From the sequence record NC_052657.1: a DNA stretch of 64,000 bases; one strand, written 5' to 3'. Made by a program: the position numbers and the translations under genes. Below the pieces are notes generated by a model that was given only the letters and a program-made list of their open reading frames with translations, had not been told where the DNA came from and searched no databases. Numbering within the stretch: the stretch's first letter is position 1; each line of letters starts with the position of its first letter. Of the stretch, positions 1 to 64,000 are shown in pieces. The DNA comes from Escherichia phage muut.

Positions 1-2
1 GC

Positions 3-884
3 TTCCTGTCTTCTATTGTAGCTGGTCGTGTTACACCAGAAGAATATGAAGATGTTGCATATTATACCGTTCTAACTATTGATAATGTTATTGAAACAAT
101 GCAGTATCCGTTTAAACATAACGAAATCACTGCTAAAGCACGTAGGTCTATCGGTGTAGGTATTACAAACCTGGCACATTATCTGGCAAGTAATTTTGTT
201 ACTTATTCAGATCCTTACGGCAAAAAACTAATTCACGAATTAGCAGAAAGACATTATTACTGGTTAGCAAGAGCTTCTCTTCGTTTGGCAAAAGAGAAAG
301 GTAATGCAGAATGGATGCATAAAACCAAATGGCCTGAAGGATGGTTGCCTATTGATACCTACGCTAAAGCTGTAGACGATATTGGCAATTTTAAACTTAA
401 AATGGATTGGGAAGGTTTACGACAAGATATCATTGCACAAGGTGGTATCCGAAATAGCGTATTAGCAGCTATTGCTCCAAATGAGTCCAGTAGTCTTGTA
501 AGTAATACGACTAACTCTGTGTATCCTGTACGTGATACTATAGTTTATAAACAAAGCCAAAAGGGTAATGTTCTGTTTATTGTGCCAGACTACGATAAAC
601 TAAAAGATATTTACCAATCGGCTTGGGATACACCAGATAAAGATATGGCTGAAGCATATGGACTGTTGACTAAATTCTTAGATCAAGGTGCATCATGTGA
701 TAAGTGGATTGACTATTCTAAGATGGAAGGTGGTCGTTTATCCATTAAATCAGAAATGCAATATATTCTTCAGTTTGCAAAACTTGGTGGTAAATCTTTG
801 TACTATCTAAATAGCAGAACAAAATCGGCAACCTCACTCGCTCAAGAGGATGAAGAATCCGGTTGTGAGGCTTGTAAGATGTAA
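3..884 (+). CDS. nrdA: Ribonucleotide reductase class Ia large subunit, C-terminal part (5' end outside window)
   Basis: Frame open from window start; C-terminal CxxC tail (ESGCEACKM) typical of NrdA; followed by nrdB. Confidence 0.8.
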   Translation, partial: FLSSIVAGRVTPEEYEDVAYYTVLTIDNVIETMQYPFKHNEITAKARRSIGVGITNLAHYLASNFVTYSDPYGKKLIHELAERHYYWLARASLRLAKEKGNAEWMHKTKWPEGWLPIDTYAKAVDDIGNFKLKMDWEGLRQDIIAQGGIRNSVLAAIAPNESSSLVSNTTNSVYPVRDTIVYKQSQKGNVLFIVPDYDKLKDIYQSAWDTPDKDMAEAYGLLTKFLDQGASCDKWIDYSKMEGGRLSIKSEMQYILQFAKLGGKSLYYLNSRTKSATSLAQEDEESGCEACKM

Positions 885-924
885 TGAAACTAGGGGGCTT
901 TGTCCCCCTTTCTTAAGGAGGAAT

Positions 925-1260
925 ATGCCTACATTAGTTGTATTACCTGGGGCAACACCACAAAGACGCTGGGGAAATTATACACTGGTAGATAGTAAAG
1001 ATTTTACATTCGATTGGTGTTGTCATTATATTGCAGGTTTTCAATTTTCCAGTGTTGAAATATGGGCTTCCAATGATCCCATAGCTACCTGGTATGCTTT
1101 AACCAGAGCAAGGTATGAGGGAGAGGTTACTATACTACTCACAAAGAGTGTATGGGACGCATTAGAGAAGGCTTACCTAGAGGATGGTATGGAGAGAGAA
1201 CACATTGATACAATAAAAGCAATGTGTGATATTGTGGAGGATTTAAATGGCAGCAATTAA
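925..1260 (+). CDS. hypothetical protein (111 aa)
   Basis: ATG at 925 preceded by AAGGAGG; ORF-track start 850 lies inside nrdA. Confidence 0.5.
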   Translation: MPTLVVLPGATPQRRWGNYTLVDSKDFTFDWCCHYIAGFQFSSVEIWASNDPIATWYALTRARYEGEVTILLTKSVWDALEKAYLEDGMEREHIDTIKAMCDIVEDLNGSN

Positions 1261-2332
1261 CTTATACAACGACACTTACAAAGAAGGTTTCTACCCTGTA
1301 TTTTTGGGAGAACAGTTAGGTATTTTTGATTCTATTAATGTAACATACCCAGAAATGCATCGTCTGTACAAACTACAAAAACAGCAAGATTGGGATGAAA
1401 ACGAAGTAAACTTAGATCAGACACGAAAAGATTTCGTAGCTTGTTCTAAAAGCAACTATGATGTTATGATCAAAAACCTATCCTTCCAATGGGAAAATGA
1501 TTCACTTGCTAAATCAATCATCACTTTGTTTGCACCATTTTTAAGCAACAACGAAGCATGTGCAATGATGATGAAGCAATCAGAAATGGAAGTTTTACAC
1601 GCTTTGACATATTCTGAAATTATTCGTCAGTGTATCCCTAATCCAAATGAAGTTATCGATCAGATTATGGAGAATGAAAGAATCTTCCAGAGGATGGGTA
1701 TAGTTGAAGAGATAATGAGTGATCTGGCAGAGGCAGGACATAAATATGCTCTAGGTCTGATTGAGAAGGATGATAACCTTCGTCTACTGATTCTGAAAGG
1801 AATGATTGCACTTATCGGTCTGGAAGGCATTCAATTCATATCATCTTTTGCTGCAACATTTGCCTTAGCAGAGCAGCAACTGTTTGTAGGTGCAGCTAAA
1901 CTCATTCAAAAAATTATGTTGGATGAACTATTGCACGTTAAAATGGATTATGCTATTATTGATGCACTGCTGAAAGATCCTGTCTGGAGAAAAGTATACG
2001 AAGATAATATCGACGTTCTGACAGAAATTCTTGACACAGTAGTTGGACAAGAGGAAGATTGGTGTGACTATCTGTTTAGTGAAGGAAGGATTATCGTTGG
2101 TGGTAACGCAGAGTTGTTCAAACTTTGGGTTTACTTCAATGCTGCGCCTATCTATCGCAGACTGAAAATGAAACACAAATTCCGTGCACCGAAGAAAAGT
2201 CCACTACCTTGGATGGATGTTTGGTTAAATCCAGATCAAATTCAAGCAGCAGCACAGGAGATCCAAATTACAGCTTACAAACTGAATTCAGCAAATAAAG
2301 ACGTAAGTGATGACGAGGAGTTAGACTTTTAA
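1247..2332 (+). CDS. nrdB: Ribonucleotide reductase class Ia small subunit
   Basis: 361 aa; di-iron/tyrosyl-radical region (EGIQFISSFA), position after nrdA. Confidence 0.9.
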   Translation: MAAINLYNDTYKEGFYPVFLGEQLGIFDSINVTYPEMHRLYKLQKQQDWDENEVNLDQTRKDFVACSKSNYDVMIKNLSFQWENDSLAKSIITLFAPFLSNNEACAMMMKQSEMEVLHALTYSEIIRQCIPNPNEVIDQIMENERIFQRMGIVEEIMSDLAEAGHKYALGLIEKDDNLRLLILKGMIALIGLEGIQFISSFAATFALAEQQLFVGAAKLIQKIMLDELLHVKMDYAIIDALLKDPVWRKVYEDNIDVLTEILDTVVGQEEDWCDYLFSEGRIIVGGNAELFKLWVYFNAAPIYRRLKMKHKFRAPKKSPLPWMDVWLNPDQIQAAAQEIQITAYKLNSANKDVSDDEELDF

Positions 2333-2550
2333 TGAAACTACTTTGTGTTGGATTAATTTCTGACTTCAAAGACGTTTTCGAAAAGGGAGCCTCTTATGAG
2401 GCTTCCGAATTACAGAATGGTTTCTGTGATGTTTACGGTAAACGTTTAAAAAAGAATGGTGATCATTGGCTAGGAGTTATGTCTTGCGGTCACATTATAG
2501 TTAATGGTGTAGCCAAGTTTGAAATTATCAAAGGAGAAAAAGATGATTGA
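2332..2550 (+). CDS. hypothetical protein (72 aa)
   Basis: ORF start overlaps nrdB stop; no motif recognised. Confidence 0.4.
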   Translation: MKLLCVGLISDFKDVFEKGASYEASELQNGFCDVYGKRLKKNGDHWLGVMSCGHIIVNGVAKFEIIKGEKDD

Positions 2551-2725
2551 TTTTGTTGATGTAGATATTAATTCTGACTTAACAGAAGATGAAGGTGGCG
2601 CTTTTGTGTGTTCAGATGGGGAAAAATGTTTTACTCTGATGGTAGAAACTTATGATGGTATCACAGAAATTCTGTTAACAGAGAATGAGTTAAAACAGAT
2701 GTTAGAAAAGATTGAGGAGCTTTAA
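2543..2725 (+). CDS. hypothetical acidic protein (60 aa)
   Basis: ATG with AAAGGAG RBS 24 nt inside ORF-track ORF 2519..2725. Confidence 0.45.
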   Translation: MIDFVDVDINSDLTEDEGGAFVCSDGEKCFTLMVETYDGITEILLTENELKQMLEKIEEL

Positions 2726-2727
2726 TA

Positions 2728-2874
2728 ATGGATGATGTAAGTATTTGTCCTATCTGCGGCGGCACTGGGAATTTTATTGTTAGTATGGAACAATTTATTC
2801 CTTGTTGGAATTGTAACGGCTTAGGTTTCGTTCATACAGAAGAAAAAGAAGAAGAGGAAGATAGTGGGAGTTGA
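2728..2874 (+). CDS. small zinc-ribbon protein (48 aa)
   Basis: CPICGG...CWNCNG two CxxC pairs; below the ORF-track size cut-off. Confidence 0.4.
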   Translation: MDDVSICPICGGTGNFIVSMEQFIPCWNCNGLGFVHTEEKEEEEDSGS

Positions 2875-3190
2875 TATTGCATGGCGTATGTTACAGGGTG
2901 CACCTTTTAATAAATGGGAAGAGGCTGTAGGAGAAGATCCTAGAATTGAAGAAGAATTTGATGGAGATTTTAATTGGTTCTTACAAGAAGGTCTTGATTT
3001 AAGCCGTATCTCACCTTTCTATGACGCTGATGCATCTTATTGCATATATGGGATTTATTTAGAAGGTGGCGAAGGAAGTATAGCTGTAGATCTTGAGCAA
3101 CTAAATAAGAATGCAAAAGAAGCCTACGCACAACTTCTTGAAAAATATAACATTGAAACGGAAACTATTATTTCTCAACACGTTTGGTAA
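2864..3190 (+). CDS. hypothetical protein (108 aa)
   Basis: GTG start with GAGGAA RBS; alternative ATG at 2888. Confidence 0.4.
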   Translation: MGVDIAWRMLQGAPFNKWEEAVGEDPRIEEEFDGDFNWFLQEGLDLSRISPFYDADASYCIYGIYLEGGEGSIAVDLEQLNKNAKEAYAQLLEKYNIETETIISQHVW

Positions 3191-3203
3191 GGAGGATAGT
3201 AGA

Positions 3204-3401
3204 ATGATGCTAGATCAACTGATCAATGCTCCTCGCGTAACAGTAAGTCCAAAAACATTTGCATCACTTTTAGAAGATGCTAGAGAGGTTTATAACTTTA
3301 CTGAAGAAGAGCTTCCTGTTCCTGTTAAAAAAGGTTCCAGATGGTTGTTTTATGAAGGTATTATTTTTACTGAAGGGAATAATTGGAAGGAGACTAAATG
3401 A
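3204..3401 (+). CDS. hypothetical protein (65 aa)
   Basis: ATG preceded by AAGGAGG; ORF-track 3111 start overlaps previous gene. Confidence 0.5.
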   Translation: MMLDQLINAPRVTVSPKTFASLLEDAREVYNFTEEELPVPVKKGSRWLFYEGIIFTEGNNWKETK

Positions 3402-4387
3402 AATACTTAGTAACAGGTGGTTTAGGCTTTATTGGAAGTGCGGTAGTTCGTTTCCTGGCTAAAAACACTAAGAATGATATTTACGTTATAGATAAATGGG
3501 GTTACGCTTCAGACCCTAGAAATTTATCAGAAACACCTAATGTAAAGTTTTGTCGTGTTGACTTGACAAATGCTCAGTTAACTGCTAAGATTGTGGCAGA
3601 TGTTAATCCAGATTATATAATGCATCTTGCAGCAGAAAGTCACGTAGATAATTCAATAGCATCACCGAGTGTTTTTATAAATTCAAATATTGTTGGAACA
3701 TTTAATCTTCTAGAAGCTGTTCGTTTAATGGGAGATAAATCAAATCTTAAAATGTTTCATCATATTTCAACAGATGAAGTGTATGGTGATCTGGAAGAAG
3801 GGGATTATCCGTTTACAGAACAGAATCCTTATAAGCCAAGTAGTCCATATGCTGCATCTAAGGCAGCAAGCGATCATTTGGTAAGAGCGTGGCATCGTAC
3901 TTATGGTATTCCGACAGTTATAACAAATTGTTCAAATAATTTTGGAGCGTATCATCATCCAGAAAAACTAATACCTAAAACGATAACAAATATTTTGATG
4001 CATAAACCAATCCCTGTTTATGGCAATGGTCTTCAAGTAAGAGATTGGTTATACGTTGACGATCACGCAGAAGCATTACACCTAGTAGTAACTAAAGGCA
4101 AATCTGGAGAAACATATAATATTGGGAGCAGAAACCCTAGAACTAATATTGATGTAATCTATATGATTTGTGATTATATGGATGCGGTGTATCCATCTGA
4201 AACAGATGCTTGTAGCCTCATTGAGATGGTTACAGATAGGCCTGGGCATGATTTAAGATATGAAGTGAATCCTTATAAGATTGAAAAGGAATTAGGGTGG
4301 AAAGCTAAAGGCACATTTGAAGAAAAACTTTATTCAACCATTGATTGGTATGTAGATAACAAAGAGTGGTGGGAAAATAAAGTTTAA
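3398..4387 (+). CDS. rmlB: dTDP-glucose 4,6-dehydratase
   Basis: 329 aa; N-terminal GGLGFIGS Rossmann motif, YAASK catalytic YxxxK. Confidence 0.9.
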
Positions 4388-4395
4388 GGAGGAGT

Positions 4396-5265
4396 ATGAA
4401 AGGTATTATCTTAGCAGGTGGTAGTGGAACAAGACTTTACCCAGTTACTAAAGGGGTTAGTAAACAACTATTACCAATTTACGATAAACCTATGATTTAT
4501 TATCCACTCTCTGTCCTAATGCTTTCTGGAATTAGGGAAATACTAATAATTACGACACCAGAAGATCAAATTAATTTTGTAAATCTTCTAGGTGATGGTT
4601 CTTCTTTTGGTATTTCCCTACAGTATGCAATACAGGACAACCCAAAAGGTTTAGCAGAAGCGTTTATTATTGGTGAGAGCTTTATTGGTGAAGATTCTGT
4701 AGCACTTGTTCTAGGTGATAATTTGTTCTTTGGTCAGAGTTTTGGTAGCATTTTAGATTCTGCTAAAGAACATATTGAAAAGAATGGTGGAGCTAATATT
4801 TTTGGGTATCACGTAAATGATCCTGAAAGATTTGGTGTTGTTGAGTTTGATTCTGAAGGTACAGTGGTAAGTATTGAAGAAAAACCAAAAGCACCAAAAA
4901 GCAATTATGCAATTACAGGCTTGTACTTTTACGATAATTCTGTTATACAGAAAGCTAAAAGCGTTAAACCTTCTGCTAGAGGGGAATTAGAGATCACAGA
5001 TATAAATGAGATGTACTGGAAAGAAAAGACTTTACGTGTCTGTAAACTAGGAAGAGGTTTCACTTGGCTGGATACAGGAACACATGAAAGTCTTATGGAA
5101 GCATCTCAATTTGTTCATGCAATAGAAAAGCAACAAGGTATGAAGGTTGCATGCCTGGAAGAGATTGCTTTTAAAAATGAATGGATTACTTTAGACTCTG
5201 TAAAAAGTTCTGGAGAGGTTTTAAGTAAAACAGACTACGGTAAGTATTTACTTAAATTAAAATAA
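4396..5265 (+). CDS. rmlA: glucose-1-phosphate thymidylyltransferase
   Basis: 289 aa; N-terminal [14 protein letters not shown] nucleotidyltransferase signature. Confidence 0.9.
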
Positions 5266-5277
5266 AGGGGGAATTAA

Positions 5278-5832
5278 ATGATTCAAGCAACAAAAATCGA
5301 AGATTTGTTGATCATTCAACCTGACGTTTACGGAGATGAACGTGGTTTTTTCTTAGAAAGTTTTAATCAGGCTTTATATGATCAATACATAGGTAAACAA
5401 AACTTTGTCCAAGATAACCATTCACGTTCTATTCGAGGAGTTCTACGTGGGCTTCATTTTCAAAAGAAAAACCCACAAGGGAAGTTAGTACGTTGTGTTC
5501 GTGGTGAAGTTTATGATGTTGCTGTAGATATTAGGGTTGATAGTCCAACATTTGGAGAATGGGTAGGTGTTCTCTTATCTGAAAAGAATAAAACACAATT
5601 TTGGATTCCTCCTGGTTTCGCTCATGGCTTTGTTGTGATTAGTGACATTGCTGATTTTGAATATAAATGTACAGAATATTACGATCCGACTTCAGAGTGT
5701 AGTCTTGCGTGGAATGATCCAGATATCAATATTGATTGGGGTTTTGATTTAATCTTTAATGATATTAATTTTAAACCTATCTTGTCACAAAAAGATCAGG
5801 AAGCCAAAACACTAAAGGAGATCATATTTTGA
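5278..5832 (+). CDS. rmlC: dTDP-4-dehydrorhamnose 3,5-epimerase
   Basis: 184 aa cupin-type; RGLHFQ and DERGFFLE segments typical of RmlC. Confidence 0.85.
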   Translation: MIQATKIEDLLIIQPDVYGDERGFFLESFNQALYDQYIGKQNFVQDNHSRSIRGVLRGLHFQKKNPQGKLVRCVRGEVYDVAVDIRVDSPTFGEWVGVLLSEKNKTQFWIPPGFAHGFVVISDIADFEYKCTEYYDPTSECSLAWNDPDINIDWGFDLIFNDINFKPILSQKDQEAKTLKEIIF

Positions 5833-6659
5833 CAAAATTTTTAATCTTTGGTTCAAAAGGTCAATTAGGACAATCTTTGGCAAAAGTTGCACCAGAAGAT
5901 GTTATTTTGATTGAAGCAAGTGATATAGACATTACCAACTTTAAAGATGTTATGAATAGTCTTGTACAGCACGTGCCTGATGTTGTTGTGAATTGTGCGG
6001 CTTACACGGCAGTAGATAAAGCTGAAGAAGATGTTAACACCTGTATAAATGTTAATGCATACGGTGCAACAAACATTGCCAAAGCATGTAATGATTTACT
6101 GATACAGTTTGTACATATTTCAACAGACTATGTTTTTGATGGGCATGTTGCTGGCACAGAAGATAGTAAAACAAACCCCTTGAACACCTACGGTTACAGT
6201 AAACAATTAGGTGAAACTTTAGTACAAACAGTTTGTCCTACAGCACTTATTATCAGAACAGCTTCTGTTTATAGTGAATTTGGACATAACTTTTTGAAAA
6301 CTATGTTGGAACGCTACAACGGTGGTCAAAAAGAATTTAATGTAGTATGTGATCATTTATCATGTCCTACTTATGCACCTGATCTTGCAGAAACAATTTT
6401 TAAACTTGTAAAAGATGGTGTAAATAGTAAAATTGTACACTATGCAGGTGCAGATTATATTTCTTGGTATGATTTTGCACGAAAGATATTTCTTGTTATA
6501 GATTTATCTGTTACAGTTAATCCTGTATCTGCTTCAACCTATAATTCCAAAGCAGTCAGACCAGCAACATCTTATTTAAAAACAGATCCTACTTTAAATC
6601 CGCGAAGTGTTGATAGCGGTATTGTAAGAACTTTAACTATACTTTTAAACAAGGAGTGA
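5829..6659 (+). CDS. rmlD: dTDP-4-dehydrorhamnose reductase
   Basis: 276 aa; N-terminal FGSKGQLGQ Rossmann motif; last gene of rml operon order. Confidence 0.8.
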   Translation: MTKFLIFGSKGQLGQSLAKVAPEDVILIEASDIDITNFKDVMNSLVQHVPDVVVNCAAYTAVDKAEEDVNTCINVNAYGATNIAKACNDLLIQFVHISTDYVFDGHVAGTEDSKTNPLNTYGYSKQLGETLVQTVCPTALIIRTASVYSEFGHNFLKTMLERYNGGQKEFNVVCDHLSCPTYAPDLAETIFKLVKDGVNSKIVHYAGADYISWYDFARKIFLVIDLSVTVNPVSASTYNSKAVRPATSYLKTDPTLNPRSVDSGIVRTLTILLNKE

Positions 6660-6922
6660 AAATGAATTTTATTATCTACGGTAAACCAAATTGTCCTTTC
6701 TGCACTAACGCTAAGATTCTACTAGAACAGCGTGAACAGGATTTTAAATACCTTACCTTAGATGAAGACTATTCTTTAGATCAGATTCAGACTCTGGTCT
6801 TAGAGAAAACAGGTGTTCTACCACGTACATTTCCTCAGATTTTTGTGGAAGATGGTGAACAGCTAACCCACGTAGGAGGTTTTTCTGAACTACGTGAATT
6901 CATGGCTCAGATTGCGGAGTAA
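6656..6922 (+). CDS. nrdC: glutaredoxin/thioredoxin-like redoxin (RNR hydrogen donor)
   Basis: 88 aa; CPFC active site; GGF near C-terminus. Confidence 0.8.
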   Translation: MKMNFIIYGKPNCPFCTNAKILLEQREQDFKYLTLDEDYSLDQIQTLVLEKTGVLPRTFPQIFVEDGEQLTHVGGFSELREFMAQIAE

Positions 6923-6926
6923 CAAT

Positions 6927-7070
6927 ATGAAAGGTAAACAGAAACGTAAGATCTTTTCTCGTGCTTTGGCAACAGAGCTTAAGTCCCAAACTAAAAAGAC
7001 GAAGCCTAAACGTGAAATGTCTCCTGAACACCTACTGTTTCAAGAGCTAGATCATGGGGAGGGCGACTAA
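6927..7070 (+). CDS. small basic protein (47 aa)
   Basis: ATG 4 nt after nrdC stop; lysine/arginine rich; below ORF-track cut-off. Confidence 0.3.
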   Translation: MKGKQKRKIFSRALATELKSQTKKTKPKREMSPEHLLFQELDHGEGD

Positions 7071-7082
7071 TATAAGGAAAAC

Positions 7083-7583
7083 ATGGCTAAAGTAGTTGAT
7101 GTGTTTGATATGTTACGTTTTGATGAAGGACTAAAGCTAACTGTATATCCTGATACCGAAGGGTATTGGACAGTTGGTATTGGACACCTTCTGACAAAAC
7201 TCAAAGATAAAGCAGAAGCTATACGTATTCTTGATAACTTAGTAGGTAGAAAAACCAATGGGGTTATTACTGAAGCGGAAGCTAGAAGAATCTTTGAGAG
7301 TGACGTAAAGAAAGCGATACAACAAATCCATTCAAGTGCCATATTATCTCCTATTTACGATAAAGTAAGTCCTAATCGTAAAATGGCTATTATTAATATG
7401 GTATTTCAAATGGGATTGAAAGGTGCAGAATCTTTCAAAAATAGCTTGACTTTAGTGAGTAATTCATATTATACTCAAGCCTCTATAAATTTACGTAAAA
7501 GTAAATGGTATCGCCAAACGCCTAATCGCGCAGAGCGTGTAATTCAGGTACTTAAAACTGGAACATTAGACGCTTATAACTAA
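7083..7583 (+). CDS. e: T4-type lysozyme (endolysin)
   Basis: 166 aa; FDMLRFDEGLKL...DTEGYWTVGIGHLLTK matches T4 gpe N-terminus with catalytic Glu/Asp/Thr. Confidence 0.9.
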   Translation: MAKVVDVFDMLRFDEGLKLTVYPDTEGYWTVGIGHLLTKLKDKAEAIRILDNLVGRKTNGVITEAEARRIFESDVKKAIQQIHSSAILSPIYDKVSPNRKMAIINMVFQMGLKGAESFKNSLTLVSNSYYTQASINLRKSKWYRQTPNRAERVIQVLKTGTLDAYN

Positions 7584-7585
7584 AC

Positions 7586-7607
7586 AAAGGGGCGAAAGCC
7601 CCTTTTA
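7586..7607 (+). terminator. rho-independent terminator
   Basis: GGGGC-GAAA-GCCCC hairpin followed by TTTT. Confidence 0.6.
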
Positions 7608-7621
7608 TAAGGAGTGCAAAC

Positions 7622-8374
7622 ATGGGAAATAAAACCGCAAAGGCTCGTCGTCAATCAGCAGCCAATGATGACAAACGTGCCAGTCGTTATGCGGCTAAAG
7701 CAGTAGGAAATGATGATTACCGTCTTGATGAATTTACCCCTGTTGGGAATCAAGAAGCTATTGTAAGAAGCATGGTTTGGAATGATTTAACCATTGTTAA
7801 TGCCCCAGCAGGAACAGGAAAAACGACAACAGCACTATGGAAAGCATTGCAAATGCTTAAAGCTGGTGATTTCAGAAAGTTGATTTTCCTTAAAAACCCG
7901 ACAGAAGTAGGTGATGATCAAATTGGTTTCTTATCTGGAGATAAGACTGATAAACTAGCAGCACATTACGAATCAACTAAAAGAATTTTCCAACAGTTTA
8001 TGACTGCAAATAAATTGGAAAACGATATTGCAAGTGGCAAAATTGAACTTAATATTCCAAACTATGCACTAGGTGCTACGTGGGATAACAGCATTATTCT
8101 TATTGATGAAGTTCAACTTATGTCACCAAATACAGTAAAACTTCTCCTTGAGCGAGCAGGTCTTAATACACGTATTGTCATTATGGGTGATGTTAATCAA
8201 ACATATGCAATTAAACGAAGAGCTAATGGGTTAGGTGATTTGTTAGATCGTGTTGTTCCTATTAACGAAGAAGGAGAAAGGGAAGCTATTGTAGATTTTA
8301 TTGGTTATGTTGAAATGACAACTGCTGATAACCAACGTTCCCGTTTGTCTCAGTTCATCACGGAAGTATATTAA
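7622..8374 (+). CDS. phoH: PhoH-like ATPase
   Basis: 250 aa; Walker A GTGKTTTA; size and context as in T4-like phages. Confidence 0.85.
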   Translation: MGNKTAKARRQSAANDDKRASRYAAKAVGNDDYRLDEFTPVGNQEAIVRSMVWNDLTIVNAPAGTGKTTTALWKALQMLKAGDFRKLIFLKNPTEVGDDQIGFLSGDKTDKLAAHYESTKRIFQQFMTANKLENDIASGKIELNIPNYALGATWDNSIILIDEVQLMSPNTVKLLLERAGLNTRIVIMGDVNQTYAIKRRANGLGDLLDRVVPINEEGEREAIVDFIGYVEMTTADNQRSRLSQFITEVY

Positions 8375-8410
8375 TAATTACAAGGCAAGGATGCCTGTTA
8401 TGGAGGTTAA

Positions 8411-8902
8411 ATGACGCTAATTGAGATTGATCGCAATGGTATTGATGAATGCTATCAAGCTGGCTTAGTTAAGCCGAATGAGTTTAGACAGATTTATATT
8501 GACAAGATTGAAAAAGAAATATCTCTTCGTTTAGAGAACATGGCAACTTTGCAAAAAGTTCAGATGTTTTTTAGTTGGTTGAAAGGAGAGGATTGGCTAA
8601 CTAAATATTACCAGGAATTATCTGATAGTCAAGAAGGCTTGTTTGAGTGTATAATAAATGTAGCTGGGTCTAATTCAGAGTTACTCCTGATTGATGAAGA
8701 AGATTCTAAACTTCTTTTTCTTAGCAGTATTTTTCACAAGAAATCTATGTTAGTAAGAAATTGCAGTGATTTACTAAATCATCCACTAACAAGAACTAAT
8801 AAAATTCTTGTGGATAAAGAAACACTAAGAGCTATTGATTACCTCCGTAAATATGTAAGCGGTGGTAAAGCAGTCCTTAAAACACTACAGGAGGAAGTAT
8901 AA
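8411..8902 (+). CDS. hypothetical protein (163 aa)
   Basis: GGAGG RBS; no motif recognised. Confidence 0.5.
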   Translation: MTLIEIDRNGIDECYQAGLVKPNEFRQIYIDKIEKEISLRLENMATLQKVQMFFSWLKGEDWLTKYYQELSDSQEGLFECIINVAGSNSELLLIDEEDSKLLFLSSIFHKKSMLVRNCSDLLNHPLTRTNKILVDKETLRAIDYLRKYVSGGKAVLKTLQEEV

Positions 8903-9555
8903 TGACAACAATTATTGCAACACGTAACAAAATTTTGTCTGACGGTAAGGTAACAGTAGGTAGTCGTGTAGACACTTTAAACTTCAAGAAAGTGCGTAAA
9001 ATTGGGGACTACCTTGTTGGTGGTGCAGGACGTCTGTCTTCTATCCTGACTTTCTTTTCTTGGTTTGAACAAAACTTACAATGCCAGGCAGCACAAGAGA
9101 CAATCCCAGGTTTGGTGATCCAGTCAGATCCCGATAAAGAAGATGAAGAGTTTGTGGCATTGGTTGTTCATCCAGACGGTAAAATTTATATGCACGAGGG
9201 TAATAATCCAACGCGAGCATATCCTTTAACTGAAGATTATTATGCTGTTGGTAGTGGGGCAGATTTTGCTTTAGCAGCTTTAGATGCAGGGGCAACTCCA
9301 GAAGAAGCGATGGAAGTTGCAAAACTGCGAGATGCTTTTTCCGGCGGTGAAACTTTTATCGAAGAGATCGAAGAACAACTGGAGTTAACAGCGGAAGATA
9401 TTCTGAACTTCAGCAAGGAGCAACTAATTAGTATGCTGTTGACTGGTGATCCTGATAGCGATGAAGCTGAAAGTATTTTAGCAGAAATGAAAGAATCACA
9501 AGAAAAAGTATTGACAGTCTCTGAAAAACTTGATAAAGTGTCCTCTGATAATTAA
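8902..9555 (+). CDS. HslV/proteasome-beta-like peptidase
   Basis: N-terminal MTTII (Thr nucleophile after Met), GG.G and AVGSGADFALAAL segments. Confidence 0.5.
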   Translation: MTTIIATRNKILSDGKVTVGSRVDTLNFKKVRKIGDYLVGGAGRLSSILTFFSWFEQNLQCQAAQETIPGLVIQSDPDKEDEEFVALVVHPDGKIYMHEGNNPTRAYPLTEDYYAVGSGADFALAALDAGATPEEAMEVAKLRDAFSGGETFIEEIEEQLELTAEDILNFSKEQLISMLLTGDPDSDEAESILAEMKESQEKVLTVSEKLDKVSSDN

Positions 9556-9565
9556 TCTAGTATAA

Positions 9566-9585
9566 ACCCCCTCAAGGGGGTTATT
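9566..9585 (+). terminator. terminator-like hairpin
   Basis: CCCCCT-CAA-GGGGG hairpin then TTATT; directly before next RBS. Confidence 0.35.
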
Positions 9586-9595
9586 AGGAGGAGAT

Positions 9596-10024
9596 ATGTT
9601 ACCAGTACCTGTAACCTTTGTAGAAAAAGCCTACTACTCTTTAGAACAAAACTGTAAAAGAGCTAAAAATTTTATTGAAAGTTTAGCAGAACAGCGTTAC
9701 ACTGTATCTAAAAAGGGATGGTTCAGAACTTCACAATATTCAGTCAACCCTTTCGGAGAAGTTCGTGTGTTGTACGGCAACACAGAAAATATCTTAGAAA
9801 GAATGTTAGAACTAGATAGGATCTCCTCCTGTGATTATCAACTGTTGAAATTTTACGATGTGTCAGAAAACATTAAAAACTTTCTTGACGATTTATGTAA
9901 ACGAAAAACAGAAGAAGATACAATACCAGTATCTATGGAAGAATTAACGTTCTTAAGAGATATTATGGTTTTTGAAGAAAACCCTGAAATCACAAAAGAG
10001 GAGATTTTAAGTAGTGGCAAATAA
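9596..10024 (+). CDS. hypothetical protein (142 aa)
   Basis: GGAGG RBS; no motif recognised. Confidence 0.5.
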   Translation: MLPVPVTFVEKAYYSLEQNCKRAKNFIESLAEQRYTVSKKGWFRTSQYSVNPFGEVRVLYGNTENILERMLELDRISSCDYQLLKFYDVSENIKNFLDDLCKRKTEEDTIPVSMEELTFLRDIMVFEENPEITKEEILSSGK

Positions 10025-10523
10025 GTATGATCGTCCACCAACTGATTACTATCCTACTCCACAAAAATGTATAAATGCATTATTTAGTGTAATAGATTTT
10101 AATAACCTTAAAGAAGAAGGTTTTATTTTTGCAGAACCGTGTAAAGGCGCTGCTGCTGCAATTTATCAACATTTTCCAGAAGGATCAGAATATTGTGAGT
10201 TAGAAGAAGGGAAGGATTATTTTAACCACGAATGGCATACTAAGCCGGATATTATAATCACAAATCCACCATTCAGACTTGCACTTGAGTTCTTGCAAAA
10301 GAGCTTAAAAGAAGCAGACGTTTGCATATACTTGTTGCGTCTTGGGTTCCTAGAGTCTATTAAACGAAGGGAATTCCATAAACAGAACCCACCAACAAAT
10401 TTGATTGTTCTTTCTGAACGACCATCTTTTGTTGCAGGTGGTACTGATAAGACAGCATATGCTTGGTACGTCTACGACCCAAAAAACAGGCTGGGTTTAA
10501 CTCAACCTTTCTATTTTGTTTAA
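10014..10523 (+). CDS. dam: DNA N6-adenine methyltransferase (small phage Dam type)
   Basis: 169 aa; IITNPPF motif IV; YYPTP N-terminal segment. Confidence 0.6.
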   Translation: MANKYDRPPTDYYPTPQKCINALFSVIDFNNLKEEGFIFAEPCKGAAAAIYQHFPEGSEYCELEEGKDYFNHEWHTKPDIIITNPPFRLALEFLQKSLKEADVCIYLLRLGFLESIKRREFHKQNPPTNLIVLSERPSFVAGGTDKTAYAWYVYDPKNRLGLTQPFYFV

Positions 10524-10536
10524 GAGGAGCATTTTT

Positions 10537-10767
10537 ATGACCGAGAAATTTATTGTTACTATGGAACTCACCTTTGATGAAGAAGATTTTGATCTTCACG
10601 TATCAACTAAAGCAGATAACATTCACACGACACAGAGTGTTGCAATCGCTATGTTCTTTAAGCAAGCAATTGCAAAACAAGCTGAAGTGTGTGCTGGTTT
10701 AGCTGTAGAGTACGCAGAAGTTGTCAAGGTTCTTGAAAGTGCTCGCAACAACGATTGGGATGAATAA
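10537..10767 (+). CDS. hypothetical protein (76 aa)
   Basis: ATG with AAGAGGAG RBS 21 nt inside ORF-track ORF. Confidence 0.45.
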   Translation: MTEKFIVTMELTFDEEDFDLHVSTKADNIHTTQSVAIAMFFKQAIAKQAEVCAGLAVEYAEVVKVLESARNNDWDE

Positions 10768-10970
10768 TGGCATACAATTACTATCTGGTATATTTTAACG
10801 AAACTAAGAAAAAAGACACAGGAACTAATGTTTATGCGGAATCGGAAGAACACGCAAAAGCTATTGGTTCAGTGCTTCTTTCTAGAATAGCAGGTGAAGA
10901 AATTCCTGTAGAGGCTATCTTTGCAGAAGTTGACCCTGGTATTCAAGAAGATGATATTACCACTACTTAA
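10767..10970 (+). CDS. hypothetical protein (67 aa)
   Basis: ATGA overlap with previous gene. Confidence 0.45.
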   Translation: MAYNYYLVYFNETKKKDTGTNVYAESEEHAKAIGSVLLSRIAGEEIPVEAIFAEVDPGIQEDDITTT

Positions 10971-10973
10971 CTG

Positions 10974-11020
10974 TTGACTTTAACATTGAGGTAGTGCATA
11001 CTTCCTGTAACAGAACAGGA
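10974..11020 (+). promoter_or_regulatory. sigma70-like promoter plus 5' stem-loop
   Basis: TTGACT-17-CATACT, then TCCTGT-AACAGAA-ACAGGA hairpin, then GGAGGG RBS. Confidence 0.45.
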
Positions 11021-11027
11021 GGGTATT

Positions 11028-11690
11028 ATGAAGTTTGTACTGTATCATCGACTTTCTAAGAAGAAACAACAAGGCAACCAGTATGGTATAGAATCACAGG
11101 AAGCAGATATCCAACGCTTCCTGGATTCACAAGAAAATTATACTATTGTAGGTAGCTTTGCAGAGTTTTATTCTGGTAAAGGCGATTGGAAGCAACGTAG
11201 AGAGCTTGTAAAAGCTGTTAATCTTTGCAAAGAAACAGGTGCTACACTTGTTGTTGCTAAGGTTGACCGTCTTGGACGTAACACAGCTTCTGTTGCAACC
11301 TTGTTAGAGATGATTAATGTACGGATAGCCACTATGCCCTCCGCTGAAAATATGATAATAAATATTTTAGCAGTTCTGGCAGAAGAAGAGGCTCGTGCAA
11401 TATCTGATCGTGTTAAGAAGAGCCTTAAGGTAGCAAAAGCGAAGGGAACGCTTCTTGGTGCAGCAAACCCTAAATACAAAAGAACAGATTATACGAAAAC
11501 GGAAGAAGCAAAACGCTCAAAAGAGTTTGCACTTTCTTTAAAAGATTCTTTAGTTGCATACAGAGCTTGTAAAACGCCATATATGACGATTGCAAAGCAT
11601 CTGAATGAATCAGGAAAGAGAACTATTCGTGGGAGTTTGTTCGATGCCAAAGCGGTACAACGTCTTTGTGCAAAATTGAATATTAAATAA
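11028..11690 (+). CDS. serine recombinase (resolvase/invertase family)
   Basis: 220 aa; YHRLSKKKQ (catalytic Ser), SGKG...R, VVAKVDRLGRN motifs. Confidence 0.7.
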   Translation: MKFVLYHRLSKKKQQGNQYGIESQEADIQRFLDSQENYTIVGSFAEFYSGKGDWKQRRELVKAVNLCKETGATLVVAKVDRLGRNTASVATLLEMINVRIATMPSAENMIINILAVLAEEEARAISDRVKKSLKVAKAKGTLLGAANPKYKRTDYTKTEEAKRSKEFALSLKDSLVAYRACKTPYMTIAKHLNESGKRTIRGSLFDAKAVQRLCAKLNIK

Positions 11691-11699
11691 GGAGGAAAC

Positions 11700-11903
11700 A
11701 TGGCAGTTCAATCTTTTGAGGAGACTGTTAAAAAACAATTCCTATCGAAGCGAGCGATGGTTGAATTTTTGCATTTTCTCGAAGTAGATAGGGTACTTAT
11801 TGAGACTACACCAGATGGTAACTGGCAAGTCTCGTATATTGCCACCAGGCATATCGTAGACAGTACGAAAGAAGAAAATTCGGAAGTTACGGTTGCTAGT
11901 TAA
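11700..11903 (+). CDS. hypothetical protein (67 aa)
   Basis: GGAGG RBS. Confidence 0.45.
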   Translation: MAVQSFEETVKKQFLSKRAMVEFLHFLEVDRVLIETTPDGNWQVSYIATRHIVDSTKEENSEVTVAS

Positions 11904-11914
11904 AGGAGTTAAAT

Positions 11915-12487
11915 ATGCGTTTAGCTTTTAACGGGAAGATAAGCACAGCAAACATATTGTCAGCAGTAGGATTATTAGGTAAAAAATTCACACCTTTCAG
12001 TTTACCAGTTTGTGTAGATTTTGATCATGTGTTTGATATTAATAATCCTTCACGTTGTATCGCCAGAAGTAATATTGATAACCCAAGTGAAAATCTGTTT
12101 TATATTACTAAACCATCCCAAGCAATTTTGAATCAATGGGAAGCAGGTCTGATTAAACCAGGTAAATATTTTGCATTACTACCTTGTAAATCATTGGCTA
12201 TAGAGGACAGTCTAAACTATGCAAACAATCTTGTTGTTACAGCATTCATTGTCTCAGAAAAAGAAGAAACTGCGGCACTTGCAAATACTGTTAAATCTTT
12301 GTATGATGCTTTGGGTGTTACTTACACTACCTTCGTTTGTGAAGATATTCCACATTGCGTTGAATTTGTGGTGAATGGTGTAACTGTATGTCGTGTAGAA
12401 ACAACTCAAGACGAAGACGTTTTTATTACTGTAGCCGATGTAATATCTGAACCTGTGTTTAGCTACGCAGTTTCATTAACACATTAA
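11915..12487 (+). CDS. hypothetical protein (190 aa)
   Basis: AAGGAG RBS. Confidence 0.5.
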   Translation: MRLAFNGKISTANILSAVGLLGKKFTPFSLPVCVDFDHVFDINNPSRCIARSNIDNPSENLFYITKPSQAILNQWEAGLIKPGKYFALLPCKSLAIEDSLNYANNLVVTAFIVSEKEETAALANTVKSLYDALGVTYTTFVCEDIPHCVEFVVNGVTVCRVETTQDEDVFITVADVISEPVFSYAVSLTH

Positions 12488-12497
12488 GGAGAAGGGG

Positions 12498-12824
12498 ATG
12501 AAAATAACGACAGAACAGGCTTTAATAGACAAAGGAAGGGAAATCTTAGAAAGTCATTTGGAGGATATTCAAAGGACTCCAGGGTATCTCGGCTGGCGTA
12601 TACAAGAAGCCGTCGATTTTCTACCCCGTAAAAATAAAGAGATTGAAGTAAGATCTCTATTCCTCCTTGTTAAAGTAGATGGTGACGCTATATACAAAGA
12701 TGTAGCGTCTCACATTGAACAAATAGAAGAAAAAGCCTACAAAGAATTTGCAGATCTTGTTGTAGAACATAATATAGAAGGTAAAGTTAATATCTTTATA
12801 CTTATGGATTTTGAGGAGAGTTGA
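12498..12824 (+). CDS. hypothetical protein (108 aa)
   Basis: AAGGAG RBS. Confidence 0.5.
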   Translation: MKITTEQALIDKGREILESHLEDIQRTPGYLGWRIQEAVDFLPRKNKEIEVRSLFLLVKVDGDAIYKDVASHIEQIEEKAYKEFADLVVEHNIEGKVNIFILMDFEES

Positions 12825-13567
12825 TGCTAGTATATCAAGAAATTAGTGTAAAAGATGATCAAGACCTGTTTATTATTGGTGATTTACATGGTTGCTTTGA
12901 TTTGTACCAGAAAGGTGTTAATACTTTAGGTATCCGAGATCAAGATGTTGTTGTATCTTTAGGAGATCTTACAGATCGCGGCAAGCAGAATTTTCGTTGT
13001 GTTGTTGAATTCACCAGAAAGCTAAATCGTTATGGTATTCGTGGAAACCATGAAGATATGATGATTAAAGGGTTGCTAGAAGGTGATAGACGATATTACG
13101 AATGTTGGTTTCAGAACGGAGGCCATACAGTTCTAGACGAGTGTGGAGAAGAGGGTGCAACTGCTCTTGCTTTGATGCTAGAAGATTTACCTGTTGTACT
13201 TGTTGTCAATTATCGTAATATGAAACTAGGCTTTATTCACGGTGGTTATCCTTCAGTTTTGGAACATTTACCAGTGACAGAAGTTTTGCCATTTTGTTTG
13301 AATATGAATAAAGAGCAAGTTTCTCGATTCACAGAATCTTTAATGTGGGATCGTGATATGATAGATTGCGCCCTTGAAGGGATTCTTCTTCCTAGAGTTT
13401 CAGGAGTAGATTATGTATTTCACGGGCATTCTTATGTTCCTAAACCTGTAATTAGCAGTAATAGGGTATATATGGATACAGGATCTTGCTTCAATGGTAA
13501 TTTAACCTTTGCATATTTTGATGATACAAATACGTTACAATTTTATTCTACTTTAGAGGAGGACTAA
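12821..13567 (+). CDS. Ser/Thr protein phosphatase (PPP-family metallophosphatase)
   Basis: GDLHGCFD, GDLTDRG, GNHE signature motifs. Confidence 0.8.
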   Translation: MMLVYQEISVKDDQDLFIIGDLHGCFDLYQKGVNTLGIRDQDVVVSLGDLTDRGKQNFRCVVEFTRKLNRYGIRGNHEDMMIKGLLEGDRRYYECWFQNGGHTVLDECGEEGATALALMLEDLPVVLVVNYRNMKLGFIHGGYPSVLEHLPVTEVLPFCLNMNKEQVSRFTESLMWDRDMIDCALEGILLPRVSGVDYVFHGHSYVPKPVISSNRVYMDTGSCFNGNLTFAYFDDTNTLQFYSTLEED

Positions 13568-13887
13568 TGTATAAAGTCACAATTAAAGAGACGGTAGGGA
13601 ATATTACGAAAGAAACTACTATTGAAACGGAAGACGTTGAGTTAGTCAAAGAGCTTTTATTTCCAAAATCAGAAATAAAAGATAATGACGAACAGTTGGA
13701 TGAAGATAACGATACAGCAAGGGATAAATGGAAGAAACAACTAGCGGAGATTTGGAAAAAGCCTCAAGTAACGCCTCCATTTGATCCTCGTACACCTTAT
13801 AGTCCTTGGGAAATTGGAAGCCCTTGGTTTACGTACCCTATTACTCCAATTGTTACTCCCAGTATTATTCCCAATATTACTTGTTAA
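13567..13887 (+). CDS. hypothetical protein (106 aa)
   Basis: ATGA overlap with phosphatase gene. Confidence 0.45.
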   Translation: MYKVTIKETVGNITKETTIETEDVELVKELLFPKSEIKDNDEQLDEDNDTARDKWKKQLAEIWKKPQVTPPFDPRTPYSPWEIGSPWFTYPITPIVTPSIIPNITC

Positions 13888-13897
13888 GGAGAAAACC

Positions 13898-14476
13898 ATG
13901 AGCGATTTATTCTACACAGGTGTTGGTAGTAGAGATATTACAGACGAAGAATGGGACACTATGGTAGCTGTTGCAAAATGGTTATCTACATGGTTCATTT
14001 TGCGATCTGGTAAAGCAGAAGGTGCAGATTCCGCATTTGAATGCGGGGTATATGATAGTGGAAACAATACAAAGAAAGAAATATACATTCCTTGGCCTTC
14101 GTTTAAAGGTAATGAGATAGATGGAGAGGTTATTGTTCTTGACAGACCAGATAGTGTAAACTATGCTCTAACCTTGCAATATGCAAAAGAATTGCATCCA
14201 GCTTGGGACAGATTATCTCAAGGTGCTAAAAAATTACATCAAAGAAATATCCACCAAGTTCTTGGAAGAGATCTTGAGAATCCAAAACCATCTTGTTTTC
14301 TTTTAGCTTGTGCAAATACAGATAAAAATGGAGATCCTTTAGGTGGTACAAGAACAGCTTGGATGTTGGCTAAAAAGTTTAATGTTCCTTGTTTTAATAT
14401 TCGAGGTAAAAGTAAAAAACAAATTTTCGAATTTATTAAGCCTATTTTAGAGGAGAATGGTCTTGTCCAGAAATAA
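13898..14476 (+). CDS. DprA/Smf-like (SLOG-fold) protein
   Basis: ATG with AAGGAGA RBS at 13898; GVGSRD...SGKAEGADSAFE and RNIHQVLG segments resemble DprA Rossmann domain. Confidence 0.45.
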   Translation: MSDLFYTGVGSRDITDEEWDTMVAVAKWLSTWFILRSGKAEGADSAFECGVYDSGNNTKKEIYIPWPSFKGNEIDGEVIVLDRPDSVNYALTLQYAKELHPAWDRLSQGAKKLHQRNIHQVLGRDLENPKPSCFLLACANTDKNGDPLGGTRTAWMLAKKFNVPCFNIRGKSKKQIFEFIKPILEENGLVQK

Positions 14477-14981
14477 TATAAGCATCATTAAAGATAGCTT
14501 TATTGATGTAACAAACGATATTGTACCTACAATACAATATATAGTTGAGGCACAAGGTTTAAACTTTATACGTGATAAAGTTAAGATTGTTTTTCATAAC
14601 ACTCCAGGTTTTGTAACAGTAGGTTCAACAAAAACGCCGTGCTCTACAGATCTGATTACTTTAGACAAAAACTTAACACAAGAAGAAGTAGAAATTCTTA
14701 ACCTCTATTGGCTAGGTTTTAAAAGATATGAGGATACAGCTTTATCCCGAATGTCAACTATTTTAGCTAACATTCTAGTTCGGAAAATTTCTAAACTATG
14801 GGATGAAGAAAACCCAGATGAAATAGTTTTACACTTTGCTAAACCGGAAGACGGGGCATATGATATAGACACATCTGAAATGGCTTATGGGTTTATTATT
14901 TCTGGTAATGTATTACAGATGGAATCTTTATTGTATGTTGAGACAGTAAAACACAATAACAACTACGAGGAGGTTGTATGA
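14457..14981 (+). CDS. hypothetical protein (174 aa)
   Basis: ORF overlapping previous stop. Confidence 0.5.
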   Translation: MVLSRNNISIIKDSFIDVTNDIVPTIQYIVEAQGLNFIRDKVKIVFHNTPGFVTVGSTKTPCSTDLITLDKNLTQEEVEILNLYWLGFKRYEDTALSRMSTILANILVRKISKLWDEENPDEIVLHFAKPEDGAYDIDTSEMAYGFIISGNVLQMESLLYVETVKHNNNYEEVV

Positions 14982-15235
14982 AAGGTTTAGAGTTTAACTT
15001 TGTAGATGCGTGGGAAGGATGGGATGAACTAGGAGTAGGGGATTTATGTTTTTATGATGTTACCTTGAAGGAAGAATACAAACATCTAGCCCCTAGTGAA
15101 GATTGCGATGTGATTCTATCTATTCTATTAAGTCAGTCTATAGTGCAATTTGATTTTCTAAAAGGTAGTGAGTGTATTGAAAGTAAAGCATTCCGTTTAG
15201 AAGTTTCTCTTGGTGAAGAAGTTCCTGTAGAATAA
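14978..15235 (+). CDS. hypothetical protein (85 aa)
   Basis: ATGA overlap. Confidence 0.5.
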   Translation: MKGLEFNFVDAWEGWDELGVGDLCFYDVTLKEEYKHLAPSEDCDVILSILLSQSIVQFDFLKGSECIESKAFRLEVSLGEEVPVE

Positions 15236-15238
15236 TAT

Positions 15239-15261
15239 AAACCCGCTTCAGCGGGTTTTTT
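15239..15261 (+). terminator. rho-independent terminator
   Basis: AAACCCGC-TTCA-GCGGGTTT followed by TTTT. Confidence 0.65.
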
Positions 15262-15262
15262 G

Positions 15263-15291
15263 TTGACAACACCAGTTTTTTCGAATAAACT
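15263..15291 (+). promoter_or_regulatory. sigma70-like promoter
   Basis: TTGACA-17-TAAACT immediately after terminator. Confidence 0.45.
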
Positions 15292-15320
15292 ACAGAAAAA
15301 CAGAAGAGGAGAAGATTAGC

Positions 15321-15731
15321 ATGTACTATAGTGACTATTTTGTAAACCCAACAAAAGAACAACTTCAATCAGCAGCGGATAAGATGCAGATTGTAGTTAA
15401 AGAATGTGAGAAAATAAGAAAACAACTACAAGAAGAGATTGTTGTTGTTAATAAATGGTTTGGTCTTAAGAAGAAAATTGTTAGTAAACACAATATCATC
15501 CTTGAAAAAGCAAAAACGACAGGAACTAGTTACGCCTTACAAGCCTTGTTACTAAATTACATTGATATAGAACAACATTCTCTTCTGCACTGTTGGCTTA
15601 ACAGCCCTAGTATTGAGAATCTCTTGTTCTGGTTATCGTGTGAATCTGTACTTTTAAATGAGAATGAGGCTTACCGTTTAAACTTCTGCCTCAAGGCAGA
15701 ATTACCAGCTAGTGTTAAGGAGAAGAAGTAA
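15321..15731 (+). CDS. hypothetical protein (136 aa)
   Basis: GAGGAG RBS. Confidence 0.5.
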   Translation: MYYSDYFVNPTKEQLQSAADKMQIVVKECEKIRKQLQEEIVVVNKWFGLKKKIVSKHNIILEKAKTTGTSYALQALLLNYIDIEQHSLLHCWLNSPSIENLLFWLSCESVLLNENEAYRLNFCLKAELPASVKEKK

Positions 15732-15733
15732 TA

Positions 15734-16723
15734 ATGAAAGTTTTAAGTCTTTTTGATGGTATGTCAGGAGGAATGCTTGCGCTAAAAAGTGCAGGTATTG
15801 AAGTAGATACATATTACGCTTCAGAATTAGACAAATTTGCCGTAGCTGAAAGCCAAGCAAATTTTCCAGATATTATTCAGTTAGGTGATGTTACAAAATG
15901 GAGAGAATGGGATATCCCGTGGGGAGAAATTGATCTTTTGTTAGGTGGTAGTCCGTGTCAAGGCTTCTCTTCTTCTGGTAAGGGTTTGAACTTTCAAGAT
16001 CCGCGATCTAAGTTATTCTTCGAATATGTTGAAATTCTTGAACATATTAAAAAGTTTAATCCTAATGTTAAGTTCATGCTTGAAAACGTTAAGATGAAAG
16101 TGGAGTGGGAAAACGTGATCACAAGTTACTTAGGTGTTGATCCCGTATTCATTAACTCCGCAGATTTCACGGCACAGAATAGACAACGTTTATACTGGTG
16201 CAACTGGGAAATAAAACCCTGGGAGATTACCAATGAAGTGTTGCAAGATATCATTGAAGATGATAGTATTGTAGACAGAGATAAGGCTTATTGCATAGAT
16301 GCAAATTATGCCAAAGGTGGTAATATAGAACAGTATTTTGAAAAGAGTCGCAGACAACTGGTTTTTTATCCGGCAGCAATATATGGGCGTAGAATTAATG
16401 AAAATGGCAAACGTAGTACATCTAAAACTGATCGTTTGGTACATTGTTTGGAAGTTCAGGACAGTGAAAAAACTCGTTGCCTCACGACTGTGCCTAAAGA
16501 CGTACTATTAGCCTACATTCCACCTGGAAGATATCTAGATGCTTTTGAAAAATTGAGTGAAGGCGTACATTATAGAAAGTTAACGGTTAAAGAGTGTTGC
16601 CGCTTGCAAGGTGTGCCAGATGATTACTTTAAAGTGAGTAGTAACACACAAGCATATAAGATGTTAGGTAACGGTTGGACTATACCTGTCATTGCACATA
16701 TTCTTAAATGTATGGAGGAATAG
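15734..16723 (+). CDS. dcm: DNA cytosine-5 methyltransferase
   Basis: LFDGMSGG (motif I), GSPCQGFS (motif IV PCQ), ENV (motif VI), GNGWTIPV (motif X). Confidence 0.85.
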   Translation: MKVLSLFDGMSGGMLALKSAGIEVDTYYASELDKFAVAESQANFPDIIQLGDVTKWREWDIPWGEIDLLLGGSPCQGFSSSGKGLNFQDPRSKLFFEYVEILEHIKKFNPNVKFMLENVKMKVEWENVITSYLGVDPVFINSADFTAQNRQRLYWCNWEIKPWEITNEVLQDIIEDDSIVDRDKAYCIDANYAKGGNIEQYFEKSRRQLVFYPAAIYGRRINENGKRSTSKTDRLVHCLEVQDSEKTRCLTTVPKDVLLAYIPPGRYLDAFEKLSEGVHYRKLTVKECCRLQGVPDDYFKVSSNTQAYKMLGNGWTIPVIAHILKCMEE

Positions 16724-16845
16724 TGGAAACATTGTGGAAAGGCTGGAAGACTGCTCTGATAGCCTTTATAATTCCATTAACTTTTCTTGGTTGGTGTTTT
16801 TGGGAATTTATCTTTTGGTTAATTTCCCATATACATTGGGGGTAA
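16723..16845 (+). CDS. small hydrophobic peptide (40 aa)
   Basis: GTG overlapping dcm stop with GGAGG RBS; single TM-like segment. Confidence 0.3.
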   Translation: METLWKGWKTALIAFIIPLTFLGWCFWEFIFWLISHIHWG

Positions 16846-16846
16846 T

Positions 16847-17458
16847 ATGACTCAAAAAGTTGCATATCAAGTAGATCGTGAAGACGGTGAAGGTAGTGTT
16901 GTAGTTTTTGATACACATGGTCTTGCAGCAAGACGCAAAGGTGCTTGTCTACTGGACATTGGTGGTGAAGATGAATACTGCACTGTACGTAGAGTAAAAG
17001 AATTTGATCAATATGCTGAAAAAGGTTTTGTACCTGCAAAAGCACTATTAGAAGCTGGATGGTGGATACCTAGTGCACATGATTATGATATTTTGGAATC
17101 AGATACAGACGATTTTAACAGTGAAGATTTTGTTTTTTCTCTGGATGAAAAATGCGTTTGGAAAGATTGGGATGAAATGGAACGCCATGCTTATTTTATA
17201 AACGAAGCATTAGATCGTAAAACTTGGTTTGAGAATACAGTTAAAGCAGCGTATCCTCAATTTACTTTTACAGAATTTTGGGGTGGCCCACACCATATTA
17301 CTCATGTGGCATACTTCGAGTTCCCAGGCTCACGCTATAAAGGTACTGTCTATTGGGATTGGGACGAGGACAAAGAACCTTCTGCTCAAGACTTCCGTTG
17401 CTATGTTTGTCAAGGTGATCAAGAAGCCCTTGACAAGTACCTTAAAAGTCTGGTATAA
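16847..17458 (+). CDS. hypothetical protein (203 aa)
   Basis: ORF only. Confidence 0.5.
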   Translation: MTQKVAYQVDREDGEGSVVVFDTHGLAARRKGACLLDIGGEDEYCTVRRVKEFDQYAEKGFVPAKALLEAGWWIPSAHDYDILESDTDDFNSEDFVFSLDEKCVWKDWDEMERHAYFINEALDRKTWFENTVKAAYPQFTFTEFWGGPHHITHVAYFEFPGSRYKGTVYWDWDEDKEPSAQDFRCYVCQGDQEALDKYLKSLV

Positions 17459-17475
17459 TCCGTAAAACTTAACCA

Positions 17476-17499
17476 AAGCCCCAAGCAGGGGCTTTATTT
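17476..17499 (+). terminator. rho-independent terminator
   Basis: AAGCCCC-AAGCA-GGGGCTT then TATTTG. Confidence 0.6.
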
Positions 17500-17512
17500 G
17501 TCTGGAGGATAT

Positions 17513-18046
17513 ATGGGTTTTGATGACATGTTATTATATGAGGAGGCTTGTGTGAAAGAAGCTATGGCTTTACCAGTTTTATCTATTGATATTACAACAG
17601 TAGACACTTTTTCAGATTGTGAAACGTGTGGATCGTATTCGTCTATTGTACATGAAGTTAGTGGGGATTTAGGCACTTACGAAGATGGAGATTATGCAAG
17701 TTGTTTAGGTGATAATCGAGATGGTGAAGTGGCGAATGTTGCAAACTGGATTGCTTCTAAGTTAAAAGAAAGAAATCGTCCGTTCCCTAATCTTCTTACA
17801 CCAGAAGCTATGCTTAAAGCTGAACAAGAGATGTATGATTATGGTTATAAAGTAGATTATGACTATAATGATCCTAAATATAAAAAATTGAGTGACAAGT
17901 ATTGGGAACTAGCTAATGCTTATGATAAATACTACTCTACAGAAAACATTGTTAAATTGTTTTTAGATTTTGGAGTAGAAATTAATTGGGATTTCGAAGA
18001 GGAAGAGCGTTACGACGCATCTTCTTGGGAGGACGAGGGTGAATGA
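17513..18046 (+). CDS. hypothetical acidic protein (177 aa)
   Basis: ATG with GGAGGA RBS 15 nt inside ORF-track ORF. Confidence 0.5.
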   Translation: MGFDDMLLYEEACVKEAMALPVLSIDITTVDTFSDCETCGSYSSIVHEVSGDLGTYEDGDYASCLGDNRDGEVANVANWIASKLKERNRPFPNLLTPEAMLKAEQEMYDYGYKVDYDYNDPKYKKLSDKYWELANAYDKYYSTENIVKLFLDFGVEINWDFEEEERYDASSWEDEGE

Positions 18047-18783
18047 TAGAACGAAAACCCTTACCAGATAGAGATTACTTGTTATCAAGGTTTAGTGTGG
18101 AGAATGGTCGTCTTGTTTGGAAACCTAAACCTTCTACAACAAAAGAGAACAAAAGGTGGAATAGCAGATACGCAGGGAAGATTGCAGGGACTATTGATAA
18201 AGCTGGTTACTCTCATGTCAAAATAGATGGTATTGTATACTTGGAGCACAGAGTTTGTTTTAAAATGTATCATAATTACTGTCCAGATGTTATAGACCAT
18301 GATGACGGCAATAAACTTAATAATGCGGAAAGTAATTTATTGGATAGTAACTATTTATTAAATAATAACAATAGACACGTGGATGGGTTAGAAGGTATTT
18401 ATGAAAAGGATGGTGTTTTTCTTTGGGTTATAAACTACAACCAAGAAACTTTCTCTGTTTCAGGTTTCAAAACTAAAGAGGAAGCTATTGTAGCTAGAGC
18501 TTTAGCAAAACAAGAAATTTTGAAAGGATCTTATATCAAAAAAGAAAAGAAGCGTATAGATAACACTTCAGGATTAAGCTGTGTGTTTGTGGCAACAAGA
18601 GAGAGAACATTCTTTTTCAAGTTTGTGTTTGACAAGATCACGTATTGCAAATATGGTTTCAACGATCCAGAGAGATGTGCTATAGCTCTGGAGAAACTAA
18701 GATTGAAGGTGATGAAAGAAAAATATAAACCTGCAAATAAAAGCATTTGCGAAAAATATAAGGAGGAGATTTATGCCGCGTAG
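18043..18783 (+). CDS. HNH homing endonuclease with AP2-type DNA-binding domains
   Basis: GY..V.IDG..YLEHRV...IDHDDGNKLNN HNH_3 pattern; two AP2-like repeats. Confidence 0.55.
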   Translation: MIERKPLPDRDYLLSRFSVENGRLVWKPKPSTTKENKRWNSRYAGKIAGTIDKAGYSHVKIDGIVYLEHRVCFKMYHNYCPDVIDHDDGNKLNNAESNLLDSNYLLNNNNRHVDGLEGIYEKDGVFLWVINYNQETFSVSGFKTKEEAIVARALAKQEILKGSYIKKEKKRIDNTSGLSCVFVATRERTFFFKFVFDKITYCKYGFNDPERCAIALEKLRLKVMKEKYKPANKSICEKYKEEIYAA

Positions 18784-19588
18784 AGTCATATTCATAACTG
18801 GTGCAGGACTATCTGTGGATAGCGGTATCCCAGCTTTTAGAACAGATACTTCTTCAGGGAAGGCGTTATGGTCTTCTTATGATCTTTTTGAGGTCTGTGA
18901 CATTTTCAACTTCCGTGACGGTTATCAGCAAGAACAAGGTGTTCTTGATGCTATGGGTGGTTTAGATGCAGAAGGATATAACCTCTACCGTAAAACTCAC
19001 GACTTTTACAATAAACGTCGCGTGGAATTAGAGAAAGTTGACCCGAATCCAGCACATCTTCAGATTGGAGAATGGTTCAAAAAATATGGCCCAGAACGAA
19101 TTATTAACATTACTACTAACGTGGATGACCTCCTTGAACGAGCAGGAGTAGATAGGGAAGAAGTGCTACATGTGCACGGTTTTCTTCCTGAAATTACTTT
19201 TCAAAGAAAAGCTGGACAACCTACAATTGTAAAAGATGTTGGTTATCAAGCCATAGATGTAGATGACTACCATTATGTAAAACCTAATGTAATTTTCTTT
19301 GGGGAAGCTGCTCCACTTTACACGGATATGTATCATATTTTTGATACTTTGACCATGCAAGATTTGGTTGTTGTAGTAGGATGTTCAAACCAAGTTATCA
19401 ATTTTAATTGGGAATTATTCCCTGCACTTAATATGGGTACAAAAATGATCGTTGTTAACCCAGGAATTAATTACGAAGAAACTCTTCTTTACGAAGACAG
19501 AGGAGTTTTTGTTTATCGAGAAAAGGCCGCAGATGCTTTTAGCAATCCTGCTTTCATAAAAATGATAGAAGATCATTTGACTAAGTAA
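18773..19588 (+). CDS. Sir2-family NAD-dependent deacylase/ADP-ribosyltransferase-like protein
   Basis: ITGAGLSVDSGIPAFR, ITTNVDDLLERAG, VVVGCS motifs. Confidence 0.75.
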   Translation: MPRRVIFITGAGLSVDSGIPAFRTDTSSGKALWSSYDLFEVCDIFNFRDGYQQEQGVLDAMGGLDAEGYNLYRKTHDFYNKRRVELEKVDPNPAHLQIGEWFKKYGPERIINITTNVDDLLERAGVDREEVLHVHGFLPEITFQRKAGQPTIVKDVGYQAIDVDDYHYVKPNVIFFGEAAPLYTDMYHIFDTLTMQDLVVVVGCSNQVINFNWELFPALNMGTKMIVVNPGINYEETLLYEDRGVFVYREKAADAFSNPAFIKMIEDHLTK

Positions 19589-19595
19589 CTTGACC

Positions 19596-19616
19596 AAGGG
19601 GCGAAAGCCCCTTTTC
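19596..19616 (+). terminator. rho-independent terminator
   Basis: GGGGC-GAAA-GCCCC then TTTT (same hairpin as after lysozyme). Confidence 0.6.
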
Positions 19617-19631
19617 TTATAGGAGAATATT

Positions 19632-19889
19632 ATGACCACAGAACAAATCGTTAAAGACCATTTTATGATGCACTACGTTTATTACTTCAATAATAATCAA
19701 CAGAAAGGTGAGGGATTTTGTTATCTATCCGCACAACAAGGTTTTGGTATCCGTCAAGCAGATATTAACGGAGCAGTGGCTGGAATTACAAAAGGCTTGG
19801 TTGCAAACCTTAAAGATAATGTTGTTGTTGTCCCAACGTGCATCTCTTATCTCTCAACCTGCCCTGAAGAAGATTTTATGCATTCCTAA
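19632..19889 (+). CDS. hypothetical protein (85 aa)
   Basis: GGAG RBS. Confidence 0.5.
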   Translation: MTTEQIVKDHFMMHYVYYFNNNQQKGEGFCYLSAQQGFGIRQADINGAVAGITKGLVANLKDNVVVVPTCISYLSTCPEEDFMHS

Positions 19890-19956
19890 AACCTCCTGTA
19901 ACGCATTCTAACGCACTTTTTATTTTAGTAATACGTTTCCCTATCTAATGCAAACA

Positions 19957-19991
19957 AAAGCCCCTAGAATCACTTCTAGGGGTTTTATTTT
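19957..19991. terminator. bidirectional terminator at convergence of rightward and leftward blocks
   Basis: CCCCTAGAA-TCAC-TTCTAGGGG hairpin flanked by A-run and T-run. Confidence 0.45.
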
Positions 19992-20064
19992 AGTCTTCTG
20001 TAAAATATCCTATGACAACAATGATAAAGATGATTAACACTACGATACTCTCTAGTAAAGTCAT

Positions 20065-20286
20065 CTATAGATCTCGTTCATATAATTCAATTATCAATTC
20101 ATCCTCTGCTGTTATCGTACCAATTTGCCAAGTATGAAGATAAACCTCTGTATAAGAGTGTATCTTACTATCTAACAAGCACAACCACGTATTGTTGCTT
20201 ACCTTTTCTTGAATATGAACCTTAACCACGAAAGGGTGAGGGTTATCTACTAAGAAACCAATACTACCTTCTACAACTACAGACAT
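20065..20286 (-). CDS. hypothetical protein (73 aa)
   Basis: AGGAGG RBS. Confidence 0.5.
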   Translation of the reverse strand: MSVVVEGSIGFLVDNPHPFVVKVHIQEKVSNNTWLCLLDSKIHSYTEVYLHTWQIGTITAEDELIIELYERDL

Positions 20287-20332
20287 AATACCTCCTATTG
20301 TTTATGCTAAGACAAATAAAAACACACATACA

Positions 20333-20358
20333 AGAAAACCCGCCGAAGCGGGTTTATG
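20333..20358 (-). terminator. rho-independent terminator
   Basis: AAACCCGC-TTCG-GCGGGTTT then TTCTTG on minus strand. Confidence 0.5.
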
Positions 20359-20360
20359 TG

Positions 20361-20684
20361 TTATACAATGTGTTTTGTTTTAACGTGCGAAGATTTAAAA
20401 ATCTTATTATGTAATGAAATACAACTATCACGGAACACATAGTAGTTAACAACATCTGGTTTATCAACACAGAGTGTAGCCACAACTTTCATAGGTATAG
20501 ATACATTCTCACGAAGAGTAACACTACCTTTCAAACGTTCAGATGAAATGTGAATCAAACCTTCTTTTTCATCAATGATAACTTCTTTAACATTTTTGAA
20601 ATTATAACAAGAGTTGTCAACATAAGATACCCTTGCTTTTGTTTGCTTCTGTTTAGGACGAGAACCAGTGTTTATTTTTTGCAT
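20361..20684 (-). CDS. hypothetical protein (107 aa)
   Basis: AAGGA RBS. Confidence 0.5.
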   Translation of the reverse strand: MQKINTGSRPKQKQTKARVSYVDNSCYNFKNVKEVIIDEKEGLIHISSERLKGSVTLRENVSIPMKVVATLCVDKPDVVNYYVFRDSCISLHNKIFKSSHVKTKHIV

Positions 20685-20692
20685 AGTTTTCC

Positions 20693-20980
20693 TTATTTGC
20701 TTTCACGAGCAAAATAATAATTTTCATATTCATTACGTGTAACGATTTCTGGATGATCAGGTTCACCGTAACTAAGTTTAATTTCAGGATACACTTTGGT
20801 GTTGAATAGACACGTAACACCTCTCATATAATATCCTGTAGGACTTAAAACAACATCATCTTCACTTACACTTGAGAATTTTATTTCACCATTAGTATCT
20901 TTGACGACAATAAGAGCATGTTCAGGCCAATCAAGATTCTCTTCTTTCAGTTTTTCATAAACTTCTTGCACTAGTTCCAT
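20693..20980 (-). CDS. hypothetical protein (95 aa)
   Basis: GAGGAGG RBS. Confidence 0.55.
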   Translation of the reverse strand: MELVQEVYEKLKEENLDWPEHALIVVKDTNGEIKFSSVSEDDVVLSPTGYYMRGVTCLFNTKVYPEIKLSYGEPDHPEIVTRNEYENYYFARESK

Positions 20981-20989
20981 ATTGCCTCC

Positions 20990-21163
20990 TCAGATTACAA
21001 ATTTTTCTTCTTCTGGTTTCTCGTAGTTGGGAGAATAAACGTGGGATGGATTAAAACCTTTAAAGCTACCTCGCCCTTTTCGTGGACAATTGAATGTTTT
21101 AGCTTTGTGATCACCAAAAGATTTACCACAATGTACACATTTATAATTGGTATCTTTGAACAT
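20990..21163 (-). CDS. small zinc-finger protein (57 aa)
   Basis: GGAG RBS; CVHCGK...CPRKG; replaces ORF-track 20995..21192 in another frame. Confidence 0.45.
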   Translation of the reverse strand: MFKDTNYKCVHCGKSFGDHKAKTFNCPRKGRGSFKGFNPSHVYSPNYEKPEEEKFVI

Positions 21164-21214
21164 TTTACTCTCCTTTGAAAGATAGGCTGCACAGCAGTAC
21201 AGCCTTTTAAAAAA

Positions 21215-21319
21215 TTAGTGTTTAAATTTTTCGATTACTTCGTCAACTTTAGCGATGATAACATCTTGGTACTTGTGACCAAAATAACCAACAACAACAC
21301 CAACAATAAACGTCATCAT
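21215..21319 (-). CDS. small hydrophobic peptide (34 aa)
   Basis: ATG directly after upstream stop, AAGGAGAAG RBS. Confidence 0.3.
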   Translation of the reverse strand: MMTFIVGVVVGYFGHKYQDVIIAKVDEVIEKFKH

Positions 21320-21919
21320 TTACTTCTCCTTTTTAACTATAATGGCTTCTTCATTCAGAGTAAACAGCAAGGAAGATGTATCACCAACACACCTTGCACC
21401 TGGAATGAGTTCTAAAATTTTAGAGGATATAGCAATAGTATCTTCATCCAGTACATATTCTCCAGGTAACAATCTTAATGTTATTGGAAAATCTACGGAT
21501 GCCAAACCAGAGAACATCCCATCATTAAGAAGAACAACTTCTAAACCGTTACCTTCTTGTTGAGCATTATGCACTTTTTCCGGTAAGAAGTCAATACATT
21601 GATTTAAAATTTCCACATTTAATTCTACACCAGTACGAGCTTTATAAACTCTAGCCAAATCTATGATCCGAGGATCAATACTGGCGTAAGGGGATTCTAG
21701 GTGTTTTGGATCAATAGGAGCAACGCGCAATTTACCATCGAGAGATATCCACGTTACAATCCACATTTCACCAATCCCAGGTTGATCTCGCGCAGTAAGG
21801 AATTCTACTAATGCTCCAGGATTAGGCATTATGTAATCTTGTGTGATCAACATGTTCTTTACTCGCAAAAGCATTCCTGGCTTTAGTAAGCCCTTCTCAC
21901 CACTCCAATATTCTTTCAT
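21320..21919 (-). CDS. hypothetical protein (199 aa)
   Basis: ATG with GCAGGAG RBS 45 nt inside ORF-track ORF. Confidence 0.5.
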   Translation of the reverse strand: MKEYWSGEKGLLKPGMLLRVKNMLITQDYIMPNPGALVEFLTARDQPGIGEMWIVTWISLDGKLRVAPIDPKHLESPYASIDPRIIDLARVYKARTGVELNVEILNQCIDFLPEKVHNAQQEGNGLEVVLLNDGMFSGLASVDFPITLRLLPGEYVLDEDTIAISSKILELIPGARCVGDTSSLLFTLNEEAIIVKKEK

Positions 21920-21932
21920 TTTTACTCCTGCT

Positions 21933-22205
21933 TTAATGTCGTAGTTCACTAAACTTACAAACAAAGTGAACGTTAAGAAAAGTTAGTTTTCGATCTGGTG
22001 TAAACTCTGTTACTGTTTTATACACCTGTGCAATACCGAACCTGTTGACAGCAGGTACTGACAATTGGCTTATACATTTCATAGCTGACAGTTTTGCCTC
22101 TTCTTCAGATGCAAAATAAGTAAACATACCTTCTTCGTCAACTATAATTTCTTGTGTAACACAATCTACAAAACAAAAGAAAACATTAGGTAATTTTTCC
22201 GACAT
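21933..22205 (-). CDS. hypothetical protein (90 aa)
   Basis: ORF, weak RBS. Confidence 0.45.
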   Translation of the reverse strand: MSEKLPNVFFCFVDCVTQEIIVDEEGMFTYFASEEEAKLSAMKCISQLSVPAVNRFGIAQVYKTVTEFTPDRKLTFLNVHFVCKFSELRH

Positions 22206-22206
22206 A

Positions 22207-22419
22207 TTAGTTGTTCCTGTACTTAGAGAACAAAGTATTGACTAACCAGTCAGCAAACAGTAATCCGAGTGTACCAATACCGTAACCGATAAGCATAATG
22301 TAAGGCACTGCCTTATTTTCATTACCTGTCATTACTTCAGGAAAAATCAAAAACACAATACCGTTACCAACGATAATCCAGAACATAAGAAACACAAACA
22401 TACGAAGCAACATTGTCAT
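22207..22419 (-). CDS. small membrane protein (70 aa)
   Basis: AAGGAGG RBS; two hydrophobic segments. Confidence 0.5.
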   Translation of the reverse strand: MTMLLRMFVFLMFWIIVGNGIVFLIFPEVMTGNENKAVPYIMLIGYGIGTLGLLFADWLVNTLFSKYRNN

Positions 22420-22420
22420 A

Positions 22421-22603
22421 TTATTCTTCCTCCTTCACTTCTTCAACTTTACGAAGCATACGTTTATCAAATGTAGCTTTCTGTAGTTGTTCATTAACAT
22501 CAAACCACACCACTTCGCAAGTATCGTAGGTAGATACCATTACAGTCATTAACATTTCTTCACTAGCAAGACGTACAATATCACCTGTTTTAATATTTAC
22601 CAT
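22421..22603 (-). CDS. hypothetical protein (60 aa)
   Basis: GGAGGAG RBS. Confidence 0.45.
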   Translation of the reverse strand: MVNIKTGDIVRLASEEMLMTVMVSTYDTCEVVWFDVNEQLQKATFDKRMLRKVEEVKEEE

Positions 22604-23007
22604 AACTCCTCCAGAAGTTTACCAAGTTTAGTTTTAAATTCATTATCCCACGCTATACGAACTATGTCAAGATCACCTTGTGCATTACGTTTTGTATCTA
22701 AGTAGTAACCACCATGCTCATAGCGGTGTTTTATATGCTCGATCAGACGTTCTTTACCACTCTTGGATAAATAGTCATCAAATTCCCCATTGAAAAGGTC
22801 TAAGATTGTTTGTCTATTATCTCCTAATTGAGTGATTCTAAAACTAATCAAAGATCCCTGTAAACCTATATCTGTTTGTTTAAGAGAAAACCCATGACCA
22901 AAGCCGCCTGTAACTATAACAAGCGGTTTTCCTGTGATAGAGCTTTTAATAACATCTTGCTTAGGTTCTGCCAAAGATGTTAGAAACTCTTTTAACCATT
23001 TGAACAT
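22597..23007 (-). CDS. hypothetical protein (136 aa)
   Basis: GGAGAG RBS. Confidence 0.5.
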   Translation of the reverse strand: MFKWLKEFLTSLAEPKQDVIKSSITGKPLVIVTGGFGHGFSLKQTDIGLQGSLISFRITQLGDNRQTILDLFNGEFDDYLSKSGKERLIEHIKHRYEHGGYYLDTKRNAQGDLDIVRIAWDNEFKTKLGKLLEELW

Positions 23008-23112
23008 AAACTCTCCTGTGTGGCGTGGCTTTGCCTAAGCGCCGAAGGCGCGGATCAAATATAAGCTGAATTTATTACGCCCAGGTAGCCAGGGCGCATA
23101 AATATCAGAAAT

Positions 23113-23361
23113 TTACCATCGAATAACTATTCGAGTAAAGTTTTCATCGTAATGAGATGTTTCTGTATCAATAAAAGTTGAAAAACCTTCAGCATCCAAG
23201 CTAACTTTTACGAAAGTTGGATAGAGCGTGTATATAGCAGCTTCTCTGTCTCCATCTTTAGCTGCTCTTTCAATATACGCGTAGACGTTTTGTAAACTCT
23301 CTTTTGCTTTGTTAAGTTCTGCGTTTTCTGCCAGTTCTCTCATTTTATCTGCTACAGTCAT
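23113..23361 (-). CDS. hypothetical protein (82 aa)
   Basis: ATGA overlap with upstream gene. Confidence 0.5.
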   Translation of the reverse strand: MTVADKMRELAENAELNKAKESLQNVYAYIERAAKDGDREAAIYTLYPTFVKVSLDAEGFSTFIDTETSHYDENFTRIVIRW

Positions 23362-23621
23362 TTGTCAGTATCCTTTTCAATAAATCCTGTGGTTTTACAA
23401 GGCACACATTCATACATTTGTCCAACATCTGCAACTACCCAACCCATTCCACTGCAATAAGGGCAGATTGTTTTGTTCTCTTTAGCATACACAGCCAGAA
23501 GTCTTTCTTCTAGCTTATTGTAATCAGCAAGAAGAACATAATCCCCTTCTGGATCTGGTACAATATCACATTGACCAGCAGCACCTTGGCTGTACACCTC
23601 TAAGTCATATCGTGTAACCAT
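23358..23621 (-). CDS. hypothetical protein with CxxC pairs (87 aa)
   Basis: ATG overlapping upstream stop (TAATG), GGAG RBS; paralog of 28765..28989. Confidence 0.45.
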   Translation of the reverse strand: MVTRYDLEVYSQGAAGQCDIVPDPEGDYVLLADYNKLEERLLAVYAKENKTICPYCSGMGWVVADVGQMYECVPCKTTGFIEKDTDK

Positions 23622-23839
23622 TATTCCCACTCCGCAATCAGTTTTGGATTTTCTGCACGAGAATAGAATGTTGTAATGTCACCGTAAGTGTACTCTTGTT
23701 CCGACAGTTTTACAAGAGAGATCATTTCACGATCTGGAGTACCGGAGATCCAATCGAACACAGCAACACCCCGAGGTGTTACATAGAAACCAGATGTATT
23801 ACCCGTAAACTTATCTTTTGCTTTATATAATTTGTACAC
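23621..23839 (-). CDS. hypothetical protein (72 aa)
   Basis: GTG start with GAGGAG RBS. Confidence 0.45.
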   Translation of the reverse strand: MYKLYKAKDKFTGNTSGFYVTPRGVAVFDWISGTPDREMISLVKLSEQEYTYGDITTFYSRAENPKLIAEWE

Positions 23840-23884
23840 TTTCTACTCCTCATAGATAAAATCTATTAAAAACCTGCTATCAAT

Positions 23885-23945
23885 CGGTACAAACAGTTTT
23901 ACTTTTCGTAAAAAACATGCTACCCTAATCTTATATACCGAGCGA
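23885..23945 (+). promoter_or_regulatory. conserved element copy A (18-mer AAAAACATGCTACCCTAA plus GAGCGAnAGCGAG)
   Basis: Near-identical to element at 52327-52433; plus orientation inside a minus-strand gene block. Confidence 0.3.
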
Positions 23946-24046
23946 TAGCGAGGTAGAGAATATTCCATGTTATACATGGAAAGAGTATATGTAATGTTAC
24001 TAACTCTATAACTAACTATATACTCTTTATACCTTACTTACTACTC

Positions 24047-24289
24047 TTATTGAAGTTCAAAGATATCCCCATCTCCATCATATCCATACTCTAACTCTCC
24101 TGTATCATATAATACAATAAAGTCTGTATCATCTTCAATAAAAGATTTAGCATAATCTACTAACTCTTCATTATCTTCATACCCTTCCAGGTACTCAATA
24201 CGACCATTGATACATTTAGCTGCAACAACTCCTGGGCCATTGCTTGGAGTCCACTCACTGTATACTCGCATACCTAATTCTTTAATCAT
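24047..24289 (-). CDS. hypothetical acidic protein (80 aa)
   Basis: ATG with GAGGAG RBS 21 nt inside ORF-track ORF. Confidence 0.45.
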   Translation of the reverse strand: MIKELGMRVYSEWTPSNGPGVVAAKCINGRIEYLEGYEDNEELVDYAKSFIEDDTDFIVLYDTGELEYGYDGDGDIFELQ

Positions 24290-24506
24290 TGTTTGTCTCC
24301 TCATAATCAATGTAGTTGTAACACTTATTCTTTAAGAAATCTTCTGCTTGTTTCTTGTGTTTTAGAATGATGCACTTCTCTTTATTCTGTTCTACATCAT
24401 TATGTAGATTGTATAAGTTAGATGCACCATACAGAATACCAATTAACAAAAGCAAAAAGATTGCTGTTGATAACAAAAATTGTTGCAACTTGTTTACAGA
24501 CTTCAT
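24282..24506 (-). CDS. small membrane-anchored protein (74 aa)
   Basis: AGGAGGG RBS; N-terminal TM; paralog of 29294..29503. Confidence 0.5.
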   Translation of the reverse strand: MKSVNKLQQFLLSTAIFLLLLIGILYGASNLYNLHNDVEQNKEKCIILKHKKQAEDFLKNKCYNYIDYEETNND

Positions 24507-24559
24507 AAACCCTCCTTATCGTTAGTACACATTGATACTAACAAGAAGTTAAGATCGTG

Positions 24560-24733
24560 TCAACATCTTTGTGTTAATTTTATCCACTGTTCACATTCTT
24601 CTTTTGTGTCGTACTCTACAGGCTTCCCTGTATCATTTCCACAACCATCTCCGAACGTAGCCCACCAGGAGAATAGAAAACAAGTTTCTCTTACTCTCCA
24701 CTTATTGGCATAGGGTACAACATAATAACTCAT
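24560..24733 (-). CDS. small protein (57 aa)
   Basis: ATGA overlap with upstream stop; below ORF-track cut-off. Confidence 0.35.
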   Translation of the reverse strand: MSYYVVPYANKWRVRETCFLFSWWATFGDGCGNDTGKPVEYDTKEECEQWIKLTQRC

Positions 24734-24981
24734 AAGATTGTGATCCTTAGCTCATTTTCTAAGGTATGTCTCACACACTCTTTGAAATTGTTATCAATAT
24801 ACACCACACGTACTCCATGAGGTGTGTCTTTACATTCAAACACATTATATACAGTATCAGATAAGACATGTTGTACGTTTACTTGTCCAATGCCATTTTT
24901 AACCACAACCATTACTTTCAGTAAACTTGTATGGTTTTTAACTTCATCTTCTACATATGCTACAACATCTTTGATATTCAT
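24730..24981 (-). CDS. hypothetical protein (83 aa)
   Basis: GGAG RBS. Confidence 0.5.
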   Translation of the reverse strand: MNIKDVVAYVEDEVKNHTSLLKVMVVVKNGIGQVNVQHVLSDTVYNVFECKDTPHGVRVVYIDNNFKECVRHTLENELRITIL

Positions 24982-25277
24982 GGTTTCTCCTGTTTAAGTA
25001 CGATATAAGATTGACGAGATTTCCATCGCCCTATCTTAACAAGGCAAATAATGCCTCTCTTTAACAGATATTTCATATCTTCGTCATAAGCTGTTTGCAA
25101 TTGCCACTTACTGTTAACAGGAAGAGAACCATGTACCCTTAAATGAGCTAACAGATACTTTCTTCGCTCCTTCCCATAAGGCAGATATTGCCATTCTTTC
25201 TTTGATACAGGTTCATGTACTTTACGATGCCAGTAAGTAAGGTGTCTTCTTTTATGTAAACCCCTATTCCTTACCAT
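24978..25277 (-). CDS. hypothetical basic protein (99 aa)
   Basis: GGAGG RBS. Confidence 0.5.
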   Translation of the reverse strand: MVRNRGLHKRRHLTYWHRKVHEPVSKKEWQYLPYGKERRKYLLAHLRVHGSLPVNSKWQLQTAYDEDMKYLLKRGIICLVKIGRWKSRQSYIVLKQEKP

Positions 25278-25516
25278 TATACCTCTACCTCCGTTACCCC
25301 AGGATCTCTAGTCCAGGTATAGTAGAGCATACCATCTTCTTTCAGTGCAATGCGATCACTTTCGTCTCGAAGATATAGGTCACATACTACGCGCAGTTGC
25401 GGATCTGATCCGAGTAGTTCTGAAACAATAAGGTCATCACCGCTCATACGAGCAACAATCACTGCATATTGACCAGTATCTGCATCAAAAATTGGTTGTC
25501 CGATGTTTAATTGCAT
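25277..25516 (-). CDS. hypothetical protein (79 aa)
   Basis: AAGGAG RBS. Confidence 0.5.
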   Translation of the reverse strand: MQLNIGQPIFDADTGQYAVIVARMSGDDLIVSELLGSDPQLRVVCDLYLRDESDRIALKEDGMLYYTWTRDPGVTEVEV

Positions 25517-25701
25517 TGTGTTGTCTCCTTATTCAGTACGTTGTTTTGTGCTGCGCACCAGCACTCATAAAAACCTTGGGTTAATGGCATAGTGTAGTTT
25601 CCAGAAGGATCTCTTTCGAGATCCCCATCTGCATAACAACCACTACCTAAGAACCATTTTTCAAAATCGGATAAATCATCCCAATCTACACTATTTTTCA
25701 T
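25507..25701 (-). CDS. hypothetical protein (64 aa)
   Basis: ATG 1 nt after upstream stop; the 5' part of the ORF-track ORF overlaps the upstream gene. Confidence 0.4.
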   Translation of the reverse strand: MKNSVDWDDLSDFEKWFLGSGCYADGDLERDPSGNYTMPLTQGFYECWCAAQNNVLNKETTQCN

Positions 25702-25702
25702 A

Positions 25703-26161
25703 TTATACTGTCTTATACCCGACAATAGCAACCTGATTCGTAGGCTTCCAACGACCAATAATCTCACCAGAAATCTCTGTGCTACCATTTATGTATTGGT
25801 AATGGGTATCATCATGATTAACCCACGCCATAACGTCAAGAGTAGGGGTTTTGACGTGTACCAGTAGTGTAGCCCATTCTGGGGCTTCTTTAATATCCAC
25901 AGAATCTTGCCAATCTTCTTCGATGTGCCAAGTAGGTTCACCATCAACATCTGTAACGAAGAAACGAGCTTTCATACGTTTAAAGAACATTGGTGTATAC
26001 CCATGATCGCACTCTGGGATAAAATCATCCATCGTCTCGTCATAGGTGAAATATTGTCCATCTTTGTAATGAAAAGATGCACAAAATAGTTCATTACGAG
26101 CAGGAACATGCCATACAGCTACAAAACTACGACCATGTGGATAATGTTTAACCTCTTTCAT
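25703..26161 (-). CDS. hypothetical protein (152 aa)
   Basis: ORF. Confidence 0.5.
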   Translation of the reverse strand: MKEVKHYPHGRSFVAVWHVPARNELFCASFHYKDGQYFTYDETMDDFIPECDHGYTPMFFKRMKARFFVTDVDGEPTWHIEEDWQDSVDIKEAPEWATLLVHVKTPTLDVMAWVNHDDTHYQYINGSTEISGEIIGRWKPTNQVAIVGYKTV

Positions 26162-26176
26162 AGTTTTCTCCTTATT

Positions 26177-26521
26177 TTATTCAAAAGAATCAATTCGATT
26201 TTGTTCTATGTCAATTGCAGCATCTAAGATAAGTTTTAATGCTTCGAATTGCAAGTCTTCCTCTAAAGAGAAGACATATAAAACAACAGATTCCAAGTAA
26301 GACAGCACCCCAAGACTAAGAGTTGCAATTTCTACTCCTGCATCGGAGAAGCCTGTTTGCAAAATTTCTTTGAAGAAACGTTGTTTATCAACAATAGCAG
26401 ATAAAATAAGCGTTTTACGCTCGTCTGCTGATCGTACTGTGCAGTATATGTTGCTAAAAGAATCTAACCACATTTTGATCATACCTTGTCGGTACATAAG
26501 GATTTCAATATCAGCCAACAT
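26177..26521 (-). CDS. hypothetical protein (114 aa)
   Basis: ATG with GGAGAA RBS 1 nt after upstream stop. Confidence 0.45.
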   Translation of the reverse strand: MLADIEILMYRQGMIKMWLDSFSNIYCTVRSADERKTLILSAIVDKQRFFKEILQTGFSDAGVEIATLSLGVLSYLESVVLYVFSLEEDLQFEALKLILDAAIDIEQNRIDSFE

Positions 26522-26522
26522 A

Positions 26523-26690
26523 TTATTTCTCCTCTGGAGAAAGGTTTGCATTAACTTGATAGTAAAAATCAAAATCCTTGTGTTGATCGCACCATTCTTG
26601 AGCTTCTTTAAATGACGCAAATTGCATAGTGAATGTTGCCATCCACGTGTTCATACTTTTATTGAACTTGTCGATAAAAAATGTTTGCAT
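26523..26690 (-). CDS. hypothetical protein (55 aa)
   Basis: ATG with GGGAGGA RBS overlapping upstream stop. Confidence 0.45.
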   Translation of the reverse strand: MQTFFIDKFNKSMNTWMATFTMQFASFKEAQEWCDQHKDFDFYYQVNANLSPEEK

Positions 26691-26908
26691 TATTCCTCCC
26701 ATTTTATCCAAAGGCAGTATTCTGGAACATAAACCTCCTTCCCTTTGTTATTTACAAAGGTGTACTCCACAAATTCTGCTTTATATGTTTTGTTATATTC
26801 CTGTGCTGCTGGCACAGGACATTTTGTAATGCGCGTTTCAGTCCAACGGCGGTGTATAACCGCCTTGTTCTTTGGATCAAACGGATGTATAAAGTGTGTT
26901 TTACTCAT
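26690..26908 (-). CDS. hypothetical protein (72 aa)
   Basis: ATG overlapping end of upstream gene. Confidence 0.4.
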   Translation of the reverse strand: MSKTHFIHPFDPKNKAVIHRRWTETRITKCPVPAAQEYNKTYKAEFVEYTFVNNKGKEVYVPEYCLWIKWEE

Positions 26909-27305
26909 GCGCCATTTCCACAAGATTTTTAATCATAGTTTCTCGACAGAGATTCCACATATCTGAAGCAACCATAGAAGCATATTCATCGGGGTTGGAT
27001 TCTGGTAAAACCTCTTTAACTGCTTCTGGCGTTGGGCTGCACATAGCAGGTAGTGCTTTAAGTGCATCTTCAATAGAGAGCTTCTTACCTTCACTGTAAA
27101 TAACTTCGTAAGCATAGTCATTTACATCTTCTGGAATATCTTGATCCAGGTAACGCACAGTCGAGTTATGCATTTTGTTCATAGCTTCACTAACACCAGC
27201 GCCACAAAGCTGTGCAACTTCTTTAGAGATACAGTCACAAATAACAACTTCGTAAGGCTTTCCACCATAATACTGCGCATTATATTTGATTTTAACAGAC
27301 CACAT
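26901..27305 (-). CDS. hypothetical protein (134 aa)
   Basis: AAGGAGAG RBS. Confidence 0.5.
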   Translation of the reverse strand: MWSVKIKYNAQYYGGKPYEVVICDCISKEVAQLCGAGVSEAMNKMHNSTVRYLDQDIPEDVNDYAYEVIYSEGKKLSIEDALKALPAMCSPTPEAVKEVLPESNPDEYASMVASDMWNLCRETMIKNLVEMAHE

Positions 27306-27315
27306 ATTACTCTCC

Positions 27316-28002
27316 TTATTTAACGTGTTTTAGCAATTCAATGTTAGCAGAATAATTTTCACCACAATTGGTAACGCTCAACAGTGACCATTTACAAGAG
27401 AATACACCTTTTAGATGATCTGGAACACACATTAGCGGAACATAAACTGTTTCTGAATCTTGTGTTTGCTCTGTTTTGTTAACATTGCAACAAAATGGCA
27501 ATACATCATCATGAATCATTTTACATTCACTCAAATTATCTAACATATGTGAAACTTGTTCTGAAGTTTCAAACATTTGTGCTTCACAAGCCAGCGCACC
27601 AACCACTTGATAAGCCTCTCCACACAAATCTTCTAGCTCTAAGATACGTTCAGACATAGCTTCAATGATGGCTGATCGTGCTTTCACCTTAGTTTCTGCT
27701 TCTTTAATTTTCTTCTCAAGTTCTGCAATGTACTTCAGTAGTGCACTAACAACATCTGGAGTATTTTCTTGATCATCTTGGGAAATTTTTACCAAAGAAG
27801 AAGCTGCTTTGCAGCGCACTTTAGGCTCTACGTAGCCAAAAGTCATATTTTCCGAAGAAGATTGTTGTGAAAACCAGTGTTTGTTCGAAGAAAACACAGG
27901 TTCATCTTCAAACCAGAACACATCTCCAGTGATATCACGAGCCATGAAATTTGCATTGTCTGGAACTTCGTAACGATGCCCTTCAAACATAATCTCTTTC
28001 AT
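27316..28002 (-). CDS. hypothetical protein (228 aa)
   Basis: GGAGGA RBS. Confidence 0.5.
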   Translation of the reverse strand: MKEIMFEGHRYEVPDNANFMARDITGDVFWFEDEPVFSSNKHWFSQQSSSENMTFGYVEPKVRCKAASSLVKISQDDQENTPDVVSALLKYIAELEKKIKEAETKVKARSAIIEAMSERILELEDLCGEAYQVVGALACEAQMFETSEQVSHMLDNLSECKMIHDDVLPFCCNVNKTEQTQDSETVYVPLMCVPDHLKGVFSCKWSLLSVTNCGENYSANIELLKHVK

Positions 28003-28586
28003 TACACATCCTCCATTTGGAACATCTCTTTGTGGTTAGAATAGATCTGTTTGAAAATCTTGTCAAGGCGTTCATATGATTCTTTATGCTCTTGTTTCCA
28101 TCCGTGATTTCGGATTTTATCTGCCAGATCATAAACCTCGCATAAAACTTTGGCAAAGTTGGTATTACCTATAGCACAAGCCTCAAAACCTTGAACTAAA
28201 CCCTCTACATCATACCACGTATAGTCAGAGTCACTAGGAGGATTCCCTGCATCGGCTAAACGTTGCCTCACCCATTCGATACGTTTTTCATTTAAATGGC
28301 ACTTACCTTCTCTACACTCTTGTTCTAATTCTTCTTTAGATTCGTTGAATGGGTGAAGGACAGGAAGTTCTGCTTTTTGCAATTGCTCCAGGTATTCACC
28401 TACAATGCGCATAGCTTCACTGTGTGTACACTTTCTGCCTGTGTGCCAATAACGGAAGATACTTTCTGTTAAACAGATGTTTTTACTAAACATCGCATTG
28501 TCTTTAACATTCGATCTATTAACCCAGTCTAAGTAATATACATAAAACTGCAATAATTCATAACTGCTTGGTATAATTTTACTCAT
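28002..28586 (-). CDS. hypothetical protein, paralog family A (194 aa)
   Basis: AAGGAGAGG RBS; shares LLQFY..W, LHPFN, ERV.WV.DRI with 29496..29864 and 31647..32021. Confidence 0.5.
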   Translation of the reverse strand: MSKIIPSSYELLQFYVYYLDWVNRSNVKDNAMFSKNICLTESIFRYWHTGRKCTHSEAMRIVGEYLEQLQKAELPVLHPFNESKEELEQECREGKCHLNEKRIEWVRQRLADAGNPPSDSDYTWYDVEGLVQGFEACAIGNTNFAKVLCEVYDLADKIRNHGWKQEHKESYERLDKIFKQIYSNHKEMFQMEDV

Positions 28587-28595
28587 AACCTCTCC

Positions 28596-28763
28596 TTAAT
28601 TGTGAAAAATGTTATCAATCAATATGACTAATAATACAAGGATAGAAGGGAGTAGGAACAGAAATCTTAACATTATGTGATGCGTGTGAGAAGCGGCTTT
28701 AGCGCCAGCCGCCAATAAGCCTACTAATCCTACAATAAAGAGCAGTTGTTCAGGGACACCCAT
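28596..28763 (-). CDS. small membrane protein (55 aa)
   Basis: ATG 1 nt after upstream stop; two hydrophobic stretches. Confidence 0.35.
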   Translation of the reverse strand: MGVPEQLLFIVGLVGLLAAGAKAASHTHHIMLRFLFLLPSILVLLVILIDNIFHN

Positions 28764-28764
28764 A

Positions 28765-28989
28765 TTATGGAACACTTGGATACTCCGTAAGTTCGGCTAA
28801 TAGTTGGATATGTGGACACGTGAATTGTTGTCCTGGATAGCGTGAGCTAATATCATCCAGTAAAGCAATCACAGCATTGTGCAATGCTTCGTAATCCTCA
28901 TAATACACCATCTCTCCATTAGGATCTTCAACAATATCACAGTGACAAGCGTGAGCAGTACACGCATCCCATTCCAGACGTTTTACCAT
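28765..28989 (-). CDS. hypothetical protein with CxxC pairs (74 aa)
   Basis: AGGAGGG RBS; paralog of 23358..23621. Confidence 0.5.
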   Translation of the reverse strand: MVKRLEWDACTAHACHCDIVEDPNGEMVYYEDYEALHNAVIALLDDISSRYPGQQFTCPHIQLLAELTEYPSVP

Positions 28990-29035
28990 AAACCCTCCTA
29001 TTTATATATCAAGAAACACAAAAGAATAACATCTA

Positions 29036-29284
29036 TCACCAAACCGTTACTACTCCGGTACGTAGCGTCTCTTCATGTCCCCAAATATCCGCTTCAATTG
29101 TAATTACAACCCACTCCGTGTTCCACTGAATACCAGTGATCTCTGTGAGATGTGCAGCTTCACGTTGTAGTGAGGCTGTGTCTGTAAGAGACGCACGTAA
29201 AGCATCCAATTCTTGTTCAATTTTGGTACGTTCTTCTTCGGTAATCGGTGTACCAACACGATCAAAGGTAAAAATATCTAACAT
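29036..29284 (-). CDS. hypothetical protein (82 aa)
   Basis: AGGAGGG RBS. Confidence 0.5.
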   Translation of the reverse strand: MLDIFTFDRVGTPITEEERTKIEQELDALRASLTDTASLQREAAHLTEITGIQWNTEWVVITIEADIWGHEETLRTGVVTVW

Positions 29285-29293
29285 ACTTCCCTC

Positions 29294-29503
29294 CTAATTA
29301 TAATTCACATAGCGCCCACAATCCTGTTCAAGAAATTTTTCAGCATCCCTTTGGTGCTTTAACACGATGCACTGTTCTTTTTTAGCTTCACTTTCACGAG
29401 CTTCTCTTGCCATATACTCACCTAAACGAATGATACTAGAGAATAACACGTATGCAAGAATAAGACAAACAGTGATTGCACAGAAAGTTTTAAACTTAAC
29501 CAT
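29294..29503 (-). CDS. small membrane-anchored protein (69 aa)
   Basis: ATG with GGAGGA RBS; paralog of 24282..24506. Confidence 0.45.
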   Translation of the reverse strand: MVKFKTFCAITVCLILAYVLFSSIIRLGEYMAREARESEAKKEQCIVLKHQRDAEKFLEQDCGRYVNYN

Positions 29504-29864
29504 TGTATTCCTCCATATCACGAATACGATCAATCACCCATTGTACACGTTCTTTATTAAGGTGTGCAATGCCTAGTTCTGTTTCCGTAAAGTAGTGCGA
29601 GAAATCCGTATTAAACGGATGTAAATGGTTCAAACCCGCTTTCTTAAATTGTTCCTTCATTTCCTCTCGTACAGAGGATTGGAGCTTTGATACATTCTCA
29701 ACATCTTTTATCCAAGCAATATTGTACAAGAAGTCTACAAGACACGTGCAAAGACCATAATGCTTTTTGCTAAAGTTTGTATCTTCTTGTTCTAACCACC
29801 ACTCATAAAATTGTAGCAAATAGGGGCTGCTTTTCATGCTACACACTTTACTATTCTCTTGCAT
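29496..29864 (-). CDS. hypothetical protein, paralog family A (122 aa)
   Basis: AAGGAGAAG RBS. Confidence 0.5.
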   Translation of the reverse strand: MQENSKVCSMKSSPYLLQFYEWWLEQEDTNFSKKHYGLCTCLVDFLYNIAWIKDVENVSKLQSSVREEMKEQFKKAGLNHLHPFNTDFSHYFTETELGIAHLNKERVQWVIDRIRDMEEYNG

Positions 29865-29873
29865 GACTTCTCC

Positions 29874-30173
29874 TTAATACCAGTCTACGATCACTGAATC
29901 TACAAAGCCCTCTTTGGTGTTTAAAGCATACACCTTACTAAGCCCATGCTCTCGTAGTGCTTCCATAGCAAGATCAATCAAATCAACTTGTCGTTTCTTT
30001 GCTTGTTCATTTTTTGGATAGTCATCCAAACCGAAAACAGATGGTTTAAATGCTTTGGAGTATTTGCCAGTCTTAGCCTGATCATAACAGTCCTGAATAA
30101 TTTCCTCAATAGGAAACCATAAACCTTCTCCACTTTGCTTTGCAATACAGCGCAGTTTTTCTGTAATAGTCAT
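29874..30173 (-). CDS. hypothetical protein (99 aa)
   Basis: AAAGGAGAGG RBS. Confidence 0.5.
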   Translation of the reverse strand: MTITEKLRCIAKQSGEGLWFPIEEIIQDCYDQAKTGKYSKAFKPSVFGLDDYPKNEQAKKRQVDLIDLAMEALREHGLSKVYALNTKEGFVDSVIVDWY

Positions 30174-30382
30174 TCTTCCTCTCCTTTCAATTTACACTCA
30201 AAGATACCATTCTTAATGTTATCTGTCAAATAAAGGCTATCTTCTATCTCTTCTTTTGTATACACATAAGCCTCCTTTTCCACGTCTGTCAGACCTTGCA
30301 TCGGAGCTAGTAGCCACCAACCCCGCCAGTCAAACATAGGAGACTTATCAGATACACGAAGAATGTATCTGTCATTACACAT
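30170..30382 (-). CDS. hypothetical protein (70 aa)
   Basis: ORF, weak RBS. Confidence 0.4.
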   Translation of the reverse strand: MCNDRYILRVSDKSPMFDWRGWWLLAPMQGLTDVEKEAYVYTKEEIEDSLYLTDNIKNGIFECKLKGEEE

Positions 30383-30385
30383 ATA

Positions 30386-30838
30386 TTATACGATGTTCAC
30401 ACTAATATCTGCAACACCAACAAGAGAATAGACTTCAACTACACTCTGTGTACGATCCAGCTTGTAACGTTTCGCCTCTTTTTCAACTTCCTCACGGGAG
30501 ATGGTTTCCATGATCGGAACTCCATCAACTACAAGCAGGTATTTTTCTTCGTGTTTACTTTTTGGTGCTTCCTCTAAGACTTCTACAAAATACTCAAACT
30601 CACTTTTTACGAGCAACGTGTAACACTGAAGAAAGTCTCCTTCATTTTGAGCGATAATTTCTTGTTCTCCTGCTAAGGATTGCAAAGCAGTGACACCATA
30701 CCAATCATCCACATCTAATACACGAAAATAGGAATCACCTAAAAAAGAAGCAATCCTGCTATTGCACTCAGACATATTAGCAAACTTACGGATATAAGAT
30801 GGGTTTTTAAAACGATACACTTTACCAATTTCAAACAT
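30386..30838 (-). CDS. hypothetical protein (150 aa)
   Basis: AAGGAG RBS. Confidence 0.5.
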   Translation of the reverse strand: MFEIGKVYRFKNPSYIRKFANMSECNSRIASFLGDSYFRVLDVDDWYGVTALQSLAGEQEIIAQNEGDFLQCYTLLVKSEFEYFVEVLEEAPKSKHEEKYLLVVDGVPIMETISREEVEKEAKRYKLDRTQSVVEVYSLVGVADISVNIV

Positions 30839-31041
30839 TACACAACTCCTTATTGTTCAAGAGTAAAAGGAATGATTTCACCATAGCTGTATTGCATGGC
30901 ATTCACTTCTGCTTCTGCACGTTGTGCTAGTTCTAATGTTGCACAGATTTTATAAGGTACAGTGCTGCATTGGCTCCAGCCTGGGGGTATTCTTTGTTAC
31001 TAAGTACACAGTAGTTTGTTTATCCATCTTCTTTTCCTCTT

Positions 31042-31257
31042 TTAAACAGTATATTCGTGTGGAAGGAAAACATAGTCTTCTCCTTCAACAACATCAACTA
31101 CTTCCCACTTCCAGCCAGGTACTTGGCTCATTGTCTTGAATGACACATAAGCAACTCCGCTGTAAGCGATATCGGCATCTAACATAAGAGGGAAAGCAAC
31201 GTGTGTCAACCCCAGATAACCACAATTATTTTCAATACACACCTGAATGCTTTTCAT
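31042..31257 (-). CDS. hypothetical protein (71 aa)
   Basis: ATG with GGAG RBS 1 nt after upstream stop. Confidence 0.45.
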   Translation of the reverse strand: MKSIQVCIENNCGYLGLTHVAFPLMLDADIAYSGVAYVSFKTMSQVPGWKWEVVDVVEGEDYVFLPHEYTV

Positions 31258-31258
31258 G

Positions 31259-31576
31259 TTATGCTCCATTAAAGACGGGGCGCGTAGCGTTACGTTCATC
31301 ATCAACTGTAATAAGGTTTTTCATAACCATAACACCCTGAATATAGCCTAGCCAACGATGGCGTTTGGTTTCAGACATACCATTACACCCATCCTGAATT
31401 TCATTCAACATCCACAGTAAGTGGGAAACACCTGTTTCACTAGTATCTGGATCTTCTACAGAACTAAGCATAGTTTCATAGCGTTCACAAATTTCTGGGT
31501 AGAATTCATAGTCCTGTTGTACATCTCGCATTTCTCGAATGGAGTGAGGATCAATATACAAAGCTAAGGTTCTCAT
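31259..31576 (-). CDS. hypothetical protein (105 aa)
   Basis: GAGAGG RBS. Confidence 0.5.
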   Translation of the reverse strand: MRTLALYIDPHSIREMRDVQQDYEFYPEICERYETMLSSVEDPDTSETGVSHLLWMLNEIQDGCNGMSETKRHRWLGYIQGVMVMKNLITVDDERNATRPVFNGA

Positions 31577-31646
31577 TTACACCTCTCATTAGTAGTTTGT
31601 TATGCGCGATATTGCATATCTTATGGAACACAGTGTACAGACATTT

Positions 31647-32021
31647 CTATTCAATGCAAGCATTATTTGCATCTTCGATTCTGTCTTTCACCCATTGAAG
31701 ACGTAACGTGTTGGTATGACACGCCAAGTCTATACACTCTGAAAGGTAATCCATGCAATCTACATTGAACGGAAGATTGTAGTCCAGTCCTGCACATGTA
31801 AATTGTTTCCTCATTTCGTATTTCAAACTATCCAACAAACGATCACGCCATCTTTTATCTTCTTCTCTAGTTGTCTCACCAACAAAATCATCTACATAAT
31901 CTACCAGACAACCACATAAGCCACTCGTTGTGCGATTCATTGCAGGATAGTTGGCAATCCATGCTTTATAGAAGCGAAGCAATGTTGCACTACTCAACGG
32001 AACATTTTTACTCTCTTGCAT
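31647..32021 (-). CDS. hypothetical protein, paralog family A (124 aa)
   Basis: GAGAGGAG RBS. Confidence 0.5.
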   Translation of the reverse strand: MQESKNVPLSSATLLRFYKAWIANYPAMNRTTSGLCGCLVDYVDDFVGETTREEDKRWRDRLLDSLKYEMRKQFTCAGLDYNLPFNVDCMDYLSECIDLACHTNTLRLQWVKDRIEDANNACIE

Positions 32022-32369
32022 GATAATCTCCTCTCATCGTTAGTCATCTTTCATGGCAATCATCAATCACCAACATCATACGATCAATCTTAGGGAATTA
32101 CAATCGAATTATCATAGGGGATTCCTATCAATTATTCTATATATACCTATTATTTTTAACACACCCCTTTGTACATAATATAGACAAATAAATATCTATG
32201 CCACAAAAATTTTCTGGTATACCCGATTTATTTCGACACACCCCCTTTTCATAAGCGTAAAGTCAATAATATCAATAACTTGCCGCAAAATACTGCTCGC
32301 TTGCGAGAGGTGCTTAACGCGATTTTCAGCGCCCCGCGATTTTTCCCGACCGTCCCCCTCAAATATCAA

Positions 32370-32400
32370 TGAGAATAATTATCATTTGCATTATCATTCA
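32370..32400. repeat. Fur-box-like palindrome
   Basis: GAGAATAATTATCATTTGC, 14/19 to GATAATGATAATCATTATC. Confidence 0.35.
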
Positions 32401-32554
32401 ATGACTTATAAGACTTTTGATTATTTTCTGAGCAAGAAAGGTACTACTCACAACAAAACAGATAAATTCTAAGTAAATCAATGGCTTGGCAAGTCTAAAC
32501 ATCTATATACACCTTGCCAAATGAAATGATCTGGCGTGAAATAGTGCTACCCGT

Positions 32555-32580
32555 GGAAGATAGCTGATAATGATTATCAT
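32555..32580. repeat. Fur-box-like palindrome
   Basis: GATAATGATTATCATTTGC, 16/19 to Fur consensus. Confidence 0.45.
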
Positions 32581-33107
32581 TTGCATATTTTCTATACTAT
32601 AAAACGCACTAAAAATCAAGATAATTCTGATTTATTGCGCTTTTAAGAAAGTAGGCTCAACAAATAGGCTATAACTATGCTCAACAAATAACAATAATAG
32701 TATGAAAAATCATTTATTCAGATATAAATAATTTTGCGCAATAGTAGTAATATTTTTCTTGACAAGAAAGATTTCTTTGTGTTCACATAGCGCCCCCTGG
32801 AAGGTGGCGCATTATGATCATCAATGTCATTATTCACCATGTTTATTATTGCATAGCTTATTATTTAGCTTATATTATAGCCAATGTTCTAAACACTAGC
32901 TAATAATAACGCACCGCAACAATGTAAGGGATACAATATACCATGTATATTGTTGCGCTTGCAATTGTTGCAAGCTACATAAGCACAAATAATAACTATC
33001 GGTGATGGTTATTATGTGGGGTGTGTAGTTGCGTTATTATTAGCCGCCTATGTGTCCGGCATAGGCTGCTAATGATACGCTTGCGAATTATATTTCTTGT
33101 TATAGTT

Positions 33108-33175
33108 ATTGTATGAAATGATTACCACATGAAATGGTTACTGTATGCAATGATTACTGTATGAAATGATTAGTT
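33108..33175. repeat. four tandem ~16-bp direct repeats (iteron-like)
   Basis: GTATGAAATGATTAC / CATGAAATGGTTAC / GTATGCAATGATTAC / GTATGAAATGATTAG. Confidence 0.55.
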
Positions 33176-33189
33176 AGGTAATAAATAGG

Positions 33190-33470
33190 AAGGTAAAGGT
33201 TAGATCATAAATAGATAGGATATGAATTATTTAGTAATGTTACTAACGATTTAATAGTTACTTTGTGCAATAATTCGATAGATTATAGTTATAGTTTTAA
33301 AGGTTAGATAGATTATATTTAGCTTAGTAATGATTTATATTAGTTATTGTTGTTTAATATAAGGTTATCAATGAGATAGTAACAGTAAGTTATAAATAAA
33401 GGTTAGATAATTAGTTTTAATTTAGTTAGATAACTTATTATTTTATAGGTTAGATGGTCATAAGTTAAGA
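33190..33470. repeat. dispersed AAAGGTTAGAT repeats (4-5 copies)
   Basis: Copies near 33196, 33297, 33408, 33434, 33446 in AT-rich context. Confidence 0.45.
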
Positions 33471-33545
33471 ATGATTATCATTATTGCATTATGCAGCTTA
33501 TTGCATAAATAATCAGCTATAAATAAGAATGATTATCATTTAAGA
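33465..33545. repeat. two Fur-box-like palindromes
   Basis: AGAATGATTATCATTATTG and AAATAAGAATGATTATCAT; second is near-identical to 43383-43405. Confidence 0.45.
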
Positions 33546-33733
33546 GGAAAGACAAGAAAAAGGCTGTTTTTGCCAGATAGTTGCATGAAGAAATTAAAAA
33601 TAAGCGGTCTAAAACACGTTGTAAGCGCCTTATGATCTTCATGGTATGGTTGTTCATCTGCTCCTTGATTAGCTCGATACCGCGATCTATTCACTTTTTT
33701 CGGTGAACGTTTTTGATAGGTAAAAGCTATCAT
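33536..33733 (-). CDS. hypothetical basic protein (65 aa), doubtful
   Basis: ORF at edge of non-coding region, poor RBS. Confidence 0.25.
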   Translation of the reverse strand: MIAFTYQKRSPKKVNRSRYRANQGADEQPYHEDHKALTTCFRPLIFNFFMQLSGKNSLFLVFPLK

Positions 33734-33744
33734 CTTTATTTAGG

Positions 33745-33771
33745 TAAAAAGAAAGGGCGCAATAAGCGCCC
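33745..33771 (-). terminator. rho-independent terminator
   Basis: GGGCGC-TTATT-GCGCCC then TTTCTTTTT on minus strand. Confidence 0.55.
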
Positions 33772-33787
33772 TTGTTTGAAATGTTAT

Positions 33788-34171
33788 TTACTGATAAGCA
33801 GGATCGTTTGTTATATCAATCCAATGAGCTAAATTAATTTTATTTTTTGCTTTCATTTTCTCGATCAAACGTTCGGCTAATGTCTCGGAACGAATATAAA
33901 CATAATCGCTAAAATCTTGCCCCGTTTCTTCGTCGATCATTTCCCTATATTCAACCTTGCCGATAAACGCATGATTCAGCGCATAAGTTTTACCCGTGTA
34001 CCAGTTGTGTAAATGAATCTCGCATTTATAATCGTCGCTATAACCTTCGGTTGTTCTAACTTCAACCAAGTCACCTTTAAACACTGATAAGCACCACATA
34101 GGATCATGATCTACAGCGCCGTTAAAATCTTTACCGTTTACAGTCGCTGCCAGGTTGATGATATTGCTCAT
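33788..34171 (-). CDS. hypothetical protein (127 aa)
   Basis: AGGAatcacc RBS. Confidence 0.5.
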   Translation of the reverse strand: MSNIINLAATVNGKDFNGAVDHDPMWCLSVFKGDLVEVRTTEGYSDDYKCEIHLHNWYTGKTYALNHAFIGKVEYREMIDEETGQDFSDYVYIRSETLAERLIEKMKAKNKINLAHWIDITNDPAYQ

Positions 34172-34246
34172 GGTGATTCCTCGTTTACCGTTTAAAATTG
34201 TTTGCCCTACACGATAACTATAAATTAACAGAGGCTATAAAGCAAG

Positions 34247-34477
34247 TTATTTTTCATAGAATTTTTCTACTGTGATATTCTTCCCAGTGGGATTAGCTAC
34301 TTTCAAAATTTTATCATGTACTGGACGCCCAAAAGAATAAGATCCGTATACAGTAAACCAATAATCGCCGTCAGGCTGTACTATTACCGCCGCATATGGT
34401 ACGCCTTTTTCGTTATTGCTGACAGAATAGATCACATTGCCGTTCAGAGCCACAGCGCGTTTAATTTGTTCGATCAT
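34247..34477 (-). CDS. hypothetical protein (76 aa)
   Basis: ATG with AGGA RBS downstream of hairpin; ORF-track N-terminus translates the hairpin (GGKWFPA). Confidence 0.5.
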   Translation of the reverse strand: MIEQIKRAVALNGNVIYSVSNNEKGVPYAAVIVQPDGDYWFTVYGSYSFGRPVHDKILKVANPTGKNITVEKFYEK

Positions 34478-34496
34478 GATATGATTCCTATATTGA

Positions 34497-34555
34497 GCGG
34501 GAAACCACTTCCCGCCTACGTGATACATCTTAGTATAAGGGCGATCCGGTGTCAA
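34497..34555 (-). promoter_or_regulatory. promoter plus stem-loop cassette
   Basis: TTGACA-17-TAAGAT then GCGGGAAACCACTTCCCGC hairpin. Confidence 0.55.
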
Positions 34556-34904
34556 TAGGTGAGATTGTAAAGATTTGATAGTTTATTTCTTTAATGTTTT
34601 GTTGTTTGATAGGTGGAAGCTATCAATATATAATAAGATCGTCCGGTGATTATCTTCCCCTGCTCCCAGGTGCCGCCCGTTCCATAATAATAATCAAAAG
34701 CAGGATAAAAGGCAAGATAAAAAGCAAATTATTTCCTATGTGCTTTAAACGCTCTAAATAGTTTTATAACAGCTTTTTCATCCTGGCAAGGTGATTAGTC
34801 ATTGTTACCTTGTTTAAGCGGTTATAATCGGTTTTAGGCTGTTTTACGCCACCTTTTACGTTTATTCTTTACGTGTTACTTCCATCGTGAAAAAAGAATA
34901 CAAA

Positions 34905-34934
34905 AAAGGGCGCTTAGTGCGCCCCTTTCTTTTA
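34905..34934. terminator. rho-independent terminator (bidirectional)
   Basis: GGGCGC-TTAGT-GCGCCC flanked by A-run and T-run. Confidence 0.5.
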
Positions 34935-34941
34935 CCGTGTA

Positions 34942-35331
34942 TTAATATTCGTTATAATACATTGCTAACTTTTCATCAAAAGCCGATTGACGATCTGCAT
35001 ACTCCCAAAACATTTCCTGATCCTGTTGTTCGTCATCGTCCATCATATTAAATTGCGCAACCTCCTGGTAAGTGATCGCCATATTATAACGATAGGTGAT
35101 CTCTTCTGCGATGTTTTCCGGTAAAGATGATTCTACACTGTCTAACAGCATATTTAACATCATTTCAGCCGCTTTTTCATCATTATCAAAGCAGTAAGCA
35201 GACCATGCCGCATGATGTTTATTTTTCATCTTTGCAATCAAGCCGTTGACTAAAAAAGGCGCTACGTTGTTAACGATACCCTGTAAAGATTGAAATTTTT
35301 CAACGTTAGAAACAGAAACCAGGTTGCGCAT
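34942..35331 (-). CDS. hypothetical acidic protein (129 aa)
   Basis: ATG downstream of hairpin; ORF-track start lies in hairpin loop. Confidence 0.5.
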   Translation of the reverse strand: MRNLVSVSNVEKFQSLQGIVNNVAPFLVNGLIAKMKNKHHAAWSAYCFDNDEKAAEMMLNMLLDSVESSLPENIAEEITYRYNMAITYQEVAQFNMMDDDEQQDQEMFWEYADRQSAFDEKLAMYYNEY

Positions 35332-35354
35332 AGTATTTACCTTTTTGATTACCT

Positions 35355-35413
35355 GGCGGGAAACCATTTCCCGCCTACGTGGTAAATAGTACCATATTGG
35401 GGATCGGTGTCAA
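35355..35413 (-). promoter_or_regulatory. promoter plus stem-loop cassette
   Basis: TTGACA-16-TACTAT then GGCGGGAAATGGTTTCCCGCC. Confidence 0.55.
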
Positions 35414-35419
35414 TACTTT

Positions 35420-35806
35420 TTATTCAATATAAATCAAATTATCTTCACCAATGTAAGCATGCACCGATGGCATTAATTTAGCTGCATTTGTTAGGCGGTT
35501 GGCGGTGTTAGTAGTGTATATTTCAGGGCGATCCCAAAAGCCTACGCCGTGACCGTTACGGGTGAAATGTAAGTCATTCCCGATCTGGTTTGCTGTTGCG
35601 CCGTCGCTCATTGCCTCAGAGATAGCAGCATCATTGGCATCACAATAAGCCGCTACGTCATGAATGATCCGCTGATGGGCTTGATCTGAAAAATCATAAT
35701 CGTCTAAGTTATCAATAAAATTACCTTCATGATCCCTAGCTGATTCAGCAAAAATAAAGGCTTCTTTATAACCGTTGATGATTTCAATAATGATTTCTGT
35801 TTTCAT
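35420..35806 (-). CDS. hypothetical protein (128 aa)
   Basis: ATGA overlap with upstream gene. Confidence 0.5.
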   Translation of the reverse strand: MKTEIIIEIINGYKEAFIFAESARDHEGNFIDNLDDYDFSDQAHQRIIHDVAAYCDANDAAISEAMSDGATANQIGNDLHFTRNGHGVGFWDRPEIYTTNTANRLTNAAKLMPSVHAYIGEDNLIYIE

Positions 35807-36018
35807 GCTGTACGCTCGACAATAATAATGGTTTGCGGTATCTCGTTTTCTACTACTAACAAGGCTTTTTTCTGTGTGATAGATATTTTAACACGTTGTA
35901 AAGTAGCGGTAAAATCTTTCATTTCATTATGCGCGGATTTAGTGCAATGCCAGATCTCAGGCTTACCTATTTGCAAGCCGCGTAAAAATTCTGTTTTACC
36001 TGTCTTATTCGTGATCAT
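35803..36018 (-). CDS. hypothetical protein (71 aa)
   Basis: ATG with AAGGTG RBS. Confidence 0.45.
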   Translation of the reverse strand: MITNKTGKTEFLRGLQIGKPEIWHCTKSAHNEMKDFTATLQRVKISITQKKALLVVENEIPQTIIIVERTA

Positions 36019-36028
36019 TTGATTCACC

Positions 36029-36133
36029 TTATCCAATACCGTGGGAAGATAGGATCATGTTAGCCATAGTTGCAACCAATCCAACCGACAACGCCAGGCC
36101 AACTATTACAACCGTGAAAATTTTCTCTAACAT
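36029..36133 (-). CDS. small hydrophobic peptide (34 aa)
   Basis: GAGGG RBS; own promoter/hairpin upstream; single TM-like segment. Confidence 0.4.
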   Translation of the reverse strand: MLEKIFTVVIVGLALSVGLVATMANMILSSHGIG

Positions 36134-36151
36134 GATTCTACCCTCATTAAT

Positions 36152-36213
36152 GGGCGTTGCCTTATTGCCCCGCCCTATGTCGTACACTTTACCAGATAAC
36201 CGCGTATTGTCAA
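36152..36213 (-). promoter_or_regulatory. promoter plus stem-loop cassette
   Basis: TTGACA-16-TAAAGT then GGGCG...CGCCC hairpin. Confidence 0.5.
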
Positions 36214-36214
36214 A

Positions 36215-36409
36215 CTATTTTTTATAAGGGATCAGTAAACTTCTTGCTACCGCTTCACGTAAACCTTCCCTTTTTATCAGGTCTATTGTTGCAGGGTGGC
36301 AAGTAAAAGCCTTTGACCATTTTTGATCACCTGGTTTACGGGCGAAAATGTAAACTTCTCCGTCGATTTCATCCCAACGAGTATTGCTTGTTAGTTTTTT
36401 AAGCGCCAT
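36215..36409 (-). CDS. hypothetical protein (64 aa)
   Basis: ATG downstream of hairpin. Confidence 0.5.
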   Translation of the reverse strand: MALKKLTSNTRWDEIDGEVYIFARKPGDQKWSKAFTCHPATIDLIKREGLREAVARSLLIPYKK

Positions 36410-36432
36410 GCTGATTTCTCTTTTAGTTGTGA

Positions 36433-36488
36433 GCGGCACTATTGCCGCCCTACGAAATACATTCTACCCGATTTATAATTGTTGTCAA
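36433..36488 (-). promoter_or_regulatory. promoter plus stem-loop cassette
   Basis: TTGACA-16-TAGAAT then GCGGCA-ATAG-TGCCGC hairpin. Confidence 0.55.
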
Positions 36489-36489
36489 A

Positions 36490-36759
36490 CTATTTTTTCA
36501 AGCTCGACCAGTCAAAACACGGGGCGATCTCGTTAAAACTTGTACCCTGTAAAGCACATAATTTTTTAGCAATAGCCGCCGTAACCTGGCGTTGTACGCG
36601 CGGATCTGCTACTGATTGGAGAAAATAGGCGGTTTTATATGTGATCATGCTTTCGCCTGTTTCCTTGTTAACGTGGTGCACGGTTTTAGCCTTATCATCT
36701 TTTACCAGGGTGTAACCGGATTCGATGGCCTTGATTGCAACGTCCAAAGATATTTTCAT
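36490..36759 (-). CDS. hypothetical protein (89 aa)
   Basis: AAGAGG RBS. Confidence 0.5.
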   Translation of the reverse strand: MKISLDVAIKAIESGYTLVKDDKAKTVHHVNKETGESMITYKTAYFLQSVADPRVQRQVTAAIAKKLCALQGTSFNEIAPCFDWSSLKK

Positions 36760-36778
36760 GATTTACCTCTTTATTGAC

Positions 36779-36799
36779 GGCGGGGAATACTCCCCCGCC
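36779..36799 (-). promoter_or_regulatory. intercistronic stem-loop (no promoter)
   Basis: GGCGGGGGAGTATTCCCCGCC between upstream stop and RBS. Confidence 0.45.
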
Positions 36800-36806
36800 T
36801 TATTAA

Positions 36807-36977
36807 TTACTCTTCATCGTCGCCGTTATAGTATTCAATGCCGTTTTCATCGGTTACGGTGATGTTAACGCCACCAATAGCAACACGATCACGGGCAAAC
36901 GTCATGGCTTCATTTAAATCTTCAGACCAAAAAATATTGTGACCTTTGCGCGATACATAAAACATAGTTGGGATCAT
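36807..36977 (-). CDS. hypothetical protein (56 aa)
   Basis: ATG downstream of hairpin. Confidence 0.45.
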   Translation of the reverse strand: MIPTMFYVSRKGHNIFWSEDLNEAMTFARDRVAIGGVNITVTDENGIEYYNGDDEE

Positions 36978-37000
36978 GATTTGTTTCTCTTCTGTTATGA

Positions 37001-37057
37001 GCGGCACTATTGCCGCCCTATGTGATAAACTTTACTACGTTGTTTGCCTAGTGTCAA
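37001..37057 (-). promoter_or_regulatory. promoter plus stem-loop cassette
   Basis: TTGACA-17-TAAAGT then GCGGCA-ATAG-TGCCGC. Confidence 0.55.
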
Positions 37058-37058
37058 A

Positions 37059-37343
37059 TTATTTTTTAATGTTTTGCCCTACAAAATTAATCACTTCCTT
37101 AAGCTGTTTCTCAGTCATGATCGTGCCTGGCAATTCTTCTTTGATTTCTTCCGGTAGATAGATATTACCGCGCCAGGTTAATAAACAACCGTTTTGATCT
37201 TCGCAGATAGAATAAGAGAAGATCCACTCATTATCATTCTCAAGCTCCCAAAAGCACAAAAAATCTTCTTTCCCCAGGTTTTCAACGGTTAAACATAAGC
37301 CGCGACGTGCTGCATAGTTGGAAAGTGCTTTTGTGATCTTCAT
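37059..37343 (-). CDS. hypothetical protein (94 aa)
   Basis: AAGAGA RBS. Confidence 0.5.
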   Translation of the reverse strand: MKITKALSNYAARRGLCLTVENLGKEDFLCFWELENDNEWIFSYSICEDQNGCLLTWRGNIYLPEEIKEELPGTIMTEKQLKEVINFVGQNIKK

Positions 37344-37363
37344 AGCTTATCTCTTCTTTTAAG

Positions 37364-37425
37364 GCGGGGAAACCATTTCCCCGCTCTATGAGATACAATA
37401 TACTACCCGTTCGGTGTGCTGTCAA
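37364..37425 (-). promoter_or_regulatory. promoter plus stem-loop cassette
   Basis: TTGACA-17-TATATT then GCGGGGAAATGGTTTCCCCGC. Confidence 0.55.
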
Positions 37426-37749
37426 TCAATAATCTTCAATATTTTCTACATTGACAAAAGCATGTTTATTTTCTAAGTTTTCGCCGTACCATTGCCCCAT
37501 GTTGATTTCTGCGGTGCGCAACCAGGACATGCCGCGCTCTATCTTTTTACTTGCAATCTCGATCCGGCTTTTGCATAGTGCTTTCGCTTGCAATGTAAAA
37601 ACACTATTGCCCTGTAATGCTTCCAGGTCATCATGTGCAAGGCGATACTCTTTAAAGCCTGATTCTATCATTTCAATCGCATCAAGGAAACGAGCGCGAT
37701 GATAGAAAAAATCAGAGTTATCCAAATAAACACCGATCACAGATTTCAT
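37426..37749 (-). CDS. hypothetical protein (107 aa)
   Basis: ATG with AAGGG RBS 60 nt inside ORF-track ORF. Confidence 0.5.
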   Translation of the reverse strand: MKSVIGVYLDNSDFFYHRARFLDAIEMIESGFKEYRLAHDDLEALQGNSVFTLQAKALCKSRIEIASKKIERGMSWLRTAEINMGQWYGENLENKHAFVNVENIEDY

Positions 37750-37759
37750 AATTTTACCC

Positions 37760-37820
37760 TTTTGTTTGCGGCCTTTGCCGTTTTCAAGATATAGTTTAAA
37801 GCATAACAAAAAATTGTCAA
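37760..37820 (-). promoter_or_regulatory. promoter with short stem-loop
   Basis: TTGACA-16-TAAACT; CGGC-AAAG-GCCG hairpin. Confidence 0.4.
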
Positions 37821-37849
37821 GCCTTTAAAGCGTACAACTATAAAACCTA

Positions 37850-37969
37850 TTAAAACACAATGCATAACAACATGGCTATAGTAGCAATACAACATAAAGC
37901 CATGCTTGTTTTCCTTCCTTCCTCGTATGCTGGATTTATTACGCTATATTGTACGGGAATAATTTTCAT
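37850..37969 (-). CDS. small hydrophobic peptide (39 aa)
   Basis: AAGGA RBS; Cys-rich hydrophobic C-terminus. Confidence 0.3.
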   Translation of the reverse strand: MKIIPVQYSVINPAYEEGRKTSMALCCIATIAMLLCIVF

Positions 37970-38078
37970 GCTGTTTCCTTAATGTCTTAAAACGTGGTTT
38001 ACAATAGAAACAAGTATACAGAAGAAAAAAGATCCTGACAATAAGATCCCGAAAAATAAATGTAAATAGGGCATGGTT

Positions 38079-38381
38079 TTACTCCTTAAAAAAATCATTG
38101 ACAATTAAACTGATAACGCCCAGCACCAGATCACCAGGTAGCGCCGCGCTTTCGTTGTTGCTTGTTTGCACTTCCTCACTAGTACCAGCATGATAGATTG
38201 CATGGTAAGCAATAGTACAATAACCTTTCGTTATTTCTTTAAGATTAATGATTAGCACGTTATTTGTTTCATCTTGAAACAATTTAGCGGTGATAGTATT
38301 GTTTTCTTTTACACTATCGACTTTTATTGATGGATCATTTACACCAGAAAAAAGAAAAAACGTTTTAGCTATGCCGTTCAT
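38079..38381 (-). CDS. hypothetical protein (100 aa)
   Basis: GGAG RBS. Confidence 0.5.
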   Translation of the reverse strand: MNGIAKTFFLFSGVNDPSIKVDSVKENNTITAKLFQDETNNVLIINLKEITKGYCTIAYHAIYHAGTSEEVQTSNNESAALPGDLVLGVISLIVNDFFKE

Positions 38382-38428
38382 GTAGTTCTCCTTTGTTGTG
38401 TGTATCTTATAACGTGCTTTCTATGTTG

Positions 38429-38830
38429 TCAATCTTTTATCTCGGTGCATTTTGCTAGGGTATACGTTGCAAGTGCTGACACTAGTTTTTCATTGCTACG
38501 ATCTGCGGCTGTACTGTGTACTTTTTGAATACTTTTTAACCACGGCGTAAAATTTTGAGTAGTCAGCACACTGGTAATAATTTCACATGGCACATCTTCA
38601 TTTAAGCCGTTAACAATAGACTTATCTATTTTTGCCGTTAGTTGTGTAACAGCACCATAAGCGATCATGTGTGAATCCTCCATGATTTCATCGGGGATCG
38701 CATTATTAATAAGCATGACGTTTTCCATTGCATCAACGGCGCTTAATTCTGCTACTGTGGAGGATATCGCCGCGCTAGATGTTCCAACCATGCCAAAATA
38801 GATTAAACCAGCGATCAATAAGTTTTTCAT
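38429..38830 (-). CDS. secreted/periplasmic protein with signal peptide (133 aa)
   Basis: ATG with GAGG RBS; N-terminal MKNLLIAGLIYFGMVGTSSA signal-like segment. Confidence 0.5.
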   Translation of the reverse strand: MKNLLIAGLIYFGMVGTSSAAISSTVAELSAVDAMENVMLINNAIPDEIMEDSHMIAYGAVTQLTAKIDKSIVNGLNEDVPCEIITSVLTTQNFTPWLKSIQKVHSTAADRSNEKLVSALATYTLAKCTEIKD

Positions 38831-38838
38831 TTCTTGCC

Positions 38839-39021
38839 TCATATATGTTTTATTGAGATTATATTGTCACTATATACAACGTTTTTCAACGTGTCAATAA
38901 AAATCTTATTGCCTTCAATCCCCAGGATCACGCCGCTAGTTATGAAGCCATATTGATCACGATATCGGGCGCATAACCTTTGCCCCTGGGCTAGTGCCTT
39001 GCTTATTTCGTCTAATTTCAT
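38839..39021 (-). CDS. hypothetical protein (60 aa)
   Basis: GGAG RBS. Confidence 0.45.
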   Translation of the reverse strand: MKLDEISKALAQGQRLCARYRDQYGFITSGVILGIEGNKIFIDTLKNVVYSDNIISIKHI

Positions 39022-39115
39022 TTTTAAAGCTCCTGTAAAGCTGTCTAACGTGGTTTATAGGCTTATCCTGGCGTTACCATTGCCTATGGGTAACAAGCCT
39101 CTATATAAGCTAAAA

Positions 39116-39139
39116 GGGCGCTTATTGCGCCCTTTTTTG
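39116..39139. terminator. rho-independent terminator (bidirectional)
   Basis: GGGCG-CTTATTG-CGCCC with T-run. Confidence 0.5.
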
Positions 39140-39277
39140 TTATTCGTTCCAGTATCTTTTTGTGCTGCGATCTCTTTTTGTTTTGTTCCGCTTATCGCCT
39201 TTTTTGGTGATCTCTTCGTTCCAATTTTTACGCGCCTTGCTGCGGTTGAATTTTTCGATCTGCTGTGATGCGTTCAT
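39140..39277 (-). CDS. small basic protein (45 aa)
   Basis: AAGGA RBS; Lys/Arg rich; plus-strand ORFs here look spurious. Confidence 0.4.
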   Translation of the reverse strand: MNASQQIEKFNRSKARKNWNEEITKKGDKRNKTKRDRSTKRYWNE

Positions 39278-39292
39278 GTTTTTTCCTTTTAA

Positions 39293-39652
39293 TCACGCCA
39301 CGTTATGCTGTTTTGCCAGGGTTACGATCATGCTTGCAATATATAACCAATAATTTTCCCGCTCACGGGTAACGGTTGTTTCTCTGCTTGTTTCTTTTAT
39401 GTACTTCCATTCAATTAACAAGTGATCGATCTCGTTATAATCAAAAGCAATATTGATTTCTGACGGTAAACCTTGTAACCAGGAGGCTATCGCCTTGATC
39501 ATGTTATGATTGTAACGTTTTTGATTATCGGGATACCAGTATTCAGAATTAAAACGGCGCATCAGTTCGGTGATTTTTTCTTTTTCGGTTGTAGTACCAT
39601 CAAAAGAAATAGCCGACAAAATGTAAGTTTTAATTGCTTTTGCTGATTTCAT
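39293..39652 (-). CDS. hypothetical protein (119 aa)
   Basis: AAAGAG RBS after hairpin. Confidence 0.5.
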   Translation of the reverse strand: MKSAKAIKTYILSAISFDGTTTEKEKITELMRRFNSEYWYPDNQKRYNHNMIKAIASWLQGLPSEINIAFDYNEIDHLLIEWKYIKETSRETTVTRERENYWLYIASMIVTLAKQHNVA

Positions 39653-39673
39653 AATCTTATCTCTTTATTGATG

Positions 39674-39732
39674 GCGGGAAACCATTTCCCGCCGTTGTTG
39701 TTACTTTACTTATAAATGATGCTACTGTCAAG
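39674..39732 (-). promoter_or_regulatory. promoter plus stem-loop cassette
   Basis: TTGACA-18-TAAAGT then GGCGGGAAATGGTTTCCCGCC. Confidence 0.55.
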
Positions 39733-39738
39733 CGAATA

Positions 39739-39909
39739 TTATTTATTTTTTAACGTTAATGTTCCCAGCTTATCAGCGTGACGCAGACCAGGAAAGATCC
39801 ATTTTCCTGATTCATCTTTCACCGGGGCTTTAAGCGTAGCGCCCAGGTTGGCGGCGTTAACTTTACGTGCAACGTTGCGAGCGGCTTCACGGGTGGCGAA
39901 AGTGATCAT
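39739..39909 (-). CDS. small protein (56 aa)
   Basis: GAGGA RBS after hairpin; below ORF-track cut-off. Confidence 0.45.
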   Translation of the reverse strand: MITFATREAARNVARKVNAANLGATLKAPVKDESGKWIFPGLRHADKLGTLTLKNK

Positions 39910-39932
39910 GATGTTTCCTCTTCTCTTTGTTA

Positions 39933-39993
39933 GGCGGTGGGCTATTCCACCGCCTTAATGAATATAGTTTACTGATTTTAGTTATCTTGTCAA
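39933..39993 (-). promoter_or_regulatory. promoter plus stem-loop cassette
   Basis: TTGACA-16-TAAACT then GGCGGTGG-AATAGC-CCACCGCC. Confidence 0.55.
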
Positions 39994-40001
39994 GATTATT
40001 T

Positions 40002-40229
40002 TTAGTTTAATCCATCCAGGCACAACAAGCGATCAACGTTTAGATCGGTTAGGCTAATCGTTGGCACCTGGTAGGATTCGATGTACTCAACGCTCGACCA
40101 TTGCCCAAAGTTAGCGACCGCCCAGCTATTCAAGGAGGAGTGAAGATCATCCCCTTTCTTCTCTGTGATAACTGCTACTACCTGAGAGATTCCAACCGTA
40201 CCGGATACGCGAACAATAACGATAGCCAT
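40002..40229 (-). CDS. hypothetical protein (75 aa)
   Basis: AAAGG RBS after hairpin. Confidence 0.5.
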   Translation of the reverse strand: MAIVIVRVSGTVGISQVVAVITEKKGDDLHSSLNSWAVANFGQWSSVEYIESYQVPTISLTDLNVDRLLCLDGLN

Positions 40230-40251
40230 AATGATAACCTTTCTTTGATTT

Positions 40252-40312
40252 GGCGGGAAACCATTTCCCCGCCTTATGTGATAAACTATACCAGATTAAA
40301 AAACGTTGTCAA
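40252..40312 (-). promoter_or_regulatory. promoter plus stem-loop cassette
   Basis: TTGACA-16-TATAGT then GGCGGGGAAATGGTTTCCCGCC. Confidence 0.55.
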
Positions 40313-40321
40313 CTGCTTTTA

Positions 40322-40561
40322 TTACATTCCTACCATAGCGGCGCGGATACTGGTTTTACTGAATTTATAGCCATCTGGCGTAGTATTTTCGCCCATTTCG
40401 TTAAGTAGTGACATCATTTCACGCGCGGCGTTATCTTTATTGTTGTTCACGGCTATAAATTCTTTTGCCATATTATAAAAACCTGGATCGTTATTAATCC
40501 AAAGGCTTACATTCCAATGAGTTTTATTTTTGTGACCGTTGTACATTTTAGATTTAGCCAT
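40322..40561 (-). CDS. hypothetical protein (79 aa)
   Basis: AAGAG RBS after hairpin. Confidence 0.5.
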   Translation of the reverse strand: MAKSKMYNGHKNKTHWNVSLWINNDPGFYNMAKEFIAVNNNKDNAAREMMSLLNEMGENTTPDGYKFSKTSIRAAMVGM

Positions 40562-40585
40562 GATGTTAATCTCTTTTTCAGTGAG

Positions 40586-40644
40586 GCGGGAACTATTCCC
40601 GCTCTCGATGTAAACTATTATACAGTACTAAGATACTTTGTCAA
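40586..40644 (-). promoter_or_regulatory. promoter plus stem-loop cassette
   Basis: TTGACA-16-TATAAT then GCGGGAATAGTTCCCGC. Confidence 0.6.
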
Positions 40645-40647
40645 TAC

Positions 40648-40923
40648 TTAAGTATTGTAAATGTCGTGAATAGTGATAAAGTTTTTACGACCGTAAACAT
40701 GTAAATCAGTATCAATGTAGTGCTTATCAAGTACATCCTCGACGCTTAACGCGGTGTCGTGAATATCTTCGTAGAATTGAGGATCTACAATCTTACTTAA
40801 ATCATCCGGCGTTAACTTATCATTAAGCCATTGAACCGCCTGGATATCTGCTTCACGTTTCCAGTCTTCCAGGTTAGTAGTCAGTACTTGTTCGATTTCG
40901 TTAGCTGTCAGTAGAATCCGCAT
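40648..40923 (-). CDS. hypothetical protein (91 aa)
   Basis: GGAA RBS. Confidence 0.5.
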   Translation of the reverse strand: MRILLTANEIEQVLTTNLEDWKREADIQAVQWLNDKLTPDDLSKIVDPQFYEDIHDTALSVEDVLDKHYIDTDLHVYGRKNFITIHDIYNT

Positions 40924-40956
40924 TTTAATGTTTCCTTATCAGTGGTTGATGTAAGT

Positions 40957-40984
40957 ATTATACTCGTTTACTTTCTATTGTCAA
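40957..40984 (-). promoter_or_regulatory. sigma70-like promoter
   Basis: TTGACA-16-TATAAT. Confidence 0.55.
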
Positions 40985-40994
40985 ACTATTTTAT

Positions 40995-41100
40995 CAGGGG
41001 GAGTTTTTCGTGTGCCTTACTCCTGGGCTACTTAACGGGGTGTTACTTCGTTCCCCCGTCCTGATATGAAACATTTTACGCTTTTTATTCGTGCTGTCAA
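40995..41100 (-). promoter_or_regulatory. second promoter followed by double stem-loop
   Basis: TTGACA-16-TAAAAT, then ACGGGG...CCCCGT and GGAGT...ACTCC hairpins. Confidence 0.45.
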
Positions 41101-41106
41101 TGCTTT

Positions 41107-41472
41107 TTATAAATCTTTTTTACGTTTAACATCGCTTGCATGGCTGTATACAGCGATCCCATTGTCACGGCAAAAACGGGAAAGATACGCGCCGCGTGAA
41201 AACTCTTTACCTTCCAGGTTGATAACCTTGCTAAACTCTTCTAGGGCAACGGTATCAAAATGATCCCCGTATCCATATTGGAACGGCACGTTTACCACTT
41301 CGATCAGTTTACCGCCGATCTCAACGTCAACCATCAAAGAGAAATAAGTATTACCATAAGACTTTTGAAACCAGCGACGGGCGCTAATATGCACCGCTTC
41401 AATGCTGGATAGTTCAATTTTAGCCGTGTTAGCCAGGGTAGCATAAGCGGAAACATTAATATTTTTAGCCAT
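41107..41472 (-). CDS. hypothetical protein (121 aa)
   Basis: AGGA RBS. Confidence 0.5.
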   Translation of the reverse strand: MAKNINVSAYATLANTAKIELSSIEAVHISARRWFQKSYGNTYFSLMVDVEIGGKLIEVVNVPFQYGYGDHFDTVALEEFSKVINLEGKEFSRGAYLSRFCRDNGIAVYSHASDVKRKKDL

Positions 41473-41509
41473 GATTTTATTCCTTAGTAACGCTTCAATT
41501 TATATAAGC

Positions 41510-41537
41510 ATTATAGCTTACTGATTTCAGTTGTCAA
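41510..41537 (-). promoter_or_regulatory. sigma70-like promoter
   Basis: TTGACA-16-TATAAT. Confidence 0.55.
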
Positions 41538-41558
41538 GTGATTTTTTATTTCACCTTT

Positions 41559-41615
41559 GAGGGGGTTGCCCCGCTCTATGTGGTACATATTACGGGGCTT
41601 GTTTGCATATGTCAA
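41559..41615 (-). promoter_or_regulatory. promoter plus stem-loop cassette (tandem with 41510-41537)
   Basis: TTGACA-17-TAATAT then GAGCGGGGCAACCCCCTC. Confidence 0.45.
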
Positions 41616-41618
41616 GCC

Positions 41619-42173
41619 TTACACAATGCAATTTTCATAATTTTTTAAGGCTTGTATTTTTTCCTCTTCTGTCGGCCTATATGGCTGGATCTCTTCCTCT
41701 TCCAGGGTGGGCATGATTTCTTCCTCTTCCTCCTGGTCGTCCTGGTCTTCCTCTTGCGCTATGGTAACAAGTTTATTGATCTTCTCCTGGGCTTTAATCA
41801 ATTTTGCATCTAGCACCATTTTAGCGGTGTTGTATACAGTCCATGCCATGCGCTTTTCTTCGTATGCCTTATCTAGTGCGGCTAATTTAGCGGGATACTC
41901 TTCTAACACCTTAAAAGCCGGATCAATGCTATATAAGGGATTATTTTTAGCATCATCGCTTGGATCTGCGGCGCTTGCAATGTCAGCGTTACCATTTGCC
42001 AGCCAACCAGGGCGAACGGATCGCGCCTTTGTGTTGCCGTTGCTCTTTGCCGCTCGATTTCCTATCTGCTCCCCGCTATACCCTACCATGTGATCGATCA
42101 TTTCATCTGGTATTATGCGCGGATCATTAGCGTCATGCTTTACCCATGACTGGATCACATATTCACGCCCCAT
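41619..42173 (-). CDS. hypothetical protein with acidic C-terminus (184 aa)
   Basis: ORF overlapping upstream gene end. Confidence 0.5.
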   Translation of the reverse strand: MGREYVIQSWVKHDANDPRIIPDEMIDHMVGYSGEQIGNRAAKSNGNTKARSVRPGWLANGNADIASAADPSDDAKNNPLYSIDPAFKVLEEYPAKLAALDKAYEEKRMAWTVYNTAKMVLDAKLIKAQEKINKLVTIAQEEDQDDQEEEEEIMPTLEEEEIQPYRPTEEEKIQALKNYENCIV

Positions 42174-42435
42174 GTTCGTTCGCCTCTTCTGTTAGTAGTT
42201 TACATACCTTAAACATGCTTGCCGCATCTTTTGACGGTAGCCAGCCTATCCGATACACTCCAGGATCTGGATTAGTTATATCAGTTAGTTGCGCGTTGCG
42301 ATGATTAAAAATAGTGTAACCGCCGCCAGCACGGGGATAAACATTATCTTTAAACCTGATAGCGTATCTCGCCAGGTCGAACGTTGTAGCATGTTCAAAA
42401 GCGATCACATTATCAAAAACTTTTAGAAAAAACAA
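42163..42435 (-). CDS. hypothetical protein (90 aa)
   Basis: TTG start with GGGGAGG RBS. Confidence 0.45.
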   Translation of the reverse strand: MFFLKVFDNVIAFEHATTFDLARYAIRFKDNVYPRAGGGYTIFNHRNAQLTDITNPDPGVYRIGWLPSKDAASMFKVCKLLTEEANEHGA

Positions 42436-42437
42436 GA

Positions 42438-42584
42438 TTATCCTCCCCAGCGTTTAAAGCCCGTTGCACGGTTGTTTTTTAGCTCTCGTTTTAGTCTCTT
42501 GCAACGGTTTACAAGTGCAAACCGTGCCGGAGTCGTAACAGTAGCGCCGTTTTTGGTGTGAATACTCATTACATATTGTTTCAT
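42438..42584 (-). CDS. small basic protein (48 aa)
   Basis: ATG after hairpin; stop overlaps RBS of next gene. Confidence 0.4.
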   Translation of the reverse strand: MKQYVMSIHTKNGATVTTPARFALVNRCKRLKRELKNNRATGFKRWGG

Positions 42585-42604
42585 AAAGTTTTATCCTATG
42601 TAAG

Positions 42605-42656
42605 CGGGAACTATTCCCGCTTTAAGATAGCTTATCAGGTTTTAGTGCAACGTCAA
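42605..42656 (-). promoter_or_regulatory. promoter plus stem-loop cassette
   Basis: TTGACG-16-TAAGCT then GCGGGAATAGTTCCCGC. Confidence 0.5.
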
Positions 42657-42690
42657 CCGTTTTTTTAATCTTTTTTCATTTCTTTTTTGC

Positions 42691-42744
42691 TTGCTATCTA
42701 TAAAGGAAACGGCTATTATCTTTCTACCGCGCCAACCAGGGCGC
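42691..42744 (+). promoter_or_regulatory. divergent promoter plus stem-loop (plus strand)
   Basis: TTGCTA-17-TATTAT then GCGCC-AACCAG-GGCGC hairpin. Confidence 0.45.
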
Positions 42745-42766
42745 ACATCAAAGAAAGGGCGATACC

Positions 42767-43033
42767 ATGACAAATACCCCTTTACATCTCATGCACTCAT
42801 TGGGCTGGCAAGGCGGCACGGTGCACCAGGTAGCAAGCGCAACGGGCTTAAAGGTTGAAACCGTTCTCAACCTGGGCGATCATAAGGTGGAAGAAATAGA
42901 TCATTTTGATACGTTCGCAAATGGTTATCTATGGGCTTGCAGTGGCGGCGGGGAAAGCAAGATCCCGCCAGGGGCGCGGGGCGACATGTATTTTTGGTTA
43001 GGTGTCCTATCCTGGCAAGAAAACAAAAAATAA
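42767..43033 (+). CDS. hypothetical protein (88 aa)
   Basis: AAGGG RBS; lone plus-strand gene between minus blocks. Confidence 0.5.
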   Translation: MTNTPLHLMHSLGWQGGTVHQVASATGLKVETVLNLGDHKVEEIDHFDTFANGYLWACSGGGESKIPPGARGDMYFWLGVLSWQENKK

Positions 43034-43035
43034 TC

Positions 43036-43064
43036 TTGACAAGCCCAGGGATCGGGCTTATACT
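43036..43064 (+). promoter_or_regulatory. sigma70-like promoter
   Basis: TTGACA-17-TATACT. Confidence 0.5.
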
Positions 43065-43070
43065 GTTTTA

Positions 43071-43170
43071 CATACAGAAGAGGAAGCGCCACCCCCACGG
43101 CGTAAAGGCGGGGCTAACATACCAGGGCACTACTGGTTGGAAGGTTGATCGCCGGTAGCTCGTCTAAAAT
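43071..43170 (+). ncRNA. candidate small structured RNA
   Basis: GC-rich hairpin-rich ~100 nt after the promoter, with no ORF and no RBS. Confidence 0.25.
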
Positions 43171-43314
43171 AAATTTGTAAAGAAATGTAAAGATAAAAAT
43201 AATCGCTTGCTTTTGTTGTTGGTTATGCTATTCTTATTGTATGGCGAGGGGATACGGGAGCGCGAGACAAACACCACCCCTGCGCGTTATTCTCTAAATG
43301 AGAAAATTCTTATT

Positions 43315-43405
43315 TGGTAATGATTCTCATTCTCTTACTGAGAATGATTATCACTTACATAATTAAATGATAATGATTCTCATTTACAAATGAGAATGAT
43401 TATCA
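43315..43405. repeat. cluster of four Fur-box-like palindromes
   Basis: TAATGATTCTCATT, GAGAATGATTATCAC, GATAATGATTCTCAT, GAGAATGATTATCAT. Confidence 0.45.
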
Positions 43406-43430
43406 TCCGCACACCCATAAAAACACGAAA

Positions 43431-43631
43431 TTGAACTTTTCATTTTTGATTTTTCTACGGAAAAAGGCAAAAAAACTTTAAATAAACTGGGGAATTTTTA
43501 AAAAATTGAAGTTTTCATTTTCAAAATCTGGACAGAAATACATACAAAAACTTTAAATAATTTTGACCAAACTTGAACTTTTCATTTTCAAAATTTGTAG
43601 CCAAAAATCTGTAAAAACTTTAAATAATTTT
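43431..43631. repeat. three tandem ~62-67 bp direct repeats
   Basis: Each unit: TTGAA(C/G)TTTTCATTTT(C/T)(A/G)A(A/T)(A/T)T ... AAAAACTTTAAATAA. Confidence 0.55.
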
Positions 43632-43845
43632 ATCCTTTTTATAAAAATGATTTTACTGTTCTGTTATAAATAGTAGTTAAGAGATAATGTGTCTTTTAAA
43701 AGCCAGATAGCATAGTCCAACAAACAAATTAAATAATTTATTAACAGAGTACAGAATAATATTTACTCTGGATATATTATTCAGAGGGTGGATTTCCGTA
43801 CATGAAACCCACACCCCTTTTATAAAAATAAAAATTTTCAAAATA

Positions 43846-44397
43846 TCAGGAAATATCAGATTGTGTTTTTAGATAAACAGCAAGGTCTGTATGCCATTTT
43901 CCTAAAAGATTTTGTCCTTTCCAACAATCCTTGTTTTCAACATTACGATCCCACATCCCCATTTTGATACCATAAATAGAATCATAAGGGCTTGCCTCTA
44001 CGAACTCCTTATCTGCGTAAGCAATAAGTTTATTTTTGAGATCTTCATTTTGTGTGTATTTAAGATACAAACCACGTTCGACAATCTTCTCCCGTAAAGA
44101 AGTCCAGGTATCTTCATCATAATCCTTAACTAATCTACCTAGTCGCTTATAATATGCTTGTTCTTTTTCTCCTGTATATCTTAGATCTCCGGTTAAAATA
44201 GAAGATGCAATATTGTAATCATAAAACAAACATGCTTTTCTCCACATCATATATTGTTCCACACAAGTAAATTCAACATAACTTGTAATAGAATTATTAT
44301 ACTTGGGAGCTAAAGGTTCAATAAAAGATGATAGATACCAGTTGCTAAATTCATCTTTTGCCGAAAAGAAGAACACATACTTATCAGTAATCCGCAT
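43846..44397 (-). CDS. NADAR (YbiA-like) domain protein
   Basis: FSNW, EQYMMWRKACLF, KYTQNEDLKNKL...EASPYDSIYGIKMG, GQNLLGK segments align with the YbiA/NADAR fold. Confidence 0.7.
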   Translation of the reverse strand: MRITDKYVFFFSAKDEFSNWYLSSFIEPLAPKYNNSITSYVEFTCVEQYMMWRKACLFYDYNIASSILTGDLRYTGEKEQAYYKRLGRLVKDYDEDTWTSLREKIVERGLYLKYTQNEDLKNKLIAYADKEFVEASPYDSIYGIKMGMWDRNVENKDCWKGQNLLGKWHTDLAVYLKTQSDIS

Positions 44398-45588
44398 TTA
44401 CACCTCCTTACTGTATACTAATTTGCCACCATATTGTGTAATAATTTTTTGAAGATTTTCCAAATCAGAAACACTTACTGTTTCTGTATAACCATCTTTC
44501 AACTCTCTTTTCGTTAAAATACCAGTTTTTAATTTTTTCTTTATAGCTCTTTCAGCAGCCTTACATTGTTTCACTGTGCTAAAATCATATAAACAAATAC
44601 GCTCCATAAAAAACAGATTACGGCTATTTTGAATGTTTAATCGCCTATCACTATCTTTAGCTATACCAAACTTAAGAGCAACTATAATATTATCATCCTT
44701 AACAATATTAATATATAACTGCTGCTGACTATGACCAGCACACATAGGACAACCTCGACAGCGGCTTAATAAATTATGAGCACTCCCTATCTGCTCACCA
44801 TGCACAAGACAAAGATATTTAAACTTACCTATAGAAGAGGGTTTGGTAATCCAATCTACCCAGACATACCCTTTCCCTTCTACTTCCTTTTTTACCCTAT
44901 AGGTGATCTGGTCTTCTGTATACTGATAGTTCCCACAACGACACGGAATGTACCCTCGTTTAAGGTTATTTCCTTCAGAGTAAAATTTACCATCACAAAC
45001 ACCTGCTTGAACATATTCATCATGAGAGCAAACAGGACATTCAACCATCCAGATACTATGCCTGCGTCCTTTACTCCGTGTTCCTGTGTTAGTGAAGATA
45101 GTGCCTTCCTTAAATTTCCCTGTAGAAAAGAAATCTGCAATATGTTGATCGTCGGGCATTGTTAGTGCCTTCCTTGTATTCTCCCCCCTACATTGTGGAC
45201 AACCTCGACCGCCTTTAAATTGATGAATTGCTGTACTTTGCCATCTATTCCCACAATGGCACAACAAATCAAGTTTTGTTTTATTCCCTTTCCATTCTCC
45301 AACGTACCCTAACACCTGATACCCCTTCTTCTGTGCTATCTCTTCCAAGATCGGCAATTCTGTTTCCCATGTTAACGGCTTCTTACCAGAACAGATAGGA
45401 CAACTGTTGCCGCGCTTGAAATTACTAATACTACAAGTCTTCCATTCATGTTCCTGCCTACAGCGTAGAATCATTTTCGTATCACAACCTATAAACGGTT
45501 CAACATATCCTAGGATCTCAATCCCTTTATTATTCGCAATAGGTTGACACTCTTCTTTATATTGTTCCCATGATTTTGGTGCTGCCAT
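44398..45588 (-). CDS. zinc-ribbon repeat protein with C-terminal T5orf172/GIY-YIG-like domain
   Basis: Repeated C..C...CP.C modules; C-terminal KFGIAKDSDRR...DGYTE segment similar to 49258..50256. Confidence 0.4.
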   Translation of the reverse strand: MAAPKSWEQYKEECQPIANNKGIEILGYVEPFIGCDTKMILRCRQEHEWKTCSISNFKRGNSCPICSGKKPLTWETELPILEEIAQKKGYQVLGYVGEWKGNKTKLDLLCHCGNRWQSTAIHQFKGGRGCPQCRGENTRKALTMPDDQHIADFFSTGKFKEGTIFTNTGTRSKGRRHSIWMVECPVCSHDEYVQAGVCDGKFYSEGNNLKRGYIPCRCGNYQYTEDQITYRVKKEVEGKGYVWVDWITKPSSIGKFKYLCLVHGEQIGSAHNLLSRCRGCPMCAGHSQQQLYINIVKDDNIIVALKFGIAKDSDRRLNIQNSRNLFFMERICLYDFSTVKQCKAAERAIKKKLKTGILTKRELKDGYTETVSVSDLENLQKIITQYGGKLVYSKEV

Positions 45589-45626
45589 CTACTACTCCTC
45601 TTATTAAATCTGGCATTAATGCAAGA

Positions 45627-45652
45627 AAACCCGCCGAAGCGGGTTTTTATTT
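45627..45652. terminator. rho-independent terminator (bidirectional)
   Basis: AAACCCGC-CGAA-GCGGGTTT flanked by T-runs. Confidence 0.55.
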
Positions 45653-45662
45653 GCTGGCTTAC

Positions 45663-46790
45663 TTAAAACACACTTGCCAAAGTTGCACCATTGGTGATAG
45701 TTGGTTCCAGAACAATACGGAAAGAATCTTCTGGATCATCACTAAACACAACGATTTTACCGCCTGTAATAAGATCTGCTTTCATTTTTGTCGCATTCAA
45801 TGGAATTCGAGCATCGCCTTCATCATCAAAAACCACGTAAGAGCTATTAGCAAGGGCTTCTTTAGAATCTGCATCACTTGGAGATGACAAGTACACGTCC
45901 AGTGTGCACGAACCACCTAAAAAGATTGCAGGTGTGAAGTTATGCCAACTAGATACCCAGCTAACTTTCTGAAGTTTCCCATTAATAACAACACTGCTGA
46001 TATCCCATTTATTACCACCACCTAAAGAAACACCCATCATAGAGATGCATTCTTTAAAGGATAAATCAGGGTAGAAATTAAGTTCTTCTACTATACCTTG
46101 GATCACATCAAAGGACAACTCTAAACTTACATCCCAAAGTCTTTGGAAATTATCAAAGTGTGCTTTGTTATCCAGGTTTTTATCTAAATAGTCCATCATA
46201 GTTTCTAGTGAGATTTTATCATAATTAAAATTATAAAACACACGACTAGGACGATTTAAAAAGAATTCAGAGATAAAGCCACTGTTTTTAGTCAGAATAA
46301 ACAGTTTATTACCACTGCCAGTACCATCTAACAAAGTGAGAAGTGCTTCTTGATCTTGTTTCTTCTCATATACTTTATCAAATTCATCAAAAATAATCAC
46401 TGCTTTGTCTGTGATCTTGCTAATAAGTTCAATGAAATTAGCATCACTGTAGGCTTGAGTAACCATAATAGTTGGAATACCTTCTTCTACAAGGTCACGA
46501 CTAATGAGTTTGGCTAACATAGTTTTACCACTGCCCTTAGTGCCTGTCAGGAGCAAACCTGTATTTTTACCTTGTGCACTCCGGCGATGGAATGTACGAA
46601 TAACGTGATTTGCTCGTTTTTCTGTTTCACCATACAGAACATCCGGTACACCTGTTAGATTACCACGGCTTAAAAAGTAATTGCCAAGGGGATCACGACT
46701 AACAGTATAGAATCCAGGTGGAAGATAGTTAGATTCCACGCCCATATCTTTATTTACACTTACAATATCACCATAAATCGTGTATTTCAT
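45663..46790 (-). CDS. P-loop ATPase, paralog 1
   Basis: Walker A GTKGSGKT, Walker B IIFDEFDK; ~50% identical to 62498..63658. Confidence 0.6.
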   Translation of the reverse strand: MKYTIYGDIVSVNKDMGVESNYLPPGFYTVSRDPLGNYFLSRGNLTGVPDVLYGETEKRANHVIRTFHRRSAQGKNTGLLLTGTKGSGKTMLAKLISRDLVEEGIPTIMVTQAYSDANFIELISKITDKAVIIFDEFDKVYEKKQDQEALLTLLDGTGSGNKLFILTKNSGFISEFFLNRPSRVFYNFNYDKISLETMMDYLDKNLDNKAHFDNFQRLWDVSLELSFDVIQGIVEELNFYPDLSFKECISMMGVSLGGGNKWDISSVVINGKLQKVSWVSSWHNFTPAIFLGGSCTLDVYLSSPSDADSKEALANSSYVVFDDEGDARIPLNATKMKADLITGGKIVVFSDDPEDSFRIVLEPTITNGATLASVF

Positions 46791-46801
46791 TTTAACCCCT
46801 T

Positions 46802-47239
46802 TTATTTTTGTTGAGATGAACGAATTAAATCAGCAGCAAATTCAATCAGATACACTTTTGGTGCAATAATGATTTTTAGCCAATCAAAATTCGAAAAGAA
46901 AATAACAAATCCTAAAAAGAAAAAGAAAGCACAGACAACAAGACCAACAATAGGTAAAGCAGATACTTCACCATAGCGATCTCGTGACCACAGGCATTCT
47001 TTATCTTTAATTGCTTTTACGAGGTTCCGTACAGCAATAAAAGTAATAAACATAAAGCAAATACTAAAAAGTTGCCATAAACCTGCGGATACTGCTTTCC
47101 ACACTAATAATTGATGAATTACTTCTGGAATTTGTTGTTTTCCAAACTCTACAACATCACTCATTGTTTGAATAGTGACGTTAACCATGTTCAGAAGTAC
47201 ATCAGTTGCTTTATCTGCGATTGCGTTTGTTTTACTCAT
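46802..47239 (-). CDS. membrane protein (145 aa)
   Basis: GAGGA RBS; several hydrophobic segments. Confidence 0.5.
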   Translation of the reverse strand: MSKTNAIADKATDVLLNMVNVTIQTMSDVVEFGKQQIPEVIHQLLVWKAVSAGLWQLFSICFMFITFIAVRNLVKAIKDKECLWSRDRYGEVSALPIVGLVVCAFFFFLGFVIFFSNFDWLKIIIAPKVYLIEFAADLIRSSQQK

Positions 47240-47253
47240 TCTTTATTCCTCAC

Positions 47254-47427
47254 TTACCTTTTAAGGAAACCAATCATAATGAAGAACCACATCCAGGCAG
47301 GAGAGATAATAAAGCCAAAGAAACCGCAAATAACCGCTTTCTTAATCTCTTCCAGACAACCCACCAGGAAAAGAACGAGTGAGACTACAATCCAGATAGC
47401 CATAAATACTGTAACAAAGAAACTCAT
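47254..47427 (-). CDS. small membrane protein (57 aa)
   Basis: GGAGAAAGG RBS; two hydrophobic segments; plus-strand ORF here looks spurious. Confidence 0.45.
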   Translation of the reverse strand: MSFFVTVFMAIWIVVSLVLFLVGCLEEIKKAVICGFFGFIISPAWMWFFIMIGFLKR

Positions 47428-47447
47428 ACCTTTCTCCCATCTGTATT

Positions 47448-47699
47448 TTAAAATTCAACCACTACTTTATCGAGATGCTCTGCTTCAACTTGATCTAAGG
47501 TTAACACCTCAACTAAACCTTTGTCAATACCTAATTTAATAACATCAACATATTGTCCAAACAGATCCTGAATAGATATCTTGTGTTCGACAACAACCAC
47601 CACTTCATTTCCTTTTGTGAATTCTCTCCATACACGTCCACATTTGAAAATAAAGTCTGCTTCGTCTTCTGTTATCATTTTAGGTTTGATACTTAACAT
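47448..47699 (-). CDS. hypothetical protein (83 aa)
   Basis: ORF. Confidence 0.45.
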   Translation of the reverse strand: MLSIKPKMITEDEADFIFKCGRVWREFTKGNEVVVVVEHKISIQDLFGQYVDVIKLGIDKGLVEVLTLDQVEAEHLDKVVVEF

Positions 47700-48250
47700 T
47701 ATAAAACTCCGTACTCCGGCTCAAAATCATATTTTTCACAAATCATATCCCAGCGTTCGTTGCCGAAGCTGCGACCACAAATTGCATCGTAAGCGTAATG
47801 CTCTGCTAACCATTTTACAACAGTGTCTACATCGTTATCAAGTGGTAATCTGAATTCTTTGCCATATCGCATACGAAGAACAAATTCATCCCCTTCTTCA
47901 AACAAGTGCATATGGCTTTTTGCATAAGAAGCCAGGTTGAAAAAAGATACCTCTTCCCAGCATTCTTTTTCCACTGCAATCCCGTGATCAACAACTAAAG
48001 CACCGATAACGCGATACATAATAGGGCTAAACAGTGCGCTTGGGCTAGGCTGCTCTTCAACTATAGACCAACCTGTTCCCTGCCAAATTTCATTTTTGAA
48101 CCATTGTTGCATGTCATTCCCTTTTTCATCTACAATGGATCGGTTACGCATTTCAAACCATTCTCCTTCGCAAAAGTATTTATGTTTAACGCGCTTGCCT
48201 TTTAACATTGCTTCTTTGGCTTCTATCCAAGTCAGATCGGTGTTTTGCAT
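47699..48250 (-). CDS. hypothetical protein (183 aa)
   Basis: ATG with GAGAGGAG RBS 60 nt inside ORF-track ORF. Confidence 0.5.
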   Translation of the reverse strand: MQNTDLTWIEAKEAMLKGKRVKHKYFCEGEWFEMRNRSIVDEKGNDMQQWFKNEIWQGTGWSIVEEQPSPSALFSPIMYRVIGALVVDHGIAVEKECWEEVSFFNLASYAKSHMHLFEEGDEFVLRMRYGKEFRLPLDNDVDTVVKWLAEHYAYDAICGRSFGNERWDMICEKYDFEPEYGVL

Positions 48251-48369
48251 TCGTTTATCTCCTCTCATTTGTGTATGCATTAAGATTAGCACAATAAAAC
48301 AGTATGTCAATACTTGATCTGAAATTAATTTCTGGTACTCTGTGTGTATCGTAACAAAAGAGGTTAGAT

Positions 48370-48660
48370 ATGAACATCACACTAGCAACTAAGAATATTA
48401 CAGAAACTTTTGATGGTTTTGGCATTATTATTGCTGTTCATGGGCATAACGAAAAATGGTTAGCCTCTTTTGAAGAGGACAAAGAACGCAATGTACGTTT
48501 GAATGCACCAATCAAAGTTTTACACCAGGTAGGTGAGAATAAGAAACAATGGAGATCATACAAAGAGTGGAACATTACGAACGAGTTAATACACAAACTT
48601 GACAAAGTGATAAACATGTTCGACAATGCACCAAGCAGTGCAAAACGTGTTTTACTATAA
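48370..48660 (+). CDS. hypothetical protein (96 aa)
   Basis: AAGAGG RBS. Confidence 0.5.
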   Translation: MNITLATKNITETFDGFGIIIAVHGHNEKWLASFEEDKERNVRLNAPIKVLHQVGENKKQWRSYKEWNITNELIHKLDKVINMFDNAPSSAKRVLL

Positions 48661-48671
48661 AGGAGAGTGAT

Positions 48672-49025
48672 ATGAAAATTGTACACGATGAAATTCAATT
48701 TGAAGAGAGTGATCTTCTTGATCTAGATGTGACACTAAGTAAACTGATCTACAATGCACTTTCTGCATATCGTGCAAAAGTGATAGCCACAAACAATGTT
48801 AAAATTCCTAGTGGGTTACTTCGTCGGATGTACCCACACACTAAAGGTGACTATCTACCTTATATGGAAGAACGAGCAGCAGAACACTGGTTAGAAATTC
48901 TTGAAAAAATGGAGTCTTCTTTTAAGGACTCAACTCCACCAGAAGAAGTTAATGAAAAACAGCGGCAAGATCGTTTAGAAGGTCGTATTTTGTTTGCTAA
49001 GTATTTCCATAATCTGTGGATGTAA
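48672..49025 (+). CDS. hypothetical protein (117 aa)
   Basis: AAGGAGAG RBS. Confidence 0.5.
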   Translation: MKIVHDEIQFEESDLLDLDVTLSKLIYNALSAYRAKVIATNNVKIPSGLLRRMYPHTKGDYLPYMEERAAEHWLEILEKMESSFKDSTPPEEVNEKQRQDRLEGRILFAKYFHNLWM

Positions 49026-49038
49026 TAAGGAGAAAACT

Positions 49039-49206
49039 ATGAGCGAAACCAAGAAACCAATTCCGCGCACTTACCTACACGTTGACCCTGAAATCTTCAA
49101 GGTTTTATTTGCTGAAGCCAAGAAAAGGCAAATTATGGTCAGTGATTTGATGTTAGAAATCATTACTGAAGCAGCAGAGAACATCAAACAAAAAAAGGGT
49201 AAGTGA
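49039..49206 (+). CDS. ribbon-helix-helix-like small DNA-binding protein (55 aa)
   Basis: ATG with AAGGAG RBS; beta-strand then two helices pattern (TYLHVDPEIFKVLFAEAKKRQIMVSDLMLEIITEA). Confidence 0.4.
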   Translation: MSETKKPIPRTYLHVDPEIFKVLFAEAKKRQIMVSDLMLEIITEAAENIKQKKGK

Positions 49207-49257
49207 TCCTCATTCACTTTAGTAGCGCATTAAGCGTGATTTATAAGGAGATTTTTA

Positions 49258-50256
49258 ATGATTAAACATACAAAACCTTTTTTAGGAATAGATTATGACT
49301 TACTAGCAATCACTTCCCTGGTGATTAACGGCAAAACAAAAGAAGTAAAACTACACCATAAGATCATTTATTCTTATTTGTTAAGTTTATCTGGCACATA
49401 CCAAAAGGTAACACCATCTTTGAAAGGTATTGGTGAGCGGTTAGGAGTAGGTACAGATCAGACGGTACGCCGTCATATCAAAGATCTTGTTTCTTTTGGA
49501 TGGTTGAAGATTGAGGAAAGGGCAGGTAGCACAAATGCTTATATTGTCCTTCCTTATGAACAAGAAGCCCAGACACAACAAGAAGCTACTGTTAAAGCTG
49601 TTCCTGATCAGCTTCCCCCTACAGAATGGAAAATGTTTAAAAAATGGTATTCACCATCTGGTAATGAATACACCGCTACACTGCCAGCCGTTGAAATCTA
49701 TAGCTATATAGCTGGATTCAATGAACAAGGGCAAGAATGTTACGCTACTCAAAAAACATTAGCTAATATTGGAATGGTTAGTGATCGTCAGGTACGCAAT
49801 ATTATAAATATGTTTGTTGATATGGGAGTTCTTTCTGTAGAGACACGCCACGGTCAAACATCACTCTATAAAGCATTACCCTTTACAGAGATGAATGTTA
49901 AAAAGCAAAAAAGAGTAAAAGAAATTCCGTACACCGAAAACCAACAATCAAATTGGTGTTTTTATATACAAAAATTGGTTTCTCCGTTTTATACCTGCTT
50001 GAAAGCAGGGATTACGGTAGATATTGATCGTAGAATCAAAGAGCAAAGTAAAAACAGCATGTTTAAGCATTATCTACTTGACAGTTTCAGTGGAGATTAT
50101 GCTACTATTTTCGCTTTGGAGAAAGAAGTTAAAAAATGTTTTAACCGCTCTTTATGCTTAAAAGAGTGGCTACCGGATGGATATACAGAAACATATAATC
50201 TAGAAGATTATGAAAATATAAAAAATTTTGTTAGTGAAAAATTGATTAAGGAGTAA
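49258..50256 (+). CDS. winged-HTH protein with C-terminal T5orf172/GIY-YIG-like domain
   Basis: Two wHTH-like segments; C-terminal LKAGITVDIDRR...DGYTE. Confidence 0.4.
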   Translation: MIKHTKPFLGIDYDLLAITSLVINGKTKEVKLHHKIIYSYLLSLSGTYQKVTPSLKGIGERLGVGTDQTVRRHIKDLVSFGWLKIEERAGSTNAYIVLPYEQEAQTQQEATVKAVPDQLPPTEWKMFKKWYSPSGNEYTATLPAVEIYSYIAGFNEQGQECYATQKTLANIGMVSDRQVRNIINMFVDMGVLSVETRHGQTSLYKALPFTEMNVKKQKRVKEIPYTENQQSNWCFYIQKLVSPFYTCLKAGITVDIDRRIKEQSKNSMFKHYLLDSFSGDYATIFALEKEVKKCFNRSLCLKEWLPDGYTETYNLEDYENIKNFVSEKLIKE

Positions 50257-50258
50257 AC

Positions 50259-50408
50259 ATGGTTATCTACAAAAATAAGTTCACTGGCTGTCTGCGTAAA
50301 TTTATTGACAAAAAAGGGTATGTTTCTGTTGACAATGGTGTTACGTGGGTACAAAATGGCACTTCAGAACAACTGATCAAGGCTTTACCTTACTATGAGG
50401 AGGTTTAA
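50259..50408 (+). CDS. small protein (49 aa)
   Basis: ATG 2 nt after upstream stop; fills gap to next gene exactly. Confidence 0.4.
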   Translation: MVIYKNKFTGCLRKFIDKKGYVSVDNGVTWVQNGTSEQLIKALPYYEEV

Positions 50409-50732
50409 ATGTCCAACAATCTGTTTAGCGTGTCAATTGCACCGCGTGTTAATATTCGCTGTCAGTTTGTTAACTTACCAGGTGTGACACATATCACTTT
50501 AGAGTATGATCCTCGTTCACAAGAGAACCCAATTACAGGCAAGATTGATTCAGCCTACGGCGACTTTCTGATGGATCACCAAGCAATCTTATGTTGTGTG
50601 CAACGCTTACAAGCAGGGTCTTTATACATCTTCAAGAAATCTGTGTTCCAGGAGATTGCTCAAGCGGTTGAGAGTGGTATGGAAACACTTAACAACATGA
50701 TCGAAGCCGCTAACAAAAAGGAGGTTTTATGA
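50409..50732 (+). CDS. hypothetical protein (107 aa)
   Basis: GAGGAGG RBS. Confidence 0.5.
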   Translation: MSNNLFSVSIAPRVNIRCQFVNLPGVTHITLEYDPRSQENPITGKIDSAYGDFLMDHQAILCCVQRLQAGSLYIFKKSVFQEIAQAVESGMETLNNMIEAANKKEVL

Positions 50733-50986
50733 CACTTTATCATGTAACTACCGAAGGTGATTGCGAAGGTCGTACCACAAAAGATTTAGGGTATGTCGAA
50801 GCAGATTCGCCTGAACATGCAATTAAGTATCTGCACTCTATTGGTAAGTATGCTTATTATGAATATTATATCCATGAAATTGAGGAAAATCCTATACAAG
50901 TAGCAACACCTATGGTAGAGTTGGAACATCTTAAAGCAAAAGTTAAAACTGGCAGCACATCTGGATTTAAGGGGGTAGTACAATGA
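50729..50986 (+). CDS. hypothetical protein (85 aa)
   Basis: AAGGAGG RBS. Confidence 0.5.
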   Translation: MTLYHVTTEGDCEGRTTKDLGYVEADSPEHAIKYLHSIGKYAYYEYYIHEIEENPIQVATPMVELEHLKAKVKTGSTSGFKGVVQ

Positions 50987-51252
50987 AAATTCGTGATAAT
51001 ATTGCAGACTACATTGTAACTTGTGAAGATGGTACAGACGTTTTGCTTCCGCAACCAATTGTTTGGGAGGATGGTGAAATGTACCGTATAGCTACGGAAC
51101 ATTATAAAGGTATTGACATTAAAGCTCTTTGTGCTATGCTTGTCGAAGATCAAGAATCTGATCTCTCAGTTGTAACATATCAAGATGTGTATGAAATCTG
51201 TGAAACTTTACTACAAATGCATGAAGATGGACAAGAGGTGTTTCCAAAATGA
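50983..51252 (+). CDS. hypothetical protein (89 aa)
   Basis: ATGA overlap. Confidence 0.5.
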   Translation: MKIRDNIADYIVTCEDGTDVLLPQPIVWEDGEMYRIATEHYKGIDIKALCAMLVEDQESDLSVVTYQDVYEICETLLQMHEDGQEVFPK

Positions 51253-51449
51253 CAGAATGGGTAAAAGTAGAAGACCCATACGATATCCCACTAGGTGAGT
51301 ATGTGGTGGTAATGGAAGATGGTGGAAAAGGGTATTGTGAAGTGCATAAAAGTATGTCTGGTAAGATTATTGTGGTGAACCATCATTTTCACTTTGATTA
51401 CCCTCCTATTGTGGCATATATGCCTTTACCTAAATATGAAGGGGATTAA
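51249..51449 (+). CDS. hypothetical protein (66 aa)
   Basis: ATGA overlap. Confidence 0.5.
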   Translation: MTEWVKVEDPYDIPLGEYVVVMEDGGKGYCEVHKSMSGKIIVVNHHFHFDYPPIVAYMPLPKYEGD

Positions 51450-51596
51450 ATGTTATTCTTTAGACTTAATATTGCTTTTTGTTTGTTTGCAAACATTGCA
51501 TTCTGGGTATTGGGTAGTGTAAAATTAGGCTACTTCTTTATTGTACTACAAGCTATTTGTTTAGCTGGTCAAATAATCACTAAGGGGCGAGTATGA
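51450..51596 (+). CDS. small membrane protein (48 aa)
   Basis: ATG directly after upstream stop; hydrophobic; stop overlaps next ATG. Confidence 0.4.
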   Translation: MLFFRLNIAFCLFANIAFWVLGSVKLGYFFIVLQAICLAGQIITKGRV

Positions 51597-52021
51597 CACA
51601 ACAAATCCAAGATAAATTTAATGAACTCTATCCAGCAAGCGAAAGCGGCACTCATAACGTGCGTAAATCGCTCTATAACGTCTTTAAAGCAGGATGGGAG
51701 GCTTGCCTTCAGGCTCAAGAAAAACCAGTGTCAGGGACGCGTAACGGCTTTTATATCCCGATTGTTGAAAGTGAGGAAGGATGGGGTAGCAAACATGATG
51801 GTTATATGGTAGGATTCACCATAGAAGATCTTGAAGAACGCCGTAAAGTCTTTGAGGCAGCTAATACAGAAAAGTATGGCTACTATTATGAACGACCTGT
51901 TCGTTACATTCCTGTTGTGCTTAGTCCTAAAGCTGTTGAAACAATGTCTGCAACAGAAAAAGAAAGGACTCGCCATTGTGTATGGTTTGATGATATTGAC
52001 GATTTTCGATTTGGAGAATAA
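51593..52021 (+). CDS. hypothetical protein (142 aa)
   Basis: AAGGGG RBS. Confidence 0.5.
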   Translation: MTQQIQDKFNELYPASESGTHNVRKSLYNVFKAGWEACLQAQEKPVSGTRNGFYIPIVESEEGWGSKHDGYMVGFTIEDLEERRKVFEAANTEKYGYYYERPVRYIPVVLSPKAVETMSATEKERTRHCVWFDDIDDFRFGE

Positions 52022-52024
52022 TTT

Positions 52025-52297
52025 ATGAAAAATAAACACCCTTACTATCAACTATTGCATGTACTGCGCCGATTGCGCAATAAGCAGATTGAAGATTTCC
52101 GTCACTTCAAGCGTGATCGTGTGAATCGTCAATGGATGGATCATCGTTTCTTCTCTTTAACTGTACGTAAGTTCCGTGAAGAGATTAAGAAGACAGACCA
52201 GGTAATTGCAGGTGCTAAACGTGCAATCTCTATGTCAAAAATCACAGGTGTAAATCATATGTACGACTTCAAAACAGATTCTGTTGTACCTATGTAA
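52025..52297 (+). CDS. hypothetical basic protein (90 aa)
   Basis: GGAG RBS. Confidence 0.5.
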   Translation: MKNKHPYYQLLHVLRRLRNKQIEDFRHFKRDRVNRQWMDHRFFSLTVRKFREEIKKTDQVIAGAKRAISMSKITGVNHMYDFKTDSVVPM

Positions 52298-52326
52298 AAG
52301 TATTTTGTAAAGTTTTGTGGAGAGTA

Positions 52327-52433
52327 TTGACTTTTTCAGAAAAACATGCTACCCTAAACCTGAAAGGTGACGAGCGAAGCGAGTTAGTATTCTCTATAGA
52401 TATTGTTCCTGTCACTCATGGAGGGGCAGGAAC
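52327..52433 (+). promoter_or_regulatory. conserved element copy B: promoter-like box plus stem-loop
   Basis: TTGACT-17-TACCCT inside the shared 18-mer AAAAACATGCTACCCTAA, GAGCGAAGCGAG box, GTTCCTG...CAGGAAC hairpin. Confidence 0.4.
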
Positions 52434-52461
52434 AGAGTATATTACTGTATAGGAGAATACT

Positions 52462-52728
52462 ATGGATGTTACTACACTAAGGTTTATACTTCTCTTCTTA
52501 CTTATAGTTATAGGTTTAATTGTTATACCATATCTATATGTCTACATGTTATCTCGTAAGTATGGTTATGATCGTATACCATTTTACTATTTAATACCTG
52601 TCTTAGTTATCTATCTATTTCTCTTTTGTAGATATTGTCCTGAACTAGTTCCTGAACACTGGAAGTTAGAACCTGTTGAAGTTTACCATTGTGAATGGAA
52701 GACAGAATACAGATCTAACAGTAATTAG
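52462..52728 (+). CDS. membrane protein (88 aa)
   Basis: GGAG RBS; two TM-like segments. Confidence 0.5.
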   Translation: MDVTTLRFILLFLLIVIGLIVIPYLYVYMLSRKYGYDRIPFYYLIPVLVIYLFLFCRYCPELVPEHWKLEPVEVYHCEWKTEYRSNSN

Positions 52729-52731
52729 TTA

Positions 52732-52760
52732 TTGACTCTATCTACTAAATAATCTAGACT
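52732..52760 (+). promoter_or_regulatory. sigma70-like promoter
   Basis: TTGACT-17-TAGACT. Confidence 0.45.
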
Positions 52761-52788
52761 CTATGTAAAATTTACTAAGGAGACTACT

Positions 52789-52953
52789 ATGCAAAACATT
52801 TCTATCACTAAAACAAAAAGATCTGTACCTAAACTTACTCACTCTACATATCCTGTTATCATCCGTAAAGGAAAAGAATGGATTAAAGATGATCATGGTG
52901 GTTATGTAGAAGTGTCAAAGCTGAAAGAAGCAGAAGTTAACTTTGTACGCTAA
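52789..52953 (+). CDS. small protein (54 aa)
   Basis: AAGGAG RBS; below ORF-track cut-off. Confidence 0.45.
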   Translation: MQNISITKTKRSVPKLTHSTYPVIIRKGKEWIKDDHGGYVEVSKLKEAEVNFVR

Positions 52954-52963
52954 GGAGTAGATT

Positions 52964-53245
52964 ATGACCGAAGAATTTAAGCAATGGTTTGATAAAACCT
53001 TCCCACCACATATGTGGCCTAACGAAGAAGAACGTCAAGAAGTGATGATCTACACTTGGCTTGCTTGGCGGGATGGTATCCGTAGCAAAGAAGCCCAGGA
53101 AGAGGAACCTATTGCTTACATCTTTAAACATCCAGCAGGTAAGTTGTTTTGGGCTTTAACAGATGAAAGTAATAAAGATCACAATGATGTTATTCCTGTG
53201 TATGCCAAGAACAATGTAAAGGATCAATCAGATGATAATGTATAG
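52964..53245 (+). CDS. hypothetical protein (93 aa)
   Basis: AAGGAG RBS. Confidence 0.5.
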   Translation: MTEEFKQWFDKTFPPHMWPNEEERQEVMIYTWLAWRDGIRSKEAQEEEPIAYIFKHPAGKLFWALTDESNKDHNDVIPVYAKNNVKDQSDDNV

Positions 53246-53564
53246 CATATGGGGTAGAATGGGCGAAGACCATGATTACTATTGTTTGAAAAGTAATGTT
53301 GAACAGACAGATGTTGATAAAATCATAAAGCACTACCTGAAAACATGGCGTGAAGTGGAGTTTAGAGAGTTTGCTATCCTCCATAGTCAAGAAGGAGAAA
53401 AGGAGATAGACATGAGTACACTAACTAAAGCAGTACAAACGCATAAAGAATATGAGGAAGCAGTTAAAGATGAAGTAAACCACGAGGATCAACTATACAA
53501 AGATATAAAGAGTGGTTGTGGGAACAAATTCGTTGTGGTAAAATCACTCTTGAGGGTTTGTTAG
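53232..53564 (+). CDS. hypothetical protein (110 aa)
   Basis: AAGGA RBS. Confidence 0.5.
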   Translation: MIMYSIWGRMGEDHDYYCLKSNVEQTDVDKIIKHYLKTWREVEFREFAILHSQEGEKEIDMSTLTKAVQTHKEYEEAVKDEVNHEDQLYKDIKSGCGNKFVVVKSLLRVC

Positions 53565-53734
53565 AATTAGAAGGGAAAGACTTAGTTTGCTTCTGCGCAC
53601 CTCAACCTTGTCATGGTGATGTGTTGGTAGCAGCGGTTGCTTGGGCTAGAACAGAGTGGGATAAAAGGCATCCTACTTACACAGATGATTATTGGATTTG
53701 GGAGGATATTTATGAAGACTACACAAGAAATTAA
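53516..53734 (+). CDS. hypothetical protein (72 aa), doubtful
   Basis: Overlaps both neighbours; non-ATG start. Confidence 0.3.
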   Translation: MWEQIRCGKITLEGLLELEGKDLVCFCAPQPCHGDVLVAAVAWARTEWDKRHPTYTDDYWIWEDIYEDYTRN

Positions 53735-54077
53735 CGTATTTGATCTGTCAGGTTTAGATATGGAAAAAGCAACCCTGTATCATCACGATAAAGATAACAT
53801 TACGTACATCTACATCGGAGCAGATAAATATAACATTCCTGAAAACTCCTTGGCAGTAGCGAAGAAAGGGAATATGCCTTTGCAAGAGAAGATGATTGGT
53901 TTTTCCTTTCGTCAAGATGTTAAGCTGGATGGCGTTATTGCTATCTTCCAGGTGGACGAGTTTTATATGGTTACTTTTGTCACACCAAATTTCACCAATA
54001 TCAATGGGGAAGAGGCAGCAAACGATGTTATTGTTCTAAATTTGGGTAATGCCTTAAAAGATTTAGAAAACGTTTAA
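53712..54077 (+). CDS. hypothetical protein (121 aa)
   Basis: ATG with GGGAGGA RBS 75 nt inside ORF-track ORF. Confidence 0.5.
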   Translation: MKTTQEINVFDLSGLDMEKATLYHHDKDNITYIYIGADKYNIPENSLAVAKKGNMPLQEKMIGFSFRQDVKLDGVIAIFQVDEFYMVTFVTPNFTNINGEEAANDVIVLNLGNALKDLENV

Positions 54078-54098
54078 TAAACCAATAAGGAAAATATA

Positions 54099-54614
54099 AT
54101 GTTTTTTGATGCTCAATCTCCACTTGTTGACTCTGTAAGCAGAGCGGTAATATACCCAGACTTTGATGAAAGAGAAATATGGCTTAAGGAACACCACTAT
54201 GATCCAGAAAATGTCAACTGGTGTAATCTGGATGTTGGTAAGTATCCGCGAGATAAGGGCATCTTGAAATATTATGCTTGCTACACGGTGGATAACATCT
54301 ATGAATACTACGTGTTTCGTAGTTTGATTATCCATCTAAATAAATTGGGTGCTCTAACAGGGGATTCTCAATTCACTCTAGGCCACTATAAACCATTTAA
54401 AAAAGGTGGAGAGCACTTTCCAAGCAATTGGATTATACAAACATTAAAAGATAATTCTCGTGCTAGTGATGTTATACCGGACAAAAAAGAAAAGTGGACA
54501 TGGCATGAGCAAATGGAGTATATTATACAACATATGCCACAACGTGTATTGTACGAGGAAAAGTTGGTCAACCGTTGTGCCGAGTTAATACAAATTGTTA
54601 AGGGGTTTTACTAG
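54099..54614 (+). CDS. hypothetical protein (171 aa)
   Basis: AAGGAA RBS. Confidence 0.5.
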   Translation: MFFDAQSPLVDSVSRAVIYPDFDEREIWLKEHHYDPENVNWCNLDVGKYPRDKGILKYYACYTVDNIYEYYVFRSLIIHLNKLGALTGDSQFTLGHYKPFKKGGEHFPSNWIIQTLKDNSRASDVIPDKKEKWTWHEQMEYIIQHMPQRVLYEEKLVNRCAELIQIVKGFY

Positions 54615-54622
54615 GGGGAAAT

Positions 54623-55099
54623 ATGTCTAAACGTTTTGGTCGTAATCAAAAAAGAAAGTTAAGTGCTCAACTAGCAGCTTTGCAAAAAGAGGTTAACACT
54701 TTACAAAAAAGTGTTTGTGAACTTAAGGAACAAAACCAACTTGAAAAAGAGTGTATCCAGCTTACACAGGAAGTTATTGGTGAGTATTTTCCTTCACTAG
54801 TTCCTAAGAAGGTGGCTCTTAGGGAAAATCTACCTTTTACCTTGTCCTTGATGCAAGCAAATAATAGATTCCAAACTGAAACTGATGATTTGATGTTTGC
54901 AATGCATCAATTACATGGTTTAGAATATACAGCACAAGTGGATAAACTTCGTAACATGTTATATGTGCGGGTAGAAACACCTAAAGGTGAGACAGTAGCT
55001 TTTAATTATAATTTCCAACAGCTACCTGATCATATTATTGAACAAATTTTAAAACGAGATTTTGTTCCTATGCTTGTTAAACAAATTAAGAGAGGTTGA
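54623..55099 (+). CDS. hypothetical protein with coiled-coil N-terminus (158 aa)
   Basis: GGGGGA RBS. Confidence 0.5.
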   Translation: MSKRFGRNQKRKLSAQLAALQKEVNTLQKSVCELKEQNQLEKECIQLTQEVIGEYFPSLVPKKVALRENLPFTLSLMQANNRFQTETDDLMFAMHQLHGLEYTAQVDKLRNMLYVRVETPKGETVAFNYNFQQLPDHIIEQILKRDFVPMLVKQIKRG

Positions 55100-55100
55100 A

Positions 55101-57875
55101 ATGGCTAAGAAAGAGTTGAGCTTCACTCCAACAGAAGAGCAAACAGCTATTAAGGAGGCTTTTCCAGACCATCGCTTTTTAACTATCCAAGCTAAATCTG
55201 GATCAGGCAAAACGTCAACACTTTATTTGCTGGCTAACAGTACAGAAGATCGCATTCTTTACTTAGCTTTCAATAAAAGCATGGCAGAAGAAGCACGACG
55301 TAAGATGCCACCAAATGTAGAATGCCGTACATTGCATTCTATTTGCTATCAATTCCTGGATCATCGTTTACGTGCAAAACTGTCACGACCAGAAGGACAG
55401 TATGTTAACGTTGCAGGTACAGGTAGTGAGATAGCAAAGAAATTTAAGATTAATAATCTTATTGATAAACGAGGGAAAACACTTTTAACTCGTGCCATGA
55501 TTGGTTTAATGATCAAGCAAACAGTAGGTAAGTTTGAATTTTCGGATGATCCTTTTATCAGCCGTAAACATTTTCCTAGTGTACATCTTGCAGATATTAA
55601 AAGAAAAGGTATTAACGAACACAAACTAATTACAGAAGTAGTTAAGTATGCAAAACAATTGTGGCGAGAGCGCATTGATCCTAATACAGATACTTTGATG
55701 ACGCATGACACCTATGTAAAATTGTTTGAATTGTCTGGTGCTGATCTTGGTTATGATATTATTTTTGGTGATGAATTCCAGGATGTTAACCCTGCATTCT
55801 TGTCTATTTTGCGAAATGCTAAATCTGCAAAACAAATTGTGGTAGTTGGCGATGAATTCCAATGTGTGTCAGAAAACACGGTACTTAATACCGAGAATGG
55901 TCAGGTTACAATGAAAGACCTGCAAATCGGTGATAAGGTAGAGTCTTATTCTAATGGTAAAGTTACATTTAGAAAAGTAACAAATAAAACTTTATCTACA
56001 CGTACAAAAGGTAGGAATATTATTACTACTAAAGGTAAAACTTTAGATATGACACATAATCATCGTATTTGGGCTTCACCTTATGTTCTGAAAGATGATC
56101 AAATGGTGGTATATCTAATGTGGAGGAAAGATTTAGGTTTCCGAGTAGGAATTACTAACAAATTCGATGATAAAGAAGGTTTTTCTAAACTGGGGCAACG
56201 TACACGTTCTGAAAAAGCACAGAAATTATGGGTGTTGGATATTGTTGAAAATCGCGAAGCTGCTATGGAAAAAGAAATGGCATACAGTTTACAATATGGC
56301 ATTCCTACTTGTGTATTTGAAGCAAGTTCACGCGGCATTAATCAAGAAAGGATCAATAACATCTTTGAACAATTCGGACAAAATGGTTTTAAACTTTTAG
56401 AGGATAAAGATTATCATTTTGCTTATCCACACTGGCACAGCATCAATTGTGCAGTAGATGAAAGAAAAATGCTAACAGTGACTTTGCGAGCACAAGGTTG
56501 TAAAGGAACACAAGTTAGTTTTGAGTGGACAGAAAGTGAAATGCCGATCTATTCTTCACTGATTAAAGCAGGTGTAAGCGTAAGTGCTGCTAAATTGGAA
56601 GGTCGTTACCGTGTACGTAAATATTTCAATTCTTATCGTGAAGCATTGAGTTTTGCACAAAAGATCCTTGAAATAGTTCCGTTTGCATCTTTAAAAGAAT
56701 GCATGTCCTCTGTGAACAGTGCCAAATATAACTTAATTCCGGCAGCGGGTTTGTTTAAAGGCATGTCTGTGTTGGTAAAAGATGGTGATACTGTAACGGC
56801 AGAAGAGATTGTGGACATTGTAGATAGTGAGGGTATCTATTATGATATTGAAGTAGAGGATACTGCTAACTTCTTTGGCAATGAAATTCTTAGCCACAAC
56901 TGCATTTATCAATTTAGAGGTAGCTCTAATATGATGATTGAAACAGCTAAGTATGGGGCAGAACTTCCATTAACTGCTTGCTTCCGTTTTGGCCCCAAAG
57001 TGGCAAACATTGCCAATATGATTTTAAGCGATAAAGAACCTTTGCGTCATCCTTTGGTTGGTAAAGGCTTTGATACTGTAGTAGGTAGCTACAAATCAGA
57101 TGTTGTAGACTATACAAAACCTTACACTATCATCTTTCGCAAGAATTTAACCTTGCTTATGGAGGCAATGGATCGTATTGCAGATGGGGAAGAAATTATT
57201 ATTAACGTAGATACCAGGGATTTTATCTCTATGGTAGATAGTGTTAATGCTCTTCGGAGAGGAGATATTGAGAAAGTAAAACATGAAACTGTATTACCTT
57301 ACGCAGACTGGGATGAATTTGTTGAGTGTGCAGAGGCTGATCCAGATGCTAAACGCTTGTTAAACATCGTAGTTTCTGGTAAGGCGAACACTATAGCACA
57401 TACACTTAGAACGCATAGAAATTCTCCTACAGCAAAAGTCACACTTACTACAGCACACAAGTCTAAAGGTTTGGAGTGGGATCAGGTTATTGTTGCTAAT
57501 GATTTTCCTTCCAACTATGATAAAAAGACTGGTGAATGGGTAGGACTGGAAGAGGCAGAGCGAAACCTACTGTATGTAGCGCATACCCGTTGTGTTAAAT
57601 GCTTACAATGGAACACAACCGTACAGGAGATTATAGATATCAATCGTGTTGCAACAGAGAAAGTACCAACAAGCACCACTTTACCGATCAATGGTATTAA
57701 ACTTGGTGTATTTGGCGCTGGCACATCTCGAAAAACTGTAGAAAAATTTGTTGCAGATTCTTTTGATGGTAACTATAATCATGCACAAGCATATGAGAGT
57801 TGGCTAGAGGAAGGTGAAGGTGATTTCTTAGGTGAAATAAATCTTTTACCAGACATAAATAAACTGGTAAACTAA
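55101..57875 (+). CDS. UvrD/Rep-like SF1 DNA helicase interrupted by an intein (precursor 924 aa)
   Basis: Walker A SGSGKT; motif II FGDEFQD; motif III VVVGDEFQ / CIYQFRG split by the intein; motif V/VI TTAHKSKGLEWD, YVAHTRC. Confidence 0.75.
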   Translation: MAKKELSFTPTEEQTAIKEAFPDHRFLTIQAKSGSGKTSTLYLLANSTEDRILYLAFNKSMAEEARRKMPPNVECRTLHSICYQFLDHRLRAKLSRPEGQYVNVAGTGSEIAKKFKINNLIDKRGKTLLTRAMIGLMIKQTVGKFEFSDDPFISRKHFPSVHLADIKRKGINEHKLITEVVKYAKQLWRERIDPNTDTLMTHDTYVKLFELSGADLGYDIIFGDEFQDVNPAFLSILRNAKSAKQIVVVGDEFQCVSENTVLNTENGQVTMKDLQIGDKVESYSNGKVTFRKVTNKTLSTRTKGRNIITTKGKTLDMTHNHRIWASPYVLKDDQMVVYLMWRKDLGFRVGITNKFDDKEGFSKLGQRTRSEKAQKLWVLDIVENREAAMEKEMAYSLQYGIPTCVFEASSRGINQERINNIFEQFGQNGFKLLEDKDYHFAYPHWHSINCAVDERKMLTVTLRAQGCKGTQVSFEWTESEMPIYSSLIKAGVSVSAAKLEGRYRVRKYFNSYREALSFAQKILEIVPFASLKECMSSVNSAKYNLIPAAGLFKGMSVLVKDGDTVTAEEIVDIVDSEGIYYDIEVEDTANFFGNEILSHNCIYQFRGSSNMMIETAKYGAELPLTACFRFGPKVANIANMILSDKEPLRHPLVGKGFDTVVGSYKSDVVDYTKPYTIIFRKNLTLLMEAMDRIADGEEIIINVDTRDFISMVDSVNALRRGDIEKVKHETVLPYADWDEFVECAEADPDAKRLLNIVVSGKANTIAHTLRTHRNSPTAKVTLTTAHKSKGLEWDQVIVANDFPSNYDKKTGEWVGLEEAERNLLYVAHTRCVKCLQWNTTVQEIIDINRVATEKVPTSTTLPINGIKLGVFGAGTSRKTVEKFVADSFDGNYNHAQAYESWLEEGEGDFLGEINLLPDINKLVN
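55863..56900 (+). mobile_element. intein (346 aa) with central endonuclease-size insert
   Basis: Begins Cys (CVSENTVL), block B TLDMTHNH, ends ...FFGNEILSHN followed by Cys+1; in frame. Confidence 0.7.
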
Positions 57876-57885
57876 GGGGGTTAAA

Positions 57886-58137
57886 GTGGCAGGGTATCAT
57901 CTGAAGGAGATTAGCAAAGAGGAATATGGTTCTGTTGCTAAGATTCAAGAAGAGCTTTATGAACTTCAGGATGCTATTGATCAAGATTGCAAGCTGATGC
58001 AACTTATTGAGTTATCAGATATTGTAGGCGCTGTTGAAGGTGTTCTTGAACAGCATTTTCCTGATATGACGCTTCAAGATTTGATCACTATGTCGAACAT
58101 TACTAAACGTGCATTCCGCAATGGAGGTCGCTCATGA
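57886..58137 (+). CDS. MazG-like all-alpha NTP pyrophosphohydrolase (83 aa)
   Basis: GTG start with AAGGGGG RBS; EE..S...IQEELYELQDAI...LSDIVGAVEGVLEQ pattern. Confidence 0.4.
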   Translation: MAGYHLKEISKEEYGSVAKIQEELYELQDAIDQDCKLMQLIELSDIVGAVEGVLEQHFPDMTLQDLITMSNITKRAFRNGGRS

Positions 58138-58706
58138 ATGTTGAAGTAATAGCTCAAGCTATTGATTACTATGGTCGGTTTGCACAAATGTTGGAAGTTC
58201 CATATCTCGTGGATGCTGATATACTGGCGTACACACTACCAGAAAATAAAGAGGATCGCCCATTAGGGCATCCTAACGGTAAATATTATGTAGCCAGTGC
58301 AGAACAATCTTTCCTGCAAATGGAGAAGGATGGTTTTGAATTTGCAGCAGGTAATCCTTATATGGCACTAACACCATGTTACCGTACAGAAGAAAATTTA
58401 GATGATACTCATTTTAATATTTTCTTGAAATTGGAGTTGATTGAGTTCTATCCTGATGCTACAATTGAAGAGTATGCTAACTCTATGCGCTGTTTCTTCT
58501 CTACTTACTATGGAGTTAAAACATATTTAGTACCCACTAATATTGGGGTTGACGTAGAAGATGAATATGGTTTAGAATTAGGTTCATTCGGTATAAGGGA
58601 GTCTCCAAAAGGTCATCCTTATATCTATGCAACAGGTATTGCGGAGCCTAGGGCTTCACTGGCAATAAACCGTGTTGTAAATAAGATTCAAAGCATTAGC
58701 AAATAA
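58134..58706 (+). CDS. hypothetical protein with weak class II ligase-like motifs (190 aa)
   Basis: GGAGG RBS; CYRTEE and GIAEPR segments only. Confidence 0.4.
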   Translation: MNVEVIAQAIDYYGRFAQMLEVPYLVDADILAYTLPENKEDRPLGHPNGKYYVASAEQSFLQMEKDGFEFAAGNPYMALTPCYRTEENLDDTHFNIFLKLELIEFYPDATIEEYANSMRCFFSTYYGVKTYLVPTNIGVDVEDEYGLELGSFGIRESPKGHPYIYATGIAEPRASLAINRVVNKIQSISK

Positions 58707-58718
58707 GAGGAGAATAGA

Positions 58719-59153
58719 ATGTCTATTGTGACACAAATGAAAGCAGATCGTATCTTAGCACGTACAACCGATAAGGGTGCTTTTGCTTTGTTAACTAATA
58801 TTATTGGTGAGTTTGACCTTGCTCGTACTCAAAAGGCAAATCTAAATAAATCAGAAGATGATATTATGATTAACATTGTTAAGATTGGTATTGCACACGC
58901 TAAAGAGGAACTAGACTCGCTTAAGAAAGTTAATGCCTCCATTAGCAAATGTGAGCGAGCTATGCGTGATATCACCATTCTGGAAAAATATTTGCCAGAA
59001 ATGCTATCTGAAGATGATCTTCGAGCTATTGCTGAAGAATTTGCCTTGACAGGCAAGAAAATGCCAGATATGATGAAACACCTTAAAGCAGAGTATCCGA
59101 ATCAATATGATGGAAAACTTGCTTCTACCATTGCAAAAGAAATTTTAAACTAA
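58719..59153 (+). CDS. GatB/YqeY-domain protein
   Basis: LEKYLPEMLSEDDLRAIAEE and DGKLASTIAKEIL match the YqeY family pattern. Confidence 0.65.
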   Translation: MSIVTQMKADRILARTTDKGAFALLTNIIGEFDLARTQKANLNKSEDDIMINIVKIGIAHAKEELDSLKKVNASISKCERAMRDITILEKYLPEMLSEDDLRAIAEEFALTGKKMPDMMKHLKAEYPNQYDGKLASTIAKEILN

Positions 59154-59170
59154 TTTAGAAGGAGAACATA

Positions 59171-60121
59171 ATGATTGCATTTTACGCTAATAAACTGGAA
59201 GTTAAAAAAGCAGCAGAAGAGATGGGTATCCTGCATATTCTTAACGAAGCAATTCACAAGAGTTTTGGTTACACAACTGAAGCAGAAATCAATGATCTGA
59301 TTCACAGTGTTAATGATTTGTTCTTCTACCCTAACTTTCTACAGCAGTTAGATGGTTGTGGATTTGAATATATGGAGCTTCATCCTGAATATACATTTAT
59401 GGAAGTAACACCTGAAGGTTTTCTGGAGATTATTCGTACTGAATATCTTGCTAAAGAGGATAAAGAAAAAGATATGGCTGAAAAAGTACAACTGACTGTG
59501 CATAATACGTGTTTCCTGGATACTGAGGCCACGGAAGAAAATATTAATTATCTGCTTTCCGTTTGTAATCCTCGTTGTCCACAACCACATTGGAAAAATG
59601 CAGATCATTATCTAATGTATTCAACTGAAGAAAACATTACTTTCTTCGATGAAAACAGTGGTATTAATGGTGCACATAAGAATTCTCCATATAGGAAAGA
59701 TCGGTTTGTAGTTGATGTAAAAACATTTACTAAACTGTTTGAGGAGTATTATTCAAAAAATGAAAGTAAGACTGAATCTTCACCAAAACCACGTTTTCGC
59801 CGACCGCGTAAACCTGTGCCTACTCGTTCTGTAAGTTATGTTCGTATCATTTACACTACGCAGCAGGTATATACTCTTAAGAACGTAAGCACTCTTACTG
59901 TACAAGAAGATGTAATTAATATTGTGCGTAATAATGTTATTACAGAGGGTATTGAGGAAAAGATTATGTCTGTTATCGATCCTAAACTTGTTATGGCAAT
60001 CATTATTAATGAACCAAAAGGTGTAACAACATTGTTCCGAAATATTCATGGTACTTGGGAAACTCAAGTTGACGGTTTGACTTCTGACGGTTGTACACGT
60101 ATTACCAAAAACCTTGACTAA
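59171..60121 (+). CDS. hypothetical protein (316 aa)
   Basis: AAGGAG RBS. Confidence 0.5.
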   Translation: MIAFYANKLEVKKAAEEMGILHILNEAIHKSFGYTTEAEINDLIHSVNDLFFYPNFLQQLDGCGFEYMELHPEYTFMEVTPEGFLEIIRTEYLAKEDKEKDMAEKVQLTVHNTCFLDTEATEENINYLLSVCNPRCPQPHWKNADHYLMYSTEENITFFDENSGINGAHKNSPYRKDRFVVDVKTFTKLFEEYYSKNESKTESSPKPRFRRPRKPVPTRSVSYVRIIYTTQQVYTLKNVSTLTVQEDVINIVRNNVITEGIEEKIMSVIDPKLVMAIIINEPKGVTTLFRNIHGTWETQVDGLTSDGCTRITKNLD

Positions 60122-60169
60122 GATCAAGGACAATCTTACGAAAAAGATTTAAAATAAAGATCCACCCTA

Positions 60170-60198
60170 AAGCCAGCTTAATGCTGGCTTTTATTTTC
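60170..60198 (+). terminator. rho-independent terminator
   Basis: AAGCCAGC-TTAAT-GCTGGCTT then TTATTTTC. Confidence 0.55.
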
Positions 60199-60210
60199 CA
60201 CGGAGGATTA

Positions 60211-62010
60211 ATGACCCAAAAACTATATGAGGATGTAATCGGATTCCTCGAACAAACATCCGAAGAATTTACTCGTGAAAATGCAAACAAACCTGCAATG
60301 ATTGTTAATACTCACCGAGACTTACTAGCAGGTATCCTAAGCAAGCACATGGCAATGACCCATATTTTACCGGAAGATCTAGCAGAATGGCATAAAAGTG
60401 GGTATGGTCACATTCACGATTTAGATTATTTACTCTCACCTCTAACTAATTGTTGCCTGGTAAATTACCAAGATATGCTTGAGAACGGTTTCCGTATTGG
60501 TAATGCACATATTGAAAAACCAAAATCTATTGGCGTAGCAACTACTGTCCTAACTCAAATTATTCAAGCAGTAGCTTCTAGCCAATATGGTGGACAAACT
60601 TGTGCACATATTGATACTGGGCTTAGTCAATACGTTAAAGCAAGTTTTAACAAAATATATGCCGATGTTGGCGATTATGATATTGCTATGCGTATGGTAG
60701 ATAAACAGGTTTACGATGCAATGCAAACTTTAATCTACCAGGTGAACACCCTAATGAGTGTAAATGGTCAGTCACCTTTTATAACAATTAGTTTAGGTTT
60801 GGATACCTCTGCTTTTGGTAGAATGATCACTAAAAACTACCTAATGGTGCACAAACAAGGATTAGGAAAAGATAGGGTAACTCCTGTGTTTCCTAAAGTT
60901 ATCTTCTTCTTGGAAGATGGTGTTAACATGAAAGCTGGCGATCCAAACTATGATTTGAAGCAACTGGCAATGGAGTGTTGTGCTGAACGCATTTATCCTG
61001 ATTTTATCTCTGTACCTTTAAACAAAGAAGTTACAGGATCTTCAGATGGTCGCGTCACAAGCATGGGTTGCCGTAGTTTCTTGTCATACTATGCAACAGA
61101 GCAAGGTGAAAAATATGATGGTCGTTTCAATTTAGGCGTAGTTTCTTTAAACTTACCTATCATTGCAGCAGAGTCCCGTGAAAAGGGCATCTTATTTACT
61201 GAACTGTTGGAACAACATATGGAGATGGCGTATAAGGCACATATGCTACGTGTTAACCGTATTAGACATACCAAAGCATCTCAAAACCCTACATTGTTTA
61301 TGGAAGGGGCTTTAGCTCGACTAGAAGCTAATGAAGAGATTGGTAAACTATTCGAAGGTGGTTATGCCTCTATTAGTATCGGTTATGTAGGTTTAGCAGA
61401 AGCTATGGAGATTTTATACCCAGGTAACACCAATCCAAAAGCAATGGGTAAAAACATCCTTCAATATATGAAGGATATCTGTGGCACATTTAAAGAACGT
61501 TCTGGTTTAGCTTTTAGTTTGTATGGAACACCAGCAGAATCCTTGTGCTATAAATTTGCCAAAGCATTAAATGATCGCTATCCTGGTTCTATTGATCGTG
61601 ACTACTTGACAAACTCTTTCCATCAACCTGTGTGGATGCACACTACCCCGTTCCAAAAGTGGGATTATGAGGAAGGTTTTGCACAAATCAGTAATGGTGG
61701 GAACATAGGTTATGTAGAAACACCAAACCTTAAAAATAACTTGCAAGCACTGGAAACTCTTGTAGATTATGCCTACAACAAAATTCCTTATTTTGGCGTG
61801 AACCAACCTGTAGATCAGTGTTTCAAATGTGGTTTTCATGGTGAATTTAAGGCAACAGCTAAAGGCTTCGAGTGTCCAAGTTGTGGCAATCATGAGGAAG
61901 AATCTATATCTGTAATCAGAAGAGTGTCAGGATATCTTTCTGCCCCTAACTCTCGCCCTTATAATAAAGGTAAAATGCAAGAGGTATTAGAAAGGGAGAA
62001 ACATTTTTGA
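60211..62010 (+). CDS. nrdD: anaerobic ribonucleoside-triphosphate reductase (class III)
   Basis: ATG with GGAGG RBS; C-terminal glycyl-radical motif RVSGYL and CxxC...CxxC zinc site. Confidence 0.9.
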   Translation: MTQKLYEDVIGFLEQTSEEFTRENANKPAMIVNTHRDLLAGILSKHMAMTHILPEDLAEWHKSGYGHIHDLDYLLSPLTNCCLVNYQDMLENGFRIGNAHIEKPKSIGVATTVLTQIIQAVASSQYGGQTCAHIDTGLSQYVKASFNKIYADVGDYDIAMRMVDKQVYDAMQTLIYQVNTLMSVNGQSPFITISLGLDTSAFGRMITKNYLMVHKQGLGKDRVTPVFPKVIFFLEDGVNMKAGDPNYDLKQLAMECCAERIYPDFISVPLNKEVTGSSDGRVTSMGCRSFLSYYATEQGEKYDGRFNLGVVSLNLPIIAAESREKGILFTELLEQHMEMAYKAHMLRVNRIRHTKASQNPTLFMEGALARLEANEEIGKLFEGGYASISIGYVGLAEAMEILYPGNTNPKAMGKNILQYMKDICGTFKERSGLAFSLYGTPAESLCYKFAKALNDRYPGSIDRDYLTNSFHQPVWMHTTPFQKWDYEEGFAQISNGGNIGYVETPNLKNNLQALETLVDYAYNKIPYFGVNQPVDQCFKCGFHGEFKATAKGFECPSCGNHEEESISVIRRVSGYLSAPNSRPYNKGKMQEVLEREKHF

Positions 62011-62477
62011 ATTACGCCGGATATGAACCTGTTGACATGCTCAACGGTGACGGTGTAAGATGCTCTTTGTGGGTGAGCGGTTGTAGCCACGGTTGCCGTG
62101 GCTGCTTTAACCAGAAAGCCTGGTCGTATAACTACGGACAAGAGTTCACTACTGAAACATTAGATCTTATCTTGAAAGATTTATCTCGACCTTTCATTAA
62201 AGGATTAACAGTTTTAGGTGGTGAACCTCTTGACAAAGAGAACATTGACACTGTAGCGTATGTTCTTGAGAAGGTAAGAGATTGTTTTGGAAACAAAAAA
62301 GATATTGTCTTATACACAGGATATCTTTTTGAAGAAATTCCAGAGAAAATTAAAAAACTGGTTGACATAGTGATAGATGGTAAGTATGATATGAATCAAC
62401 CAACAACGAAACGTTATAGAGGCTCAGATAATCAACGAATGTGGGTTAAGAAAGACAACATTTGGGAATCTGACTAA
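62007..62477 (+). CDS. nrdG: anaerobic RNR activating enzyme (radical SAM)
   Basis: TTG start overlapping nrdD stop; MNYAGYEPVD N-terminus; cysteine cluster CSHGCRGC. Confidence 0.85.
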   Translation: MNYAGYEPVDMLNGDGVRCSLWVSGCSHGCRGCFNQKAWSYNYGQEFTTETLDLILKDLSRPFIKGLTVLGGEPLDKENIDTVAYVLEKVRDCFGNKKDIVLYTGYLFEEIPEKIKKLVDIVIDGKYDMNQPTTKRYRGSDNQRMWVKKDNIWESD

Positions 62478-62497
62478 ATTAAATAGAGGAGAAAACT

Positions 62498-63658
62498 ATG
62501 TTTACAGTATTCGGCAATCAAATCTTCCTGCGTCAGAAATCTGGTACAGATATTGAAGAAATTCCAGCAGGAACTTTTGGTGTAGGTGTTACTCAAAGTG
62601 GTGAGTTCTTCCTGTATCCTAAAAACGATATGGAAGTGCCTTCAGTAACATACGGTGATACTGATGATAAATCAGAACGTATTATCAAAACGTTCCTTAG
62701 CCGCAAAGGTAAAAACACAGGTGTTCTCCTTGAGGGTACGAAAGGTAGCGGTAAAACTTTGCAAGCTAAAATGCTGTCTTCTGCTCTTCGTGAAATGGGT
62801 ATTCCTACTATTTCTATCGGCAGTGCTTTTAATGGCGAAGGTTTTATCAATTTTATGTCTAAAATCACACAACCTGTGATGATTATGATCGATGAATTTG
62901 ATAAACTGTATGCTGAAAAAGATGCACAAGATGGTTTGCTTACCCTGTTGGATGGTGTTGGTGGCTACGACAAACTGTTTGTATTGACTAAAAATGATGG
63001 TTATGTATCAGAATTTTTGCGTAATCGTCCTAGCCGTATTTTCTACAGTTTTAGCTATAAGAAACTACCTAAAGCTACTATGGATGATTATCTGGCTAAA
63101 AATCTGGAGAACAAAGCCTTCTTACCAGATTTTGAAACGCTTTATAATCTCTCCGTGGATTTGAACTTTGATATTGTTCAGTCATTAGTAGAAGAACTTA
63201 ACCGTTACCCTAATGACAAATTCTCTGATGCACTTGCATTGATGGGTATCAGTATTACTGAACACCGCTATGCTGCAAAAGAGGTTAAACTTCTGAAAGT
63301 TAACGGTGTAGATCGTACAGGAGATGTTTCGTCAGATACCGATATTGACGGTATGACAGCACAAGGTTTGTTTAGCGGTAATCGTTATGTTGTAGCTGTA
63401 GACCATAAACTAGGTGAAGAGCATCTTCCTGAAATGGAAGGGATTGTTACCGTAGAAGATAAAGATGAAGAAGGTGACTACTACTGGGGTGTAGACCGTA
63501 TCTTGCTAACGTATGATGAAAAACACATTCGTACAATGGGTGGTGACGGTTATCACTTTATGTTCACCGATGATAAAGGTAACAACATTGAAGTTGTTAT
63601 TAAAAACAAAGAACGTAAAAACTACACAGAGTATGTGTTTGGTGGTCGTTCTTACTAA
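62498..63658 (+). CDS. P-loop ATPase, paralog 2
   Basis: Walker A GTKGSGKT, Walker B IMIDEFDK; paralog of 45663..46790. Confidence 0.6.
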   Translation: MFTVFGNQIFLRQKSGTDIEEIPAGTFGVGVTQSGEFFLYPKNDMEVPSVTYGDTDDKSERIIKTFLSRKGKNTGVLLEGTKGSGKTLQAKMLSSALREMGIPTISIGSAFNGEGFINFMSKITQPVMIMIDEFDKLYAEKDAQDGLLTLLDGVGGYDKLFVLTKNDGYVSEFLRNRPSRIFYSFSYKKLPKATMDDYLAKNLENKAFLPDFETLYNLSVDLNFDIVQSLVEELNRYPNDKFSDALALMGISITEHRYAAKEVKLLKVNGVDRTGDVSSDTDIDGMTAQGLFSGNRYVVAVDHKLGEEHLPEMEGIVTVEDKDEEGDYYWGVDRILLTYDEKHIRTMGGDGYHFMFTDDKGNNIEVVIKNKERKNYTEYVFGGRSY

Positions 63659-63663
63659 GTGAT

Positions 63664-63692
63664 AAAAGGAGGCGAAAGCCTCCTTTATTTAT
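63664..63692 (+). terminator. rho-independent terminator
   Basis: AGGAGGC-GAAA-GCCTCCT then TTATTTAT. Confidence 0.55.
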
Positions 63693-63704
63693 ATGGAGGG
63701 TATT

Positions 63705-63896
63705 ATGGATCATTATTTTGTTTTTAAAGATAAAGTTGATACCGCAGGTGGTCACGTTGCTAAAAATGATCGTGACATTAAAGAAGTATTAGGAGATCTG
63801 ATTAACATTTTAGAACAAAAAGAGTTGCTTTTAGATAAGGATATTGCTAGACTTCTGGGTGTGGGGATAAGTGACATACAAAGATTACCATTCTAA
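63705..63896 (+). CDS. hypothetical protein (63 aa)
   Basis: ATG with GGAGGG RBS. Confidence 0.45.
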   Translation: MDHYFVFKDKVDTAGGHVAKNDRDIKEVLGDLINILEQKELLLDKDIARLLGVGISDIQRLPF

Positions 63897-63907
63897 AGGG
63901 GAAGAAA

Positions 63908-64000
63908 ATGCTTACAGATGATGAATATAAAGCTATCCAGGAAAAACTAACGGAGCTTGAAATTCTTGCTGTCAATATTAAAGATCAATCACATGCTGGA
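63908..64000 (+). CDS. hypothetical protein, 5' part (3' end outside window)
   Basis: ATG with AAGGGGAAG RBS; open to window end. Confidence 0.4.
   Translation, partial: MLTDDEYKAIQEKLTELEILAVNIKDQSHAG

Follow-up and report, generated by a model that had tools for sequence, protein, structure and literature searches.

Three consecutive genes lie on the + strand at positions 57886-59153 of the window, by which we mean the whole 64-kb stretch of Escherichia phage muut DNA analysed here (all features below are on the + strand). The first, which starts with GTG at 57886 and ends at 58137, encodes an 83-residue protein (p83); the second, with an ATG start (58134-58706), encodes a 190-residue protein (p190); and the third (58719-59153) encodes a 144-residue protein (p144). 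Consistent with the original prediction, all three are present at the stated coordinates, each matches a PHROG family (phrog_6408, E 2e-43; phrog_4806, E 1e-70; phrog_1460, E 6e-37, respectively), and each is preceded, 5-6 nt upstream, by a strong Shine-Dalgarno sequence (AAGGGGG at 57874-57880, GGAGG at 58123-58127, and GAGGAG at 58707-58712). The p190 start codon overlaps the p83 stop codon as ATGA, and the region is 98-99% identical in more than 50 sequenced Justusliebigvirus phages. These are real genes, and chance open reading frames are ruled out.

The three genes follow one another in the same orientation with little space between them, and their order, ending in nrdDG, is kept in more than 50 near-identical phages. 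The trio had been placed directly before the anaerobic ribonucleotide reductase (RNR) genes; nrdD and nrdG do follow, but a gene for a 316-residue protein (59171-60121) intervenes, as does a terminator-like hairpin with a 9-bp stem and a T-rich tail (60169-60191). This hairpin, a pattern match only from a consensus scan, would part the trio's apparent transcription unit from nrdDG. The 316-residue protein is labelled "ribonucleotide reductase," yet it proved unrelated to NrdD when this was tested, and it matched no Pfam or NCBIfam family.

p190 and the seryl-tRNA synthetase core

p190 is a minimal (~180-190 residues) class II aminoacyl-tRNA synthetase-type catalytic core, descended from bacterial/eukaryotic-type seryl-tRNA synthetase (SerRS). 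The middle protein had originally been called class II ligase-like, as a weak assignment; p190 has the antiparallel beta-sheet class II fold and all three signature motifs, including the arginines of motifs 2 and 3, and the signatures V22/P23, Y83-R84-x-E86...H93...F97...E101, and G168...R173 are invariant or nearly so in its family. This assignment needed family profiles and a structure model, as the single p190 sequence found nothing significant among PDB sequences, Pfam, or NCBIfam; the window protein does not match Pfam tRNA-synt_2b, and only two of 42 family members do, weakly (E 0.06). Invariance was judged on two alignments, A1 (42 sequences) and A4 (81 sequences), sampled from ~1,600 clusters.

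p190 begins about 20 residues ahead of motif 1, whose strand V22-P23-Y-L-V26 (58197-58211) is identical to VPYLV of Escherichia coli SerRS; hhalign, whose alignment covers SerRS residues 186-344 only, places this strand on residues 195-199, and V22 and P23 are nearly invariant. The segment S55-A-E57-Q-S-F60 (58296-58313) is the counterpart of the serine-binding TxE of SerRS (T237/E239 in E. coli), with SAE aligning to TAE of Aquifex SerRS and S55, E57, Q58, and F60 invariant. Motif 2, T80-P-C82-Y-R84-T-E86...H93...F97-L-K99-L-E101 (58371-58436), parallels TPCFR268SE...F287DKVE291, and T80, C82, R84, F97, K99, and E101 are invariant; its E86-F97 loop has 10 residues, compared to 16 in E. coli SerRS. 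Further downstream, E148-L-G150-S151-F-G153-I-R155 (58575-58598) is the counterpart of E355-I-S-S358 of the SerRS Mg2+/ATP site, with E148, G150, S151, and G153 invariant and E148 equated with E355 by motif pattern only. Motif 3, A-T167-G-I-A-E-P-R173-A-S (58629-58658), is paired by local alignment with G-S391-G-L-A-V-G-R397, and T167, P172, R173, and S175 are invariant.

In E. coli SerRS, T237 and E239 are the serine-binding TxE residues, R268, E291, and S391 contact the seryl moiety, F287 stacks against the adenine, R397 is the motif 3 arginine, and E355 is the Mg-binding glutamate (10.1101/586255). SerRS T237, E239, R268, F287, E291, S391, and R397 correspond to the invariant p190 residues S55, E57, R84, F97, E101, T167, and R173, such that, as judged from the alignments, every E. 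coli SerRS residue that contacts seryl-adenylate has a counterpart in p190. At the level of sequence, this conservation of serine-contact residues shows descent and points to a similar ligand, serine itself being the putative one.

p190 is less than half the size of E. coli SerRS (430 residues), its motif 2 loop is 6 residues shorter, and it has neither the N-terminal coiled-coil tRNA-binding arm (there is no Pfam Seryl_tRNA_N match in p190) nor an anticodon-binding domain. PHROG and GenBank labels that point to histidyl-tRNA synthetase (HisRS) or HisZ were also considered and rejected, as the nearest relatives of p190 in sequence and structure are SerRS-like and no HisRS is found among the 35 PDB sequence matches. 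A remnant of a histidine pathway comprising HisZ and HisE was rejected on the same grounds, and neighbour clustering found no HisG near the pair. Other truncated synthetases have different origins: EpmA (PoxA/GenX) derives from the class IIb lysyl-tRNA synthetase and GluQRS (YadB) from the class I glutamyl-tRNA synthetase, and these cellular proteins, which modify EF-P or tRNA queuosine, have no pyrophosphohydrolase-like partner. The amino acid:[carrier-protein] ligases come from zinc-dependent, methanogen-type SerRS, have ~300 residues, and use as substrate a phosphopantetheinylated carrier protein encoded next to them. In contrast, p190 best matches bacterial/eukaryotic-type SerRS with a TxE-type motif, a test for descent from the zinc-dependent type gave a negative result, and its identity to the Bradyrhizobium ligase Bll0957 (PDB 3mey) is only 10%.

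p83 and its pairing with p190

p83 is a small, acidic, helical protein that, by its acidic cluster, resembles the HisE/MazG (all-alpha NTP pyrophosphohydrolase) type. The hallmark of such enzymes is ExxE-x(12-28)-ExxD, an acidic motif that spans successive helices and binds metal. Residues 19-45 of p83 (57940-58020) read K-I-x-E-E-x-x-E-x-x-D...E-L-S-D and form a putative Mg2+/phosphate-binding motif (EExxE-x15-ExxD), in which E22, E23, E26, E42, and D45 belong to the first two helices of the domain as modelled; this domain comprises three predicted helices and an invariant N-terminal GYH arm. Ten residues are invariant in the family alignment A2 (Y4, H5, I9, K19, E22, E23, E26, E42, D45, and R82), and in alignments K19, E22, E23, E26, E42, and D45 coincide with the helices that form the metal site in HisE (2a7w, 1yxb) and in 1vmg, a MazG-like protein. 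On the original MazG-type assignment, 29 of 39 family members match Pfam PRA-PH, the best of them with E 2.4e-5, and four of 39 match MazG, but the window protein itself scores only 15.0 bits, below the Pfam cut-off of 21.3. Likewise, the p83 profile matches HisE and MazG-like PDB chains only weakly (HisE E 0.05-0.5), and hhalign comparison of this profile to the single E. coli HisIE or MazG sequence gave no significant result. p83 shares its small helical format and its motif with HisE and MazG but differs in having three predicted helices plus the invariant GYH arm and in accompanying a SerRS-like core, never standing free as a house-cleaning enzyme.

Translational coupling and co-inheritance link the p83 and p190 genes, which have been fused repeatedly. 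Homologues of p83 and p190 sit side by side in 80 of 83 loci, and many proteins carry both as a single polypeptide, one of which (P0150) is modelled by AlphaFold as one rigid body. This obligate pairing, together with the fusions, contradicts independent functions for p83 and p190. Such a partner is never seen with SerRS, and in cellular carriers of the fused form a full, normal SerRS is retained beside it. The family spans ~1,600 clusters at 50% identity, occurs in 271 of about 50,700 sequenced phage records, and reaches giant-virus-like contigs and the genomes of DPANN and CPR organisms. Both proteins are acidic, with median pI values of 4.8 and 5.1. p83 is the sole recurrent neighbour of p190: when genes within 5 kb were clustered, no third conserved gene emerged, any one family being found in at most 6 of 66 groups. 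In four jumbo-phage loci, p83 is fused to a ~200-residue N-terminal domain, which has no Pfam match and is found nowhere else among the pair loci. Naming of the pair is inconsistent, with p190 homologues called seryl-, histidyl-, or plain "tRNA synthetase," or hypothetical, and the partner usually "hypothetical"; our literature searches found no published study of the pair.

A proposed two-subunit enzyme

We propose that one conserved viral enzyme is built from p83 and p190 as its two subunits, that this enzyme forms seryl-AMP with a tRNA end as its most likely acceptor, and that p144 is an independent neighbour; we hold this explanation as a whole tentatively, at just short of an even chance. 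p190 would bind ATP together with L-serine, or something closely resembling it, and form seryl-AMP, while p83 would provide another Mg2+-dependent site, at which the triphosphate or pyrophosphate group of a nucleotide is bound or cleaved. Either the adenylate or its seryl moiety may then be handed to a nucleotide-type acceptor managed by p83, most likely the 3'-terminal adenosine of a tRNA, with a free nucleotide as the runner-up. The pair would thus represent a tRNA-end charging, protecting, or repair activity carried by large phages beside their own tRNAs. In Deinococcus, a YqeY-type domain adds tRNA affinity to GlnRS, and in Justusliebigvirus the adjacent YqeY could act as a tRNA-binding helper in trans, which the pair generally would not need. 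Neither canonical label, seryl- nor histidyl-tRNA synthetase, suits the module, which has no functional tie to nrdDG.

The genomic setting speaks on both sides of the tRNA proposal. At some loci the pair is embedded in tRNA arrays, and RlaP and Thg1 neighbours are seen; enrichment in such arrays was judged against a rough figure of 2-5% of a large phage genome and not against a measured null. On the other hand, the 64-kb window contains no tRNA gene, and in 49 of 66 groups the 6 kb around the pair are likewise free of tRNA genes. Several features of the proteins also argue against it: p190 is missing the arm by which SerRS recognizes tRNA-Ser, the motif 2 loop that is shortened in p190 is the one that contacts the acceptor stem, both proteins are acidic, and p83 resembles a nucleotide enzyme rather than an RNA binder. 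The sub-threshold HisE/MazG score of the window p83 likewise weighs against the proposal, as does the lack of a significant match to E. coli HisIE or MazG. As for serine specificity, the SerRS-like carrier-protein ligases are reported to activate glycine or alanine.

It is possible, though we regard it as doubtful, that the pair is an unrecognized virus-encoded enzyme built on the smallest natural class II core, in which a HisE/MazG-like subunit, taking the place of tRNA-binding domains, makes the core functional. Such an enzyme would serylate, protect, or repair tRNA 3' ends, perhaps in answer to host toxins by which these ends are modified or depleted, or else make a new seryl- or adenylyl-nucleotide. 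In either case it would constitute a self-contained counter-defence or translation-support module common to large phages, giant viruses, and DPANN/CPR symbionts. Truncated synthetase paralogues (EpmA, GluQRS, HisZ, AsnA, and the amino acid:carrier-protein ligases) have each revealed unexpected chemistry, and the pair opens the question of what large phages do to tRNAs and nucleotides beyond carrying tRNA genes. p190 is also a natural core of ~180 residues that retains the three motifs and whose seryl-adenylate site is intact, and as such it bears on the debate over minimal ancestral synthetases.

Alternative readings of the locus

Somewhat unlikely, but the best of the alternatives, is a small-molecule pathway in which the pair would produce or transform a derivative of a free nucleotide. 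With a p83-bound NTP as its reaction partner, seryl-AMP could yield a dinucleoside polyphosphate (Ap4N) or a 2'/3'-O-seryl nucleotide, or p83 could supply an NMP from an NTP for ligation. The latter has a precedent in phages with Z genomes, where the MazG-like MazZ supplies dGMP to the amino-acid:nucleotide ligase PurZ, though PurZ has an unrelated fold, that of adenylosuccinate synthetase. Such a role fits the NTP-pyrophosphohydrolase-type family of p83 as well as the acidity of both proteins and their lack of a tRNA-binding domain. It also fits, as well as the tRNA proposal does, the nucleotide genes found nearby: nrdDG in the window; ThyA, DHFR, NDK, and a PRK-family kinase at one locus (L086); and NUDIX, nucleoside deoxyribosyltransferase, and NrdR genes on an 835-kb contig. 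In DPANN/CPR genomes, moreover, the gene for the fused protein overlaps with a short radical SAM gene (221-256 residues) whose best matches, albeit weak, are the NTP-acting MoaA and viperin; its identity as NrdG was tested and rejected. Yet neither the window nor any phage locus has the radical SAM neighbour, nucleotide genes do not recur beside the pair, and the tRNA-array embedding and the RlaP/Thg1 neighbours are left unexplained. We know of no class II synthetase-like enzyme with a free-nucleotide acceptor.

Quite unlikely is a regulatory role like that of HisZ, a precedent for a truncated class II paralogue serving as a subunit of another enzyme (HisG), in which p190 would sense serine, ATP, or seryl-AMP and allosterically control an NTP pyrophosphohydrolase activity of p83, tuning nucleotide pools to amino-acid status during infection. 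HisZ has lost its catalytic residues and is inactive, whereas p190 retains them all: R84 and R173 (ATP alpha- and gamma-phosphates), F97 (adenine stacking), and E148 and S151 (Mg site) are invariant in both A1 and A4, and this invariance favours catalysis over mere binding.

Improbable also, and largely refuted by comparative data, is the original suggestion that the trio and nrdDG form one nucleotide-pool or tRNA-modifying module. The assignment of p144 to the GatB/YqeY domain is itself secure, with a Pfam YqeY (PF09424) match over residues 38-143 (E 4e-8; 33.8 bits, cut-off 27), and the conserved contiguity through nrdDG would suit a module, as would the links of YqeY and of the pair, separately, to tRNA arrays elsewhere (in Vibrio phage Ceto, the YqeY gene lies within a 21-tRNA array). 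But YqeY adjoins the pair in only two of 83 pair loci; ESCO5, from the sister genus, has the pair and no YqeY, while FKP3 has YqeY with neither the pair nor nrdDG at the locus; and RNR genes near the pair do not recur outside rV5-like phages. The 316-residue gene and the hairpin also stand between the trio and nrdD. With YqeY in 152 phage records, mostly lacking p190, p144 for the most part occurs among phages irrespective of the pair. As a whole, the original interpretation is partly supported.

We find it very unlikely that the acceptor is a protein or carrier, as for EpmA or the carrier-protein ligases, be it a side chain, a carrier, p83 itself, or a translation factor. p83 was rejected as an acyl or peptidyl carrier protein, since S44, the serine of its "ELSD," is A or C in many members and therefore not a phosphopantetheine site; its conserved pattern is the acidic EExxE/ExxD. 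No carrier-protein or EF-P-like gene recurs near the pair, and the radical SAM neighbour, itself missing from phages, has no match to KamA or EpmB.

Finally, the reading in the databases, by PHROG and GenBank product names, and in a published genome paper that treats homologous genes as ordinary enzymes (PMC8953757), namely that the trio encodes a genuine HisRS or SerRS, a MazG with a house-cleaning role, and a tRNA amidotransferase of the GatB type, each unrelated to the others, is hardly credible and, as far as domain architecture goes, refuted, given the small, armless p190, the absence of HisRS among its matches, the full SerRS kept in organisms with the fused form, the pairing and fusions, and p144, a stand-alone protein of 144 residues in which the YqeY tail is the sole domain found and the catalytic (cradle) domain of GatB is missing, making "tRNA amidotransferase" an over-annotation. 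Seeing p83 and p190 as one enzyme corrects this widespread mis-annotation, and phi92, alia, and their relatives offer a concrete, easily expressed E. coli-phage system in which to probe the pair.

The locus and a recurring gene pair

The DNA of the window derives from an E. coli myovirus of the rV5-like group, and this region shares 98-99% identity with Justusliebigvirus phages, among them Nernie, alia, and phi92. Three plus-strand ORFs, each with a strong Shine-Dalgarno sequence, lie exactly where they were originally predicted: p83 (83 aa; 57886-58137), p190 (190 aa; 58134-58706), and p144, a YqeY-domain protein of 144 aa (58719-59153). The p83 stop and p190 start overlap as ATGA, suggesting translational coupling. 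Upstream on the same strand is a UvrD-type helicase gene (55062-57875) containing an intein, matched by Pfam Intein_splicing and Hint at about residues 254-600 of 924; the 530-aa ortholog in phage ESCO5 lacks it. Downstream, a plus-strand gene encoding a 316-aa protein (59171-60121) lies between the YqeY gene and nrdD and is followed by a terminator-like hairpin (60169-60191), then nrdD and nrdG. Since the mechanically called nrdD start (60181) sits within this hairpin, and reading the gene from its second ATG (60211) puts the start of the Pfam NRDD match at residue 23, the second ATG is probably the true start. Several records labeled 'Campylobacter phage' with C. jejuni as host (MG065639, MG065645, MG065656, and MG065689) are 98.5% identical to E. 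coli Justusliebigvirus phages across this region, so that host assignment looks doubtful.

In two other phages, one a distant jumbo phage of Vibrio and the other a metagenomic phage of 229 kb, a p83 homolog lies immediately 5' of a p190 homolog. To survey this pairing, 80 further viral loci were fetched with the p190 profile and all ORFs were searched with iterated HMMs. Of the 83 loci, 80 contained a p83 homolog, sharing its strand with the p190 homolog and nearly always abutting it, usually upstream with an overlap of 1 or 4 nt and in about a dozen loci directly downstream. Loci L018, L021, L056, L097, and L099 had a p190 homolog with no p83 homolog detected within the fetched flanks. Both domains occur in one ORF in five surveyed loci, and an exhaustive p190 profile search (1,598 clusters at 50% identity, 1,064 at E<=1e-30) returned proteins nearly all of 175-200 aa, plus a 260-274 aa minority of clean p190-p83 fusions; a fusion-seeded search added >40 others. 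The structure model of a natural fusion is one rigid body (pLDDT 96.4, pTM 0.90), with the C-terminal, p83-like domain forming an extended arm with an invariant G-Y-H and then three helices. Among sequenced phages, 261 records contain p83 and 271 contain p190, and the two agree in their genus counts. No third gene family recurs beside the pair, the best reaching 6 of 66 dereplicated groups. Because gene order varies while fusion is repeated and inheritance is joint, the evidence is strong that p83 and p190 form one functional unit, and probably a physical one too. A literature search found no paper that recognizes the pair; one phage genome paper goes by gene names alone and interprets the homologs individually (PMC8953757).

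In four jumbo-phage loci, a p83-like domain forms the C-terminus of a 275-315 aa protein (L035 5043-5990, L043 5175-6002, L053 4953-5858, L051 6552-7421). The N-terminal domain of these proteins, some 200 aa long ('GLGFIQLKL...HFW...E-x-HDHR...'), matches no Pfam family and is not seen again in the loci; its His cluster may mark a metal-binding, cupin-like domain.

Identity of the two proteins

Public labels for the p190 gene conflict, ranging over "seryl-", "histidyl-", "putative tRNA synthetase", and "hypothetical", and searches of the single sequence against PDB sequences, Pfam, and NCBIfam gave nothing informative. A first homolog search found 59 proteins, all stand-alone, about 180-200 aa long, and on large viral contigs, and their alignment bears out the predicted class II ligase-like character in textbook form, with motif 1 (V22-P23), motif 2 (Y83-R84-x-E86 ... 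H93 ... F97-x-K99-x-E101), motif 3 (G168 ... R173), and invariant segments S55-A-E57-Q58 and E148-x-G-S151. The top PDB sequence match of the p190 profile is Aquifex SerRS (E 9e-5), hhalign places the profile on residues 186-344 of E. coli SerRS with 87.7% probability, and the family HMM also detects canonical SerRS genes near fused homologs in two cellular contigs. HisRS is absent from the 35 PDB sequence matches, and the "histidyl" label is wrong.

In the E. coli SerRS crystal structure with a seryl-adenylate analog, T237, E239, R268, E291, and S391 contact the seryl moiety, F287 stacks on adenine, and R397 is the motif 3 arginine (10.1101/586255). By alignment these correspond, in that order, to S55, E57, R84, E101, T167, F97, and R173 of p190, all invariant in both the 42- and 81-sequence family alignments. 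In contrast, p190 lacks the N-terminal coiled-coil arm of E. coli SerRS, its motif 2 Glu-to-Phe spacing is 10 rather than 16 residues, and everything by which SerRS holds tRNA is gone. With the tRNA arm absent and the motif 2 loop shortened, p190 does not qualify as an ordinary seryl-tRNA synthetase; because the catalytic contacts are kept and the tRNA-holding parts are not, it is a SerRS-derived minimal core whose seryl-adenylate site is apparently intact. Some family members carry Cys-rich, zinc-ribbon-like extensions at a p190-like C-terminus or p83-like N-terminus (P0078, P0072, P0037, P0128; L030 6564-7034; L023 5030-5476).

The p83 family is invariant at Y4, H5, I9, K19, E22, E23, E26, E42, D45, and R82, giving an EExxE-x15-ExxD acidic pattern, the metal-binding signature of all-alpha NTP pyrophosphohydrolases (HisE, MazG, dimeric dUTPases). 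Of 39 family members, 29 match Pfam PRA-PH (HisE), the best at E 2.4e-5, and four match MazG. The original "MazG-type" description can stand for the superfamily, although HisE is the closer family. The top 17 PDB sequences for the p83 profile include three HisE chains, one HisIE chain, and one MazG-like protein, with alignments falling on the EExxE/ExxD helices. The window p83 itself, however, scores under the Pfam cut-off and has no significant match to single E. coli HisIE or MazG sequences, so that on balance its placement in the HisE/MazG superfamily is moderately supported. Both p83 and p190 are acidic, as is E. coli SerRS.

The YqeY gene and the ribonucleotide reductase neighborhood

The Pfam YqeY match of p144 is over the cut-off, as expected from the original prediction; since this tail domain is its sole domain, "tRNA amidotransferase" is an over-annotation. 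The proposal that all three genes and the neighboring reductase form one module did not hold: of the 83 loci just two, from closely related phages, have YqeY beside the pair, and RNR genes adjoin it only in rV5-like phages. Phage ESCO5, of the sister genus Phapecoctavirus, carries helicase, p83, p190, a homolog of the 316-aa gene, and nrdDG with YqeY absent, whereas Klebsiella phage FKP3 of the same genus has helicase, YqeY, and a homolog of the 316-aa gene with the pair and nrdDG absent at that place. YqeY is found in 152 phage records, mostly of phages without p190. Thus p144 lies outside the conserved unit, and the locus contains an obligate two-gene, at times one-gene, family of putative enzymes, widespread in large viruses and mis-annotated, beside an unrelated YqeY-domain gene. 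The pair and YqeY, neighbors here, are each separately associated with tRNAs. Vibrio phage Ceto (Demerecviridae; L113, NC_042094.1 72553-79891), which has no SerRS-like pair, carries a YqeY gene, gp112, annotated 'tRNA amidotransferase', amid a 21-tRNA array.

PHROGs and GenBank name the 316-aa gene 'ribonucleotide reductase' or 'class III RNR'. Its product has no NrdD similarity and no Pfam or NCBIfam match, and the ESCO5 homolog is 461 aa (L084 4051-5436); the name is probably a propagated mis-annotation of a protein syntenic with RNR genes.

Genomic contexts and possible function

Carriers of the pair are rV5-like phages, phages of Acinetobacter, Morganella, and Providencia with genomes near 165 kb, Microcystis phage Ma-LMM01, jumbo phages of Caulobacter and Brevundimonas, and many uncultivated jumbo phages of up to 578 kb. 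Fused versions turn up on giant-virus-like contigs and in a small number of DPANN and CPR genomes. Cells rarely carry the family: about 185,000 species genomes yielded 20 loci. Two contigs with fused homologs (L087, L089) encode eukaryote-like proteins (RING/TRAF zinc fingers, RGS, dsRBD), one being listed in UniRef as 'viral metagenome', and probably belong to giant viruses that infect eukaryotes.

The surroundings of the pair show two recurring themes, tRNA with RNA repair and nucleotide metabolism. As to the first, 9 of the 66 dereplicated groups of phages have a tRNA gene no more than 2 kb from the pair, and in five groups the pair is flanked on both sides by tRNA genes, placing it inside the tRNA array. 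Such arrays should, by rough estimate, span a few per cent of these genomes, so the association looks enriched. The commonest neighbor family is RlaP, an "RNA repair pathway" nucleotidyltransferase (6 groups); a Thg1-like tRNA 5'-end repair enzyme is nearby in three groups, and in one locus a class I synthetase is encoded at a distance of 3 kb. On one viral contig a tmRNA gene (L072 4111-4503; tag ANDETFGETALAA) lies some 1.2 kb from the pair, and another contig has a tRNA with a CUA anticodon (L054 10956-11030), an amber suppressor called 'Pyl' by ARAGORN and a hint that this phage recodes stop codons.

The unit joins a class II core derived from SerRS, with all ATP- and serine-contact residues kept, to a bound or fused small protein with a conserved HisE/MazG-type acidic site. 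It is of a kind with truncated aaRS paralogs but stands apart in its minimal size and in having a HisE/MazG-like partner. In our proposed mechanism, p190 would convert serine and ATP to seryl-AMP, p83 would add another site that needs Mg2+ and takes a triphosphate or pyrophosphate group, and the two would act jointly on a nucleotide-type acceptor. Because the pair recurs in tRNA arrays and near RNA-repair genes and has YqeY as a neighbor here, we favor a tRNA 3' end as acceptor, where charging, protection, or repair may support the phage's tRNA complement; a free-nucleotide product is a serious alternative. A regulatory, HisZ-like role for p190 is less likely because its catalytic residues are conserved, as is an EpmA-like role with a protein acceptor, for which no acceptor residue or gene is conserved.

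The nucleotide-metabolism context comes from contigs with fused genes. A small radical SAM gene abuts or overlaps the fused gene in three DPANN contigs (L086 8808-9509, L088 6822-7487, L090 8791-9474), a Woesebacteria (CPR) contig (L091 7225-7995), and an 835-kb contig; no phage locus has it, nor does the window. In the DPANN and CPR contigs its product is unclassified, 221-256 aa long, and has a CxxxCxxC motif. The L086 and L088 proteins share 59% identity, and their best matches, all weak, are MoaA, a tungsten-cofactor maturase, and viperin, of which MoaA and viperin act on NTPs; identity as NrdG was rejected for these two scanned proteins. ThyA, DHFR, NDK, NUDIX, and NrdR genes also lie near the radical SAM-linked fused genes, and DPANN/CPR symbionts may possess a three-part pathway of SerRS-like core, HisE-like part, and radical SAM enzyme.
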